Positions 1 through 64,000 of a DNA stretch of 64,000 nucleotides are shown piece after piece. The translations under genes were made by a program, and so were the position numbers. Position 1 is the first letter of the stretch. Every line of letters begins with the position of its first letter. This stretch comes from an uncultured Gemmatimonadaceae bacterium (GTDB lineage Bacteria; Gemmatimonadota; Gemmatimonadetes; Gemmatimonadales; Gemmatimonadaceae): positions 384,001 to 448,000 of the forward strand of contig CAWFQK010000001.1 of assembly GCA_963817955.1 (NCBI GenBank). The letters are read 5' to 3'. The notes beneath the pieces are model-generated. The model saw only the letters and a program-made list of their open reading frames with translations, was not told where the DNA came from and did no database searches.

Positions 1-1
1 C

Positions 2-1324
2 GATCGAGAACGTCGTCGCAGCGACGGCGAGGCCGATTTCGTCGGTGCCCTCATGCGCCGCATGCATATGGTCCGCCCCCAGCTCGACGTGGCGGACAAT
101 GTTCTCGCGCACGACGATCGCATCGTCGATCAGAATGCCGATCGCCAGCGACAGCCCGAGCAGCGACATCGTATTGAGCGTGAAGCCGAATATCGCCAAC
201 GGCACGAATGACGCGAGCACAGACACCGGCAATGCCAAGCCGGTGATGACCGTGGATCGCCATGAGTTCAGGAACAGAAACACCACGAGCACCGTGAGAA
301 TGGCGCCTTCCACGAGCGCCTCCTCCACGTTCCGCACCGAGTTGCGCACGCGAACACCCGCGTCGCGAACCACCACGATTCGCGTGCCCGTTGGCAGCGT
401 CTGCTGCAGTTGTGCGATGCGCTCCCGCACGGCATCGGCCACCGCCGTCGTGCTGTACTCACGCGACTTCACGATGTCGAGGCCAATGGCTACTTGCCCG
501 TTGTAGAGCGCGGCCGATTTCGGTTCCGCGGCGCCCGCTTCGACGTTGGCGACCTGGCCGAGTGTGATGAGCTGTCCATTACGCTGCGACACGACGAGCG
601 CGCTGAAGTCCTCCGGCCGTTCGAAACGACCCTCGAGACGAATGGAGCGCTGCTCGAGGGAATTGTTGACGTTGCCGACGGGCGCCGCGAGATTCTGGGC
701 GCGCAACGCCGACACTACTTGATCGATGCCGACGCCGTTCGCCGCGAGATCCGTGGGCCGTACGTCCACATTGAGCTGGGCACTGTCTCCACCGACCACG
801 TTCACCTGCGCCACGCCACCGATGGCGCGGAGCTCGCCGGCGATCGTTTGATCGGCGATTTGCGTGAGTTGAGGCGGCGTCAGCACTGAAGACGTCATCG
901 CCAGCGATACAATGGGTAGCTGGTTCGGGTCGAACCGCTGCAACACCGGCTCGAGGATTTCCGCCGGTAGCTGAGAGCGAATCGCCGAGATCGCATCGCG
1001 AATGTCCTGCGTCGCTTGATCGACCGGCTTGGAGAAGACGAACTGCACGATGATCTGCGCGAAGCCGTCGGTCGACGTCGAGTTGATCTTGTCTACGCCG
1101 CTGATGCCCGAAATCTTGTCTTCGACGCGGTTCACGACTTCGCGCTCGACGACGTCCGGCGCCGCTCCGGGATACGGAATGGCGATAAAGACGATCGGCG
1201 CGTCGATCGCGGGGAATTCGTCCGTGTCCAACCGGGCCAGCGACGCCAGACCGAACACCACCAACGCGATCATGGTGACGACGGTGATGATCGGCCGACG
1301 AATCGCGAAATCCGAGATGAACAT
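2..1324 (-). CDS. RND efflux transporter permease subunit (AcrB/MdtB family), N-terminal part; runs off the window start
   Basis: Manual translation from ATG 1324 gives MFISDFAIRRPIITVVTMIALVVFGLASLARLDTDEFPAIDAP, a typical AcrB-family N-terminus. Absent from the ORF track, which fits a frame with no stop inside the window; the + strand ORFs here are its antisense shadows. Confidence 0.93.
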   Translation of the reverse strand, partial: MFISDFAIRRPIITVVTMIALVVFGLASLARLDTDEFPAIDAPIVFIAIPYPGAAPDVVEREVVNRVEDKISGISGVDKINSTSTDGFAQIIVQFVFSKPVDQATQDIRDAISAIRSQLPAEILEPVLQRFDPNQLPIVSLAMTSSVLTPPQLTQIADQTIAGELRAIGGVAQVNVVGGDSAQLNVDVRPTDLAANGVGIDQVVSALRAQNLAAPVGNVNNSLEQRSIRLEGRFERPEDFSALVVSQRNGQLITLGQVANVEAGAAEPKSAALYNGQVAIGLDIVKSREYSTTAVADAVRERIAQLQQTLPTGTRIVVVRDAGVRVRNSVRNVEEALVEGAILTVLVVFLFLNSWRSTVITGLALPVSVLASFVPLAIFGFTLNTMSLLGLSLAIGILIDDAIVVRENIVRHVELGADHMHAAHEGTDEIGLAVAATTFSI

Positions 1325-1345
1325 GATGACGTCCTCTGCCCCAAC

Positions 1346-1540
1346 ATGAATGTCCGACTGCTACGATCCTGCAACTCCAGAAACTATCGACTGTTCTTCG
1401 GCGGACAGAGCGTATCGCTCATTGGCGGGATGGCAGGCGCGTGCGCGGCAGCGTGGTCCACATGGGGCTACCACATGGGGGCTACCGCGCCTTCGAATGC
1501 TTGTGCGACCGATCTACGTGCTAATAATAATCCTTGCTGA
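1346..1540 (+). pseudogene. Remnant of an MFS transporter N-terminus
   Basis: MNVRLLRSCNSRNYRLFFGGQSVSLIG matches the 'RNYRLFFxGQxxSLxG' start of DHA3/MFS_3-type transporters, then degenerates and stops after 64 codons. Confidence 0.6.
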
Positions 1541-1553
1541 TTGACGAGAGCCG

Positions 1554-2903
1554 TCACCGCGAAGGGCTCACCGTCCGCACGAATACGATGGCGTCGTAAT
1601 TCGCCGGTAGTTCGATCGGCGTCTGTACGAGTTCCGGCGCCTCCGGCGTATAGATTTCTGTGATGAGCCGGATGGGCCGCGATCCTTTGAGCCAGGCGCC
1701 GGCAGCGTCCGCCGGCAGCGTCCGCGCGTCGAGCCAGTAGCCGGCCTGCGCCACGCGCCCGAGCACGTCTTCGTATGTGTTTGGCAGCGGCGGGCGAACG
1801 GCGATGTCACTCAAGCCACCGGGCTGTCCGCCGCGCCCCGTTGATACGCGACGGGCGCGAATGGAGCCGTTGCCGAAGGCAAAGGCAATGGCGCGATAGC
1901 GTGTGCCGAGTCGCTGGCCCAGAGAAAGGCCCGTCTGGGGCACGGTGCGGTCGAGCGTGAGCCGGCCCATTTCGACATCGCCACCCCACAACATCAGCTT
2001 TGCGTCGGCGCCGAGCGCATTGGCCAGGAACAGGACGTGCTCGGCGTTTGCGTCATGCCGCGTCATGTGCCGCAAGCTGACGCTCACGTGATGCTGAATC
2101 AGCCGCGCCATCTGCTCGGCGAACGCCACATCACTCGCGTGGGTCGATGTTGCACTCGTGCGGCGACGGAGCGCCACGAGGCTGTCTACTCCGGCCGCGG
2201 CAACCGTGTTACACCGGTTCCAGAATGTGCTATCCGCCGCTCGGCCTTCAAGACCCCAATGAGCACCTTCGTTCATCGCCACGCAAGCATATTCGCGCGT
2301 GAGCCAACTCTTGAGGGGCGCCCCCGTTACCGAATCCGGCAGCGACGTCACCACGTGCACTGCAAGGGCGGCGGAAGGAATCTCGAATCCGTAAAAGCCA
2401 AGCGGTGCCGCGGGATGTGCGCGGTTCCAGTCACGCATCGCGTTGACGAGCGCGAGCATCTCACGCGTCTCCCAGCGCCAGGATCCGAGCTCGCGGAGCA
2501 ACCGCCGCGGATCGCCGACGCCGGACCGTACGTACCGGTCGATTTCCATCGCCTCGGCCATCGGGGCCTGAATGGCGAGACCGCGCACGCCTTTCGCTTC
2601 CGCCAGGGCGAACAGCGCCCGGCGAATGACGAGCGGGAATTCGCGCGTCCCCTCAGTCAGTTCGCTGAAGCCCACGATGCGCGCATCGCCCGCAAGCGCC
2701 GCGAGCTGCATCCGCTCACCGACCGATGGCAGCGAATCCGCCGGGTTGAACGGAACGGCGTGGGACGACACCCAATTGAGGGCCGCGGTGGCAGAGTCGT
2801 TCAGCGCCTGGGGAGCTGGCGGGGGCGGGGGCGGCGCCGAACGGCAGGCGGCAACGGCGAACGCGAAGGCGACGACTATCGAGACACGAGCGGCGGAGTG
2901 CAT
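1554..2903 (-). CDS. Erythromycin esterase-family fold lipoprotein, catalytic motifs degenerate
   Basis: Signal peptide and lipobox (VAAC). Family motifs ARIVGFSELTEGTREF, W.TREMLALVNAMR.WN, FYGFE and YDAIVFV. Confidence 0.8.
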   Translation of the reverse strand: MHSAARVSIVVAFAFAVAACRSAPPPPPPAPQALNDSATAALNWVSSHAVPFNPADSLPSVGERMQLAALAGDARIVGFSELTEGTREFPLVIRRALFALAEAKGVRGLAIQAPMAEAMEIDRYVRSGVGDPRRLLRELGSWRWETREMLALVNAMRDWNRAHPAAPLGFYGFEIPSAALAVHVVTSLPDSVTGAPLKSWLTREYACVAMNEGAHWGLEGRAADSTFWNRCNTVAAAGVDSLVALRRRTSATSTHASDVAFAEQMARLIQHHVSVSLRHMTRHDANAEHVLFLANALGADAKLMLWGGDVEMGRLTLDRTVPQTGLSLGQRLGTRYRAIAFAFGNGSIRARRVSTGRGGQPGGLSDIAVRPPLPNTYEDVLGRVAQAGYWLDARTLPADAAGAWLKGSRPIRLITEIYTPEAPELVQTPIELPANYDAIVFVRTVSPSR

Positions 2904-2975
2904 AACGATCCGGTTCGGGAAATGGCGTGGTTGCGACGTAACATGCAGCTTGCGTGACAAATCATGTGCGGGACG

Positions 2976-3899
2976 TCAGGCATGGCCTGAGACATCACCT
3001 TCGTACGACATTTCAGCGCCATCCTGGAGCAGTGTCTCGAGTTCGCGTGCCGCGGCAGACGACGTACGGCCGATCAGTCGGATCTGCGTCAGCGGCCGGC
3101 CGATGACCAGACCGCTCACCGGCAAGATGGCGATTCGCCCGAGCGCGAGCTGGTCCGCCGCTGCCGCGCGCGACACGATCGCCAACCCCAATCCCGCTGC
3201 CACCCCCTGCTTGATCACTTCCGTCCCACCAACACGCATGGTGTTCGTAAGACGCACGCCCTGCGCGGCGAGAGCGCGTTCTGTGACAACCCGCGTCCCC
3301 GATCCAGGTTCCCGCACGAGAAATGGCTGTTGCGACAAGAGGTGAACGTCTGTTGGCGCTTGAGCGAGCAACGGATGGTCGGGCGGCGCGATGATCACGA
3401 GTTCGTCGTCCCGCCAAGGCCGCACCTCGACGCGCGGATGCGACACAGGTCCCTCGACGAGTGCGACGTCCACGCGGAACTCCAGTAGCATGCGCAACAC
3501 CCTCCGCGTATTGGCGCTGGTCGTTTGGATGCGGACGCCCGGATGCCTGAGGTGGAAGCGCCCCAGTATGGGCGGGAGCATGTAGGTGGCGATGGTGGTA
3601 CTGGCCGCGATCCGGAGCACACCCCGTTCGAGTCCGCGCATCTCGCGGAGCTCCTGTTCCGCAATGCGTTCCACGCCAAAGAGCTCACTCGCCCGCGCAT
3701 AGAGGGCCCGGCCAGCATCAGTCAGTTTGACCGTCTTGCCACTGCGGTCTAGTAGCGCGACGTCGAGCTGCCCCTCCAACTCCATCACCGACTTGGAGAT
3801 AGCTGGTTGGCTCAGACGTAGTGCCAGGGCGGCATTTGTGAAGCCCTTGCGATCTACCACGGCAACGAACAGCCGGAGATGGTGAAGGTTGATTGCCAT
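2976..3899 (-). CDS. LysR family transcriptional regulator (YeiE/CysL-like)
   Basis: HTH 'FTNAALALRLSQPAIS...LEGQL', LTDAG and REPGSGTR motifs; divergent from a YeiH-family gene. Confidence 0.95.
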   Translation of the reverse strand: MAINLHHLRLFVAVVDRKGFTNAALALRLSQPAISKSVMELEGQLDVALLDRSGKTVKLTDAGRALYARASELFGVERIAEQELREMRGLERGVLRIAASTTIATYMLPPILGRFHLRHPGVRIQTTSANTRRVLRMLLEFRVDVALVEGPVSHPRVEVRPWRDDELVIIAPPDHPLLAQAPTDVHLLSQQPFLVREPGSGTRVVTERALAAQGVRLTNTMRVGGTEVIKQGVAAGLGLAIVSRAAAADQLALGRIAILPVSGLVIGRPLTQIRLIGRTSSAAARELETLLQDGAEMSYEGDVSGHA

Positions 3900-3912
3900 A
3901 ATGGAAAGCTAT
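3898..3912. promoter_or_regulatory. Putative LysR binding site (ATA-N9-TAT, T-N11-A)
   Basis: ataatggaaagctat overlaps the LysR start codon in the divergent intergenic region; a TATAAT hexamer lies near 3940 upstream of the YeiH gene. Confidence 0.6.
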
Positions 3913-3968
3913 GGAATCATAAGAATAATGTAGTGGCCTTATAATAGTCCCCGCGGCTACCATGCGAC

Positions 3969-5003
3969 ATGACCAGTATCGCTGCAGACGCACCCGTGCT
4001 CATCCGTCGATCCCCGCCCGTTCTCGTGGGGATCCTGGCATCGATTCTTGTGTCGCTGGTCGCCCTCGCCGGCGGAGCGGCGGAGGAGCGGTTGTTTGGA
4101 CGAGCCATCATCGAGCCGCTGGTCCTGGCGATCCTCGTTGGGATGGTCGTCCGCACGGTTCGCGGCGCCGACGCCCGTTCCGAGCCGGGGATACGCTTCG
4201 TCGCCAAGGACGTGCTCGAGGTCGCGGTTTGCCTGCTTGGCGCCACCATGAACGTGCCGCAGCTCTTTGCTTCCGGGCCATTGCTGGCTGTGGGTATCGT
4301 GCTGCTCGTGTGCACGGCACTTGGCTCCGGGTTCCTGATCGGACGCGCCGCCGGCCTCACGCCGAGGCTGGCCACGCTGGTTGCCTGCGGAAATGCGATT
4401 TGCGGCAATTCAGCCATTGCTGCCGTCGCACCGGTGATCGGCGCAGAACGGGAGGACGTCGCCGCCTCGATTGCGCTCACTGCGGTACTCGGCGTCGTGG
4501 TAGTCCTATTGCTTCCGCTATTGATGATTCCGCTACACCTGTCGTATTACCAGTACGGGGTGCTCGCGGGACTCACCGTCTACGCCGTACCGCAGGTGCT
4601 CGCTGCGGCGTTCGCGGTCAGCACCTTGAGCGGACAGGTGGCCACGGCCGTAAAACTGGCGCGCGTACTGATGCTCGGACCCACGGTGATCTTCTTCGCG
4701 CTTCGCGCACGGCGCGCGAATTCCACTGCGACCTTGTCGTTCCGCAAGATCGTGCCCTGGTTCGTCATCGGCTTCGTGGTTCTGGCCACGCTACGATCGA
4801 CCGGTCTCGTGCCGGATCTTGCGGCGACCGACGCCAAGCTCGTCGCCGGTTGGCTGACGATCGCTGCGATGGCGGCACTTGGCCTGTCGGTAGACGTTCG
4901 TGCCGTGCGGCAGGTGGGTGCGCGTGTGACACTCGCGGTCGCAGGATCGCTCGTCACGATCATCATTCTCGCCGTGACGCTGATCCGCGTGTTGCATCTG
5001 TGA
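3969..5003 (+). CDS. yeiH: YeiH family putative sulfate export transporter
   Basis: Many TM segments; GNAICGNSAIAA, YAVPQV and KLARV motifs; conserved pairing with a divergent LysR gene. Confidence 0.9.
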   Translation: MTSIAADAPVLIRRSPPVLVGILASILVSLVALAGGAAEERLFGRAIIEPLVLAILVGMVVRTVRGADARSEPGIRFVAKDVLEVAVCLLGATMNVPQLFASGPLLAVGIVLLVCTALGSGFLIGRAAGLTPRLATLVACGNAICGNSAIAAVAPVIGAEREDVAASIALTAVLGVVVVLLLPLLMIPLHLSYYQYGVLAGLTVYAVPQVLAAAFAVSTLSGQVATAVKLARVLMLGPTVIFFALRARRANSTATLSFRKIVPWFVIGFVVLATLRSTGLVPDLAATDAKLVAGWLTIAAMAALGLSVDVRAVRQVGARVTLAVAGSLVTIIILAVTLIRVLHL

Positions 5004-5015
5004 CCTGCGGTATTC

Positions 5016-5552
5016 CTATGGGAGCTTGATCATCGCGGCGGCCCACAGAGGGCCATCGGTATCCTCTTGATACAGCTTGTCGAGATCGACGCTCACACCA
5101 CTCCCGTCGCGCGCGATCGCGAACCGATCCATGTCGCGCGTCGCGCGTCCGCTGCCAGGCACGTACTGACCGGACGCCAGGAACTTCGAGTGATGTTTGG
5201 TGCACTGGAATGCGTGATCGCGATCATCCCATTTGAGCGCGGTGTTCTGGTGCGGACAGGAGAGCGCAAACGCGTACACGGCGTTCTGCCAGCGCACGAG
5301 AATCACTTCGTTATCCCTGTCGATTTGCGCGCCGTCGGCAGCCGGAATGGTGTAGCTGCGCATGCTACCCGACACATGCTTTGCTTCGGTGAAATCGAGC
5401 GGCATGGCGAACGCAGCTGTCTTGCTCATGCCAACTGCGACCATGGCGCCCGCGACACTGAGAAAACTGTCGCGCAAGAAACGGCGGCGGCTGCTCGGCA
5501 GAAGACAGTCACCATGGTCGCAGTCGCCGTGAATATTCGATTCTTCAGACAT
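5016..5552 (-). CDS. Tat-exported Rieske [2Fe-2S] protein
   Basis: SRRRFL twin-arginine signal; CPHQ...CTKH Rieske ligands. Confidence 0.88.
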   Translation of the reverse strand: MSEESNIHGDCDHGDCLLPSSRRRFLRDSFLSVAGAMVAVGMSKTAAFAMPLDFTEAKHVSGSMRSYTIPAADGAQIDRDNEVILVRWQNAVYAFALSCPHQNTALKWDDRDHAFQCTKHHSKFLASGQYVPGSGRATRDMDRFAIARDGSGVSVDLDKLYQEDTDGPLWAAAMIKLP

Positions 5553-5731
5553 CGCGTGCCCTCATCAACGGTATATACCCTCCTTTACCGCTCGGAGTGT
5601 GCCGTCCAGGCCCATATCGCCAAGTCTTTCACTTGTTGAGACTTACGTAAGAGACACCGAAGTCGTTGAGTCCCCCCGTGTCTGTAATAGAGGACGGCCT
5701 CAGTCTATGGAAACAGACGGACACCGCTTCG

Positions 5732-5985
5732 TCAAACTGGGTCCCGCCGTTTTTGGGGGTGGGTGGCCGAGTGCACGTACAGCGACTCGACCTTGGCCCG
5801 CGCCCACGGCGTCTTGCGGAGGAACTTCAGCGATGAGTTGACGCTCGGGTCGTGTGTGAAGCAACGCACCGTGATGCGTTCGCCCAGTCCGTCCCAGCCG
5901 TATCGCTCGACGAGATGCTCGATCATCATCTTGAGCGTGACGCCGTGCAGGGGATCGACCGCCCTGTGCTCGGTCACCGTGGTCA

Positions 5986-5986
<1 letters not shown>
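5732..5986 (-). CDS. VF530/DUF2132 family small DNA-binding protein
   Basis: DPLHGVTL...YGW..LG....[24 protein letters not shown] signature. Confidence 0.9.
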
Positions 5987-7666
<1,680 letters not shown>

Positions 7667-7834
7667 TATGCGTTGGGCAATCAGCGAGGGACGACTGGCG
7701 AGGGAGTTCGACTACAGCCCAGAAATGTAGCGGAGGGTTTGCCTTCACGTGCGCCCGACATCACACACCGCGATCAGCCCGCCTGGCCTTTGCCAGGTAG
7801 GGTTCGCTGCTCGTTGATCGTTGCCGTGTCTCCG

Positions 7835-9292
7835 TTACAACGTCTTGGCAATCGAAGTGAGGCCGTTCAGGATCTCGGTGATGTCCCCCGACGTGGTGCG
7901 GGGGTTCATCATGGTGACGCGAAGGACGCGGCGGCCATCGAGATTCGTGGCCGTGATCCAACCTTCGCCAGACAGATTGTAGCGCTCGCGTAACTCGCGG
8001 TTAAGGTGATCGAGCGCTTCGTCATTTCGCGAGCCGTCGCCGACGTATCGGAAGCAGAGAATGTTCGATTCGGGTTCGTGCAGCGCCGTGAAATCGCCGC
8101 GCTCCTGAATTTCTTCCCACATGCGACGCGCGTTGCCGCAGAGATGGTCGTACAGTTCCCCAACCCCCGTAGCTCCGTACCGCTGGAGCGCCACCCAGAC
8201 CTTGAACACGTCGGCGCGGTGCGAGCAGAGAAAGCTGCGCGTGCCCTGGTCCCATACCCGCTCACCTTCGCCGGCATGGAACAGGTACGGCGCTCGTTGC
8301 GAGAACGCCGTATCCAGATCGCGCTCGTCACGTACGAGCACCATCCCTGCCTGCAACGGCAGAAGCATCATCTTGTGCGGATCCCAGGCGATCGACCGTG
8401 CGCGCTTTATCCCGCGAACGTGGTGCTTGTGCGATTGTGACAGCAGTGCCGACGCGCCGTGCGCACCATCGATGTGCAGCCAAACGCCATGTTCATCGCA
8501 GATTGCGCCGATCGTCTCCAGATCGTCGAATGATCCTGTCGCAGTGGATCCCGCAGTGGCAACGACAGCGAGCACGCGGCGCCCTGCACGATGCAACGAG
8601 TCGAGTGTGACACGCAGCGCCTCGGCGTCCATCTTGTAATTGCGGGACGGTACCGAGAGCACACTGCGCATCCCCAGTCCAAGTTCACCGGCGGCGCGCG
8701 TTGCGGCATAATGGGCGTGCTCTCCGCAGAGCAGTACTGGCGGATCCACGCCGACGCCGTTCGTCCAGGCATCGGGCAAGGCCACGCTGCGCGCCGCAAG
8801 GAGCGCGGTGAACGTCGCCTCCGTCCCACCCGTCGTCATCGTTCCGCCGGCGGACACCGGATAGCCGGCAAGCTGGCACATCCACTTGATCACCTGATGC
8901 TCGAGCACCGTTCCCACGGGCGACATCTCGAACACGGCAACCGATTGGTTGAGCGCCGCGGTTACGCTCTCCATCCACACCGCGGCGGGCAGCGGAGCCG
9001 ACACCTGATGGCCCACATAGCGCGGATGAAAAAGGCGATTGCAGTCGGGGATGACGTCGGAGCGCAGTCGCTCGATGATCGCGTCGATTGGCTGCCCGTC
9101 GAGGGGCATCGGTTCATCGAACCGAGCGGCAAGAGCGGCAGGCGTATGCGCCGTGGAAACACGGCCGTCGCGGCTTCGCGTCTGCGCAAAGTACTCGGCG
9201 GCCAGGGCGACGAACGCCTGTCCAACCGAGGCGTCGCAGTCGGCTTCAATTGTCGAGAGAATGTCGGGTGCGGTGCGCGTCATATCGGTCAT
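7835..9292 (-). CDS. PLP-dependent group II decarboxylase
   Basis: HPRYVGHQ, GGTEAT, AHY, ATAGST.TGSFD, HIDGAHG and WDPHK (PLP lysine). Confidence 0.92.
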   Translation of the reverse strand: MTDMTRTAPDILSTIEADCDASVGQAFVALAAEYFAQTRSRDGRVSTAHTPAALAARFDEPMPLDGQPIDAIIERLRSDVIPDCNRLFHPRYVGHQVSAPLPAAVWMESVTAALNQSVAVFEMSPVGTVLEHQVIKWMCQLAGYPVSAGGTMTTGGTEATFTALLAARSVALPDAWTNGVGVDPPVLLCGEHAHYAATRAAGELGLGMRSVLSVPSRNYKMDAEALRVTLDSLHRAGRRVLAVVATAGSTATGSFDDLETIGAICDEHGVWLHIDGAHGASALLSQSHKHHVRGIKRARSIAWDPHKMMLLPLQAGMVLVRDERDLDTAFSQRAPYLFHAGEGERVWDQGTRSFLCSHRADVFKVWVALQRYGATGVGELYDHLCGNARRMWEEIQERGDFTALHEPESNILCFRYVGDGSRNDEALDHLNRELRERYNLSGEGWITATNLDGRRVLRVTMMNPRTTSGDITEILNGLTSIAKTL

Positions 9293-9825
9293 TGTGGCGT
9301 CGGGCCGCCGAGCGGCAGATCGAGCACTTTCTGCGTTCTCGTCAGATCAATCGCACGGTAGGCCTGGATCGAATCGATCGTAACCGGCTCGCTGATGCGA
9401 ATGCGCAGCAGCTCGCGTAGGCGGTCGCGCGACAGCTCGGGGTAGAAGCTGAGCGTGCAGTGGGGAGTGAACGTGAAACGGGGCTGCTCGTAGGATAACC
9501 CGGCCATCTTGATACGCTCGTGGAGCGCGCGGATGGGACCGTTCGGATCGATCTCCATCACGACTACGGTGCTCTGCATGAAGCGCTTGGGCGGCTGGAG
9601 GCGTACACTGAAACGTGCGATCTGCGCGGCCACTGGGCCGAGCGCGGACCGCAGCACCTCGTCGCTCGTCTCCGGCGAGATCGGTCCCATGCCCGACGAA
9701 CCGCTGATCGTGATGTGTGGCGGCAGTTCGGCGACCATACGCGGGTCGAATCGCTGCTGAATTTCGCGCAACTCCTCGGCGATCGGCCCATGCAACTCGG
9801 ACATCACGATGATGCCTGGCTTCAC
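9289..9825 (-). CDS. 2H phosphoesterase / 2'-5' RNA ligase family protein
   Basis: Two HxT motifs (PHITI, PHCTL). Confidence 0.85.
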   Translation of the reverse strand: MKPGIIVMSELHGPIAEELREIQQRFDPRMVAELPPHITISGSSGMGPISPETSDEVLRSALGPVAAQIARFSVRLQPPKRFMQSTVVVMEIDPNGPIRALHERIKMAGLSYEQPRFTFTPHCTLSFYPELSRDRLRELLRIRISEPVTIDSIQAYRAIDLTRTQKVLDLPLGGPTPQ

Positions 9826-11015
9826 CGCTCGAGCCCCTTCAAGATCACCTCTTGCGAGCCGTCGAGATCCGCCAGGAACATCTGCTCGGCTTCAGCGCCC
9901 AACACAGCGTCTTCGATGACGGCATCCAGTTCGTAGTTGATCGCCACACCCAATGGGTTGAAGTCGGTCGAGCCTACACGGACCCATTGTCCGTCCACCA
10001 CGCTCGTCTTGGCGTGCATCATTTCGCCCTGCCACTCCCAGATGCGCACACCGTTGGTAAGCAGCCGGCGATAGTAGCGGCGCGCGAGCAATGACACCCA
10101 CGGGTGATCATTCTGGCTCGGCACGAGAATGCGCACGTCCACGCCATCGCGGGCCGCGCCGTTCAGCGCCTCGACTTCCGACGGCGAGGGTGTGAAGTAG
10201 GCTGTCGCGATCCAGATGGACCGTCTGGCCGAAATGGCTTGGATCTGCAATGCACGCGAAACGCGCAGGCGCAGCGGCTCGCCCTCGATGATGCCGACGA
10301 GCGCCGGGGTGTCGGTTGCCGGATCGAGATGCGCGCCGCGCGCCGGACGGCGGAGAAGTCGGTGTGAGCCGCGCCGCTCGTGCCCGTTGGTGCGCCGCCA
10401 CATATGGTCAAAGGCCTGGACCATATCGCGCGCCGCTGGTCCCTGGATCTTCACCGCCGTATCACGCCAGCGGGAGCGGTGTTGCTTCAGCACGCCGGTG
10501 GTCCATTCGCGCCCGACGCCCACCCCACCAGTGACACCAACCGTTCCATCGACAACGAGGAGCTTCCGGTGGTCGCGCGGCACAAGGCCCAACCAGCGGT
10601 GGAATCCCACGGGGTTGAACACCGCGACATCGACTCCTCCACGCCGGAGGCGCTTGAGAAGGCTACGCGACGTTCCTCGAATCCCGATCCAGTCGAGCAG
10701 GAGCCGGACGTTGACGCCCCGCCCGGCTGCCCCTACGAGCCCTTCGGCCATCCTGGACCCGACGTCATCGGAGCGAAAGATATAGCTCTCGAGGGCAACG
10801 CTCGTCGTTGCGCTCTCGATCAGCGCAATCATCGTGTCGAACGTCGCCGGGCCGTCGCGCAGAAGGGTGACTTGGTTGCCGCTCGACACATCGGCCGCGG
10901 CAATTCTCCAGAGCCCGCGCGCGAAAGACGGGCCGGCGACGGCCGGGGCGACGGACGTGTTGCCGTCGCCCCGGCCAACGAGCGTTTCTCGGGCAGGCAT
11001 CGTCACAATGGCCAA
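9822..11015 (-). CDS. Phospholipase D family protein, cardiolipin synthase ClsB-like (start uncertain, 11015/11006/11000)
   Basis: Two HKD motifs ([16 protein letters not shown]), WRDT and YFTP motifs; no N-terminal TM anchor. Confidence 0.9.
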
Positions 11016-11036
11016 TCTTACAGATTACGCGCCGAT

Positions 11037-11405
11037 TTAGTCAGCGGACCACGTCGCAATGTGGCGCTCGAGCTCGGCGAGCTCGAATGGCTTGATGAGA
11101 ATGGGGCGTTCCATGGTCGCGAGGCTCTGCTCAACGGCCGGCTCGCGGAGGATGTCGCCGGTCACGAACACGGCGTGGGACGCGACGTGTGGCTGGTGCA
11201 TGTCCACCCATTCGAACAGGTCGAAGCCGCTTTCGGCGCCGAGCCAGATATCGATGAACATACCGTCGATGGCGTTGGTCTCGAGGATGGTCCGTGCCTC
11301 GTCGATCGTTCCGGCCGAAAACACGGTATGCCCTCGCCGTGCCAGCCAGGAACGAAGAGCTCGGCGAATGGCATCTTCGTCATCGACGTACAGTACAGTG
11401 GCCAA
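11037..11405 (-). CDS. Single-domain response regulator
   Basis: VLYVDDE, phospho-acceptor FIDIWL, VTG and KPF motifs; AGGAGA RBS. Confidence 0.9.
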
Positions 11406-11567
11406 CTGGTCTCCTATGGGGCACTGTTCAACGGGCAGGAAGCTCGTACTTCTCGGATCGATTGCATAGCGAACAAGCCCCGACAGCCCGATGAGAAGCT
11501 TCTAACCCGGATCGGAATTACACGCGCCATTGGGCGGGCCGCACTGCTGGCGACTATTATTGAGGCC

Positions 11568-12470
11568 ATGCTGAACATCGACTTGACGGGACGCCGGGCG
11601 CTGGTCGCCGGGGTAGCTGACGACGCAGGATTCGGCTTCGCGATCGCTAAGGCGCTCGCCGAGGCGGGCGCAAGCGTCTGCGTTGGCACATGGCCACCAG
11701 CGCTCCACATCTTCCACACCCTCCTGGATCGAGGGAAGATCGACGATGCGCGCCGTCTGTCATGCGGTCAATTGCTGCAATTCGAGAGAATTTACCCACT
11801 CGACGCGGTATTCGACCGGTACGACGAGATCCCGGAAGATCTCCGCGAGAGCAAGCGGTACAAGGACGTCGGCGACTGCTCGATCGGTGGTCTGGCCGAG
11901 CGGCTGGTAGCGGATTTCGGGGAGAAGCCGCTCGATATCGTGGTGCATTCGTTGGCCAACGGCCCGGAAGTGAAGAGGCCGCTCCTCGAGACGAGTCGCG
12001 GCGGTTATCTGGCGGCGCTGAGCGCCAGCGCCTACTCGCTTGTGTCCATGGTTCAACGCCTTGGGCCGCTGATGCGCGATAACGGCTCGTTCGTGTCGCT
12101 CACGTATATGGCGAGTGAACGGGTAGTCCCCGGCTACGGCGGTGGCATGTCGTCGGCCAAAGCCGCGCTCGAGAGCGACACGCGCATGCTGGCATTCGAG
12201 GCCGGGCGTAAGTTCGGCTGCCGCGTGAACACGATTTCGGCTGGCCCACTCGCCTCGCGTGCCGCAAGCGCCATCGGGATCATCGAGAAGATGGTCGACT
12301 ATGTCGCGCACAACGCCCCGCTCACCGACAAGCTGACGGCGGACGAAGTCGGCCTGGTGACCGCATTCCTATCTTCGCCCATGGCGAGTGGGATCACCGG
12401 CAGTACCGTGTACGTGGACAAAGGGTACCACGCGATGGGGATGGCCGTGCCGACGAACGATGGGTGCTGA
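11568..12470 (+). CDS. fabI: Enoyl-ACP reductase (NADH), plant/chlamydial type
   Basis: [50 protein letters not shown]. True start ATG 11568 lies inside long ORF 10380-12470. Confidence 0.93.
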
Positions 12471-12525
12471 TGACCTTCGCGAAGGTTGGGTGTGGAGATG
12501 CCGCCGGTTGAGGCGGGCGGGACGA

Positions 12526-12758
12526 CGGGTGATGTGATCAGTTGTGAGTTGTGAGTCGTGAGTTGTGAGTATACAGGTCATGCGCACCAGGGCGCCTGGC
12601 TCGCAGGCCACTATCGCCGGTCGGCGAGGTTCGGGTGTCCAGTTGTGAGTCGTGAGTTGTGAGTTTTTAACAACGCGCAACGCATAACTCATCACTGGCA
12701 ACTCGAAACTCGCCGACCGGTGGGCCGACCGCTACGGAGCAGCCAGCGACATCCAGCC
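12526..12758 (+). repeat. Dispersed ~230-bp palindromic intergenic element, copy 1
   Basis: Near-identical to 36725-36960, 41749-41940 (inverted) and 63788-64000; contains GTTGTGA heptamers and a long internal inverted repeat. Confidence 0.92.
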
Positions 12759-12853
12759 AGAATAGGGCCCGGAGCCCAATCCCCGCTGAAGGGGCCGCCG
12801 AGACAGGCTTGCGAGTCAGGCGCCCGGGCATCGTCTCTGCACCGGGAGCAAGC

Positions 12854-13843
12854 GTGCCACGTCCTTCCTACCAGCTCGCGCACTGCATGGTGTGCGGCCA
12901 CGCGCAAGCGACGCTCGTCGCCGATGCAGATGACATGCGCGCCGAGGTGGAAGCGTTGTGGGCGTATCATCAGCGGCGCCTGAGGCCGGAGACGCCGCCG
13001 CAGCGGTTGATGGATCGCGTGGCCTTTTCCGAGCATCCGCCGTATCGACTCGTGCAATGCACCGGGTGCGGTCTGGTCTACCGTAATCCCGCCGAACGCG
13101 ACCATGAGCTCGTGGAGATCTACGCGCGCAAGGCGCCCACGCCGGACGCGATGCGCGCCCTTCATGGCACGCAGGCACCCGCGCTCCGCGTGTTGGCGCG
13201 GCAGCTACGGCGGGCGCTTGGGCGCGGCGGATCAGGATTGGAAGTCGGCAGCTACGTCGGTGCATTCCTCGCCGCGGCGCGCGACGAGGATCTCCACATG
13301 GAGGGACTCGACATCAATCCCGACGTGAACGCATTCACGCGATCGCTCGGCTTCGTGGTGCACGACGGCGAGTTGACGACGTTTGGGACGGGGCGGACGT
13401 TCGACGCGATTGCCATCTGGAACACCTTCGATCAGCTCGCCGACCCACGAGGGGCGGTGAATGCTGCGTGGAAGCTTCTGCGACGCGGCGGCATCCTGGC
13501 GCTGCGCGTGCCGAACGGAGCGTTCTACGCCGAACGGCGGCAGTCGCTCGGACGGGGCAGTGCCGCCCGGCGCGCGCTCACGAGAACGTTGTTCGCGCAG
13601 AACAACCTCTTGTCCTTCCCGTATCGATGTGGATTCACACCGAGCGCACTCGCGCGCTTGCTGCGTACGAGCGGATTCACCGTCAGTCGGCTGCGCGGTG
13701 ACGTGCTCGTGCCACTCGCAGACGAATGGACGCGGCGGTGGGCGCGGTTCGAAGAACGGCTGGTGAAGGCCGTGCTCGGCGCCGCAGTACGCTCAAACCT
13801 CCGCTGGGCGCCCTGGTTCGAGGTCTACGCCATCCGCGACTGA
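12854..13843 (+). CDS. Class I SAM-dependent methyltransferase with N-terminal Zn-ribbon
   Basis: CMVC...CTGC cysteine pairs, LEVGSYVG motif I, FDAI...LADP and LRRGGIL; GTG 12854 with GGGAG RBS. Confidence 0.85.
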   Translation: MPRPSYQLAHCMVCGHAQATLVADADDMRAEVEALWAYHQRRLRPETPPQRLMDRVAFSEHPPYRLVQCTGCGLVYRNPAERDHELVEIYARKAPTPDAMRALHGTQAPALRVLARQLRRALGRGGSGLEVGSYVGAFLAAARDEDLHMEGLDINPDVNAFTRSLGFVVHDGELTTFGTGRTFDAIAIWNTFDQLADPRGAVNAAWKLLRRGGILALRVPNGAFYAERRQSLGRGSAARRALTRTLFAQNNLLSFPYRCGFTPSALARLLRTSGFTVSRLRGDVLVPLADEWTRRWARFEERLVKAVLGAAVRSNLRWAPWFEVYAIRD

Positions 13844-14562
13844 GCGCCCCTTGCATCGAGACGTGTGGCGAGCCAATCCGCCGCGTCGTCGATCGCGCCC
13901 TGCGTGGGCCAATGGCCCCCATTGTACCAGCGCAATTCCTTCGGCTCAGACGCGGCATCGAATAATGCGCGGGCCTGCGCTGGACGAGTCGTTCGATCAT
14001 GCCGGCCGTTGACCATGAGCAGCGGCCGGCCGGACAGATTTCGCGCCGCACGCTTGGGATCAGCGACGGCCCGGACGAGCGACGCGAACGGCATCATATC
14101 GGGCAGGTCTCCGCCCGCGGCAAGCGCGACGACGCGGATCAGTTGATTGCTCGCCGCCACTATCACGGCGAGGTACGCACCAAGCGAATAGCCGGCAAGC
14201 CCAATGCGTCGCACATCGATGGCGCGGTGTTCGGCAAGGTAACCGACAGCCCCCTCCGCCTCGCGTATGGCGAGTCGCCATTCACGGACGAGCGTGAGCG
14301 GGTTGCCAAGCCATTTCCGCTCGAGACCCGCCTCCCGTGCGCCGTGGAGTGGCAGGTCAATGGCGAGGCTGGCTACGCCGCGCCTGAGTAGCGCGCGGCC
14401 GACGGAATCGGCCATTCGCTCCTTCTGCGAGCCGATTCCGTGGATGAGAAGTACAGCCGGAACCTTCCGCTCGGTGTGTGGAAGCTGAAGAATAGCAGGC
14501 ACTTGCTCGCCCGTACCGACCTCGAGCAACACCGAGCGGGTCTTCGTCTTTGACGCAGGCAT
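13825..14562 (-). CDS. Alpha/beta hydrolase
   Basis: LLIHG, GYSLG nucleophile elbow, NGRHD and GGH (Ser-Asp-His triad). Confidence 0.88.
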   Translation of the reverse strand: MPASKTKTRSVLLEVGTGEQVPAILQLPHTERKVPAVLLIHGIGSQKERMADSVGRALLRRGVASLAIDLPLHGAREAGLERKWLGNPLTLVREWRLAIREAEGAVGYLAEHRAIDVRRIGLAGYSLGAYLAVIVAASNQLIRVVALAAGGDLPDMMPFASLVRAVADPKRAARNLSGRPLLMVNGRHDRTTRPAQARALFDAASEPKELRWYNGGHWPTQGAIDDAADWLATRLDARGAQSRMA

Positions 14563-14705
14563 CGGGGTTAGCTACCGCAGACGGCGCGCCGAAAGGAGGG
14601 TCCAGTCTGCCAAGCGAGCCAACGGTTTCGTCCCTCGGGACGTTCGAGCTGTTAGGATAATACCTGCCCTGGTGTATCCCCCCCTCCTTCTCATCACGAA
14701 GGTTC

Positions 14706-17423
14706 ATGCGATCGAGTTCCGCATTTGTCGTGGGGTGTTCGGCCATCGCGGTCATCGCGATCGGCTGCAGCACTGCCAAGACTCCAGCGCCCGCCCCGGT
14801 TCAACCGGCCCCCGCTCCAAATCGTCAGGCACAGCAACCCGCGCCAACGCCCGGCGATACAACCGAAACGCCAGCGCCGGGCGCAGCCGGCGGACGCGGC
14901 GGACGTGGTGGCGCACCAGGTGCGCCCGCCACTGGTGCACCGAATCCGCAGCCGTATAGCCGCGTCGTGACCCGACAGGCGCAGACGAAGACAGGATTCA
15001 TCACGGTGCATCGCATCGGTGAGCGAGTGCTGTTCGAGATTCCGCGCCGCGAACTGAACAAGGACCTTCTGCTCGTGCAGGAGATTGCGCAGACCACGCT
15101 CGGCGCCGGTTATGGCGGACAGTCTGCCGGCAATCGCGTGTTGCGGTTCGAGCGCAGGGACAATCGCGTGTTGCTGCGCGGTATTTCCTACGAAGTGATG
15201 TCGAGCGACACCACGGCCCCGGTTGCCGGCGCTGTGCAAGCGGCAAACGTGCCGCCGGTGATCGCCGTGTTCAACGTGGAAGCCTACGGTCCGGACAGCG
15301 CGGTGGTGATCGACGTATCGCGCACGTTTACTCAGCCGCCGCAGGAACTCTCGCCGGCGCAGCGCGTTGGCGCGGGCTACACCGTTGATGCGACGCGCTC
15401 GTGGGTGGATCGCGTCTCGTCATTCCCGGACAACCTGAACGTCTACTCGACATTGACGCTGGCGAGCAGCGGCGCCGGCCGCGGTGCAACGCCTGGCGGC
15501 GGTCGTGGGGCGGCGGGCGTTACCGCGCCCTCGGCGACCATCGTCATGTCGTACAGCTTCCACAAGCTGCCCGAGACGCCGATGCAGCCGCGCCTGTGCG
15601 ACAATCGCGTCGGCTACTTCAACCTCACGGTTACCGACTACTCACAGCCGGCGCAGCGTGTCGCCGACGACCAGCGCTGCTTCATCACGCGCTATCGTCT
15701 CGAGAAGAAGGATCCGAGCGCCGCGCTCTCCGAGCCGGTGAAGCAGATCGTGTACTACCTCGATCCGGCCACGCCCGTAAAATGGCGCCCGTACCTCATC
15801 AAGGCGATCGAAGACTGGCAGCCGGCGTTCGAAGCCGCGGGATTCAAGAACGCGATCGTTGGCAAGGTGGCACCGACGAATGACCCCGACTGGTCGCCGG
15901 AAGACGCGCGCTACTCGGTAATCCGCTGGTTGCCGTCGACGACGGAGAACGCGAGCGGTCCGAACATTCACGACCCGCGCTCCGGCGAGATCCTCAACGC
16001 GCACGTTCAGTTCTATCACAACGTGCAGAACCTGGCGCGCACCTGGTACTTCACGCAGGTGGCGGCGCTCGATCCGCGCGCGCGCGAGTTCCCGCTCCCC
16101 GATTCGCTCATGGGGCGCCTCCTCGAGTACGTGCTGGCGCACGAAGTCGGTCATACGCTCGGCTTCCAGCACAACATGAAGGCGAGCTCGCAGTATCCGA
16201 TCGACAGCATTCGCAACCCGGACTTCCTGCGGCGCATGGGCCACGTGTCCACGCTCATGGATTACTCACGTTTCAATTACGTGGCGCAGCCGGAAGACCA
16301 CATTCCAGTTGACTTGCTCGTGCCCCGCGTTGGACCGTACGACCTCTGGGCAACGAGATGGGGCTACGCGCCGATCAACACACCGGCGGTGGCGCAACAG
16401 TCCGGCAAGCGCACCGGCGCAGAGCTGATTCTGAGCGCGGAAGCAGAGCGCCCCACGCTCGATTCTTGGGCGCGCGATCAGGATACCAAGCCATGGTTGC
16501 GCTTCTCGACGTCAGGCGCATTTGGCTCCGATCCGGGTGACGAAACGGAGGCGGTGGGCGACGCCGATCCGGTGCGCGCCACGGACCTCGGCTTCAGAAA
16601 CCTGAAGCGGAACATGCAGTGGATTCAGTCGGCGACGGTGAAGCCGGACCAGGACTTCGAGGTGCTGGCCGAACTGTATAGCCGCGAGATCGGTCAGTTC
16701 CGCACGGAGCTCGGTCACGTCGCCAACCTCGTTGGCGGCATGGACTCGCAGGAGAAGTACGGCAACCAGCCGGGCCCGCGTTTCACGCCGGTACCGAAGG
16801 CGAAACAGGCAGGGGCTATGAAGTTCATCGCCGACAATGGATTCAAGACGCCGACGTGGCTCATCGATACGGACATCCTGCGCAAGATCGAGCCGGACGG
16901 CGAAGTCACCCGCATCGTCAGCGCGCAGTCGGCGATTGTCACCAGTCTGCTCAACGACGCCAAGATGACGCGGCTCATCGAAAGCGAGGCGCTGGCGAAG
17001 AACCCGAGCGACGTGTACACGCTTGGTGAAATGCTCAGCGATCTCCGTCACGGCGTGTTCACGGAAGTCTATGGCAGCGGTCCGGTCAAGATCGACGTGT
17101 ATCGTCGCGGTCTGCAGCGGGCGTATCTCGCCGCGGTGGGCGCCAAGATCAATCCGCCAGCCGCTGGGGCCGCGGGTGGTGCACCAGGCGGTGGACGCGG
17201 GGGTGCGGCTGCGCCTGCTTCAAACACCGGTGAGATCAAAGCGATGCTGCGCGGAGACCTGAAACAGCTCGACACAGAGCTCGCCGCGGCCTCGAAGCGC
17301 GCAACTGACGTGGCCACGAAACGGCACATCGACGATGCGCGGCACCAGATCAGCGATATCGTCAAGCCAAAGGCCGCGGCAAGTGGTGGTAGCGCGGGCG
17401 AGGAAGGAATCGTTCGACGCTAG
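14706..17423 (+). CDS. Zinc-dependent metalloprotease lipoprotein (DUF5117/DUF5118/DUF4953 type)
   Basis: Lipobox AIGC, PRLCDNRVGYF, DPRSGEI, HEVGHTLGFQHN and MDY Met-turn. Confidence 0.92.
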   Translation: MRSSSAFVVGCSAIAVIAIGCSTAKTPAPAPVQPAPAPNRQAQQPAPTPGDTTETPAPGAAGGRGGRGGAPGAPATGAPNPQPYSRVVTRQAQTKTGFITVHRIGERVLFEIPRRELNKDLLLVQEIAQTTLGAGYGGQSAGNRVLRFERRDNRVLLRGISYEVMSSDTTAPVAGAVQAANVPPVIAVFNVEAYGPDSAVVIDVSRTFTQPPQELSPAQRVGAGYTVDATRSWVDRVSSFPDNLNVYSTLTLASSGAGRGATPGGGRGAAGVTAPSATIVMSYSFHKLPETPMQPRLCDNRVGYFNLTVTDYSQPAQRVADDQRCFITRYRLEKKDPSAALSEPVKQIVYYLDPATPVKWRPYLIKAIEDWQPAFEAAGFKNAIVGKVAPTNDPDWSPEDARYSVIRWLPSTTENASGPNIHDPRSGEILNAHVQFYHNVQNLARTWYFTQVAALDPRAREFPLPDSLMGRLLEYVLAHEVGHTLGFQHNMKASSQYPIDSIRNPDFLRRMGHVSTLMDYSRFNYVAQPEDHIPVDLLVPRVGPYDLWATRWGYAPINTPAVAQQSGKRTGAELILSAEAERPTLDSWARDQDTKPWLRFSTSGAFGSDPGDETEAVGDADPVRATDLGFRNLKRNMQWIQSATVKPDQDFEVLAELYSREIGQFRTELGHVANLVGGMDSQEKYGNQPGPRFTPVPKAKQAGAMKFIADNGFKTPTWLIDTDILRKIEPDGEVTRIVSAQSAIVTSLLNDAKMTRLIESEALAKNPSDVYTLGEMLSDLRHGVFTEVYGSGPVKIDVYRRGLQRAYLAAVGAKINPPAAGAAGGAPGGGRGGAAAPASNTGEIKAMLRGDLKQLDTELAAASKRATDVATKRHIDDARHQISDIVKPKAAASGGSAGEEGIVRR

Positions 17424-17457
17424 GCGCTCGACAGTAGACGCACGTTGTTCGCGGAGT

Positions 17458-17528
17458 CGGGGGGTCGTTCGTTCTGGTCGCAATGAATCATTGCGGCCAG
17501 AACGAACGACCCCCCGTTCGCTTTTCCT
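17458..17528 (+). terminator. Long hairpin (28-bp stem, 3-nt loop) followed by a T-rich tract
   Basis: cggggggtcgttcgttctggtcgcaatg-aat-cattgcggccagaacgaacgaccccccg, one G:U pair, then ttcgcttttcct. Confidence 0.75.
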
Positions 17529-17603
17529 TGACCACACCGCGCTTGATTCTCCGCCGACAACCACGGAGATTCGCACGATGCCGATAACCGACAAAGCGCC
17601 CAC

Positions 17604-18620
17604 ATGACGTGGAAGCGATGGGCGTTCACGGCGGCGTCGTTCGCCGCGGTGATCGGCGTTTCGGTGTATTTCATACTGAGCTGGTGGCGCGCCGGTAGCG
17701 CCATCGGGCTGCCGCTCCGGGCCCATCTCCTGGCGATCACTGCGGTGGTCGTCGAGATCCTCACGCGATCGTGGAAAGTCACGTGGAGCGCCAAGGCGGC
17801 GCAGATCGATCTCAAATTCACCACGGCGCTACGTACCACTCTCGCGGGTGACTTTGGCGCGTCGATCACACCGGCGCGATCCGGCGCCGAGCCGGCACGT
17901 TTTCTCGTGCTCGCGGAAGCAGGTATTCCGACGTCGAGCGCACTCGTCATTCTGTTCGCCGAGTTATTCGTGGAGGCGCTGTCGCTTGCGACGGTAGTGC
18001 TCATCGTCGCGTTCGTGTTCGCCCACGCGGGCGTCGTGCTCGGTGCGCTCGTCGGTGTGGTTGGTGCGTATGCCGGATTCGTCATCGGCCTCGCGACAGT
18101 CGCCGTCGTGTTGTCGCGGCGTCATGTCGACGACGCTGCGCCCAACTGGGCGCGGCGTCTGGGACTCGGCGGAACCCGTTGGCGGACGATCCAGCGGTGG
18201 TTCGCACAGGTGCGTACGACGGTAGACAGCGTGAAGCACATCGACATGCGCTGGGCCGTCGGGTCGTACACGATGTCAGTGATTCACGTGGCCATGCGTC
18301 TCTGTGTGCTGCCGGCACTGGTGCTCGGCGCGGGCGCACACGCGGCATTGGCCCCCTTGGCGCTCTGGCCACTCGGGCTGCTGTACGGAGCCGCGGTGGT
18401 TCCTGCACCGGGCGGCGGGGGTGCGGTGGAGCTCGCGTTTCGCGCAGCGCTGGCGCCGGTAATCGGACCGGGTCTGTTCGCCGCCGCGCTCCTGTGGTGG
18501 CGGTTCTACACCTTCTACATCTACATCATCCTCGGCGCGGTCGTCGCCGGAGGTACGGCAATCCGAGCCATGCGGAAGACAGCGGAGCTGGAGGACGAGC
18601 TAAAGATGGCAGAAGCTTGA
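17604..18620 (+). CDS. Lysylphosphatidylglycerol synthase TM / flippase-like (UPF0104) membrane protein
   Basis: ITPARSGAEP, PAPGGGGAVE and WRFYTFY motifs; multiple TM helices. Confidence 0.85.
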   Translation: MTWKRWAFTAASFAAVIGVSVYFILSWWRAGSAIGLPLRAHLLAITAVVVEILTRSWKVTWSAKAAQIDLKFTTALRTTLAGDFGASITPARSGAEPARFLVLAEAGIPTSSALVILFAELFVEALSLATVVLIVAFVFAHAGVVLGALVGVVGAYAGFVIGLATVAVVLSRRHVDDAAPNWARRLGLGGTRWRTIQRWFAQVRTTVDSVKHIDMRWAVGSYTMSVIHVAMRLCVLPALVLGAGAHAALAPLALWPLGLLYGAAVVPAPGGGGAVELAFRAALAPVIGPGLFAAALLWWRFYTFYIYIILGAVVAGGTAIRAMRKTAELEDELKMAEA

Positions 18621-18646
18621 CGAGACACGAGACACGAGACAACGGC

Positions 18647-20368
18647 CTAGCCGACGGGAGAGAGCACGTGCGTTTGCTGCGGGAAGTACGCGTTCCGGAC
18701 GTACTGCTCCACCATCCGCTGTGTATTGAAGAACGATCCGTTCAGCGAGATTGCCGAGCGCATGACTTCGGCGTAGGCGAATGGCAGGCCGTAATACAGC
18801 GGCAGGATGACGCGTTCGAGTTTTAGATAAATCTCATAAGAATCCTTCGACTGATCGCCGTCCGGCTCGGAGCCGCCAATCGACCAGCCGGTCACGCCTT
18901 CGACGTGGCCTTCGATCCACCACCCGTCGAGCACGCTCAGGCTGGGGACGCCGTTGAGCGCCGCTTTCATTCCGCTCGTGCCGCTCGCCTCGAGCGGCTT
19001 CATGGGATTGTTCAACCAGAGGTCGACGCCGGCGACCATCTTGCCGGCAATCTCCATCTCGTAGTTCTCGACGTACACCACGGTCACCTGGCCCGCCAAC
19101 TCGGCGGACGCCTCGTGGATGCGGCGAATGAGGTCTTTGCCGCCATTGTCGTTCGGGTGCGCCTTGCCACCGAATACGATTTGCAGCGGACCCACGCTCG
19201 ACGCGATCTCGGCGAGACGCTCGGGATTTGCGAACACGAGATCGGCGCGCTTGTACGGCGTCGCGCGACGGGCGAATCCGATCGTGAATACTTTGGGATC
19301 GAGATCCACGCCCGTTCGCTCCGCAACCGCGGCGCTCATCACCCGCTTTGCTTCGGCATGGGCGGTTCGAATCTCCTGCAGCGGAATGCTCACCGCGTAC
19401 CGGAGGTACAGATTGTCGGACCGCCATTCGGGAATACGCCGGTCAAACAGCGCTTGAAACGATGGCGACGTCCACGTGCCAGCATGCACGCCGTTCGTAA
19501 TCGCGTCGATCGGGAAATTCGGGAACATGCCCTGCGACACCTCGCGGTGCTTCATCGCCACGCCATTGACGAAGCGTGCCAGGCGCAGCGCGAGATGCGT
19601 CAGGTTCAACGTGCCAGCATCGAGACAGTTCGCCGCCCTGAGCACGGCGACGTGCTGTTCGCCGAGCGCGCGCCGCACCATCTCGAGCGGAAACTTGTCG
19701 TGGCCGGCCGGCACAGGCGTATGCGTCGTGAAGACGCAGCGGTCGCGCACTGCCTCGAGATCCGTCTCGTCGAGCTCGAACGCCTTCCGGCCGTCGAGCT
19801 GCCAATCGAGCAGACACAGCGTGAGCAGAGCGGAATGGCCCTCATTCAAATGATAGATCTCGGCAGGACAGTCCAGTTCGCGCAGCAGCGCGGCGCCGCC
19901 CATCCCGAGCACGATCTCCTGGCAGAGGCGGTAGTGACTATCGCCGCCGTACAGCGAGTCGGTCAGCGTTCGATCCCACTCGCTGTTCTCAGGCAGTTGC
20001 GTGTCCAGCAGATAGACGGGCACTTGATGGCCGTTTACACCGCGCACTCGGTATTTCCAGGCGCGCACGTGCACCGTGCGACCTTCGATGACGACTGTCG
20101 TGCGCGCGTCAACCGCTTCAAGCTCCTGCTCCGGCCGCCACACCACCGGCCTTTCCGTCTGATTGCCAACGCCGTCGAGATGCTGCTCGAAGTATCCCTT
20201 TCGGTGGAGCAGCGTTATGGCCACCACCGGAACAGCGAGGTCGGCCGCAGAGCGCAGCGTGTCCCCGGCAAGTACACCAAGACCGCCGCTGTACGTGGGG
20301 ATCGCCTTGTCGAGCGCAATCTCCATGGAGAAGTACGCAACGGTCTTATTCATTGTACGAGCGCTCAT
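18647..20368 (-). CDS. glgP: Alpha-glucan phosphorylase
   Basis: AYFSMEI, YSGGLGVLAGD, HLNEGH, FTTHTPVPAGHD, ARR.TPYKR and EASGTSGMKA; GAGGA RBS. Confidence 0.96.
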   Translation of the reverse strand: MSARTMNKTVAYFSMEIALDKAIPTYSGGLGVLAGDTLRSAADLAVPVVAITLLHRKGYFEQHLDGVGNQTERPVVWRPEQELEAVDARTTVVIEGRTVHVRAWKYRVRGVNGHQVPVYLLDTQLPENSEWDRTLTDSLYGGDSHYRLCQEIVLGMGGAALLRELDCPAEIYHLNEGHSALLTLCLLDWQLDGRKAFELDETDLEAVRDRCVFTTHTPVPAGHDKFPLEMVRRALGEQHVAVLRAANCLDAGTLNLTHLALRLARFVNGVAMKHREVSQGMFPNFPIDAITNGVHAGTWTSPSFQALFDRRIPEWRSDNLYLRYAVSIPLQEIRTAHAEAKRVMSAAVAERTGVDLDPKVFTIGFARRATPYKRADLVFANPERLAEIASSVGPLQIVFGGKAHPNDNGGKDLIRRIHEASAELAGQVTVVYVENYEMEIAGKMVAGVDLWLNNPMKPLEASGTSGMKAALNGVPSLSVLDGWWIEGHVEGVTGWSIGGSEPDGDQSKDSYEIYLKLERVILPLYYGLPFAYAEVMRSAISLNGSFFNTQRMVEQYVRNAYFPQQTHVLSPVG

Positions 20369-20427
20369 TCAGTCCTCGGTAACTGCCGATAACACCACCT
20401 CGTACCCCGCTACCGGCGAACGGCAAG

Positions 20428-23034
20428 CTATAGGATGGACACGGCGACTGGAAGTTTTGCCAGCGTCGTCGCCAGCGACATTGAGCCAGAGGCGACCTCG
20501 ACCGCATCCCCTAGCAAGTGCGATTGCCACAGTGCCGACGCAACGTGGTCGGGGAGCACGACCGCTGTGTTCCCCCACCATTGGGCGTTCTCTTTGGCAA
20601 CAAGCGTGCAGACGAGGCGCGATGCGATGGTGATGGCGTGGTGGGCGCCGAAGCTGCGCAAGAAGGCAAAGACATGCCCGGCACGTTCGCCACGTACGTC
20701 GAGTGGACGATAGGCACCTCGCGTCATGAGATCCGGGTGGCTACGGCGCAACGCGAGCAACCGGTGCGTCACGAACAGCTTGGTGCGACCGTCAAACCAA
20801 TCGGCCGTGCCATCCTGCAACCGCCTGGCGACATCGGCCGTATCGGCGAGCACGGCGACGCGCGCATCGTAATCCACTTGACGCCGGTTGTCCGGATCGA
20901 CCAAGGCATAGTTCCAGAGCTCGTCGCCCTGGTAGAGATCCGGTGTTCCGGGCGACGTGAGATGGATGGCAATGCGCGAGAGCGCGTTCCACGCTCCCGC
21001 CTGCGCGATGCGCGCCACGAAGCGGGCGACGTCCGATAGAAACGGAGTGTCATCCGACGGCTCGAGCGCGGCGGACACAAAGCTCATAAGAGCGTTTTCG
21101 TATGCCGGGTCGGGCTGGACCCAGCTCGTGCGAAGCCTGGCTTCGCGGGCCGCCTTGAGCAGGTACGCGGCGAGCCGCTCGCATGCTCCGTCGAGCCATG
21201 CACGATCGGGTAGGTCATCGATCCGACGGCCGGAGCGCGGCGGCGGCCAGAGCGACACCAGCATCTGATAGAACAGGTACTCGGTGTTCGTGTCCGGAGC
21301 CATGCGACCGTCCACCGTGCGCCGATGTTTACCATTGAGCCGGCGCCAACGTTTGAGCGAACGCTCCCATTCCCGCGGCAGCTCACTGAGCACGTCGAGG
21401 CGCGCTCGCACGTCGGCGCTTCGCTTTGTGTCGTGCGTGTTCGTGGTGGTGAGCGCCTGGGGCCACCGCGTGGCACGCGTGGCATTCGCCACATGGAGCC
21501 GCGGTATCGCGTCGTCGAGCAGACGTGCCGGCGTTCCCCCAACCTCATCGCGAGAGGCGAGCGGTACATACACGTAGAGCGCCGTGTCCTCCACCCCTTT
21601 TGCCGTTGCCGGCCCGCTCAGCTGCTGCAGCCGCTGCGCAAAGGTCAAGCGCGATCCCGGGTCCGCGTTCGGCACGCGATCCAACAGCAGGTCGCGAATG
21701 AACGTCACGCACTCAGTCTGCGGGAGCGCAGCGGCTGCCTGTTCGATGACCGCTGCATCCGCAGGATCGACGGGGTTGGCGTCGATGTACGTCCTATACA
21801 CGGGGAGCGCGGACAGGAATTGCACGAGCGCGTCGGTCAACTCCTGCGTCGTCCATCGGTGGCCCGTGGCGCGTGCGATCGGTGCGAGAAGGAACACCAG
21901 GCGCGCGACGTCTGCTCGGAGCGGGCCAGTGAGCATCGCGGTCTTTCCTGCGTTGGCGACATCGCCGAACGTCTTGTGGCCGAGTTTGCGCATGCGACGG
22001 TAGCAATCGTCGAGCTCGGCGAACCCGGCAGCGTCGATGAACACCTCCTCGACATCGTTGAGAAACTCATAACCCGTCGTGCCGGTCACCGGCCATGAGG
22101 CGCGGAGCTGCTCGTGCGACGACAGGATCTTCTCCACGAAGAGCGGCATGTCGCGCGGCGTGACGCTGCGCAGGCGGGCGAGATACGCTGCCGGATCGAG
22201 GAGCCCGTCGATGTGATCGATACGCACCCCGTCGATCACGCCGCTCCGAATCAGCTCGAGCACGAAGCCGTGCGTCTCATGGAAAACCACCGGGTCTTCC
22301 ATGCGGAGCGCCACGAGATCATTCACGTCGAAGAATCGCCGGTAATTGATCTCTGTCGCCGCGCGCCGCCACGACACGAGGCAATAATGCTGCGCATGGA
22401 GCAACGCGCGTAACCGGACGCGTCCTTCGGGGGCGGAATACTGCGTCGCCAACTCGCCCGTCTCCTCCGTGTCGAACTGCACCAGCTGCAGCTCCGCCGG
22501 CAGCGACCCGAAGTCGATGGGAAAACTGTGCGAGAAATACACGATGCGCGGGGTGTCGCCCTCACGAATGCGGAGCGTGATCTCCCCCCGTCCGATCACC
22601 GCATCGAGCTCATCGCCAAGCACCGGCAGTACGACCTGGCGGCCGTGGCCGTCGCGCGGCGACCAATCGATGTCGAACCAGCGCGCGTAGCGCGATCGCT
22701 CGCCGTGCGTCAGGACATCGTCCCAGTACGGATTCTCGGCACCAGTGCCCATATGATTGGGCACGATGTCGACGATCAGTCCCATCTCGCGCGCGTGAAG
22801 GTCGGTCGATAGTGCGCGGAGATCGGCGTCAGTCCCCAACTCCGGATTCACGCGGCACGGATCGACGACGTCGTAGCCGTGCATGCTGCCGTGGCGCGCG
22901 GCGAGAATGGGCGACAGATACAAATGCGAAACGCCAAGTTGCTCAAAATAGTCCAGCCGCCGTCGCGCATCCTCCAGGGTGAAGCCGGCGTTCATCTGCA
23001 GACGGTACGTCGCTGTCAGGCGCGGATTCTCCAT
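20428..23034 (-). CDS. treY: Malto-oligosyltrehalose synthase
   Basis: ATYRLQ, HGYDVVD, DIVPNHM, INYRRFFDVN, RIDHIDGL, VEKIL, THDTKRS and LVDPDNRR. Confidence 0.96.
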   Translation of the reverse strand: MENPRLTATYRLQMNAGFTLEDARRRLDYFEQLGVSHLYLSPILAARHGSMHGYDVVDPCRVNPELGTDADLRALSTDLHAREMGLIVDIVPNHMGTGAENPYWDDVLTHGERSRYARWFDIDWSPRDGHGRQVVLPVLGDELDAVIGRGEITLRIREGDTPRIVYFSHSFPIDFGSLPAELQLVQFDTEETGELATQYSAPEGRVRLRALLHAQHYCLVSWRRAATEINYRRFFDVNDLVALRMEDPVVFHETHGFVLELIRSGVIDGVRIDHIDGLLDPAAYLARLRSVTPRDMPLFVEKILSSHEQLRASWPVTGTTGYEFLNDVEEVFIDAAGFAELDDCYRRMRKLGHKTFGDVANAGKTAMLTGPLRADVARLVFLLAPIARATGHRWTTQELTDALVQFLSALPVYRTYIDANPVDPADAAVIEQAAAALPQTECVTFIRDLLLDRVPNADPGSRLTFAQRLQQLSGPATAKGVEDTALYVYVPLASRDEVGGTPARLLDDAIPRLHVANATRATRWPQALTTTNTHDTKRSADVRARLDVLSELPREWERSLKRWRRLNGKHRRTVDGRMAPDTNTEYLFYQMLVSLWPPPRSGRRIDDLPDRAWLDGACERLAAYLLKAAREARLRTSWVQPDPAYENALMSFVSAALEPSDDTPFLSDVARFVARIAQAGAWNALSRIAIHLTSPGTPDLYQGDELWNYALVDPDNRRQVDYDARVAVLADTADVARRLQDGTADWFDGRTKLFVTHRLLALRRSHPDLMTRGAYRPLDVRGERAGHVFAFLRSFGAHHAITIASRLVCTLVAKENAQWWGNTAVVLPDHVASALWQSHLLGDAVEVASGSMSLATTLAKLPVAVSIL

Positions 23035-23037
23035 GAG

Positions 23038-25233
23038 TCATCCGATGACGACGTTGGATCGCACGCGCCCGTCACAGCGAAGCGCGGCACGCACCTCGTC
23101 GCTCTCCGTGATCACCTCCAACGGCTGCCTCATCTTGCGCGTCCAGCTCGGATGCAGGTCCGCACCGACGCCAGGTATGTTCACCGCCTCCTCTTCACCG
23201 ACAAGATCGTCGAGCGACAATCCGACGAGCTGCGACGGCGTGCGACAGAGAAAACCGTGTACGGCCGCGCACAGATCCTCCGGTGAATACACGTAGCCCG
23301 GACCGCGAATCACTTTCTCGTGCGTCAGCCGGGCGAGCAGTGCGTCAACATCCTGCTGGCGCTCCACCCGCGCCCGCGCCGCATCGGCATCGCTGCCAAT
23401 GAGACCCACGCGGCGCCTTGCATCGATGTCGCGCCCAGACCAGAACCCGGCGAGCGGCGGCATGTCGTGCGTGTTCGCCGTGGCCAGCGCCAACGAGGGA
23501 TAACTGCGCGACGGTTTGTAACGCCCGCGCCTGTCTCGCTCGAAGTACAACACCTTCGATGACAGCACGCCCCACTTCTTCAGCGCCGGTGGCACGTTGG
23601 ACGGAACGGTCCCGAGATCCTCGCCCACGACCACGGCCGCATTTCGCACGCTCTCTAGCGCGATGATGCCCAGCAGATCCTCGAACGGATACTGCACGTA
23701 CGCGCCATGCTCGGCCCCTTTCCCGTCGGGAATCCAGAACAGGCGCGACAACCCCATCACGTGATCGATCCGCAGCGCCCCCGCATGTCGGAAACCGGCG
23801 CGCACGAGGTCGATAAAGTAGCGGTACCGATCTCTGCGCAACGCACGCGGATCGATCGGCGGCACCCCCCACACCTGGCCGCTGGCGGCGTATGGGTCTG
23901 GTGGCGCCCCCACGCTCACGCCGCTCACGAACAGGTGCGGATCGGACCACACATCCGCGCCTCCCGGCGACGTGCCGATCGCAAGATCCTGATACAGTCC
24001 GATCCGCATGCCCGCGTCGTGCGCCCGCACGGCAGACGCGGCCAACTGTCGATCGGCTTCGAATTGCAGCCACTTGTGGTACGTGACGCGCTCGGAATGC
24101 GTGCGACGGAGCGCGGTCACGGCGGCCGATGCTGGATCGCGCAGGTCGTTGGGCCAAGTCCGCCAGTCGCTTCCATGACCCGCCATTTCGGCGAGCGTCA
24201 TCCATGTGGCGAATCGGTCGAGCGCCACTCCCTGCACGTCGACATAGGCGCAGAAGGCTCGATCGCGCACGGTGCCCGATCCGCGTACGCGCTCGGTGAA
24301 CACCTTGAACAGTGCGTCGAGCACGAGGCCCTTGACGCCCATCACTTGTTCGTAGCGCACCGTTGAGGATTCACGTAACGCGTGCAGCTGGGCCTCGAGC
24401 TCTGTCGACGTGATGGCCTCTCGCAGCTCCGGCGCCTGCTCCAGCTCCGGTACGCATGCAACATCTATGTAGATCGGATTGCGAAACAGCCGGCTCACGG
24501 GACTGTACGGACTGACGTCGGCGCCCCGATTGAGCATTGCGTGCAGCGGGTTCACGCCAACGAAGTCAGCGCCCACTGTCGCGCCCCATTCGGCGAGTGA
24601 CGCAAGATCGGAGAAATCGCCGACGCCCCAGTTTCTGTCGCTTCGCACGGAATACAGGTTGGCAATCAGGCCGAACGCACCGACGGCACCAATGCAGTCC
24701 GCCGGCGTCACGCAACGCGGCGGCACCACGATCAGCGCCTGCTCGCCCATCCATTCTTTTCCGCCGGCGCCGAGCGACACGCGCACACGATGGTACCCCA
24801 GCGGAAGCGGCGACAGCCGCAGAGTCAACGACCCTCTGCCTTGCCACTGACCTTCCGTTACCTGCAGATCACCTTCGTCCGTCTGGATCTCGAGCCGCCA
24901 CGACCCACCGTTCGCGCGGCCGGCGGGAGGGCGGACGAGCACATTCGCCGACTCAGCCACTCGCAGCACGCGCACGGGCGCGAGCAACTCCTCGCGCTCA
25001 TCTGAGCGCCACGCGGCAAGCGATTCGGCGGCCGCTTCCTCGCTCGACACGTCGAGCCCCAGCGCGCCGAGCAGGTCGCGCCGAGTCGCGTCACTCGTGC
25101 ACCGCTTTGCCTTCCCCGTCTGATCGACGTACTCGTCGATGATGCCGACGGATCGCGACAACACCCGCAGCGCCGAATCACTCGTGTCGCGCGACGTGTC
25201 GCGCGGCGTGCCGCGCACTGCACTCCGACTCAC
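23038..25233 (-). CDS. malQ: 4-alpha-glucanotransferase (amylomaltase)
   Basis: LYSVRS..NWGVGDF, SPYSPVSR, DLAIG, LRIDHVMGL, GEDLGTVP and THD; GTG 25233 overlaps the glgB stop. Confidence 0.94.
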   Translation of the reverse strand: MSRSAVRGTPRDTSRDTSDSALRVLSRSVGIIDEYVDQTGKAKRCTSDATRRDLLGALGLDVSSEEAAAESLAAWRSDEREELLAPVRVLRVAESANVLVRPPAGRANGGSWRLEIQTDEGDLQVTEGQWQGRGSLTLRLSPLPLGYHRVRVSLGAGGKEWMGEQALIVVPPRCVTPADCIGAVGAFGLIANLYSVRSDRNWGVGDFSDLASLAEWGATVGADFVGVNPLHAMLNRGADVSPYSPVSRLFRNPIYIDVACVPELEQAPELREAITSTELEAQLHALRESSTVRYEQVMGVKGLVLDALFKVFTERVRGSGTVRDRAFCAYVDVQGVALDRFATWMTLAEMAGHGSDWRTWPNDLRDPASAAVTALRRTHSERVTYHKWLQFEADRQLAASAVRAHDAGMRIGLYQDLAIGTSPGGADVWSDPHLFVSGVSVGAPPDPYAASGQVWGVPPIDPRALRRDRYRYFIDLVRAGFRHAGALRIDHVMGLSRLFWIPDGKGAEHGAYVQYPFEDLLGIIALESVRNAAVVVGEDLGTVPSNVPPALKKWGVLSSKVLYFERDRRGRYKPSRSYPSLALATANTHDMPPLAGFWSGRDIDARRRVGLIGSDADAARARVERQQDVDALLARLTHEKVIRGPGYVYSPEDLCAAVHGFLCRTPSQLVGLSLDDLVGEEEAVNIPGVGADLHPSWTRKMRQPLEVITESDEVRAALRCDGRVRSNVVIG

Positions 25234-27485
25234 GGCAACGCTGGGGCAAGCACGAGTGCACCCAACGGCGGCAACGTCACTGCGATCGACTGTGGATAGC
25301 CGTGAACGGGCAATGGCTCGCTCGCGACGCCATGGAACGCGCCGAATCCGCTGCCACCCCACTCGAGATCATCGCTCGACAGCAGCCGCTCGTACCACCC
25401 ACCCGTTGGCACGCCGATGCGATAGCCCTCGCGCGGAACGGGCGTGAGGTTGAGGACCACCACCGCCAGCGACGGCCCGGCGCTACGCACGAACGAAATG
25501 ACCGAGTTCTCCCGGTCCGCGACGTCGATCCAGCGGAACCCCTCCCAACTCGGATCCTCGCGCCAGAATGCCGGCTCGTGCTTGTACATGGTGGCCAGCC
25601 GCGAAAGAAAGCGGCCGAGCGCGGTGCGGTTCGGATCGTCGCGCAAATGCCAGTCGAGGCTGATGTCGTGGTTCCACTCGTTCCACGACCCCAGCTCGGT
25701 CCCCATGAACATCAGCTTCTTGCCGGGACGTGTGAACATGTACGCGAGCAGCAGGCGCAGATTCGCGAGCCGCTGCCATTCGTCGCCCGGCATCTTCGTG
25801 AGCAACGAGCCCTTGCCGTGTACCATCTCGTCGTGCGACAGCGGCATGATGAACCGCTCGCTGTACTCGTACAGCATGGCGAACGTGATCTGGTCGTGTT
25901 GGAAACGACGATGCACGGGATCGAGCGCGAAGTACCCGAGGGTATCGTGCATCCACCCCATGTTCCACTTGAAGGTGAATCCAAGCCCTCCCTGGTCTAC
26001 CGGCGTCGTGACCCCGGGCCACGCCGTGGATTCCTCGGCGATCGTGATGGCGCCGGGACACTCGTGCCGGATCGTTCGATTGAACTGCGTGAGAAAGTCA
26101 ATCGCGTCGAGATTCTCGCGCCCGCCGTAACGATTGCGCAGCCACTCCCCCGCCTTCCGGCTGTAATCCAGATAGAGCATCGATGCGACGGCATCCACAC
26201 GCAACCCGTCTATGTGGAACTCGCCGATCCAGTACAGCGCGTTGGCAATGAGAAAATTACGAACTTCGTTGCGACCGTAGTTGAAGATGAGCGTCCCCCA
26301 ATCCGGGTGCTCGCCGAGCCGCGGATCTTCATGTTCGAACAACGCAGTTCCGTCGAACCGGCGCAGGGCGTAGTCGTCCTTCGGGAAGTGCGCCGGCACC
26401 CAGTCGAGGAACACGCCGATGTCGTTCTGATGCAGCGTATCCACGAGGTACCGCAGCTCGTCGGGCGTGCCGTAGCGCGAGCTCGGCGCGTAATACCCGC
26501 TCACCTGATAGCCCCACGAGCCGTAGAACGGATGCTCCATGATCGGCAGCAGCTCCACGTGGGTGAAGCCGAGCGCTCTCACGTGCTCCGCCAGGCGCGG
26601 CGCGATCTCGCGATAACTCAGCACGCGATCGCCTTCTTCCGGCACGCGCGCCCACGAGCCGAGGTGCACCTCGTAGATCGACATCGGCGCGCGCAGTGGA
26701 TCGGCATCGCGCCGCGCCGACAACCAATCTTGGTCGTTCCAGTGATAGCGACTTTCCGCTTGCACGATGGACGCGGTGCCGGGGTACTGCTCCATCTTTG
26801 CCGCAAACGGATCCGTCTTCAGCCGTATCGCATGTTCGTGCGTCAACAACTCGAACTTGTACAGCACGTCGGGTTTGATGTCGGGAAGAAAGATCTCCCA
26901 GACACCAGAGCTGCCCAGCATCCGCATGGGGAACATGCGACCGTCCCAGCCGCAGAAGGCGCCGACGACGCTCACGCGGCGCGCATTCGGCGCCCAGACG
27001 GCAAAGCTCACACCCTGGACACCGTCCACGGTGCGCACGTGTGCACCGAGCTTCTTCCACAGCTCGCGGTGCGTACCTTCGTTGAACAGGTGCAGATCCA
27101 CTTCGCCAAGTGTTGGCGGAAAGCGGTACGGGTCACCGCGTTCCCACATCGCGCCGTCGGCGTAATAGATCCGGTATTGATAGTCGAGCGGCAGCGTCGC
27201 ATCGGCGATGCATGCGCCATAGAGGTCGGAAAGGCCTTCGGCTTCACGTGTCATCTGTACCACCCGGCCATCCCGCGTCCAGCACTCCACGCGCACCGCA
27301 TTGGGAACGAGCAGGCGGACGACCACCCCATGGTGTTCGCCAACCATCGCTGGATGCGCCCCCAGGATCGAATGCGGGCTCGCGTGCTCGCCGGCGAGCA
27401 GCCGATCGAGATCAGCCTGATCGACAGGCGGCAAACCGCGCGGCGCGCGTTTCGTGCGCGTCGCGGGCTTCTTCTTTTCAACCAT
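25230..27485 (-). CDS. glgB: 1,4-alpha-glucan branching enzyme
   Basis: FAVWAPNA, YEVHLGSW, SWGYQ, DWVPAHF, DGLRVDAVASM, AEESTAW and PLSHDE. Confidence 0.97.
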   Translation of the reverse strand: MVEKKKPATRTKRAPRGLPPVDQADLDRLLAGEHASPHSILGAHPAMVGEHHGVVVRLLVPNAVRVECWTRDGRVVQMTREAEGLSDLYGACIADATLPLDYQYRIYYADGAMWERGDPYRFPPTLGEVDLHLFNEGTHRELWKKLGAHVRTVDGVQGVSFAVWAPNARRVSVVGAFCGWDGRMFPMRMLGSSGVWEIFLPDIKPDVLYKFELLTHEHAIRLKTDPFAAKMEQYPGTASIVQAESRYHWNDQDWLSARRDADPLRAPMSIYEVHLGSWARVPEEGDRVLSYREIAPRLAEHVRALGFTHVELLPIMEHPFYGSWGYQVSGYYAPSSRYGTPDELRYLVDTLHQNDIGVFLDWVPAHFPKDDYALRRFDGTALFEHEDPRLGEHPDWGTLIFNYGRNEVRNFLIANALYWIGEFHIDGLRVDAVASMLYLDYSRKAGEWLRNRYGGRENLDAIDFLTQFNRTIRHECPGAITIAEESTAWPGVTTPVDQGGLGFTFKWNMGWMHDTLGYFALDPVHRRFQHDQITFAMLYEYSERFIMPLSHDEMVHGKGSLLTKMPGDEWQRLANLRLLLAYMFTRPGKKLMFMGTELGSWNEWNHDISLDWHLRDDPNRTALGRFLSRLATMYKHEPAFWREDPSWEGFRWIDVADRENSVISFVRSAGPSLAVVVLNLTPVPREGYRIGVPTGGWYERLLSSDDLEWGGSGFGAFHGVASEPLPVHGYPQSIAVTLPPLGALVLAPALP

Positions 27486-27497
27486 TCCTATCCCTGT

Positions 27498-29648
<2,151 letters not shown>

Positions 29649-29712
29649 TTACCGGTAACCGGGTGGGTGGACCCAGGCAGGGAGCAAGACGTATTCCCTA
29701 CGATTCAACCGT

Positions 29713-30480
29713 TCAGAGCGCGCGAATCGCCTTGTTTACATAAGTGAAGATCTCGGGGTCCAAGCAGCTCCGTTCCATCATCTTCGGTTCTGTAGTGAAC
29801 GACGCACGCAACGTCTGCTCGATCGCCGGGTTGCCGCCGGTGAACTCGCGCACCAGCTCCCGCCACCGCGTGGCCAGCGGGCGCATCGCCTCGCTCGTCG
29901 GCTCGGTGCCCTTCTGCATTTCGGCGCGCACGCGCGCGATGAGAGTGGGCCATTCCGCCTCCACGGCGCGGATGTGCTCCGGTCCCAGCTCTTCGCCGCG
30001 TCGCTTGATCTCCTGCAACTGCTCGCTCGTGAAGTGCTTCTCGATCATGGTGATACCCTCGATGGCGTTGATGAAGTCGTCGGCCGACGCGGCGGCGCCC
30101 AATTCAAAGCTCGCGGCGAGCGTCTGGAGTAGCAGGACCAACCGCTGCTGCTGACCGATCTGCTCTCGCAGGCGTTCGACGTGCAGTTCGATCGTGCGAC
30201 GTGGGGTGAAGCGCGGCGAGTCGAGGCATTCGCGAACTTCGTCGAGGCTGAAACCAAGTTGCCGCAACGACTTGATCTGCTGCAGCCGCATCAGCTCGTC
30301 CGCACCATACAAGCGATGGTGTGAGTCCGTGTGCTGCGATGGTGGCAGCAATCCAATTTCGTCGTAGTAATGGAGCGTGCGCACCGACAGCCCGGTCCGC
30401 TTCGCCACCTCGCCCACCTTCATTTCGCGCGACCGCACGTAATCAGTCCCCGCTCGTCTTGGCGCCTGGAAATTGATCAT
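29713..30480 (-). CDS. MerR family regulator with TipAS-like C-terminal domain (alternative start 30423)
   Basis: KVGEVAKRTGLSVRTLHYYDEIGLL HTH, LGFSLDEV and C-terminal W..LI......M....P.S.......RW..LV..FTGG. Confidence 0.92.
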   Translation of the reverse strand: MINFQAPRRAGTDYVRSREMKVGEVAKRTGLSVRTLHYYDEIGLLPPSQHTDSHHRLYGADELMRLQQIKSLRQLGFSLDEVRECLDSPRFTPRRTIELHVERLREQIGQQQRLVLLLQTLAASFELGAAASADDFINAIEGITMIEKHFTSEQLQEIKRRGEELGPEHIRAVEAEWPTLIARVRAEMQKGTEPTSEAMRPLATRWRELVREFTGGNPAIEQTLRASFTTEPKMMERSCLDPEIFTYVNKAIRAL

Positions 30481-30486
30481 GACCGA

Positions 30487-30517
30487 ACCGTACAACCTTA
30501 CGTTACGTGAGGTGCAA
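30487..30517 (-). promoter_or_regulatory. MerR-type promoter/operator: TTGCAC-N19-TACGGT with internal dyad
   Basis: The minus strand reads TTGCAC CTCACGTAACGTAAGGTTG TACGGT TCGGTC ATG: 19-bp spacer, dyad ACCTCACGT-A-ACGTAAGGT. Confidence 0.85.
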
Positions 30518-30536
30518 GTCCTGAGTAAGCTTTGAG

Positions 30537-31080
30537 ATGACTGACAGGTATCGATCGGTCGCCTTCGGGATCCGTCGCGCGACTCTTGGAGACGCCACGC
30601 TCCTCGCTGAGCTCGGCGAGCGGTTATTCGATCAGACGTTTGCTCCGCGAAAACGATGCCGAAGACATGCAGCGCTACCTCGCGCAAGCATTCTCGTCCG
30701 AGATCCAGCGCAACGAACTGTCCCACCCAAGCCGCGCCGCATGGATCGCATTCGACCCGCACGACCAGGCGATCGGCTACGCCATGCTCCGCCGTGACAG
30801 CGTCGCCAACGGCCTCACGGCAGTCAGGCCCGCCGAGGTCGAGCGCATCTACGTGGAAAGCGTCTGGCACGGGCGTGGAGTCGGCAAGGCGCTGATGCTC
30901 GCCTGCTTCCACCAAGCACACACGTGGGAGTGCGATGCGATCTGGCTCGGCGTGTGGGAGCGGAATCCGCGAGCAATCGCTTTCTACGAGAAGAGCGGGT
31001 TTCAAGCGATGGGACAACAGACGTTCGTGCTTGGCAGAGACGTTCAGAACGATATCGTCATGGCACGCCCGCTCGGGTGA
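30537..31080 (+). CDS. GNAT N-acetyltransferase (PaiA-like), +1 frameshift near 30645
   Basis: IRRAT..DA..LAELG...F.QTF in one frame continues as ENDAEDM..YL...ERIYV...GRGVGKAL...WLGVWE.N.RAI.FY in the next; one extra C in gctccgcgaa. Confidence 0.85.
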
Positions 31081-31171
31081 GCAGGCCGGGATATTGCCAT
31101 TCGAAATACCGGCAAGCAAAGCGAGTAGAGCGGCAGCGACAGCGACAGCAGCAGCTTGGAGGGACACCTCT

Positions 31172-32017
31172 ATGCAGACGTCACCGACGCCTGGTCGCGG
31201 GAAGTTCGAGGATCATCGCGGTTCCGCGGGTGCGTTCGGAACGCTGGCGATGGGAATCGGCAGTTCGATGGTCGTGTTCGTGCTGAGTCTCTTCTTCATA
31301 CATGATTTCATCAAAGGCTCGAGCGGGAGCGCCGATCTCACGCAGCATGAGGCGGCCGGTGATGTAGGACTGATGCAGGAGACGCCGGCGGAAGCGAGCG
31401 AAGTGCAGTTCGTCACCTTCGTGCTCGACACCGCGCAGGCGCAGTGGACGCAGATTCTGTCGCGCACGACAGGCCAGCCCTGGCACAATGTCACGCTCGT
31501 TCTCTTCCGCGAGGCGACACCTACCGCCTGCGGCGTTTCGCAGACCACCACGGGGCCGTTCTACTGCGCGCGCGACAACCGCGTGTACATCGATCTCTCG
31601 TTCTACGACGAACTGCGTGATCGCTTTGGCGCGCCGGCCGACTTTGCGCAAGCCTACGTCATCGCGCACGAGCTCGGGCATCACGTGCAGCATCTGCTCG
31701 GCACCGACACCAAGGTGCACCGCCTGCAGCACGAGCATCCTGAGCAAGCAGACGCGCTCTCGGTCGCGCTGGAGCTTCAGGCGGATTGTTACGCCGGCGT
31801 GTGGGGATACTACATGCAACAGGATCAGTTATTCGAGTCGGACGACGTGGACGAAGGACTCAACGCCGCCGCCGCTGTAGGCGCCGACCGAATGCTGAAG
31901 GTGGGCCCCGACCATGCGAACACCGACACGTTCACGCACGGACTCTCGACGCAGCGGGCGACGTGGTTCAGGCGAGGGCTTTATTCGGGAGACCCCACGC
32001 AGTGCGGGATGCCATAG
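31172..32017 (+). CDS. Neutral zinc metallopeptidase (YpfJ-like)
   Basis: GPFYC, DFAQAYVIAHELGHHVQ, ELQADCYAG and FTHG; GGAGGG RBS. Confidence 0.9.
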   Translation: MQTSPTPGRGKFEDHRGSAGAFGTLAMGIGSSMVVFVLSLFFIHDFIKGSSGSADLTQHEAAGDVGLMQETPAEASEVQFVTFVLDTAQAQWTQILSRTTGQPWHNVTLVLFREATPTACGVSQTTTGPFYCARDNRVYIDLSFYDELRDRFGAPADFAQAYVIAHELGHHVQHLLGTDTKVHRLQHEHPEQADALSVALELQADCYAGVWGYYMQQDQLFESDDVDEGLNAAAAVGADRMLKVGPDHANTDTFTHGLSTQRATWFRRGLYSGDPTQCGMP

Positions 32018-32377
32018 ACGGCGCAACAGCTTTGAACGCAGAGGTCGCAGAGAACTGCAAAAGAACTGCAGAGGACTGCAAAAGAGAACTGCAAAAGAAC
32101 CAAAAGAACTGCAAAAAAGGACTGGAAAAAAGAACTGCAAAGAGAACGGGAAGCGTACGGAAGAGGGAAGCGCGTATCGGTGGGATGAACTGTGATTGCC
32201 GAGTCCACAATCATTCCGCCTATATCGTTGAAGATCCCGACCTGGGCGATACCATCGAGCATCACGACGGCATCATCCAAGACTTCATGGCGAGACAATC
32301 CTTCATGGTCCTCTGCAGTCCTCTGCAGTTCTCTTGCAGTTCTCTGCGACCTCTGCGTTAAAGCTGTTGCGCCGTCT
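32016..32377. mobile_element. MITE-like element with ~64-bp terminal inverted repeats and internal GAACTGCAAAA tandem units
   Basis: 32016-32080 and 32314-32377 are reverse complements with one indel and one substitution. No target duplication seen, so mobility is inferred. Confidence 0.6.
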
Positions 32378-32401
32378 GCGGTAAGAAGCTGGTGTTCCCC
32401 G

Positions 32402-33912
32402 TCACCGAGGCCCGAGTAGTTTCGCGATCCCTCTCATTGGAATGCCGGCCCACGTTGGCCGGTTGTTCAACTCGTACGTCAACTCGTAGAACACCTTCTC
32501 GGCCTCGAACAGGGCGATCAACTGACGTACGCTCGACGGTTCTTCGGGTAGAATGTCCGGCGAATCGTCTTCGGGTTCGCCCAGGTATCCGGCGAGATAC
32601 GCCGCGCGGACGTCGCGCTCCCAACGGGCCGTGCGCAACTCGCGGGTCGGTGCATCGATCGTCTTCTCCACCGACATCGCGAGCGTCGCCGCAACGTACG
32701 CAAAGCTTCGCAGCATGCTGGCGACGTCGCGCAGCGGAGAGTGCTTCTCGCGGCGTTCCTCGAGCGATCGGGCCGGCTCGCCCTCGAAGTCGATGATCAT
32801 GAAGTCCCCGCCCCCGCCCCCGCCCTCGCTCACCGTGCGAAGCACCTGACCCAGGTGATAGTCGCCGTGAATGCGGATGCACATGCCGAGGTCGTCGCCC
32901 AACTCATCGACGGTCTCGTCCATCCACTTCTCGAGCCGCGAGCGCCGGCTCACGAGCGCCTGGGCTTCGGCCACGCGCTCCTTGGGAAAGGTGCTGGAGG
33001 TGATTTGCCGCTCCAGGAGCACGAGCGATTCTCCAATGGCGTGCTTCGCGCGGTTCGCCCAGCGGTCGAGATCTTCCGGCACCGCCGGCTCGGCCGCGAA
33101 ATCCGGATCGTCGTCATCACTCGAGAGCGCCTCGTGCAGCGCCCGGGTAACGGCGCCGAGCCGTTTCGCGTCGACGACGAACTCGTTCGCCGCCTCACGG
33201 TTGGCCGGCCCGTTGAAGTAGCTGCGCGCGCGTTCGAGCGCATATGCCCATGCGTCCGTTGACCGCGGCAGGAACTGCTGCATCATCCCCGATGTCGTGC
33301 GTGTCGCTCCCTCTTCGAAGTGCATCCAGCCGAGGAGTGCAGGCGTATGAGAGAAGTTGGCGCGCGTCGTGAGGAACGAGGTGACCTCCACATCTGGGTG
33401 CACGCCCGGCTCGATCCTGCGAAACAACTTGAGAATTGCCGCGTCGCCAATGATGATCGACGTATTGCTCTGTTCCGCGGCGACGAGTGTCGTCTTGGCA
33501 GCGTCGATCATTGGCGCGCCAACGGGCTCGGCGACCCACTGCACCGCGTCGCCTCGCACGGTTGCACCATGGACCACGGCGCCCACAAGGCCGGCTCTGA
33601 ATTCGGGATCGTACATGGCGTCGTACAGGGGGACGTTCGACTGCGTCGCGATCATCGCTTGGTCTACGACGTCGCTCTTCGTCCGCGAAGCAAGCGGCAC
33701 CTGGTACTCGTGTTCCGCTGTTCCCGCGACCACGATGACGCGGGCAATGGCGAACGCGCCTTCGCCCCACGGCAATACGACATACGATGCCACTCTCGCC
33801 TCGGTCGCCGCGGTGCCCTTCTCCGCGAACCAGCGCTGTCGATGGAGGAAACGCAGCAACTCGTCGCTCGACAACGACGCGATTGCCGTCGCGATCGGCG
33901 AGGCGGGGATCA

Positions 33913-33916
<4 letters not shown>
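32402..33916 (-). CDS. mak: Maltokinase (Pep2/Mak)
   Basis: QRWF, AEQSNTS, LKLFRR, RIHGDYHLGQVL, IIDFEGEP, RDVASMLRSF and YELNNRP; coupled to treS. Confidence 0.92.
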
Positions 33917-35583
<1,667 letters not shown>

Positions 35584-35591
35584 TCGGTGAC

Positions 35592-35690
35592 TGGTGGTTG
35601 GTGGTTGGTGGTGGTGGTGGTGGTGGTGGTGGTGGTGGTGGTGGTGGTGGTGGTGGTGGTGGTGGTGGTGGTGGTGGTGGTGGTGGTGGT
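35592..35690. repeat. (GGT)28 microsatellite preceded by TGGTGGT heptamers
   Basis: Pure GGT from 35607 to 35690 (84 nt), directly upstream of the treS start. Confidence 0.95.
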
Positions 35691-35849
35691 TGGTCGCTAG
35701 TCGTGGCTTGTTGGGCCTGCTGGTGCGGAGGTTGCGGTGTGGGAGCCGTTAAAGTGTCTCAGAGATTAGTAGCTAGTATCTAGCATCAATAGCCAGCACT
35801 AAGCACCTGAGCCAGCACCAGGCACCCTGCCACCAGTAACCGGCGACCA

Positions 35850-36521
35850 ATGCTCCTTCCCCTCATTGCACTCCTTCTTGCGTCGGGAGATACCCTACGA
35901 ATCCGGCCTACCGTACCGCCAGTGATCGCACCGGCGTCCGCACCGGCAGACTCGGTCGCAAGCGTGGACTGGTACGACCGAGCGCCCGAACTCGACGCAC
36001 GACTGGCGCCGACGTTCGACGCACGACTAGTGCCGGGTTTTGAACCGCCGGCTGCAGCATCCGATACCGTCCGGAAACGCCGGAAAGCCATCGAGTACAG
36101 TGACTGGTACTACCGCCGCCTGCAGATCCACAGGTGGGGCAGCTGGGTCGAACTTCCGTTGTTTGCCGGCGAATACTGGCTTGGCAACAAGCTCATGCCG
36201 CGCGGCGAACCAATCGCCAATTGGCTGAGGCCAGCGCATCGCACCGTCGCCGGAGGGCTCGGCGTCTTATTCGGTATCAACACGATCACCGGGGTCTGGA
36301 ATCTGTGGGATTCCCGCAACGATACAGATGACCGCGGGCTCGTCTGGACCCATTCGGCCCTCATGCTCGCCTCCGACGCGGGGTTCGCGATCACCGGAGC
36401 ACTAGGTCACAACGCCCGCCGCTCGATTAACGGAGCCAATCAACATCGAAACGCAGCCCTCGCCTCGATCGGGCTCGCAACGGTGGGGACCGCGATCATG
36501 TGGGTGAAGCGAGGGCTGTGA
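35850..36521 (+). CDS. Hypothetical membrane protein with four His-bearing TM helices
   Basis: Signal-like N-terminus, then four hydrophobic segments starting IHRW, AHRT, THSA and QHRN. Confidence 0.7.
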   Translation: MLLPLIALLLASGDTLRIRPTVPPVIAPASAPADSVASVDWYDRAPELDARLAPTFDARLVPGFEPPAAASDTVRKRRKAIEYSDWYYRRLQIHRWGSWVELPLFAGEYWLGNKLMPRGEPIANWLRPAHRTVAGGLGVLFGINTITGVWNLWDSRNDTDDRGLVWTHSALMLASDAGFAITGALGHNARRSINGANQHRNAALASIGLATVGTAIMWVKRGL

Positions 36522-36524
36522 GGT

Positions 36525-36979
36525 ACGAGACACGGGACACGGGACCCGGGACACGGGAAACTCACCACGCACAACTCACCACTGGACAACTCGAAACTCG
36601 CCGACCGGTGGGCCGACCAGTACGGAGCAGCCAGCGACATCCAGCCGGCTCACAGAGATCCTTCGCTTGCTCAGGATGACAGGCATCCAGGATGACAGGC
36701 CTTCGCTCAGGATGACAGGCATCGCGGGTGATCGGTGATCAGTTGTGAGTTGTGAGTTGTGAGTTGTCAGTATACGGGTCATGCGCACCAGGGTGCCTGG
36801 CTCGCCGGCCACTATCGCCGGTCGGCGAGGTTCGGGTGTCCAGTTGTGAGTCGTGAGTTGTGAGTTTTTAACAACGCGTAACGCATAACTCATCACTGGC
36901 AACTCGGAACTCGCCGACCGGTGGGCCGACCACTACGGAGCAGCCAGCGACATCCAGCCGGTCAGAACCCGGAGTCCAA
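36525..36979 (+). repeat. Mosaic repeat block: GACACGG heptamers, partial 230-bp element, three REP-like units and full element copy 2 (36725-36960)
   Basis: Direct sequence similarity to 12526-12758 and 63745-64000; CAGGATGACAGGC occurs three times. Confidence 0.9.
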
Positions 36980-37035
36980 CGCGCGCCTCACGATCGTTCC
37001 TCCCATCGGCGAGTTTCCCGTCTTGCGTTTGCGCA

Positions 37036-39123
37036 TCATGCGTCGACCGTCTCCACCGCCAGTACGTGCCCCACCGCCTCAACCGGATCCAGCCGGACGT
37101 AGTTCCTCACCCCCTGCCACATGTACTTCACCCCCGTGAGCAGATCGTGCACCACGTACGGCTGCTCGTCGTCGATGCCCATGTCGTGAATCGGCACGTG
37201 GACCATCGTCTCCTGGACGTGGTGCGGGTCGAGGTTGACGGCAACGAGAATGTCGGTGCTCGTCGCGATGGGAGCGAGGTCGAGCGCTGCGGCGATCTTT
37301 GGTGGAACTGGATGGCCCGTGGGGTTCGTCCATTGCACCAGCGGCGCGCGCGATGACTTGCGGTAGAACAGGATGTTCGGGTTCTCGGACGTGTGGAATG
37401 AAAGGTTGGCGTACTGTTGGAGCGCCCGCTGTTCGCGGCGCAGGCGATTCAGCCGTTCGATGTCCACATTGATGTTCCCGGGCGCGCCGTAGTTGCGCGG
37501 GCGAAGCTGGTACTTCTCCGAATCGAGATACTCCTCGCTCCCTTCACCCACCGGCACATTCTCGCACAGTTCGAAGCCGCTGTAGATGCCATACAGCGGC
37601 AGCAGCGTCGCGGCGAGCAACAGACGCACCCGAAAGGCGGGCCGGCCGCCGTTTACCAGGTATTCATTCAGAATGTCTGGTGTGTTGACGAACAAGTTCC
37701 CGCGGAAGTACTCCACCATTGGACTCTGCGCCAGCTCCTGCAGATGCTCGCGCAAGTCCCACGCGGCGTTCTTCCAGGTGAAATAGGTGTACGACATCGT
37801 GAAGCCAAGCTTGGCGAGCACCTTCATTGGCTTGGGCCGCGTGAATGCTTCCGCGAAGAAGATCACGTCGGGGTGCTCGCGTTGCACATCCTGGATCACC
37901 CACTCCCAGAAGGCGAACGCCTTGGTGTGCGGATTGTCGACGCGAAAGATCTTCACGCCGTGACCAATCCAGTACAGCAGCACGTCGCGGCAGGCGTTCC
38001 ATAGCCCATGCCGGTCGTCGCACCAGAAGTTCAGTGGATAGATGTCCTGATACTTCTTCGGCGGATTCTCGGCGTAATGGATGGAGCCGTCGGGCCGAAT
38101 GTAGAACCAGTCGGGGTGCTCCGTGACCCACGGGTGATCGGGCGAGCACTGGAGCGCGTAGTCGAGCGCCACTTCCATTCCCAGCGTGCGCGCCGTGTCG
38201 ACGAACTGATCGAAGTCGTCGATCGTGCCCAGCGCCGGCTCGATGGCGGTGTGCCCGCCATTCTCGTTTCCGATCGCCCACGGACTGCCGACGTCGTCTG
38301 GCTCCGGCGTGAGTGAGTTGTTCTTGCCCTTCCGGTACGAATGGCCAATGGGGTGGATGGGCGGCAGGTAGACGACGTCGAACCCGAGGTCGGCAATGCG
38401 CTGTAGCCGCGCCGCCGCATCGATAAACGTTCCGTGATGCGGCGGCGTGAACCCAGGAGTGACTTGTGACCGCGGAAACATCTCGTACCAAGCGGCAAAG
38501 CGCGCCAATTCTCGATCGACAGTGATGGCGAGATCGTGCCGGTAGCGCGCCAGATCGCTCACCGGGCCGTACTCGGTCATGAGCGCACGCAGATCGTCGT
38601 CCAGCGCGCGTTGCACGCGTCGTTCGATCGGCGTGTCGCTCTGATCCTCGAGCATCTTCGCGGTCATGAGCAGCGACGCCCTGGCAGCCTTGCTCTTCAC
38701 CGACCGCGCCGCCGAACGCGCATGCTGCGCACCCTCCATCAAGTCCACCGTCACGTCCTGGCCGGCCTTGACCTTTTTCTCGACAGCATTCCGCCAGGTA
38801 CCGAATCGGTCGGTCCACGCCTGTATCGTGAACGCCCAAGGCCCAAGGCGATCAACCGTGAAGGCGCCATACCAACGGTCACTGTCGAAGTCGTATGCCA
38901 TTGGCGACCACGACCAATCGCCGTCGCCCGGACCGCGATACAGCAGCTGCGCGGTCAGTTGGTCGTGTCCTTCCTTCATGATGTCGGCTCCGACCGACAC
39001 CCGGTCGCCGACCACCCGTTTGACAGGATAGCGCCCGCCGTCGAGCTCGGGCGTGACGCACTCAATGACGATATGCTCGAGTCGGCGTGACGTGGAACGG
39101 CGCTCGGTCTTTCTGGTAGCCAC
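37036..39123 (-). CDS. glgE: Alpha-1,4-glucan:maltose-1-phosphate maltosyltransferase
   Basis: DGGRYPVKR, WYEMFPRS, KGKNN, QCSPDHPW, ENPPKKYQDIYP, FRVDNPHTK, AEAFT and DSEKY; probable start GTG 39123. Confidence 0.96.
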   Translation of the reverse strand: MATRKTERRSTSRRLEHIVIECVTPELDGGRYPVKRVVGDRVSVGADIMKEGHDQLTAQLLYRGPGDGDWSWSPMAYDFDSDRWYGAFTVDRLGPWAFTIQAWTDRFGTWRNAVEKKVKAGQDVTVDLMEGAQHARSAARSVKSKAARASLLMTAKMLEDQSDTPIERRVQRALDDDLRALMTEYGPVSDLARYRHDLAITVDRELARFAAWYEMFPRSQVTPGFTPPHHGTFIDAAARLQRIADLGFDVVYLPPIHPIGHSYRKGKNNSLTPEPDDVGSPWAIGNENGGHTAIEPALGTIDDFDQFVDTARTLGMEVALDYALQCSPDHPWVTEHPDWFYIRPDGSIHYAENPPKKYQDIYPLNFWCDDRHGLWNACRDVLLYWIGHGVKIFRVDNPHTKAFAFWEWVIQDVQREHPDVIFFAEAFTRPKPMKVLAKLGFTMSYTYFTWKNAAWDLREHLQELAQSPMVEYFRGNLFVNTPDILNEYLVNGGRPAFRVRLLLAATLLPLYGIYSGFELCENVPVGEGSEEYLDSEKYQLRPRNYGAPGNINVDIERLNRLRREQRALQQYANLSFHTSENPNILFYRKSSRAPLVQWTNPTGHPVPPKIAAALDLAPIATSTDILVAVNLDPHHVQETMVHVPIHDMGIDDEQPYVVHDLLTGVKYMWQGVRNYVRLDPVEAVGHVLAVETVDA

Positions 39124-39219
39124 AGTATCCGGGTAGATCGGTCGCACATGAGGCCGTTGCGACTCGAACGGCGTTCGGCGGAGTTGCTCGCAACATCCGC
39201 GCCCTCTATATCGTACAAA

Positions 39220-41706
39220 ATGGCCACCGCATCTCATACTGTCTTCGTTCACAAATTCGGCGGCAGCAGCCTTGCCGACGGCGACGCCTTCCGCCGCGTC
39301 GCCGCAATCGTTGCTGCCCGCCCCGAGTCGCGGCGTGTCATCGTCGTCTCGGCCATGAGCGGGGTGACGAACACCCTCGTCAACGCCGTGGAGCGTGCCG
39401 GTGCGGGCGATCAATCGTACGTAACGCTCCTCGACGAGCTTCGCCGCCGCCACCTGTCGACGATCGATCAGCTGTTCGACGAATCAGCGGCCGAACCACT
39501 CCGCGCCGTCATCGAGCACGACCTCACGGAGATTGGCAAGATTCTGCATGTGGCTTCACTCCTCCACAGCTCGCACGACGCGCTTGGTCTGGTGAGTGGA
39601 TTCGGCGAGCTCTGGTCCGCGCAACTCCTTGCCGAGTGTTTGCGGTCGGTGGCCGGGGTACCCACTGCATGGCTGAACGCGCGCGACGTGCTCACGGTGG
39701 TGCCCACCGACGGTCCAGTGCCGGACGTCGATTGGGACGTGTCGCGCATGCGCCTCGCCCAGTGGATCGCGGCACATCCGCAGCTTCCACCGACGTTGGT
39801 CGTCACCGGCTTCGTCGCCTCCACTCGCGACGGCGTCGCAACGACACTCGGCCGCAACGGCAGCGATTTCACTGCGTCGATTTTCGGTTCACTCGTGCAA
39901 GCGGACGAGATCCACATCTGGACCGACGTCGATGGTGTGATGAGCGCCGACCCGCGTCTCGTGCCCGAAGCCGTCACGCTCGATGCGCTGTCGTACGACG
40001 AGGCAATGGAGCTCGCCTACTTCGGGGCCAAGGTGATCCACCCGAGCACGATGGCGCCGGCCATTCTACGCGACACGCCGTTGATCATCCGTAACACCTT
40101 CAACGCCGAGCATCCCGGAACACGCATCGAAGCGCATCCCCTGTCGTCATTCGGCGTCAAGGGACTGGCCACCGTGCAGTCGATTGCGCTCCTCAACCTC
40201 GAGGGCACGGGCATGATCGGCGTGCCCGGCACCGCCCAACGCCTATTCGGCGCACTGCGCGAGGCGGGCATCTCGGTGGTGATGATCTCGCAGGGCAGCT
40301 CGGAACACTCGATCTGCTTCGCCGTGCCAATGGCGCTCGCCGAACGGGCGCGCGAAGCGGTGGAGCGAGCGTTCTTCGCCGAGCGACATCACGGACAGAT
40401 TCAGCGTGTCGATGTGTTGTCCGATTGCAGCATCCTGGCCGTGGTCGGTGATCGCATGGCGGGACAACCAGGCGTTGCAGCCAAGTTCTTCAGTGCACTT
40501 GGGAAGTCCGGGGTGAACATTCGCGCCATCGCGCAGGGGTCGTCGGAGCGCAACATCTCCGTCGTCGTGGACGCGGGCGACACGCAACGCGCGCTCCGCG
40601 CCGCGCACGCCAGCTTCTATCTCTCCAATCAAACTATCTCCATCGGCCTGGTGGGCGCCGGCAACATTGGCGCAACGTTCCTTGGTCAGCTCCAGCGAGA
40701 GCGTACTCGCCTCAAGGAGACGTTCGACGTCGATCTCCGAGTGCGGGCCATTGCCACGTCGTCGCGCATGCTCCTCAGCCATTCAGCCATCGATCTCGCC
40801 GACTGGCGCGGCTCGCTCGCCCAGAGCGGAGAAGCGTTGGACCTGGACCGACTCGTCGCACACGTGCGCACCGAGCATCTCCCGCACGCCGCGATCATCG
40901 ACTGCACGGCCAGCGAGGTCGTTGCGCGGCAGTACGCGGAATGGCTCGAGCGCGGCATTCACGTCATCACGCCAAACAAGCGCGCGAACACCGCATCGAT
41001 GGACTACTACCGTCGCTTGCGTCCGGCCACAGGCAGCCTTGGCGCACACTATCTCTATGAGACCACTGTGGGCGCCGCGCTGCCGATCATCCGCACGCTG
41101 CGCGATCTCGTGCAGACGGGCGATCAGGTACAGGAAATCGAGGGCATTCTGTCCGGTACGTTGTCGTACTTGTTCAACAGCTTCGACGGTTCGCGTCCCT
41201 TCTCGGATCTCGTGAAACGCGCCCGTGCGCTCGGGTACACTGAGCCCGATCCGCGCGACGATCTGTCCGGCGCCGACGTCGCGCGCAAAGTCGTCATTCT
41301 GGCGCGCGAGATGGGATTGTCGCTCGAGCTCGCGGACGTCCAGGTGCAGAGCCTCGTGCCGAACGTGCTGCAACGCGGATCGACCGAGGACTTTCTTGCC
41401 GCGTTGCCCGAGCACGACGCCGAGATGGAAAGCCAGCGCCGAGCCGCGGCCGCCGAGGGCAGTGCACTGCGGTATGTTGGCCGCGTCGATGCGAGCGGGC
41501 GGGCGACGGTGCAACTTCGCGCGTATGCGTCCACGCATCCATTCGCGCGCATTCAACTCACCGACAACATCGTGCTGTTTCGCACGGCCCGGTACAGCGA
41601 GAATCCGCTGGTCGTGCAGGGGCCGGGTGCAGGACGCGACGTAACGGCCGCCGGCGTCTTTGCCGACCTGCTGCGTCTGGCGTCGTACCTCGGCGCGGTG
41701 ATGTAA
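39220..41706 (+). CDS. thrA: Bifunctional aspartate kinase / homoserine dehydrogenase I
   Basis: HKFGGSS, TLGRNGSD, WTDVDG, two ACT domains, G.GNIG, YETTVGA.LP, TEPDPRDDL and GPGAG. Confidence 0.96.
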   Translation: MATASHTVFVHKFGGSSLADGDAFRRVAAIVAARPESRRVIVVSAMSGVTNTLVNAVERAGAGDQSYVTLLDELRRRHLSTIDQLFDESAAEPLRAVIEHDLTEIGKILHVASLLHSSHDALGLVSGFGELWSAQLLAECLRSVAGVPTAWLNARDVLTVVPTDGPVPDVDWDVSRMRLAQWIAAHPQLPPTLVVTGFVASTRDGVATTLGRNGSDFTASIFGSLVQADEIHIWTDVDGVMSADPRLVPEAVTLDALSYDEAMELAYFGAKVIHPSTMAPAILRDTPLIIRNTFNAEHPGTRIEAHPLSSFGVKGLATVQSIALLNLEGTGMIGVPGTAQRLFGALREAGISVVMISQGSSEHSICFAVPMALAERAREAVERAFFAERHHGQIQRVDVLSDCSILAVVGDRMAGQPGVAAKFFSALGKSGVNIRAIAQGSSERNISVVVDAGDTQRALRAAHASFYLSNQTISIGLVGAGNIGATFLGQLQRERTRLKETFDVDLRVRAIATSSRMLLSHSAIDLADWRGSLAQSGEALDLDRLVAHVRTEHLPHAAIIDCTASEVVARQYAEWLERGIHVITPNKRANTASMDYYRRLRPATGSLGAHYLYETTVGAALPIIRTLRDLVQTGDQVQEIEGILSGTLSYLFNSFDGSRPFSDLVKRARALGYTEPDPRDDLSGADVARKVVILAREMGLSLELADVQVQSLVPNVLQRGSTEDFLAALPEHDAEMESQRRAAAAEGSALRYVGRVDASGRATVQLRAYASTHPFARIQLTDNIVLFRTARYSENPLVVQGPGAGRDVTAAGVFADLLRLASYLGAVM

Positions 41707-41748
41707 TGACCTTCGCGCATGGTGTAGCAGGGGTGGCGTCAACCGGGC

Positions 41749-41940
41749 TTGGACTCCGGGTTGTTGACCGGCTGGATGTCGCTGGCTGCTCCGTAGCGGT
41801 CGGCCCACCGGTCGGCGAGGTTCGAGTTGCCAGTGATGAGTGATGCGTTGCGCGTTGTTAAAAACTCACAACTCACAACGCACAACTGGACACCCGAACC
41901 TCGCCGACCGGCGATAGTGGTCAGCGTGCCAGGCGCCCGG
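41749..41940 (-). repeat. Dispersed palindromic element, copy 3 (inverted); a (TAACGCR)4 run follows at 41959-41986
   Basis: Reverse complement matches ~12597-12758 and 36790-36979. Confidence 0.9.
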
Positions 41941-42054
41941 CGGTAGAAGCCCAACTGGTAACGCATAACGCGTAACGCGTAACGCGGTGCCCCGTGTCCC
42001 CAACATTTGTAAGGATCATGTACGAGCGCGGCCCATCCGTCGTATCTTTTCCCG

Positions 42055-43284
42055 ATGCCAACTGTAACTGTCATCGGCGGCGGCCTCGTCGGCCTGGCCA
42101 GTACATACAAGCTTCTGCTCGGCGGGCAGTTCGACCGAGTCGTACTCCTGGAGAAGGAACCGGACGTCGCCCGTCATCAATCGACGCACAACAGCGGCGT
42201 GTTGCACGCGGGGTTGTACTACACGCCGGGCTCGCTCAAGGCGCGCTTTGCCGTCAACGGCCTCCGCGAGATGGTGGCGTTCTGTCAGGAGCACGGGGTG
42301 GCGTACGACCAGTGCGGCAAGGTGGTCGTGGCCACGGAAGACGCGGAGCTCGGTCGGTTGCACACGCTGTTCGAGCGCGGACAACAGAATGGCCTGTCCG
42401 GATTGCGCTGGCTCGACGGCAAGGAGCTGCGCGAGATCGAGCCGCACGCGGCGGGCATTGCCGCGGTGCACGTGCCAGAGGAGGGCATAGCGGACTACGC
42501 GGGCGTCGCGCAGGCCATCAAGCGTCTGATCGTCAAGGCTGGCGGAGAAGTGGTCGTGAGCGCGCCCGTGCGCTCGCTCACGCGGTCCGCTTCCGGCTGG
42601 ACGATTCGCGCCGGAGCGCAGACGCTGACGGCGAACACCATCGTCAATTGCGCAGGTCTGCACGCCGATCGCATTGCGCGGCTGGCCGGCGAGCAGACCG
42701 ATGTCCGGATCGTACCGTTTCGCGGTGAGTACTACACCCTGCGCCCGGACCGCGCGTCGCTAGTTCGAAATCTCATATATCCGGTTCCGAACCCCGCCTT
42801 TCCGTTCCTGGGCGTGCATCTCACGAGAATGATCCACGGCGGTGTGGAGGGTGGGCCGAACGCCGTGCTTGCCGGTGCGCGCGAGGGGTACACGAAATGG
42901 CAGATCAACCTGCGCGACCTCGGCGAGGCGATCACCTTTCCCGGCCTGTGGCACTTCATCGCGCACTACCCGCAGGTCGTCACGTATGAATTGGCGCGGT
43001 CGTTCAGCTCGAGATTGTTCTTGCGCGCGCTGCAGCGCCTGGTCCCCGAGCTGCGCGCCGGCGACATCGTGCCCGGAATGGCCGGCGTGCGCGCTCAGGC
43101 CATGCGTGGCAACGGCGAATTGGTACAGGATTTCGACATGATCGTGCGTCCAGACGCCGTTCACGTACTCAACGCACCGAGCCCGGCCGCCACGGCTTCG
43201 TTGGCGATTGGAGCCGAGATAGCCAGTTGGACTTGTCGCCAATCCCCACGACCATCGCCGACGACCCGGCCGCTCGGCCGGTGA
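42055..43284 (+). CDS. lhgO: L-2-hydroxyglutarate oxidase
   Basis: IGGGLVG, HQSTHNSGVLHAG.YY.PGSLKA, PFRGEYY, IYPVP.P.FPFLGVH, GVRAQA and NAPSPAATASL. Confidence 0.93.
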   Translation: MPTVTVIGGGLVGLASTYKLLLGGQFDRVVLLEKEPDVARHQSTHNSGVLHAGLYYTPGSLKARFAVNGLREMVAFCQEHGVAYDQCGKVVVATEDAELGRLHTLFERGQQNGLSGLRWLDGKELREIEPHAAGIAAVHVPEEGIADYAGVAQAIKRLIVKAGGEVVVSAPVRSLTRSASGWTIRAGAQTLTANTIVNCAGLHADRIARLAGEQTDVRIVPFRGEYYTLRPDRASLVRNLIYPVPNPAFPFLGVHLTRMIHGGVEGGPNAVLAGAREGYTKWQINLRDLGEAITFPGLWHFIAHYPQVVTYELARSFSSRLFLRALQRLVPELRAGDIVPGMAGVRAQAMRGNGELVQDFDMIVRPDAVHVLNAPSPAATASLAIGAEIASWTCRQSPRPSPTTRPLGR

Positions 43285-44030
43285 TGACAACGGTCGTCGC
43301 GGACGATCTCCTGCTGCACACCCCGAGACGTGGGCCGGATGGTCGCTGGGCGAAGAGCGCGTGGCCCGCCTATTCCGCGCCGCGGCCTCGTTCTATGACG
43401 CCGCGCCTCTGGTCGCAGGCCGTATAGGCAGCGCCCCCGTTGTACCCGCCACGGCGCGCCGTCACTCGACGGCTGGCACTACACCTTGTTGAACATGTCA
43501 TGTACGGAAACCGAGCGCCGATCACGGCGATCACCGAGTTCGACCTGCGCGAGTTTCTCTTCGACTCGTTGCCGAGAAAACTCAGGCTCGCCCGCTCGGC
43601 GGCGTTGGCTGCGCTTGGCTCTCTCGAACGGTTCTTCGAGTTTCTCGCCGCCGAAGAAGGCATCGAATGTCCCTGGGCCGCGCCCATTCTACAGGACCGA
43701 AGCGCGTTCATCGAGCGATGGGAAACCTGTCCGAACAAACCCTTCTGGGATCTGGAGTCGATTGATTGGATCAGTGATCTGAATGCCGATCTCCAACGGC
43801 GCTCGCTGCTGCCGGAGTCCGATCTGGGGTCCGGGCCGGAGTCTGCTTCGGTCTCCGATGATCTGGAACTTCCGATCACCCCCATGACCTGGGAGCAACA
43901 TCTGGTGTGGCTGCGTCTGCACCGGCAGTGGCTCGCTTGGCGCGACGAGATCATTCGGTCTGGTGTGACCGACGCCGAGACCGTGTACAACCGCTTGGCC
44001 GAGCGGGCGCGCGCCCAACAGTCTACTTGA
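43284..44030 (+). pseudogene. Hypothetical protein, 5' part broken by frameshifts; 43440-44030 is open
   Basis: Protein-like text in successive frames (MTTVVADDLLLH / PETWAGWSLGEERVARLFRAAASFYDAAP / ...EFDLREFLFDSLPRK...). Confidence 0.45.
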
Positions 44031-44072
44031 AAGCCGTCGGGCTATTGGCCCGATCTGGTGCGTTCAAGGCGT

Positions 44073-44111
44073 AAAACGACGGCGGAGCACTCTATGCTTC
44101 GCCGTCGTTTT
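44073..44111. terminator. Bidirectional intrinsic terminator
   Basis: aaaacgacggcggagca-ctcta-tgcttcgccgtcgtttt. Confidence 0.8.
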
Positions 44112-44290
44112 CTCTCCTACTCCCTTCCCACCACCACCCCACCCCACCCGCGGAATCAAGGAGCATCGAGCGTACCACGCCACTTTCCCCGTCGAGTTCT
44201 TCGACGCCGGAGACCGCGTGGCACGCCAATTTCTTTACCAGCCGTCGAGAGAAAGACCACATCTGACTCATCGAACTTGCCGGCTGTCTC

Positions 44291-45403
44291 ATGCGTGCTC
44301 GTGTTTCCACTCAGATCAGTGTCCGCCTCGGGCTCGCCGGTGCGAGCATGGTGGCAGCGCTGATCGGGTGCGCAACCCTGTCGCGATCGGGCAGCGTGAG
44401 TGCGACACCACCCTCCGATGAATCGGGCGATCTGTACAGTCTCGCGTCCAGCGGCGCGCGACCAACAATGATTCACGAAACTCATACGATCTCGCTCGCC
44501 CTCGATCGTATCGACCAGCGTACGCTGCCGCTCGATCGCACCTATCGCCACTCGGCCACCGGCAAGGGCGTAACGGTCTACGTGTTCGACGGCGGCATCT
44601 CGACCACGCACCCGGAGCTCGCCGGCCGCGTACGCATCGGTTATACAGCGTTTCCTGAAGATCCCAAGATCTGCAACCCGCACGGTACCGCCGTCGCTGG
44701 TGCGATCGCCGGCACGACGCTCGGCGTGGCGCCCGATGCCGAGATCGTCGACGTGAAGATGGTGGAGTGCGAGCGGCTGCGTGGCACGGTCAACGCCATC
44801 GTCGAGGGCACGCACTGGGTCATTGCGGACCACAAGCTGCATCCCGGCCCGGCAGTCGCCAACTGGTCGTTCATCGCCGACACGTCCGGGAATATTCCGG
44901 CGCTCGACAGCGCCGTCATCGATCTCCGCGCCAACGGCATTCCCGTGGTCGTCTCGGCTGGAAACCTGGACATCGACGCGTGCAAGGTGTCGCCAGCCAA
45001 TTCCCGGGGCACCATCGTGGTCGGTGCATCGGGGATCGCGACCGAGCAGGGGAGCAACGGTCTCACACGCATGGTTGACCGCCGGTCTCCGGGCACGGCA
45101 TACGGCGCATGCGTCGATCTCTACGCACCAGGTGACTCGGTGTTGCTGCCGAGTCTCGACCGCGATCAGGCGCCGATCTCACAGCTCTGGAACGGCACGT
45201 CGATGTCAGCCGGGTACGTGAGCGGAGCGGCGGCGCTGTACCTCGAGACACATCCGAGCGCCACGCCGGATCAGGTGGGGGATGAGCTCGAGCGTGATGC
45301 GACGGTCAATGTGTTGCGGGACACGCACACCACGTCTTCGAGAATGTTGTATGTGGGAACGCAGGAGCCGCAGTTGGTCGCGAGGAAGGTGGCGCGGCGC
45401 TGA
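44291..45403 (+). CDS. S8 family serine peptidase (proteinase K/aqualysin-like)
   Basis: LDRIDQR.LPL, VYVFDGG (Asp), HGTAVAG (His), SAGN and GTSM (Ser). Confidence 0.9.
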   Translation: MRARVSTQISVRLGLAGASMVAALIGCATLSRSGSVSATPPSDESGDLYSLASSGARPTMIHETHTISLALDRIDQRTLPLDRTYRHSATGKGVTVYVFDGGISTTHPELAGRVRIGYTAFPEDPKICNPHGTAVAGAIAGTTLGVAPDAEIVDVKMVECERLRGTVNAIVEGTHWVIADHKLHPGPAVANWSFIADTSGNIPALDSAVIDLRANGIPVVVSAGNLDIDACKVSPANSRGTIVVGASGIATEQGSNGLTRMVDRRSPGTAYGACVDLYAPGDSVLLPSLDRDQAPISQLWNGTSMSAGYVSGAAALYLETHPSATPDQVGDELERDATVNVLRDTHTTSSRMLYVGTQEPQLVARKVARR

Positions 45404-45407
45404 GCCA

Positions 45408-45836
45408 TCAAGAAATCTTTGCGGCCACCGCGGCTCGGCGGTTAATACCAAGTTTTCTCAACACATTTTCCGTATGATGCTGCACGGTATGGATGCTGAG
45501 GTGTAGCCGATCGGCAATGCGCTGATTGGATTCGCCCTCGGCGAGCAGGCGCGCAACGTCGACTTCGCGCGGCGTGAGCCGGTACTTGGCGATGAGATCC
45601 GGAAGCGGACTCGAGGTTTCTTGGGTCTTGAACAAGTGTGTTGGCGTGAAGAGGGTCGGCCGGCGCCCGTCATTGGGAACCCTTTGCCGGCGCGTCATTG
45701 TGACAGATATCATTCGGACGCGCTCGGCAAACTTCAATACTATCTGGATTTTTGTCAACGCATTTGCGTTGATGAACTCGCTATTGAGCGGCAGGGGCTC
45801 GTGGGTGGGCCGAGTCGGACGCGCATAGCGTAACAT
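45408..45836 (-). CDS. LuxR-type HTH transcriptional regulator (start uncertain)
   Basis: LTPREVDVARLLAEGESNQRIADRLHLSIHTVQHH.ENVLRKLG. Confidence 0.8.
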   Translation of the reverse strand: MLRYARPTRPTHEPLPLNSEFINANALTKIQIVLKFAERVRMISVTMTRRQRVPNDGRRPTLFTPTHLFKTQETSSPLPDLIAKYRLTPREVDVARLLAEGESNQRIADRLHLSIHTVQHHTENVLRKLGINRRAAVAAKIS

Positions 45837-45871
45837 TTTGTTACTGATACTGTTGTTGCCGACCCGGCAGC

Positions 45872-46360
45872 CTACAGTCCGAGCGCCAGGCCCGCAGCCA
45901 ACAGCAGTGCGTGCCGTCCAGTCTGCGTCGTCAGCGATCCGTTCGCGAAGAGCTCGAGCTCACCTACCGGGAACGACCGAATGGAGCATTCGCCGCCTGC
46001 CAGCGCCGCGAACCCATTCACGTCGCCCGTTTCGAAATGGCCGCGGCCATAGCCGACGCCTGCCTTGACACTCAGTGGCGTCCCCAGCAAATGGACGCTT
46101 GCCAGGCCCACAATGTCGAGCGCGTTGACGGAGGTTCGTTGCCAGTAATCGACCTGCATGCCGACGCTCACGAAGGGCACGACCGGAACGGCAACGCTCC
46201 CCATCAGGAGCGGCGCAGCCTTGAGGTCGGAGCTGGGCCCAGCCAGTCCGGCGCCCACACCAGCGGTGACGCGTGCGCCCAGGAGCGTTTGAGCGCGGAT
46301 GCCCTCCGACGGCGCAAGGAGGAGCACGGCAGCGACGGCGGCGATCGAGATACGGCGCAT
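45872..46360 (-). CDS. Hypothetical secreted protein, small beta-barrel-like
   Basis: Signal peptide, alternating hydrophobic beta-strand pattern, GGAG RBS. Confidence 0.6.
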   Translation of the reverse strand: MRRISIAAVAAVLLLAPSEGIRAQTLLGARVTAGVGAGLAGPSSDLKAAPLLMGSVAVPVVPFVSVGMQVDYWQRTSVNALDIVGLASVHLLGTPLSVKAGVGYGRGHFETGDVNGFAALAGGECSIRSFPVGELELFANGSLTTQTGRHALLLAAGLALGL

Positions 46361-46419
46361 GATCACTCCGAGTCAGGCGTTGGAACAAACTCTTGTCGCA
46401 ACGATGAATGCGTCGTTCG

Positions 46420-46857
46420 TCAGGTCAATAGGGCTTTCTGGAGGAACGTGTCGACGGCGGCGACGTACTTGGAAAACTCGTCACATACCGTGCCGATTGC
46501 TTCCAACACGATGGCGTCGTCAATGTCGTCGTACTCGTGCACCAATCGGTTGCGTAGGCCTGCGGCTGGTGCGAGTGAGGCCGCCAATGAGTCCGGCATG
46601 ATCCCCAGTCGTCCGAGCGCAATGAAGCTGTCGTAATAGTCTGTCGCTGACGATCCGCGGGTATTTCGCAACAAGTGCTGGTTGGCATCCACCGCGGCTT
46701 CGATCGTCTCCTGAACCAACCGCTCAGCGCCCTTCAGGCGAAATCGATCTCGGCGATACGCCGTCAGCGACTCGTGCCGGACATGGTCGAGGTCAGCGAT
46801 ATTGCGGACGATCACGGCCAGCTTTCGGCGCACGAGCGCCTCGTCGACAGGCATCAT
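46420..46857 (-). CDS. hepT: HepT-like DUF86/HEPN RNase toxin (type VII TA)
   Basis: RNRLVHEY = RX4HXY motif; start overlaps the upstream nucleotidyltransferase stop. Confidence 0.9.
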   Translation of the reverse strand: MMPVDEALVRRKLAVIVRNIADLDHVRHESLTAYRRDRFRLKGAERLVQETIEAAVDANQHLLRNTRGSSATDYYDSFIALGRLGIMPDSLAASLAPAAGLRNRLVHEYDDIDDAIVLEAIGTVCDEFSKYVAAVDTFLQKALLT

Positions 46858-47279
46858 CGCCCAAGTGTTCGCGCCGCGACGAATTCGCGTATGCGCTCCG
46901 CTTCGAGATCGCGAAATTTCTTGGTGTCTGCGTAGCGACGCGCGGCCAGCGACGCAAACTGGTCGAACGTGCTCGGATCGCGTTCGAACAACGCCACCCC
47001 ATCACGCGCTACCAACATGAGGAGCAACGGATCGGCGTGCCGCAGATTGACGAGGTCCACTTCCTGTTCCCTCAGCGCCTGAATGAAGGCGTTGGTCAGC
47101 ATCACCATATCGATGGTGCTCGGACCGAGGACCCCCAGATCGATGTCACTGCCCGACGCGCGGTCGCCTCTCGCTGTCGAGCCGAACAACACGACGAGAT
47201 CGAGCTGCTCGCGACGCGCAACGTCGGCCGCAGCGCGCCGCAAATGCTCCATGTCGAGTCTGCTGGCGTCGCTCGTCAT
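46854..47279 (-). CDS. mntA: MntA-like minimal nucleotidyltransferase antitoxin
   Basis: LFGS-X10-DID motif and VDLVNL; ATG 47279. Confidence 0.9.
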   Translation of the reverse strand: MTSDASRLDMEHLRRAAADVARREQLDLVVLFGSTARGDRASGSDIDLGVLGPSTIDMVMLTNAFIQALREQEVDLVNLRHADPLLLMLVARDGVALFERDPSTFDQFASLAARRYADTKKFRDLEAERIREFVAARTLGR

Positions 47280-47289
47280 ACAATTCAAT

Positions 47290-48135
47290 TTACCCGCCGC
47301 CGGAGGAATCGGCGACTTCGCCGGCGTCAGCGTTCCGGTATGCCGCTGTAGCGCGACACACCGACCGCTCCACCGCCGCAATGTTCTCGCCGCGCGCACT
47401 GATCTCGATCGACACCCAGCCCAGAAATCCCACGCTCGCCAACCCTTGGGCGGCGCGTTCGTGTTCGTCGTCAGATCCCAGCTCGACGAAATCCGGCTCG
47501 CTCGCGTGGTAGTGCGCGATGAACGGCGCCGCGCCTTCGATGAACGTCCGCGGATCCTCGCCAGACAGCGTCATTGCGCCAAGATCGGCGTTCAGGCGAA
47601 TGCCTGGATGATCGATGCGACGACACAGCTCCAACGCTTCGGCCGGCGTCGTGAGAAAATCGGCGCCATAGCGCGGCGGCACGGGCTCCAGGCACAACGC
47701 GAGATCGCGCGACAAGGCGTGCTCGCCGACCATGTGGAAGAAATCGACGGCGATGGCAGCGGTGTCAGCATCGGACATCGTTCCCCGCAGGCGGTTTTTC
47801 GGCGACCCGAACACGAGAGCTTTGGCCCCGAGCGCCGCACCAAGATCGATGATGCCACGCAGATACTCGCCAAGCGACACGCGGCTCGTCGCGTCGCCGA
47901 ACAACTGCAGGTCCGGCCGGCCGAAGAGGAGTGACTGCATCGCAACGATCTCGAGTCCGCGATCGGCCCAGTCGCGCCGATAGTCGGCGACCTCACGCGG
48001 CGGCGCCTCGAGCGGCTTGTCCCACCGCTTCGTCGGCGCAATCTCGACGCCCGTCACGCCGTGCCGCCGCAGCACCTCCGCAACCGGGTCATCCTCCGTT
48101 GGATTCCAGGCGATGTTCGAAATGGCTAGGTGCAA
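47290..48135 (-). CDS. Sugar phosphate isomerase/epimerase (xylose isomerase-like TIM barrel)
   Basis: LAISNIAW, EIAP, MQSLLFG, LVFGSPKNR, LEP.P..YG.DF, HASEP and SIE; TTG 48135 with GGAG RBS. Confidence 0.88.
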   Translation of the reverse strand: MHLAISNIAWNPTEDDPVAEVLRRHGVTGVEIAPTKRWDKPLEAPPREVADYRRDWADRGLEIVAMQSLLFGRPDLQLFGDATSRVSLGEYLRGIIDLGAALGAKALVFGSPKNRLRGTMSDADTAAIAVDFFHMVGEHALSRDLALCLEPVPPRYGADFLTTPAEALELCRRIDHPGIRLNADLGAMTLSGEDPRTFIEGAAPFIAHYHASEPDFVELGSDDEHERAAQGLASVGFLGWVSIEISARGENIAAVERSVCRATAAYRNADAGEVADSSGGG

Positions 48136-48734
48136 TGTGGGGGCTCCAGTCTCTGAGGCAGCACAATCTGGCCGGCACGAACCCACGCCATCATGTCTCT
48201 CGGGTCGGCGATCACGATGTCGCGACCGATGCCGCGGTGGAGCGCGACTCGGCCTGGTATGAGGACATCGGTGCGGTAGCTAGCGAAGTCGCCAAAATTG
48301 CGCGTCACGAGGACATCCGTGAGGCCGGCCACGGCGGTCTCCATCACGTGCGCGTCCTCGTCGTCGCGCAGAGGCATCACGCCGGTACCGCCAAGCAACA
48401 GGTAGGGAGCGATGCCTGCCGGCCCGAGGCGGGCATACCCCGTGATCACGCCGATGTAGGCCTCGGCGAGGGACCGATCAACGTGCCAGGAATCCGCGAG
48501 CACCGCGCGCAGCCGGGTCAGCATTCCCCACGAAATTACCAACTGCGTCGGTCCAAGTGCGCACTCCCCGCGTCGAACGATCGCGACGAGTTCCTGTGCC
48601 GCGCTACCGGAGCGCCCCGCTTTCTCGGCCAGGAACGCGGCGCACCAGATGTTCAGGTCAAGACACAGGCGCAGGATGGTCGGGACGGGCGTGTGCTCTT
48701 CGTGAACGGAAGCAGGCGGGCTGCTGCGAGCCAT
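48126..48734 (-). CDS. PIN domain protein (putative toxin; start may be GTG ~48689)
   Basis: LCLDLN, DDEDAHV.E.A and VTRN..DF acidic PIN motifs. Confidence 0.82.
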   Translation of the reverse strand: MARSSPPASVHEEHTPVPTILRLCLDLNIWCAAFLAEKAGRSGSAAQELVAIVRRGECALGPTQLVISWGMLTRLRAVLADSWHVDRSLAEAYIGVITGYARLGPAGIAPYLLLGGTGVMPLRDDEDAHVMETAVAGLTDVLVTRNFGDFASYRTDVLIPGRVALHRGIGRDIVIADPRDMMAWVRAGQIVLPQRLEPPHCT

Positions 48735-48742
48735 ATCCCGAA

Positions 48743-49171
48743 TCAGCGACCTGACGTGTGACGACGCCCGCGCTTGCCCGTGGCCGCGGAGTCCGGCATC
48801 ACCCTGTTCGCGGCAGCACCGCGCGAGGTGCGATTCGCCACACGGACGCCCGCATCGAGGAGATCATCCTCCGTCTGGAGGGCGTCGACCCCCTCGACCT
48901 GCATCTGCTGCACCACCTGCCGCTGCACCACGTCGTAGTCCATGTCGAGAATGCGCCGGGCGATGGCGCGCGACACCTGCTCGAGATCCTCGACGGAGCC
49001 GAACGCCTCGATGTGGCGCAACGCCGCGTGCGCCTCCACAGGGAGCCCAACGTAGTAACCCAGAGCCGCGGCCGCGATCTGCGACGCCGTACGACCCTCG
49101 AGTTTCGTGAGCTGCTCGACGCGGCGAGCCACAGACTCCTCGACGTGGGCGGAAATCGTTCTGCCAGCCAT
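48743..49171 (-). CDS. Putative ribbon-helix-helix antitoxin
   Basis: N-terminal beta-alpha-alpha pattern TISAHVEESVARRVEQL...RTASQI...AL..Y; directly upstream of the PIN gene; strong RBS. Confidence 0.7.
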   Translation of the reverse strand: MAGRTISAHVEESVARRVEQLTKLEGRTASQIAAAALGYYVGLPVEAHAALRHIEAFGSVEDLEQVSRAIARRILDMDYDVVQRQVVQQMQVEGVDALQTEDDLLDAGVRVANRTSRGAAANRVMPDSAATGKRGRRHTSGR

Positions 49172-49298
49172 ACCCCCCTCCGACTCTTATACGGCGCTAT
49201 AACCCATAGGATCTATAGGAACTATGCGATCCCGACGCCGTATTCGCAACCTCGGCGGTCCACCAGAGGGTAGGACATGGGGGGGAGTCGCTGAGCGG

Positions 49299-50096
49299 TC
49301 AGGACGACAACGAGCCCAGATCCCGCCGTTCCCGCTCGACGAACCGCTGGATCCCGGCCAGCTCCTCGATCTTGCTCTCGACGTACACCCCATCTCCCCC
49401 GAACAGCGCCGCGTGCCGCGTATGCACGTCGTACCGCGCCGGCACCGGCACCACTTCGTTGGTGAACTCCATGCCGAACGCCGCCCGAGCGACGTCGGCC
49501 ACGCTCACCGGCTCCGTCGGCAGGTGCGCCAGTGGCAACGCGTTGGCGATCGCGGTCTCGGCATCGCGCCAGAGGCGATCGATATCATAGAACTGGAATG
49601 ATCCGCGCGAGTCGATCTTGTACACTTCGTGGTCATGCAACAGATCGTGGATGGCGTTCTTCTTGAGGCCGTGGCCGTAGAGTCCCGCCAGACGCAGGAC
49701 CACCGTGTCGAAGCGTGCCGACAGCACTTCCTCGAGCAGCCGCCGGTTGCGTCCATACGCGTGCAGGCCGGTGAGCGGAACGGGCGAATCTTCGTCCACG
49801 TCTACCGGATTGATGAACACATCCACCGTGGAGATCAACACCACCTTCTGCGCATACGCCACGCGATCGATGGCGCGAATCAATCGCTCGATGTTGTCGC
49901 GGTCGCGCGCGGGATCGGCATTCGCCTTCCACTTCTCGGCCGGCGCGCCGGACACGACGAGCAGATCGAAGCCGCGGCCGTCGATCTGCTCGATGTTCTT
50001 CGAGTTGAAGCAGGCATCGAATGCGCGTTGGCGCAGCAGATTGCTGCCGACGAAACCGGTATGACCTACGAGAGCCGACGATTGTGTGTCGCTCAC
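49299..50096 (-). CDS. NAD-dependent epimerase/dehydratase family protein
   Basis: GHTGFVGSNL Rossmann motif, ISTVDV and YGRNR (YxxxR in place of YxxxK). Confidence 0.85.
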   Translation of the reverse strand: MSDTQSSALVGHTGFVGSNLLRQRAFDACFNSKNIEQIDGRGFDLLVVSGAPAEKWKANADPARDRDNIERLIRAIDRVAYAQKVVLISTVDVFINPVDVDEDSPVPLTGLHAYGRNRRLLEEVLSARFDTVVLRLAGLYGHGLKKNAIHDLLHDHEVYKIDSRGSFQFYDIDRLWRDAETAIANALPLAHLPTEPVSVADVARAAFGMEFTNEVVPVPARYDVHTRHAALFGGDGVYVESKIEELAGIQRFVERERRDLGSLSS

Positions 50097-50758
50097 GAGA
50101 GGAACGCGTAGCTGATGCCGGCTTCCTGCGCCCGGTTTCCCGCGACCAGCATGGCCGGTACCACGAACACGCCCGGCAGCAGGCCATGCAGAAGTCCATC
50201 GCGAATCTCGCCTTCGGTGCCGAATCCCTTGGGCGCGAGTCGCTTGGCAAGGCTGTCAATCGAATTCTTGCAGGCGAGAAAGCGAACGCCGCGTGTCATG
50301 AGCGACGACACGGTCGCATCGTCGCGCACACCCATCGCTGCCGCATCGGCGACATACACATTTCGCTCGGCGGGCTTTCCGGTTGCCGCGTCGATCAGTG
50401 AAAACAGCTCGCCAAGGTGATAGCGCGCCCAGACCGCATGCGAGCTGACGAACGCCAGGCCGGCGGCATGCGCGCCGAAGATGGCATTGATCGACGTTTC
50501 CTTCAGTGAGTACGCCGATACGTATGCGCTGAGGAAGTTGCTCGTGCGCATGAGCGGCTTCCCGTCAGCAATGCCACCGACGTCGAAGAATTGCCGGTGC
50601 GTTCCGTTCAGGCCAGCGAGCCAGGGTTCCAGGCTCGCTGAGTTATGCGACGTCCGCGGCTCGCGACGCAGACCGACGCCTGCGGCAACCGCGCCGAGTG
50701 CTTGGAGAAACGAGCGTCGGTTGGTTGGATCGCTTCCGTCAAGTTGACAAGGCTTCAT
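50093..50758 (-). CDS. Tat-exported hypothetical protein, DsrE-like C-terminus
   Basis: NRRSFL Tat motif; RGVRFLAC.NS and VVPA......AQE.G..Y. Confidence 0.7.
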   Translation of the reverse strand: MKPCQLDGSDPTNRRSFLQALGAVAAGVGLRREPRTSHNSASLEPWLAGLNGTHRQFFDVGGIADGKPLMRTSNFLSAYVSAYSLKETSINAIFGAHAAGLAFVSSHAVWARYHLGELFSLIDAATGKPAERNVYVADAAAMGVRDDATVSSLMTRGVRFLACKNSIDSLAKRLAPKGFGTEGEIRDGLLHGLLPGVFVVPAMLVAGNRAQEAGISYAFLS

Positions 50759-51525
50759 GGATCAAAGCGTCCGAGCACTGCGTTGGCGAGGGTCTGAAGC
50801 ACCAGGAGATTGCCTTTCACGGGACTGATCTTGGTGGGCGTCTTACCCTCTGCAGGATACTGCCGCGTGACCGGCGTCTCAATGACGCGGAAGCCGAGCT
50901 GCGCGGCGCGAATGGCGAGATAGTAGTGTAGCTCGTAGCCCATGAACACGTCGCGCAGCGGCTGCACGCGTGAATCGGCGAGCAGACGGCGGCTGTAGGC
51001 GCGAAAACCATTCGTCGTGTCGGTGTACCGCTTGCCGGCGGCAAGACTGATCAACGGCGCGTGAAGCAGCTTCACCCCGAGCGTGCGGCTGAGCGGAGTG
51101 TTGATGCCTTTACCACCGGCTATGTAGCGCGAACCTTGGATGTGATCGTAGCCGGCATCGAGCAGTTCAATGAAGCGAGGGATGGCCGAATAGTCGTCCT
51201 TGCCGTTGCCGTCGATGACCACGAGGCCGTCGTAGCCTTCTTCGAGCGCAAAGGCGATCGCCATACGCATCTGCGCGCTCAGCTTTCCGGGGCCGCGTTT
51301 GATGAGCAGCGCGCGGAGGCGAAAGGCGGCGAGCGAGTGGAGCGCGAGCGAGTTGTCGGTGCTGCCGCCGTCAGCGACGACGATGTCGATCTGGTCGGCA
51401 AGAGACGCCATGCCCCGGAGCTGACGACGTACGCGTTCGCCTTCATTGATGACGAAGACGGCGACGCAATACCGATGGCGCTTCGGGCCGAAGACGTGAC
51501 GCTCGTGGTCCGGGACGCCAGTCAT
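50755..51525 (-). CDS. Glycosyltransferase family 2 (polyprenol-phosphate glycosyltransferase-like)
   Basis: INEG, DGGSTD, IDGNGKD, QGSRY and DTTNGFRAYS; start ATG 51525. Confidence 0.88.
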   Translation of the reverse strand: MTGVPDHERHVFGPKRHRYCVAVFVINEGERVRRQLRGMASLADQIDIVVADGGSTDNSLALHSLAAFRLRALLIKRGPGKLSAQMRMAIAFALEEGYDGLVVIDGNGKDDYSAIPRFIELLDAGYDHIQGSRYIAGGKGINTPLSRTLGVKLLHAPLISLAAGKRYTDTTNGFRAYSRRLLADSRVQPLRDVFMGYELHYYLAIRAAQLGFRVIETPVTRQYPAEGKTPTKISPVKGNLLVLQTLANAVLGRFDP

Positions 51526-51606
51526 CCTAATAGTCCTGTCATCATGGAGCCCCTTCCCGTCATCCTGGAGTCCCTTCCTGTCATCCTGAGCGCAGCGAAG
51601 GATCCC
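51521..51606. repeat. REP-like unit GTCATCCTGAGCGCAGCGAAGGATCC plus three degenerate GTCATC subrepeats
   Basis: Reverse complement of the GAGATCC.TCGCT..GCTCAGGATGACA units at ~36655, ~59134 and ~63752. Confidence 0.8.
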
Positions 51607-52525
51607 TCGGCGCATTCGACGACCCCACGACGTTCTTCCGCTCCTCTCGCAGCAGCACGGAACTGGTGTGCTCTTCCCGAACGTAGTAGCTCGGCCGATC
51701 ACGGAAGCGGCGCGTGAGACCGGCGACGTACTCGCCGATCAGCGCGATCATGACGGCGAGCACGAGGAACGCAATGGGTCCGCCAAAGAACGCCACATCC
51801 ACGATCGCGATCAGCACACCAATCCAGATCACCGTGCGCAACGGGTGCGTCGTGTGATCGATGATCATGGCGCGGAACAGATTGATTGCCTCGCGCTTTG
51901 GCCGCACCGCAGCATGTCCGCTGCGGTTGATCGGCGCGTACGGGAGCGGCTCCTTGCGAAAGCCGATGTACGACGTGAGTAATCTCAGATACTGATCCGG
52001 ACCATGGATCTGCGAGATCGCGTTCACCACTTGCCGGCTCATGCAGCGGAACTGCGTGGAGTTCTCTGGAATGCCGGCCTTGATGACGCGGTTCATGTAC
52101 CAGTAGAACATGCCGGCGCCGGCGCGGTACCAGAGCGGTTCGCTCTTGCGGTGCAGGCGCACGCCATAGACGACATCAGCTTCGCCGCGCGCCAGCTCGA
52201 AGAACCGCGGAATGAGCGACGGCGGATCCATGTTCGGCAGCATCACGATCACATAATCGCCAATGGCGACATCGAGTCCCGCGGAGATCGCCGTCTCTTC
52301 GCCAAAGTGCCGCGACAGCCTGAGGAACCGCAAGAAATCGTACTGCGCGAGCAACGCGCGCACGCGCGTCACCGTCTCCTCGTGCGCGCCGTCGTCGACG
52401 AGAATGATCTCGTAGTGCGACACGAGGCTGCTCAGCACAGCCACCGTCTCGTCGATGAACTGCTCGACGGCGGCCGCTGTATCGGCTTCGAGGGGGGCGA
52501 CGACGCTTATGAAGGACTCAAGCAC
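51581..52525 (-). CDS. GtrB/ArnC-like glycosyltransferase family 2 membrane protein, DXD motif degenerate
   Basis: YEIILVDDG, LSRHFG.E.A..AGL, DVVYG.R, FR.MSR.VV, two C-terminal TMs and GEY...RP.Y.V. Confidence 0.85.
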   Translation of the reverse strand: MLESFISVVAPLEADTAAAVEQFIDETVAVLSSLVSHYEIILVDDGAHEETVTRVRALLAQYDFLRFLRLSRHFGEETAISAGLDVAIGDYVIVMLPNMDPPSLIPRFFELARGEADVVYGVRLHRKSEPLWYRAGAGMFYWYMNRVIKAGIPENSTQFRCMSRQVVNAISQIHGPDQYLRLLTSYIGFRKEPLPYAPINRSGHAAVRPKREAINLFRAMIIDHTTHPLRTVIWIGVLIAIVDVAFFGGPIAFLVLAVMIALIGEYVAGLTRRFRDRPSYYVREEHTSSVLLREERKNVVGSSNAPRDPSLRSG

Positions 52526-53622
52526 GAGAAGGCATCCTCCACATCATACACGCTATCGATCTTGGCGCCCAGCACCGTGAAGAGCGCGGGAATCTCTCTG
52601 CTGCGGTGGAGCAGGATCGGCCGGCTGTCGTCCTGCTCGCTGCGCGGCATCACCGTCTTCACTTCCCAGATCGAGTCCACGTAGCGCGCCGAGCGTATGG
52701 CGGGGAGGTAGCGCCCGGCATCACGGATCATGTGAGGGAACGCCGAGTGGCGAGCGGCGAGGAGATCGTCGGCATTCACCGCACTCGCACCGCCCTCGTC
52801 CATCCAGCTCGCGTGTGGCGTGTAGCGCACGTGGCTGAGGGTGCTGAGGCCGCGCGACGGATAGGGCATGAGCGAGAAGAACGGGCCGTCCATCACCGTC
52901 ACGGCGGCGCCGTGCAACTCGGCAGGCGGTTCGACGAGGGCCATCTCGGTGAGCTCGTGCTTCGCCGGCACCGTCGACGCGCCCGATGCGGCGAGCAGGC
53001 TATTCAGTCGCGAATAGGTGCAGTTGAGCACGATCTGCGCGCCAATTCGCTGTTCCTCGCCATCCCTCGCTACCACGGCAGTCACGCCATCCGCCGCATG
53101 GTCGACGCGCAGCGCTTCGGCGTTTAGCCAGACGTCGACGTCTGCGTCCCGCAATTCTCGCTCGAGGCGTGCCGCCAACCGCACGGCGTCGAAGGCGCAC
53201 TCCTGCACGAGAAACACCGCTTCGATGCGCGAGCGATCGAACAGCGCCACCACGTTGTCCGGCGCCGGCGAGAGTGGGGCGTCAATGCGCCGGCAGAACT
53301 CGGCAAATTGCGACGCCGTGACGTTGGACGTGCCGCGCGCGATGGCGTAATAGTGCGCAAAGCCGTCGTCGATGCAGTCCGCGTACTCGGCTACGAACCG
53401 AGCGTAGTTCATCCGCGAGCGGAGCGACGTGAGAATGCTCCGCGGGTAGTGGTAACCGCCGTGCACACGCGCCTGGTTCCGAAGCGACGCCCGACCAAGC
53501 AGCGCAGGGCCGCGCTCGACGAGCAAGACTCGGCGTCCGGAGCGGCGGAGATAGAGCGCTAAACGGCAGCCGAAAAAGCCGCCGCCAATGACGAGGGCGT
53601 CGTATGAGCAGGGTTGGTCCAC
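52507..53622 (-). CDS. FAD-dependent oxidoreductase (start GTG 53622 or 53655)
   Basis: VIGGGFFG, RAS..NQARVH.GYHYPRS, MDGPFFS.MP, SHVRYTPH, DSRPIL and G.KID. Confidence 0.88.
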   Translation of the reverse strand: MDQPCSYDALVIGGGFFGCRLALYLRRSGRRVLLVERGPALLGRASLRNQARVHGGYHYPRSILTSLRSRMNYARFVAEYADCIDDGFAHYYAIARGTSNVTASQFAEFCRRIDAPLSPAPDNVVALFDRSRIEAVFLVQECAFDAVRLAARLERELRDADVDVWLNAEALRVDHAADGVTAVVARDGEEQRIGAQIVLNCTYSRLNSLLAASGASTVPAKHELTEMALVEPPAELHGAAVTVMDGPFFSLMPYPSRGLSTLSHVRYTPHASWMDEGGASAVNADDLLAARHSAFPHMIRDAGRYLPAIRSARYVDSIWEVKTVMPRSEQDDSRPILLHRSREIPALFTVLGAKIDSVYDVEDAFSCLSPS

Positions 53623-53623
53623 T

Positions 53624-53656
53624 TTTATAGACGAGTCCTGACGGCCGGCGGTCACC
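53624..53656 (-). promoter_or_regulatory. Putative ECF-sigma promoter GTGACC-N16-CGTC (second copy at 55994-56028)
   Basis: Two similar ~33-nt sequences, each upstream of a minus-strand gene. Confidence 0.5.
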
Positions 53657-53734
53657 TTGGCGAGAGCCGTACTCTATTGCGTCTCGCCATCCAATCAACC
53701 AGAATAGACGCCTCTTTCTCGACCGAGAGCGCCG

Positions 53735-53941
53735 ATGCCACTCGCACGCGCAGTTCTCACGTTGTTCGTCGTCTCGGCCGTTGCGGCCGGATGCGCCAGG
53801 CCCATCGCGCAGATCCGTTCCTTTCCGGACGGCTGCCCGACGGGATGGCGATACCTATACACCGACCGCCAGATGAGCTCCAGTACGGAGCGAATGGTAT
53901 CAGTATGTCGCCAGGAGCGGGACTCGGCCGGCGGGCGATAG
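53735..53941 (+). CDS. Small putative lipoprotein
   Basis: MPLARAVLTLFVVSAVAAGC signal/lipobox, 68 aa. Confidence 0.45.
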   Translation: MPLARAVLTLFVVSAVAAGCARPIAQIRSFPDGCPTGWRYLYTDRQMSSSTERMVSVCRQERDSAGGR

Positions 53942-54167
53942 GGGGACACGGGACGCGCGATCTCACGGCGCCGGCCGGATAGTGTACTTGGTCGTCTGCA
54001 CCACCGCCCCGCCTTTCGACAACAGGTACGTACCGCCAATACTGCCGGCGGCGCCGACCTGACCGTTCAACGAAATGGTGTATTTGTCGCCAGCAGCACG
54101 CACAGCGGCAGTGCGCGTGTTGCGTGTTTCCACCAGAATGTGTGAGGCATGTATTGCCCTCCCAGGC

Positions 54168-54911
54168 TCAGTCGCGGCGAACGAGCGCGAAGTATTGTTT
54201 CGCGCCGGCGGGTGTGGTCCAGTAGAACTCGAGATTGCCCTTGTTCAACGTCGCACGGCCGTTGTTCCACGCAACCAGGGAACCGGTGAATACCACGTCG
54301 TTGCCGTCAACGCGCCATCGTCCCGATCCCGAGTTGGGCGACGTGTACGTTCCATTCGCATTGACCTCGATCTGGCCGACGAAGTTGGCGCCGTACCAGG
54401 TACCGACGAGCGAGTTGGGCTTTGCCGGTTGCGCGGTCTTGCCGGCGTTGCCGGCCGTTCCGGATTTCCCACTCGGCGACGCCGTAAAGCTCCCGTTGGC
54501 GGGATCGATCTTGATCGTCGTCACGCGATCGCCGGCGTACTTGAACGTGAGCGCATACTGATCGACGGTCACGCTGCTGCGCTGGCCAAAGACGCGCACG
54601 ACATCCGCGGCGCTGCTGCCCACCCCGATCCCCGAGGCGAGACGCACGTCGGGGCCATTGATGGTGAAATGCCAGATTTCATCGCGTCGTCCACCCACCA
54701 TCACGCCAAATTCAGCGTAGCCGAACGTTCGCACGTCCCAGGTGACCTTCGTCGGCTCGCCGAATTTCTGAACGATCTGCGCCTTGGTCCAGCTGAGCTT
54801 GAGCCCGTTCGACAGCGGTTCGACCGGATTGTCCCCACGCGCTGGCAGCGCAACGACGGTCGTGAGGAACAGCGCCGCAGAAACGCGGCGCAGGCTTTGG
54901 AAAATTATCAT
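54168..54911 (-). CDS. Hypothetical secreted two-domain protein
   Basis: Signal peptide, G/K/T-rich linker, beta-rich C-terminal domain (LVGTW...NGTY...GRW). Confidence 0.7.
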   Translation of the reverse strand: MIIFQSLRRVSAALFLTTVVALPARGDNPVEPLSNGLKLSWTKAQIVQKFGEPTKVTWDVRTFGYAEFGVMVGGRRDEIWHFTINGPDVRLASGIGVGSSAADVVRVFGQRSSVTVDQYALTFKYAGDRVTTIKIDPANGSFTASPSGKSGTAGNAGKTAQPAKPNSLVGTWYGANFVGQIEVNANGTYTSPNSGSGRWRVDGNDVVFTGSLVAWNNGRATLNKGNLEFYWTTPAGAKQYFALVRRD

Positions 54912-55068
54912 CGTATTCCCTGTGAGCACATGGTTAGCAGCCCGAGGAGTCGGCCGCGCGCTTGGCACCGAAGGCAGCCCACGAACCTACTGGCACACTC
55001 CCCACTGCTCAATGAGCACCAACTGCCCGGCGCGGCTACCAACCGCGTGATGTCTGAACCAGCGCATG

Positions 55069-55869
55069 TCACCACGCTTTTGGTTTGTACGTGATGCCGT
55101 TCAGCACGACGCCGGTCTTGCCGTTCGGTCCGAGCATGCGGAAGGAGTAGTGGCGCGTCTGGCCCACCGCGGTCTCGCCCGCGGTCATCGTCGTCACACG
55201 ATTCACGACGCTGCCAGATGCGTTGGTGATGCGCGTGACGTGCACATCTAGCGCGTCGCCATTGATGGTGTACGTGCCGCGCTCGGAGGTGCCGTGAGAC
55301 ATGGTGCCGCCGTTGAAGACCTCGCGGTACAGGTACGTACCGTCGGCGACAAAGTCCCACGTATGAAGCAGGTTCTGCGCGTCCACATAGAAGTACCGAG
55401 CCGTCCACCCGGTCGGCGTCGGTTTGGCCGCGACCGGCGCCGCCGGGGCGACACCAGAGGATTGCACGGGGGTTCGCACGGAAGAAACGCCAGCTGGGGA
55501 AACTGCTTTTGGCGTACTGTCAGCGTGCAGAGTAGTGGTCGTGTCTTTGTTCTGGTGAAGCGGCACTAATCCATATGCTCGCGTCTTCACCCCGCTCCCA
55601 TACGTTGGCGCGGCCACGCTTCCATATGTCCGTGTCTGGACACCTCCGTACGCGCGCGTAGTTGCTCCCGTCGCCTGAGCGGCGCGAAGCGAGTCGGCTT
55701 GCACTTTGGCGGCCTTGGCTTTCGCTGACCGTGCCGCGCGAACGGCGCGAAGCGAATCGGCGCGGGTCTGGCTGGCCGGCGCGGTATCGGTGACCTGAGC
55801 GGCTGAGGGCCTGCCCAGCGCCACGCATGCAACGGCCGCGATGCACAACAGCTTGGTCCGTTTCCTCAT
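55069..55869 (-). CDS. Hypothetical secreted protein with low-complexity linker and beta-rich C-terminal domain
   Basis: Strong purine-rich RBS, signal peptide, xxYG repeats and F.ADGTY...ERGTYTI.GD. Confidence 0.7.
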   Translation of the reverse strand: MRKRTKLLCIAAVACVALGRPSAAQVTDTAPASQTRADSLRAVRAARSAKAKAAKVQADSLRAAQATGATTRAYGGVQTRTYGSVAAPTYGSGVKTRAYGLVPLHQNKDTTTTLHADSTPKAVSPAGVSSVRTPVQSSGVAPAAPVAAKPTPTGWTARYFYVDAQNLLHTWDFVADGTYLYREVFNGGTMSHGTSERGTYTINGDALDVHVTRITNASGSVVNRVTTMTAGETAVGQTRHYSFRMLGPNGKTGVVLNGITYKPKAW

Positions 55870-56121
55870 ACCCTCTTCCTCCTCCTCGGGTTTTGACGCG
55901 ATTGGCTAAACCATGCACCGCGCATTATGGTGATGATTCATCACGCGCCGATCATCGGTCGATCACACAGCTATGATACTGCGCCTCAACATCTTTATAT
56001 GGACGAGTCCTGATGGGCGGCGGTCACCGTGGCCGTGTGCGCCCATGGACGGATAGTCGGGAGTGGCGGGTGAAGCGATCGAGACGGCGGGTGACAGTGG
56101 TGAGTCGTCGGGATCGAGTCG

Positions 56122-56913
56122 TTAGTCGTCAGTGACTGAGGACCCCGCCGGCCCTCGACGGATTGCCAGCAGGCTACGCGCTGCATCCGCAATCCGGTTC
56201 ACTGCCGCCACCGCGTGCCGCCCTTCCTCTTCGCTGGGGAACGGTCTCGGAGCGAAATCATCTTCCGGATAGCGGGAATCCACGGCAAAGCGACACAGGA
56301 ACACGCAGTCGTCATCCAACCCGTCGAGCGAGTATCCAAGCCGCCAGCACTGCTCGAGCACCGCGTGGACATCGTGCGTCCGCTCCGGGCGCTCCCAGCG
56401 CTGAATGATCAGCGCCTTGAGATACTTCTCGGCGGCTTGCTGGGCGTGGAAGCAGACGGCTGCCCACGGAATGTGCTCGACTGCCAGAGACGCCCGGATA
56501 GTGGTCAGATCTATCTCCGCGTACTCGATCCAGCGCGCCACCGACGCCGGCTCCTTCGGCCGCTCCCGCACATACCGCGACGCACCTACCGCGACGTCGC
56601 TCCGGCGGTACAACTCCTTCCCTTCTCTCGCAATCGCGTAGGCCATGGTGCCCGGATCATCGCGACACGCGTCCAGCTCTTCGGGCGTATAGACGAATAC
56701 GTCCATGTCCCAATCGCGCTGGCTGAAGAGCCGGCGAACGACTTCACGTCGCTCGCGCACGGGCAGCGGCGTCTCCAACTCCACCATGATGTCCGCATCG
56801 CTGTCCGCACGCGCATCGCCGCGGGCGCGGCTGCCGAAGAGCACCACGCGCCGCGGATGCAGGGCGTCTACGATCGTGCAAACGATCTCGTCTATCGGCG
56901 GAGTGCCTCGCAT
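56122..56913 (-). CDS. Fused minimal nucleotidyltransferase + HEPN domain protein
   Basis: N-terminal LFGSRARGD...DSDAD; C-terminal W...A..D, CFHAQQAAEKYLKA, THD and SRYP, all in one frame. Confidence 0.88.
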   Translation of the reverse strand: MRGTPPIDEIVCTIVDALHPRRVVLFGSRARGDARADSDADIMVELETPLPVRERREVVRRLFSQRDWDMDVFVYTPEELDACRDDPGTMAYAIAREGKELYRRSDVAVGASRYVRERPKEPASVARWIEYAEIDLTTIRASLAVEHIPWAAVCFHAQQAAEKYLKALIIQRWERPERTHDVHAVLEQCWRLGYSLDGLDDDCVFLCRFAVDSRYPEDDFAPRPFPSEEEGRHAVAAVNRIADAARSLLAIRRGPAGSSVTDD

Positions 56914-57587
56914 GTGCTTACGATACTGCAAGGCACCCGCCGAGCGCCATCGTTTGGTTTCGGAAGCGGCGATCGTAATAGCACGTGCCACTCTTCGAGG
57001 AGGCACAGATCGATTGGAGCCGCGGCGTGTACCATTGCGTCGATCACTCCCCTGGTGATCTTGGCGTCCCGCAAACCATTGCGAATAGCGGCCGTCGCGA
57101 GGGTGCCACCGGCGATGATCCGGTAGCGGTCGTCGACTGCTTTCTCGAGAGCGTCGATCACATCGCGCAGGCCGCTCGCGGTGTTGGCGCTTACGCCGTG
57201 CTCCTCGAACTCAGCGGTGCGCTCTGTGAGCAAGCCCGCGAGCGCGCGTCCGTGTGTTATGAATTGCTCGATCGACTCCCTCATGGTCGGCGCGACGAAG
57301 CCGGGCAGGGCGCCCGATCGGTGCGCTATGGCACGCGTGACGGCGAAGATGACGCGGAAGTGGCGGTCGAGTATGTGCTGTCGCAATGTTCGGATCACAT
57401 TGGTGATTCCGCGCGCCTCGCTCGCGGCGCGCGCCTGCGTGATGGCCGCCTCTTGGACCGTCTCGATGTGCTCCTTCAAATGCACACGTGCCGGCAGACG
57501 CGCGAAACCGAGCTGTCTTCCGTGACTGTCCATGAATGCGTCGACGCGGAGCAGCATGGCGAGCGCGTGCGCTTCTTTTGTGTTCAT
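56892..57587 (-). CDS. Hypothetical alpha-helical protein, paralog of 57678-58472
   Basis: Shared pattern L..VD.F.D......L, LR..LL..H...I..., F.E.G, ....DA.V and LL.EW. Confidence 0.7.
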   Translation of the reverse strand: MNTKEAHALAMLLRVDAFMDSHGRQLGFARLPARVHLKEHIETVQEAAITQARAASEARGITNVIRTLRQHILDRHFRVIFAVTRAIAHRSGALPGFVAPTMRESIEQFITHGRALAGLLTERTAEFEEHGVSANTASGLRDVIDALEKAVDDRYRIIAGGTLATAAIRNGLRDAKITRGVIDAMVHAAAPIDLCLLEEWHVLLRSPLPKPNDGARRVPCSIVSTCEALRR

Positions 57588-57624
57588 AATATACTCATGG
57601 TGAATGGTTGTGGTGGGCGCAAAC

Positions 57625-57658
57625 GCACACGGCCGCCCGGTGAGGGGCGGCCGTGTGC
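57625..57658 (-). terminator. 14-bp stem hairpin between the paralogs
   Basis: gcacacggccgccc-ggtgag-gggcggccgtgtgc; short T-run on the minus strand. Confidence 0.65.
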
Positions 57659-57677
57659 ATGACTACGTGGGTGTCGC

Positions 57678-58472
57678 TCAGATGGCCGGCGGCGGTGTCG
57701 GAGCCGGTGTTGGGGTTGGAGCCGGTGTTGGCGTTGGAGCCGGTGTTGGCGTTGGAGCCGGTGTTGGCGTTGGAGCCGGTGTTGGCGTTGGAGCCGGTGT
57801 TGGCGTTGGAGCCGGTGTGTCAGGCACGTTTGGTCTCACCGTCGTCGTCGGCGGCTTCTTTACGATGTTCCACTCGTTGAGCAGGTCCTCGTTGTCCTTC
57901 AGGTCGACCTTGACCAGCGCGTCGAGCACGAGGACGGTGCGTCGAGCGGCGACGAGCTGCGATCGGAGACTCTTGGTCGCACCCCCTTTAGCGCCGCGGG
58001 TGGCCGAACGCTGGTCGATAGACGCGATCATGTCGGCCGCGGCCTGCCGAAGGCGGTCGGCGAAGTCTGTCGTCAACCCCGCTTCGATGAACACCGGCGC
58101 GTGCTGTGCCGCCACGTCGGCCATGCCGATGGCCATACTGTTCAACTGTTCCGCCGTCGCGTTCGTGCGCGGCATCTTGAGCGCAGACAGCTCGGGCGTG
58201 TGCGGCAGGTCAGCCGCGGCAATGCGACTGATCGGCGACATGTGGTCCTGCAGCAGCGTCTTGCGCAACGCGTATTGCTTGGCGGTGAGGCCGCGCGCAG
58301 CCTGGGTTCCGCCGGCCTGCGTTCCCGCGTGTCCCTCGAGCTGGACAAGCCTCGCTTTGAGCTTTCCGCGCGACCCCGCCACCGCGGCGACGGGAAGCTT
58401 GTCCGCGTTCGCGTCGATGAAGTCGTCGACGGCGCGGAGGGACTTGATGGTGTTGCCCTGTCTGATTTGCAT
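57678..58472 (-). CDS. Hypothetical alpha-helical protein with Pro/Thr-rich tail
   Basis: GAGG RBS, strong codon bias, (TPAPTP)n C-terminus. Confidence 0.8.
57700..57818. repeat. 18-bp tandem repeat GGAGCCGGTGTTGGCGTT x ~6.6
   Basis: Read directly; encodes the PT tail. Confidence 0.95.
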
Positions 58473-58574
58473 ACTGCCTCTATGAAATAGAGTGGTTGGA
58501 CGCGCATGAATGTGCGGCCGGCGTGCGCGTCCTCACGTCGGCCGGCAATGAACGGGCGGTACTTGGGATTTTCA

Positions 58575-59057
58575 GTAGGGATGACGCACGTGCCTGTCGG
58601 AGCCACGTGTTGGTCTGTCGCGGTCACGCGTCCGGGTGTCGCGGTCACGCGCCTGCTTGACGGCGAGACATGCCATCCGGTCGGGATGAAGCGTCAGCGT
58701 GTCGGAGCGCCGCGTTCACCAGTCGCGGTCACGCGTTCGTTGGTCGGCCTTCGGCGCTCGAATGTTGGAGTCGGACGATCGCTTGTCGGGGTCGGACGAT
58801 TGGCGGTCGGCGTGGCGTGCGTGGCGATCGAGGTGCCGCAACTGACTGTCGCGGTTCAACGTCTGATCGTCGCGATCGGGCGTCTATCGAACGGTGTGAC
58901 GTGTCGCGATGTCGCCGTGTGGCGCGCGGTCGTCGCAGTCACGCGTTCGGATGACGGTGTATTGGACCCGATGGTCGGGGTTGCGTGCAGCGACGTCGTG
59001 GTTCGGCGTTCGGCTGACGAGGTCGCGTGCTCGGCTGACGGCGCCGGCGAGTGGGTA
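58575..59057. repeat. Degenerate 21-bp tandem array, 23 units
   Basis: The + frame parses exactly into 23 heptads V-[GA]-V-x-R-x-x; consensus GTCGSNGTNNNNCGN7. Confidence 0.8.
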
Positions 59058-59114
59058 CATCGAGCGACGACGACGGGCACGGATCGCGGTCATCCGTGAG
59101 GCATGAAACGACAA

Positions 59115-59202
59115 AGGATCTCTTCGACTTGAAAGAGATCCTTCGCTTTGCTCAGGATGACAACGGGTGGCTCAGAATGACAACGGGTGGCTCAGAATGA
59201 CA
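59115..59202. repeat. Hairpin plus REP-like unit and 20-bp tandem CTCAG[GA]ATGACAACGGGTGG
   Basis: aaggatctctt...aagagatcctt inverted pair followed by three ctcag(g/a)atgacaa units. Confidence 0.8.
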
Positions 59203-59379
59203 AGCTCGATCCGTAGTTGGCGAGTTCATGCCCCTATATATTAGTTCCGAATTTGGGGGGTCGGCGCAAGAGGCAATTTTTGCCGGGGGCCAAAATTGGT
59301 CATTTTGTCCGTTTAGTCGTCGACGTCATCGCGGCAGCGGGGGCGGGGGCGGGGGCGGGGTTACGGGACGTGAGCACAC

Positions 59380-60114
59380 CTATCGCCAAGGCTCGCAATT
59401 CACCGTAGCCGAAAGGTCGAATCCCTTCATGCGCACGTGCTTCCCCGCCTGACCACCCAGAAACCCACCGCGAAAGGTGATCGTGGCCGCGGCGGCGTCA
59501 TAGATGTACGCGCCGCCGCGCTTGCCATCGAGGTCGTCGTACGTTCCCCCGGTCTTGAGGCGAAAGCCCATTCCTGCCATCAGCTTGGTGTGCACGCCGT
59601 AGCACGCGTATTCGCCGATGTAGAGACTTCCCTGCTCCTTCACAGCAGGCGTCGTGGGCTGAGCGCCGACGGGCGCTGCTCGCGGTGCCGCCTCACCGGC
59701 CAGGCCAGCCACTGGCATGGAGCTCACGCCTTCGGAAGGGTTGTTCTTGCAGACGGCATCGCTGACCGTCATGCGACCTTGGACGATCCACTTGCCGAAG
59801 TCATCCTTTAATGCGTCGAACTTCCACTTGTCCATTTTGCCGACGCAGGTCTGCCCGTAGTAATGATTACTGGGGTAACCCGGGCCGTAATCGTGGATGA
59901 TTGCCGTGACCTGGAATGGATAATATCCGCCATTCGGTTTCCCCGGCTGCACGTCCTGAAAGAGCACCGTGCGCACGGTTGTTCCGGCTGGCTTGAGCTT
60001 CTGCAAATGCGCCTCGAGCAGCTGCGTGAACTGTGCTGCGGACGGCTGTGCGGCAGCCGTTGATGCCATCAGCGCCAATGAGACGAGCGCGATGCCGAGC
60101 CGGGGGGTACGCAT
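59380..60114 (-). CDS. Hypothetical secreted two-domain protein
   Basis: Signal peptide ending AAA-Q, four Cys, beta-rich C-terminal domain (GEYAC...GGTY...G.Y.YD). Confidence 0.72.
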   Translation of the reverse strand: MRTPRLGIALVSLALMASTAAAQPSAAQFTQLLEAHLQKLKPAGTTVRTVLFQDVQPGKPNGGYYPFQVTAIIHDYGPGYPSNHYYGQTCVGKMDKWKFDALKDDFGKWIVQGRMTVSDAVCKNNPSEGVSSMPVAGLAGEAAPRAAPVGAQPTTPAVKEQGSLYIGEYACYGVHTKLMAGMGFRLKTGGTYDDLDGKRGGAYIYDAAAATITFRGGFLGGQAGKHVRMKGFDLSATVNCEPWR

Positions 60115-60313
60115 TTGCTGACCGGAGAGAGGGGTACGGGACACGAGTAGTAGCTTGGCGCCGCGCGGGAGGGAAGTGATGACGGCAAACCTGGGTAGAA
60201 GCTGACGTGCTAGGTAACAGCTAAAACTCCGGCAATTGGTAATTATTCAGTAGTTCCTACATGCAGGTGTGCGCCTTGGACTAGGCAAAGTTAAATTGAA
60301 CTGAAGTAAGAAC

Positions 60314-60362
60314 TTGCGATGTTTTAGTAGGAATTGTAGTTTTAGTTAGAAACTAAAACTAC
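60314..60362 (+). promoter_or_regulatory. Promoter TTGCGA-N17-TAGTTT overlapped by a perfect 12-bp inverted repeat (putative AbiEi operator)
   Basis: gtagttttagtt-aga-aactaaaactac at 60336-60362 in an AT-rich stretch. Confidence 0.75.
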
Positions 60363-60374
60363 TGGATTTGATAA

Positions 60375-61547
60375 ATGAACCCTCGCCGACGAGCCCCGGA
60401 GAACCACGATCAACTGACGGCTGCCCTGCTGGGTTTCTGGCGTGACGAACTCGGTCTATCGGTTACGCGCGAGTTGGGCGCATCCCGCGAGACGGATCGA
60501 GACGAGTTTGACGAAGTCATTTCCTTGCACCTCGATGATCGAGTCTGGCGCCTATACATCGATTGGCAATCCCGCGCGCCATCCGCCCTCGACTTGCACC
60601 ACTTAGAGGCCCGCGCTATCCGGCTCTCAAAAGCGGACACGAGCGGCGTGCTGTGCCTCGCCGTACCACGCCTACTCAAGCGGCATCATGCGGCACTACG
60701 CGAATCCGGTATTAGCCACGCAGATCTGCGCAGCATCCTGTACTTGCGTGCGCCAGGGTTGCTTGTTGACATAGAACGTCTGCGAGACTCGACCGATCGG
60801 GCGGCGGCGTCCATGGACTCATCCCCCGTGACTCCCGTTGATCCGTTCTCGGATCGCACGAGTCTCGTCGCGCGCACCTTACTGGAGTACCCGCGAGAGT
60901 CATTCAAAGTCATCGACCTCGCAAAGCTCACCGGCGTCAGCGCTGGCTGGGTCTCGATCGTTTCCAACGAGCTCTGCCGCCGAGGGTACGCCGCCAAGTC
61001 CGCCCGCGAACTTCAACTCGCTGATGCGGTCCGCCTCCTCCAGGACTGGTCACGCGTCTACACCTGGCGACGAAACCCCGTTCAACGCTTCGAGGTGCCA
61101 TACTCTGCGGAGGAGATCCTCCGAAAGTTCCGGCTTCATCAGGCTGACAAACCCAGTTCCGAGTCCGGCCAGGCCGCCCTGACGCTACACTCGGCGGCTC
61201 AACTTGTCTCACCACACGTTCGCAGTGACGTTGTAGCGCTGTATGCCGAGCGTCCCGCGCATAAACGACTGCTCGAATGGCTTGCGACAGACTTGCAAGC
61301 GCAGCCGACAACAGCTGGCGGCGGTTTCCAGGTCGTCACTCCGTTCTACGAGCACTCCGCGTTCTACCAGGTCAAGTCTATCAGTGGCCTGCCGGTCGTT
61401 TCGCTTCCGCAGCTGTTTCTCGATTTGGTGCACTACCCGATACGCGGCCAAGAAGCAGCCTCGATGCTCGTACGCACAGCTCTCGGCGACCATCTCGACC
61501 TCTCGCCCGCCGATCGGCAACGGCTAACGCGAGAAATCGAGCAATGA
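60375..61547 (+). CDS. Type IV TA antitoxin, AbiEi_2-like transcriptional regulator
   Basis: Central HTH (DLAKLTGVSAGWVS), LL.DW, ALTL.SAA and C-terminal PVVS.PQLFLDL...P.RG.EAA. Confidence 0.8.
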   Translation: MNPRRRAPENHDQLTAALLGFWRDELGLSVTRELGASRETDRDEFDEVISLHLDDRVWRLYIDWQSRAPSALDLHHLEARAIRLSKADTSGVLCLAVPRLLKRHHAALRESGISHADLRSILYLRAPGLLVDIERLRDSTDRAAASMDSSPVTPVDPFSDRTSLVARTLLEYPRESFKVIDLAKLTGVSAGWVSIVSNELCRRGYAAKSARELQLADAVRLLQDWSRVYTWRRNPVQRFEVPYSAEEILRKFRLHQADKPSSESGQAALTLHSAAQLVSPHVRSDVVALYAERPAHKRLLEWLATDLQAQPTTAGGGFQVVTPFYEHSAFYQVKSISGLPVVSLPQLFLDLVHYPIRGQEAASMLVRTALGDHLDLSPADRQRLTREIEQ

Positions 61548-61778
61548 GCGCCGACGACGACGCAACTGGAGTCTTTGCGAAGCTCATCCGTGCCTTGAAC
61601 CCGTACGCCTCAGAAATTGTTTTGGTCGGCGGTTGGGTACACGCACGCTATCTCGCTGACGCGAATCGCGGAGGAAGAGGCGTTCGAGCACAGTGGCCGG
61701 TCCACACGGACGACATCGATATCACGATCCCGCCTAAGCTTCTTTCGTGGGCCTCCCCCGATTTCGTAGACACGAGGT

Positions 61779-62671
61779 TTACGCTGCTATTGCGGGTTCT
61801 CTCATGCGTGTCTGCCGCAGCTCAAACGCGGCGGGACTCAGGTAGCCCAGGCTCGAGTGCCGCCGTTGTTGATTATACCACACCTCGATGTACTCGAACA
61901 CCGCCGTCCTTGCCTCGTCGCGTGTCGCCCAATCGGCGTCATCCGCCAGCTCGCGCTTGAGCGTCGCAAAGAAGCTTTCCGCGACCGCATTATCCCAGCA
62001 GTTCCCCACCCGACTCATGCTGCAGGTCATCGCGTGAGCCGTGAGGATATCCTGATAGTCGCCAGCCGCGTATTGACTCCCCCGGTCGGAATGGTACAGC
62101 GTGCCCGGCTTGGGCTGACGCCCCGCCAACGCCATCAGCAGCGCGTCCCGGGTGAGCGCGCCCTCCAAGGTGTGCCGCATCGCCCACCCGATCACTCGGC
62201 GCGACGCGAGATCGAGCACGATCGCCAAGTACAGCCAGCCTTCGCGCGTCGACAGATACGTAATGTCGCCGACCCACACGCGATCGAGCGCGGCCCCGTC
62301 CGCCACGGCGAACTGCCGATCGAGCACGTTGGGCGCGATCGGATGTGCATGCCTGGAATCCGTCGTCCCGCGGAAGCGCCGCGGCGTCTTGGCGCGGAGC
62401 CCTTCCTCCTGCATGAGGCGCGCGACCCGCTTCGCGCCGTGCGCTGCCCCTGTGCTTTGAGCTCGGCGTGCACGCGCGGACTGCCATACCGCTGGCGGCT
62501 CTTGGCATGAATGACCGTGATCGCCTCGGCGAGCTGGGCGTCGTCCTCGGCGTGCCGACTCGGTGGCCGGCTGACCCATGCATAGTAGCTGGCCTTCTTC
62601 ACCTGCAACACGCGACACATGGTCGTCACGTGGAACTCGGGCGTGTGGACCGCGATGAACGCGAATCTCAT
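61779..62671 (-). CDS. IS3 OrfB DDE transposase, frameshifted near 62440
   Basis: YGSPR in one frame; KRVARLM, WVGDITY, HSDRGSQY, DNAVAESFF..LK and YN..R.HSSLGY.SP in the next. Confidence 0.9.
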
Positions 62672-63024
62672 CGCCCGCTCTTGGCGAAGAAGGCCGTCGC
62701 TTTTCCCAAGATGTCACGCTCCTCGCGCAACACCGCGTTCTCGCGCCGCAACTGGCGAATCTCCTCGTCCTGGCTCGTCAACTTTCCGTTTCCCGGGAAG
62801 ATGTCGGCCGGCCGGTGGCCCGCCCGCGCTTCCACCTGGCGCGTCCACTGGCGGAGCATTTCGGGACGAATGCCCAAATCGCGCGCGACTGCACTCACCC
62901 GCCGATCGCCGACGGCAGCGAGGCGCACGGCCTCAAGCTTGAAGTCTTGGGTGAACTGCCGACGGGATTGCGGCGGTTGACTCCCGACCTGTTGTGGCTG
63001 CTGCTTGGTTCGTTTTGCCCTCAT
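62668..63024 (-). CDS. IS3 OrfA (HTH + leucine zipper)
   Basis: RRQFTQDFKLEAV, VARDLGI, EIRQLRREN..LREERDIL.KA..FFAK; its stop overlaps the OrfB ATG. Confidence 0.92.
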   Translation of the reverse strand: MRAKRTKQQPQQVGSQPPQSRRQFTQDFKLEAVRLAAVGDRRVSAVARDLGIRPEMLRQWTRQVEARAGHRPADIFPGNGKLTSQDEEIRQLRRENAVLREERDILGKATAFFAKSGR

Positions 63025-63744
63025 TCGACACCTCCACCCTGAACGTAGCAGGGTTAATTGGGTGTCTACAAAAATGGGGGACCTTCATTGGCCGACCGAC
63101 CCACTCTGGTCGAGTTAGCGTTGGGCGTCGGGTTTCATTTTGACAAGTCCAATTGGTATGACGAAACTGTATTGGCGAATCTCGTCCATCCCGTCGGCGG
63201 CGGCGTCATCGATCTCGACATCCTTGCCCGCGCAGACCGACCGGATGTCGCCATAGCGATCGACGGCCAACCGGGCCTCGTGGTACACGGTTACCCGGAT
63301 CTCGACATCCTGTCGGACAACACAAAGTGGCTGGAGGTCGGAACGGAGACGCACCGCACGCTCGATCCGTCTGTCTCTATACGTGTTCCCGTGCCAGCGG
63401 CGTACGTCTTCCAGAAAGGGCTGGCGGCGCAACGCCGAGACGATCGAGCGAAGATCGCCAAAGATCTCGTGTACATCTGCGAGCTCGTTCGACATCCAGG
63501 ATTGCGCGATGAGATTGTGCACGCTTTTCCCGAAATCGCTCGTAGGCACGTCAACAGGTACGCCACCTGGAGGAGTTTCATCACTGGCCTTCGCGTCGGC
63601 ATACCGCCCGTCTCAGACGCCGTCGAGCAACTGCTCGAGGAGAATCGGGCTCAGGGAAGCCCGGAGCAAGTTGGCGCCGCGGTCGTCTCGCGCTTGCAGC
63701 GGCTGGTCGCCGACATAGACGCCGCGTTGAAAAGCTGATGACCC

Positions 63745-64000
63745 CGGTCACAGAGATCCCTCGCTTTCGCTCAGGATGACAGATATCGCGGGTGATCAGT
63801 GATGAGTTGTCAGTTGTCAGTTGTCAGTTGTCAGTTGTCAGTGTACAGGTCATGTGCACCAGGGCGCCTGGCTCGCAGGCCACTATCGCCGGTCGGCGAG
63901 TTTCGGGTGTCCAGTTGTGAGTTGTGAGTTGTGAGTTGCTAAAAACGCATAACGCATCACTCACAACTGGCAACTCGAAACTCGCCGACCGGTGGGCCGA
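63745..64000 (+). repeat. REP-like unit plus dispersed palindromic element copy 4, truncated by the window end
   Basis: Same order as 36645-36930; the heptamer is AGTTGTC x5 here. Confidence 0.9.

Follow-up and report, generated by a model that had tools for sequence, protein, structure and literature searches.

Direct repeats about two helical turns apart typically lie just upstream of the gene for their binding protein in plasmid iterons and in type II partition sites, and in both settings (iteron/Rep and ParR-parC) binding to the adjoining repeats autoregulates the binding protein. At the RNA level, repeat-bearing transcripts are bound by protein oligomers, as with TRAP on the trp leader and CsrA with CsrB. 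Subirana and Messeguer have additionally described, in many bacterial groups, non-coding tandem repeats of constant size (20-21 nt) and variable sequence; the accessible text of their paper presents this class as unexplained, and its discussion independently proposes a protein that requires a constant repeat size for polymerisation (PMC8161180).

An array of closely similar character is found in the window (the whole stretch of DNA analysed, 64,000 nucleotides from an uncultured Gemmatimonadaceae bacterium), next to genes for basic helical proteins. We propose that array, leader and protein form a cassette in which the array may serve as a multi-site platform for the encoded protein, with feedback through the leader, and we assign this reading a probability of roughly 0.4. 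The features concerned are listed below by position in the window.

56892..57587, minus strand: paralog A, a basic, all-helical, PQLLE-like protein of 231 aa with no array of its own (family HMM E 6.5e-69, core pI 9.41)
57626..57657, minus strand: terminator-like hairpin (13-bp stem) following the stop codon of paralog B and resembling the hairpins that end other cassettes
57678..58472, minus strand: paralog B, 264 aa, a helical-bundle core of ~210 aa (core pI 9.86) followed by a (TPAPTP)n tail
58477..58481, minus strand: ribosome-binding site AGAGG of paralog B, assigned from sequence
58498..58543, minus strand: leader element, a hairpin (58516-58543) with a loop-complementary segment
58506..59099, plus strand: 197-aa open frame running over the array, antisense to the genes and considered non-genic
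58575..59057, minus strand: non-coding array of 23 x 21 bp, gene-sense consensus annCnnnCgCgnnACccCGAC
59150..59203, minus strand: 20-bp tandem repeat (2.7 copies) between head and array, one unit shorter in its second genomic copy
59231..59284, minus strand: conserved promoter-like head with an A-tract, CCTCTTGCGCC and then the 19-mer TTCGGAACTAATATATAGG (59233-59251)

The sequence-only reading had described an indel-free array of highly diverged units about 100 bp upstream of a gene pair, and this description held: the 23 units are each exactly 21 bp long without a single length change, unit-to-unit likeness is ~51%, and 102 nt separate the array end from the start codon of paralog B. Identity at lag 21 is 0.539, compared with an average of 0.278 (sd 0.039, maximum 0.37) at lags that are not multiples of 21 and a best lag of at most 0.371 in shuffled controls (n=500). 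Since identity stays steady with distance (0.505 at lag 105), the likeness among units reflects fixed conserved columns rather than recent duplication of neighbours. These columns are G1 (21/23), T2 (18/23), C3 (21/23), G4 (23/23), G7 and T8 (19/23 each), G12 (18/23), G14 (19/23) and G18 (18/23), and together they give the common core GTCG..GT...GCG...G on the plus strand, or ...AC..CGAC on the gene strand. Tandem Repeats Finder recovered only a 2-copy piece (58770-58810), the units being too dissimilar for it at this level of likeness. The core is oriented, with 18 matches to [CG]CGAC on the gene strand of the window array and 1 on the opposite strand; in the array of one ortholog (L013), YNGAAC similarly has 17 matches, spaced 20-21 nt apart in 12 of 16 cases, against 2 on the other strand. 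Where array lengths differ, they do so by whole units only: by 42 and 21 nt between cassettes, and by 21 bp between the copies on contigs C1 and C6.

The resemblance to the Subirana-Messeguer repeats is close. Their period is fixed at 20-21 nt, and here it is 21 bp in 23 units and 21 or 42 bp at 44 loci of the 4.5-Mb genome; both comprise several sequence families per genome (here 18 distinct unit types among 42 well-conserved blocks, all 18 of period 21), both are non-coding, both carry a short conserved sequence within each repeat, and in both the length corresponds to two DNA turns. Constant length, multiple sequence families, lack of coding and a short shared core are thus all present in the arrays of this genome. 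The two differ in that the accessible text of PMC8161180 names no neighbouring gene, whereas the arrays here go with one protein family and form part of a defined cassette that also comprises head, leader hairpin and terminator; in addition, the units here are often far more degenerate. The earlier proposal of an undescribed system is accordingly only partly sustained: constant-length 20-21-nt repeats are already in print, as the accessible part of that paper makes clear, and our literature search found no paper linking such arrays to a protein family.

The plus-strand frame across the array is indeed open from 58506 to 59099, and the array could in principle encode a heptad-repeat protein, reading V-[GA]-V-x-R-x-x on the plus strand of the window and, in type-I arrays, as leucine heptads (L-x-x-L-x-x-x) antisense to the gene. 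A stop-free frame exists in 21 of the 44 arrays, and the two copies of the window array region show 8 differences, 5 of them synonymous in the plus frame. These differences are too few to be informative, however, and the identical 5:3 split is obtained in an antisense frame. pN/pS was therefore computed on the paralogous type-I cassettes, where the arrays gave 0.76-1.31 and 0.89-1.06 across all six frames against 0.25 and 0.19 for the neighbouring gene, which is under purifying selection; purifying selection at the amino-acid level was thus seen in no frame of these arrays. Furthermore, conserved array bases occupy third codon positions 3, 12 and 18 of the plus frame while codons 4, 6 and 7 vary at their first and second positions, the other 23 arrays carry stops in all six frames, open frames end where the array ends, and the 197-aa product matches no family in Pfam, NCBIfam or PHROGs and is modelled by AlphaFold2 (single sequence) at a mean pLDDT of only 32. 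The window array is non-coding, and a heptad-repeat protein, which the sequence-only reading had offered as one option, is hardly credible.

The same reading had called for a search for period-21 signal in the flanks of homologs, and such signal was found. Within the genome, 18 of 20 loci matched by tblastn adjoin an array, which lies 5' of the gene in 17 of the 18; of the 44 arrays, the family HMM detects a family ORF no more than 2.5 kb away for 20, and 24 have no recognisable family gene within that distance. In three other genomes of the genus, an upstream array (lag-21/42 identity >= 0.45 in the 900 nt 5' of the gene) precedes 13 of 20 family genes, as against 1 of 20 in equal-sized downstream control regions; at 7 of the 20 no upstream array is detectable. 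Units of 21 bp also lie upstream of two members of the protein family from another taxonomic family of the same order. The pairing of array and family gene, in the window genome and across species, is thus strongly supported. Of the earlier suggestion of a phased array acting with its adjacent proteins, the association stands; that the proteins bind it is something we infer.

The paired elements travel together as a self-contained cassette of ~2 kb, consisting of head, array (0.3-1.4 kb), leader hairpin, ribosome-binding site, helical gene and terminator hairpin. This cassette is a gained and copied unit: its homology borders are sharp with unrelated genes on either side, one cassette is missing from the same site in 6 relatives, and three copies share an identical internal deletion. 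No recognisable transposase accompanies its spread. Such behaviour would also suit a selfish or neutral minisatellite riding on a copied gene cassette, with a period passed on and maintained through slippage of whole units and gene conversion, and two further observations agree with that account, namely that arrays outpace the gene's synonymous sites in divergence (21% versus a pS of 0.105) and that many family genes adjoining arrays are fragments. Slippage alone, however, does not bar indels of 1-2 bp within units, of which there are none among 23 units so unlike one another; the absence of similarity decay with distance points to conserved columns and not to recent duplication; and period 21 is held by 18 unrelated unit sequences and across species, as well as across phyla according to the accessible text of PMC8161180. 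A minisatellite maintained without function is consequently, in our judgement, quite improbable.

The protein side of the cassette belongs to a large family. Paralog B is predicted by AlphaFold2 (mean pLDDT 89.4) to form a confident, elongated helical bundle with long helices at residues 33-88 and 137-190, and tblastn places it at 22 positions in its own genome; core pI is at least 9.4 in 17 of 19 family members. The basic helical-bundle family comprises 4,728 representatives, with thousands of uncharacterised relatives in metagenomes. Searches for a described counterpart gave little: neither window protein was assigned a family by Pfam or NCBIfam, Foldseek against PDB and BFVD returned nothing at E <= 0.001 and hence no known DNA- or RNA-binding fold, a wide VIA-align search had no specific match (best Z 9.9, within the generic helical-bundle range), a PDB sequence profile search reached a best E of 0.66, ESM Atlas yielded unnamed clusters only, and a search of genome contigs with a single family protein found no related loci.

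The nearest named relative appears to be NCBIfam PQLLE_fam (NF052641). The window proteins themselves do not match this profile at E <= 1, and none of 201 genomes of the phylum exceeds its curated 80-bit cut-off. Weak matches come from 6 of 19 family members (best 23.8 bits, E 3e-5); they run colinear with the profile at a constant offset, protein 39-198 aligning in one example with positions 47-206 of ~211. Two proteins act as bridges, P0210 and P0211, which match the window family HMM at 2.5e-24 and 1e-22 and PQLLE_fam at 5.1e-9 and 9.9e-7, respectively. The family further carries a C-terminal P-x-L-L-x-x-W motif, a yardstick taken from the PQLLE family name and not from a curated definition, in the form of a DPALLxxW block with invariant L197 and W201 (DPQLLGSW in P0211). 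By sequence comparison, then, the window family appears to be a remote relative of PQLLE_fam that does not reach the 80-bit cut-off.

Besides array and gene the cassette contains a head and a leader. The head (59231-59284) looks like a putative promoter: its 19-mer occurs 20 times in the genome (14 exact copies), every copy at the outer end of an array, and related heads occur in orthologs and other species. It shows no sigma-70 consensus, and a sigma-70 scan of 56700-59500 gave 0 sites. Downstream, a short structured element does sit between the array and the ribosome-binding site. Its hairpin (58516-58543) has a 10-bp stem with one A.C mismatch and the loop AGGACGCG, which is complementary to 58498-58507, directly 5' of the ribosome-binding site; this complementarity could represent either a pseudoknot or an alternative pairing. 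A hairpin with loop-to-downstream pairing was found in 12 of 39 family leaders, compared with a mean of 0.5 and a maximum of 2 of 39 in 20 shuffled sets, and the pairing co-varies, five different loop sequences being matched by their downstream partners. Several leaders, including those of orthologs L012 and L013, have a U-run after the hairpin.

These leader features raise the question of whether the array acts purely as RNA, a long, C-rich and poorly structured repeat leader or transcript starting from the head, with the downstream protein as regulated cargo only; it might then load Rho, bring about attenuation, or serve another RNA-binding factor as scaffold or sponge, and the hairpin would be the terminator. 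C exceeds G on the gene strand in the window array (C 0.40, G 0.27, T 0.12), as it does in 12 of the 13 arrays from other species, the window gene strand folds no better than its shuffles (z +1.16), no space for a promoter is seen between the array and the hairpin, and terminator-like hairpins with U-runs and RNA-type co-varying pairing separate array from ribosome-binding site; 52-nt repeats of Bacillus coagulans are, moreover, reported as transcribed in the accessible text of PMC8625621. Against this, type-I arrays of the same genome have almost no G-C skew, no Rfam family is represented, CsrA-type GGA motifs are not enriched in several arrays including that of the window, and an exact two-turn DNA period has no obvious meaning for a single-stranded RNA. 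On balance we think a purely RNA-level role unlikely.

Two more specific RNA proposals were rejected. The sequence-only reading had considered structured RNA, and for the array itself this did not survive: relative to dinucleotide shuffles, minimum free energy z-scores run from -4.5 to +1.2 and are inconsistent as to strand, Rfam gave nothing at E <= 1 over window positions 56000-61000, and the sole hit at three cassette loci was a chance miRNA match (27.8 bits against a gathering score of 100). A CsrA sponge of the CsrB/RsmZ type was also discarded. The genome does encode CsrA; GGA, however, occurs 0.12 times per 21 nt of gene strand in the window array and 0-0.2 times in four others, below the background of 0.33, and most repeats lack it. 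As in the TRAP and CsrA systems, a short core recurs at fixed spacing in a leader or RNA and is followed by a terminator-like hairpin; the arrays differ from those systems in core and spacing, in the lack of GGA enrichment and in a cassette with no TRAP-like or CsrA-like protein.

The layout of two-turn direct repeats beside a protein gene (with binding here inferred) equally recalls iterons and type II partition sites, and the array might be an iteron or centromere-like array whose helical protein is an initiator or adaptor. The 44 loci, however, are scattered over the chromosome among housekeeping genes and lack any replicon context, and 72,556 plasmid records contained no tblastn match to the protein. 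Rep, ParA/ParM and ParB families are absent from the cassette: Pfam and NCBIfam identify no Rep-type initiator in either window protein, cassette neighbours are unrelated housekeeping genes, and no partition NTPase or ribbon-helix-helix adaptor lies beside 8 annotated cassette loci (28 neighbour proteins, 10 loci). The cassette codes for a single all-helical protein, unlike a type II partition (ParR-parC) operon, and its arrays are far longer and its protein fold different from those of either system. We regard a replicon or partition role as very improbable.

The platform reading is favoured by the array-gene pairing, the constant length, the oriented core, the basic protein and the leader RNA pairing taken together, and it agrees with the published proposal of a polymerising protein in PMC8161180. 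Each 21-bp unit would supply one short oriented core (...AC..CGAC on the gene strand in the window), and units set exactly two DNA turns apart could seat many copies of one protein side by side, the simplest candidate being the basic helical product of the gene just downstream; helices of 54-56 residues in this protein would, by our estimate, be about as long as 21 bp of B-DNA. Both DNA and the C-rich leader RNA are considered as the protein's target. Because the array lies between head and gene in this lineage, an occupied array would act on transcription through the leader, either as a roadblock or by attenuation at the leader hairpin, and the protein might thereby feed back on its own synthesis. 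Several points count against the platform: the lack of a known nucleic-acid-binding fold, the 24 arrays without a family gene and the 7 family genes without an array, an array-less paralog A, a head that lacks a sigma-70 consensus and so leaves the promoter's place relative to the array a matter of proposal, and a second copy of the window array (contig C6) that retains only the first 22 nt of the gene. Dimer sites would be expected to contain palindromes of at least 6 bp; these show no enrichment (9 of 18 unit types versus ~5 expected), and palindromic dimer sites were rejected. A tabulation of protein N-terminus against array core for 26 gene-array pairs was noisy, and the pairs are co-inherited.

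Should the protein bind its array, the cassette would constitute a phased nucleoprotein or leader-control module of a new kind, and a family of several thousand members would gain its first function. The array-protein pairing may likewise explain an enigmatic class of bacterial tandem repeats, and with dozens of arrays of differing sequence, one period and paralogs of one protein family, the genome is an unusually rich natural experiment. A broader and more doubtful generalisation is that bacterial constant-length repeats would be the cognate binding lattices of the large basic helical-bundle (PQLLE-like) family, a self-contained, copyable satellite with its satellite-binding protein. This protein would polymerise with one protomer to every two DNA turns and regulate its own synthesis via the leader; where arrays are as numerous as the 44 in this genome, it would also contribute to chromosome organisation.

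The tandem diverged paralogs with an intervening hairpin, as first proposed from the sequence, were borne out by the alignment of A and B (208 aligned residues, 25% identity, E 2e-15) and by the 13-bp-stem hairpin at 57626-57657. Family loci examined in other genomes carry a single gene in every case (31/31), and the tandem pair is particular to the window locus. The (TPAPTP)n tail of paralog B is encoded by 18-bp repeats, detected by Tandem Repeats Finder at 57700-57818.

Every observation of the sequence-only reading at this locus was confirmed: two diverged paralogs in tandem (231 and 264 aa; 25% identity over 208 residues, E 2e-15), a hairpin between them, and an array of exact 21-bp period, without length change, separated by 102 nt from the start of the 264-aa gene and carrying an open + frame (58506-59099). 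A single family gene, rather than a tandem pair, was found at 31/31 other loci examined.

Features of the window locus
56892-57587, minus strand: paralog A, 231 aa (alignment to paralog B)
57626-57657: intergenic hairpin with a 13-bp stem, between paralogs A and B
57678-58472, minus strand: paralog B, 264 aa (alignment to paralog A)
58498-58507: stretch complementary to the leader hairpin loop
58516-58543: leader hairpin, loop AGGACGCG
58575-59057: array, 23 units of exactly 21 bp (unit stacking)
59233-59251, minus strand: window copy of the 19-mer TTCGGAACTAATATATAGG

Ten + strand columns of the array are strongly conserved (G1, T2, C3, G4, G7, T8, G12, G14 and G18 in 18-23 of 23 units each, and C13 in 15/23); the remaining columns vary freely, giving a mean pairwise identity among units of 0.51. 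Identity at lag 21 was 0.539, compared to a mean of 0.278 +/- 0.039 (maximum 0.37) at lags other than multiples of 21, and the best lag over 500 shuffles never exceeded 0.371. Identity does not decay out to lag 105 (0.505), so what the units have in common is a set of fixed, conserved columns and not recent duplication of adjacent units. The core is oriented, with 18 [CG]CGAC hits on the gene strand vs 1 on the other, and C (0.40) exceeds G (0.27) on the gene strand.

The array is non-coding, and the proposal that it encodes a heptad-repeat protein is hardly credible despite the open + frame. Read in that frame, conserved columns 3, 12 and 18 fall on the third base of their codons, and codons 4, 6 and 7 vary at their first and second positions, the reverse of coding constraint. 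Stops interrupt all six frames in 23 of the 44 arrays of the source genome, and the other 21 retain a stop-free frame about as long as the array, except locus 36 on contig C5, which lies within a 2-kb open frame. Type-I arrays, one paralogous class in this genome, give striking L-x-x-L heptads when translated antisense to the gene. Between paralogous cassettes they yielded pN/pS of 0.76-1.31 and 0.89-1.06 across all six frames, so their leucine heptads are a by-product of the DNA repeat; the adjoining helical gene, at 0.25 and 0.19 in its own frame, is under purifying selection. For the window + ORF we found no Pfam, NCBIfam or PHROG family, and its predicted fold had a mean pLDDT of 32, a weak test given single-sequence input. 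Just 8 sites in this ORF differ from a second copy on contig C6; in the + frame 5 of these are synonymous and 3 non-synonymous, one antisense frame gives the same count, and the split does not distinguish the two. Two extracted loci (L023:4324-5673, minus strand; L025:5514-6839, plus strand) hold stop-free runs of ~50 near-perfect L-x-x-L-x-x-x heptads that mimic a coiled-coil gene, and such arrays could easily be miscalled as genes by automatic annotation.

The array has many counterparts: scanning all 9 contigs of the 4.53-Mb assembly for lag identity recovered 65 period-21/42 segments, merged to 44 loci (27.9 kb in total). A tblastn search of this genome with the 264-aa protein returned 22 places, representing 20 loci; an array adjoins 18/20 of these, on the 5′ side of the gene in 17/18, the sole exception overlapping the 3′ end of its gene. 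By family HMM, a family ORF lies within 2.5 kb of 20/44 arrays, many such ORFs being fragments, and no family gene was recognisable within that distance of the other 24. Contig C6 carries a near-identical copy of the window array and its upstream region with 24 units, one whole unit more than the window; unit length is strict and only whole-unit indels occur. In this copy the adjacent 20-bp repeat is one unit shorter, and the gene is reduced to its first 22 nt and adjoins a 1180-aa ORF. The copy (C6:84000-96000, ~5270-6420 within the extracted locus) also includes part of the adjacent gene for a 254-aa protein (window 59380-60144, minus strand) with a 204-bp internal deletion, marking the duplication as a decayed segmental copy beside the 1180-aa ORF.

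The unit of copying is a cassette of head, array, leader hairpin, RBS, helical gene and terminator hairpin. The 19-mer TTCGGAACTAATATATAGG occurs 20 times in the genome (14 exact), always at the outer end of an array in a conserved ~130-nt head. Type-I cassettes (~2.07 kb) have sharp homology borders: homology begins ~110 nt before the 19-mer and ends at a strong hairpin ~80 nt past the stop codon. Their flanks are unrelated housekeeping genes (MFS transporter, DUF4153, PTS EIIA, aldo-keto reductase and others; 28 proteins scanned at 10 loci). The cassette has been gained and copied: three copies share identical internal deletion end points, and the cassette at C4:913464-914652 (array and gene) separates an S9 peptidase gene from a DUF520 gene. 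In 6/6 genus relatives with the closest S9 homolog (73-76% identity) these genes are adjacent; coordinates put the gaps at -13 to 63 bp, and junction sequence was seen for 5/6. Thus ~1.65 kb was gained in this genome. Some cassette pairs share their downstream flank, so larger segmental duplication contributes to copying; the cassette itself contains no transposase. Such copying would suit a functionless minisatellite carried on the cassette, a reading we consider quite improbable beside the fixed columns shared by the units.

The window cassette sits amid mobile/defence-type genes (56122-57006, minus; 60375-61547, plus; 61779-63024, minus). Cassette neighbours include a nucleotidyltransferase-HEPN fusion (Pfam E 6.6e-11 and 1.2e-20) and an AbiEi-like regulator (E 4.8e-07). 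A pair of overlapping ORFs on the minus strand nearby (312 and 118 aa) resembles, by eye, an insertion-sequence transposase.

The leader separating the array from the RBS contains a GC-rich hairpin, the loop of which complements a segment immediately 5′ of the RBS. A strict search recovered hairpin and loop-downstream pairing in 12/39 family leaders (the window's own being excluded by one A.C mismatch), compared to a mean of 0.5/39 and a maximum of 2/39 in 20 shuffled sets. The paired segments co-vary (GGACGCG/CGCGTCC, GGGCGCC/GGCGCCC, GGATGCG/CGCATCC, GGACGC/GCGTCC, GGCGTGC/GCACGCC), a U-run follows the hairpin in two orthologous loci (L012, L013) and several paralogs, and other subfamilies have differing paired leaders. 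We saw no promoter space between array and hairpin, nor a sigma-70 consensus anywhere in 56700-59500. Transcription of the array would presumably start in the head. An array acting purely at the RNA level, as leader or repeat RNA, would fit this arrangement but is an unlikely alternative.

The encoded protein was modelled confidently (mean pLDDT 89.4) as an elongated helical bundle (helices 33-88 and 137-190) with a disordered Pro/Thr/Ala tail, and its core is basic (pI at least 9.4 in 17/19 members). Tails vary widely in length and sequence across the family; that of paralog B, (TPAPTP)n, is encoded by an 18-bp repeat (6.6 copies, 99% identity, 57700-57818). The window proteins matched no curated family at cut-off (Pfam, NCBIfam, PHROGs), no PDB sequence and no specific fold. 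Among 1.84 billion representatives, a profile search retrieved 4,728 proteins at E <= 0.001 (833 at E <= 1e-30). NF052641 ("PQLLE family protein", NCBIfam) gave weak colinear matches for 6/19 members, the best at 23.8 bits vs a cut-off of 80. Two bridging proteins from another family of the same order match both the family HMM (2.5e-24, 1e-22) and PQLLE_fam (5.1e-9, 9.9e-7); one contains DPQLLGSW, and 21-bp units lie upstream of both. Based on these similarities, we regard the window proteins as lying outside PQLLE_fam proper, on a related but divergent branch.

Within the genus, 17/30 further genomes carry the family, as do 5/30 from the rest of the order, often in multiple copies. The expected period-21 signal in homologue flanks was recovered: among 20 family genes of three congeneric genomes (G020, G005, G017), lag-21/42 identity reached at least 0.45 within 900 nt upstream in 13, compared to 1/20 downstream controls, and the top lag was 21 or 42 in 16 upstream regions vs 7 controls. 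Unit sequences in other species differ wholly from locus to locus. Upstream of the window gene's ortholog in G006, YNGAAC cores number 17 on the gene strand vs 2 opposite, with 12/16 spacings of 20-21 nt. C exceeds G on the gene strand in 12/13 arrays of other species; the skew is nearly nil in type-I arrays.

Collectively, we tentatively favour (probability about 0.4) a putative site lattice on which a protein would occupy one site every two DNA turns. The simplest candidate is the basic helical protein of the downstream gene, which would control its own expression by feedback via the leader. A replication or partition array, which could likewise use regularly spaced sites, is very improbable. 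Subirana and Messeguer described tandem repeats in bacteria whose size is constant (20-21 or 52 nt) while their sequence varies, mostly non-coding and with a short conserved sequence in every repeat, and suggested either a polymerising protein needing constant repeat size on DNA or small RNAs (PMC8161180). Their paper never mentions a neighbouring gene, and we found no array-protein link in print in the literature on PQLLE or in follow-ups on constant-size repeats.

Arrays of other periods also occur in the source genome: period 60/120 at C9:136993-140124 and C9:142666-147198 (3.1 and 4.5 kb, identity 0.65-0.72), period 17 in clusters of three loci each at C1:214882-222276 and C4:1146367-1159230 (lag identity 0.51-0.61), period 83/41 at C4:1120280-1122006 inside a type-I cassette locus (0.84), and period 90 at C2:629142-630679 (0.85). 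Several heads (C4:1542975 region, C4:1408215, C5:102063, C8:40772; extracted locus L059, oriented 560-625) are immediately preceded by runs of a 7-bp repeat, which reads GGGACAC in several and, in the C4:914 cassette, GTGTCTC, its near reverse complement; many separate period-7 loci also emerged from the lag scan.
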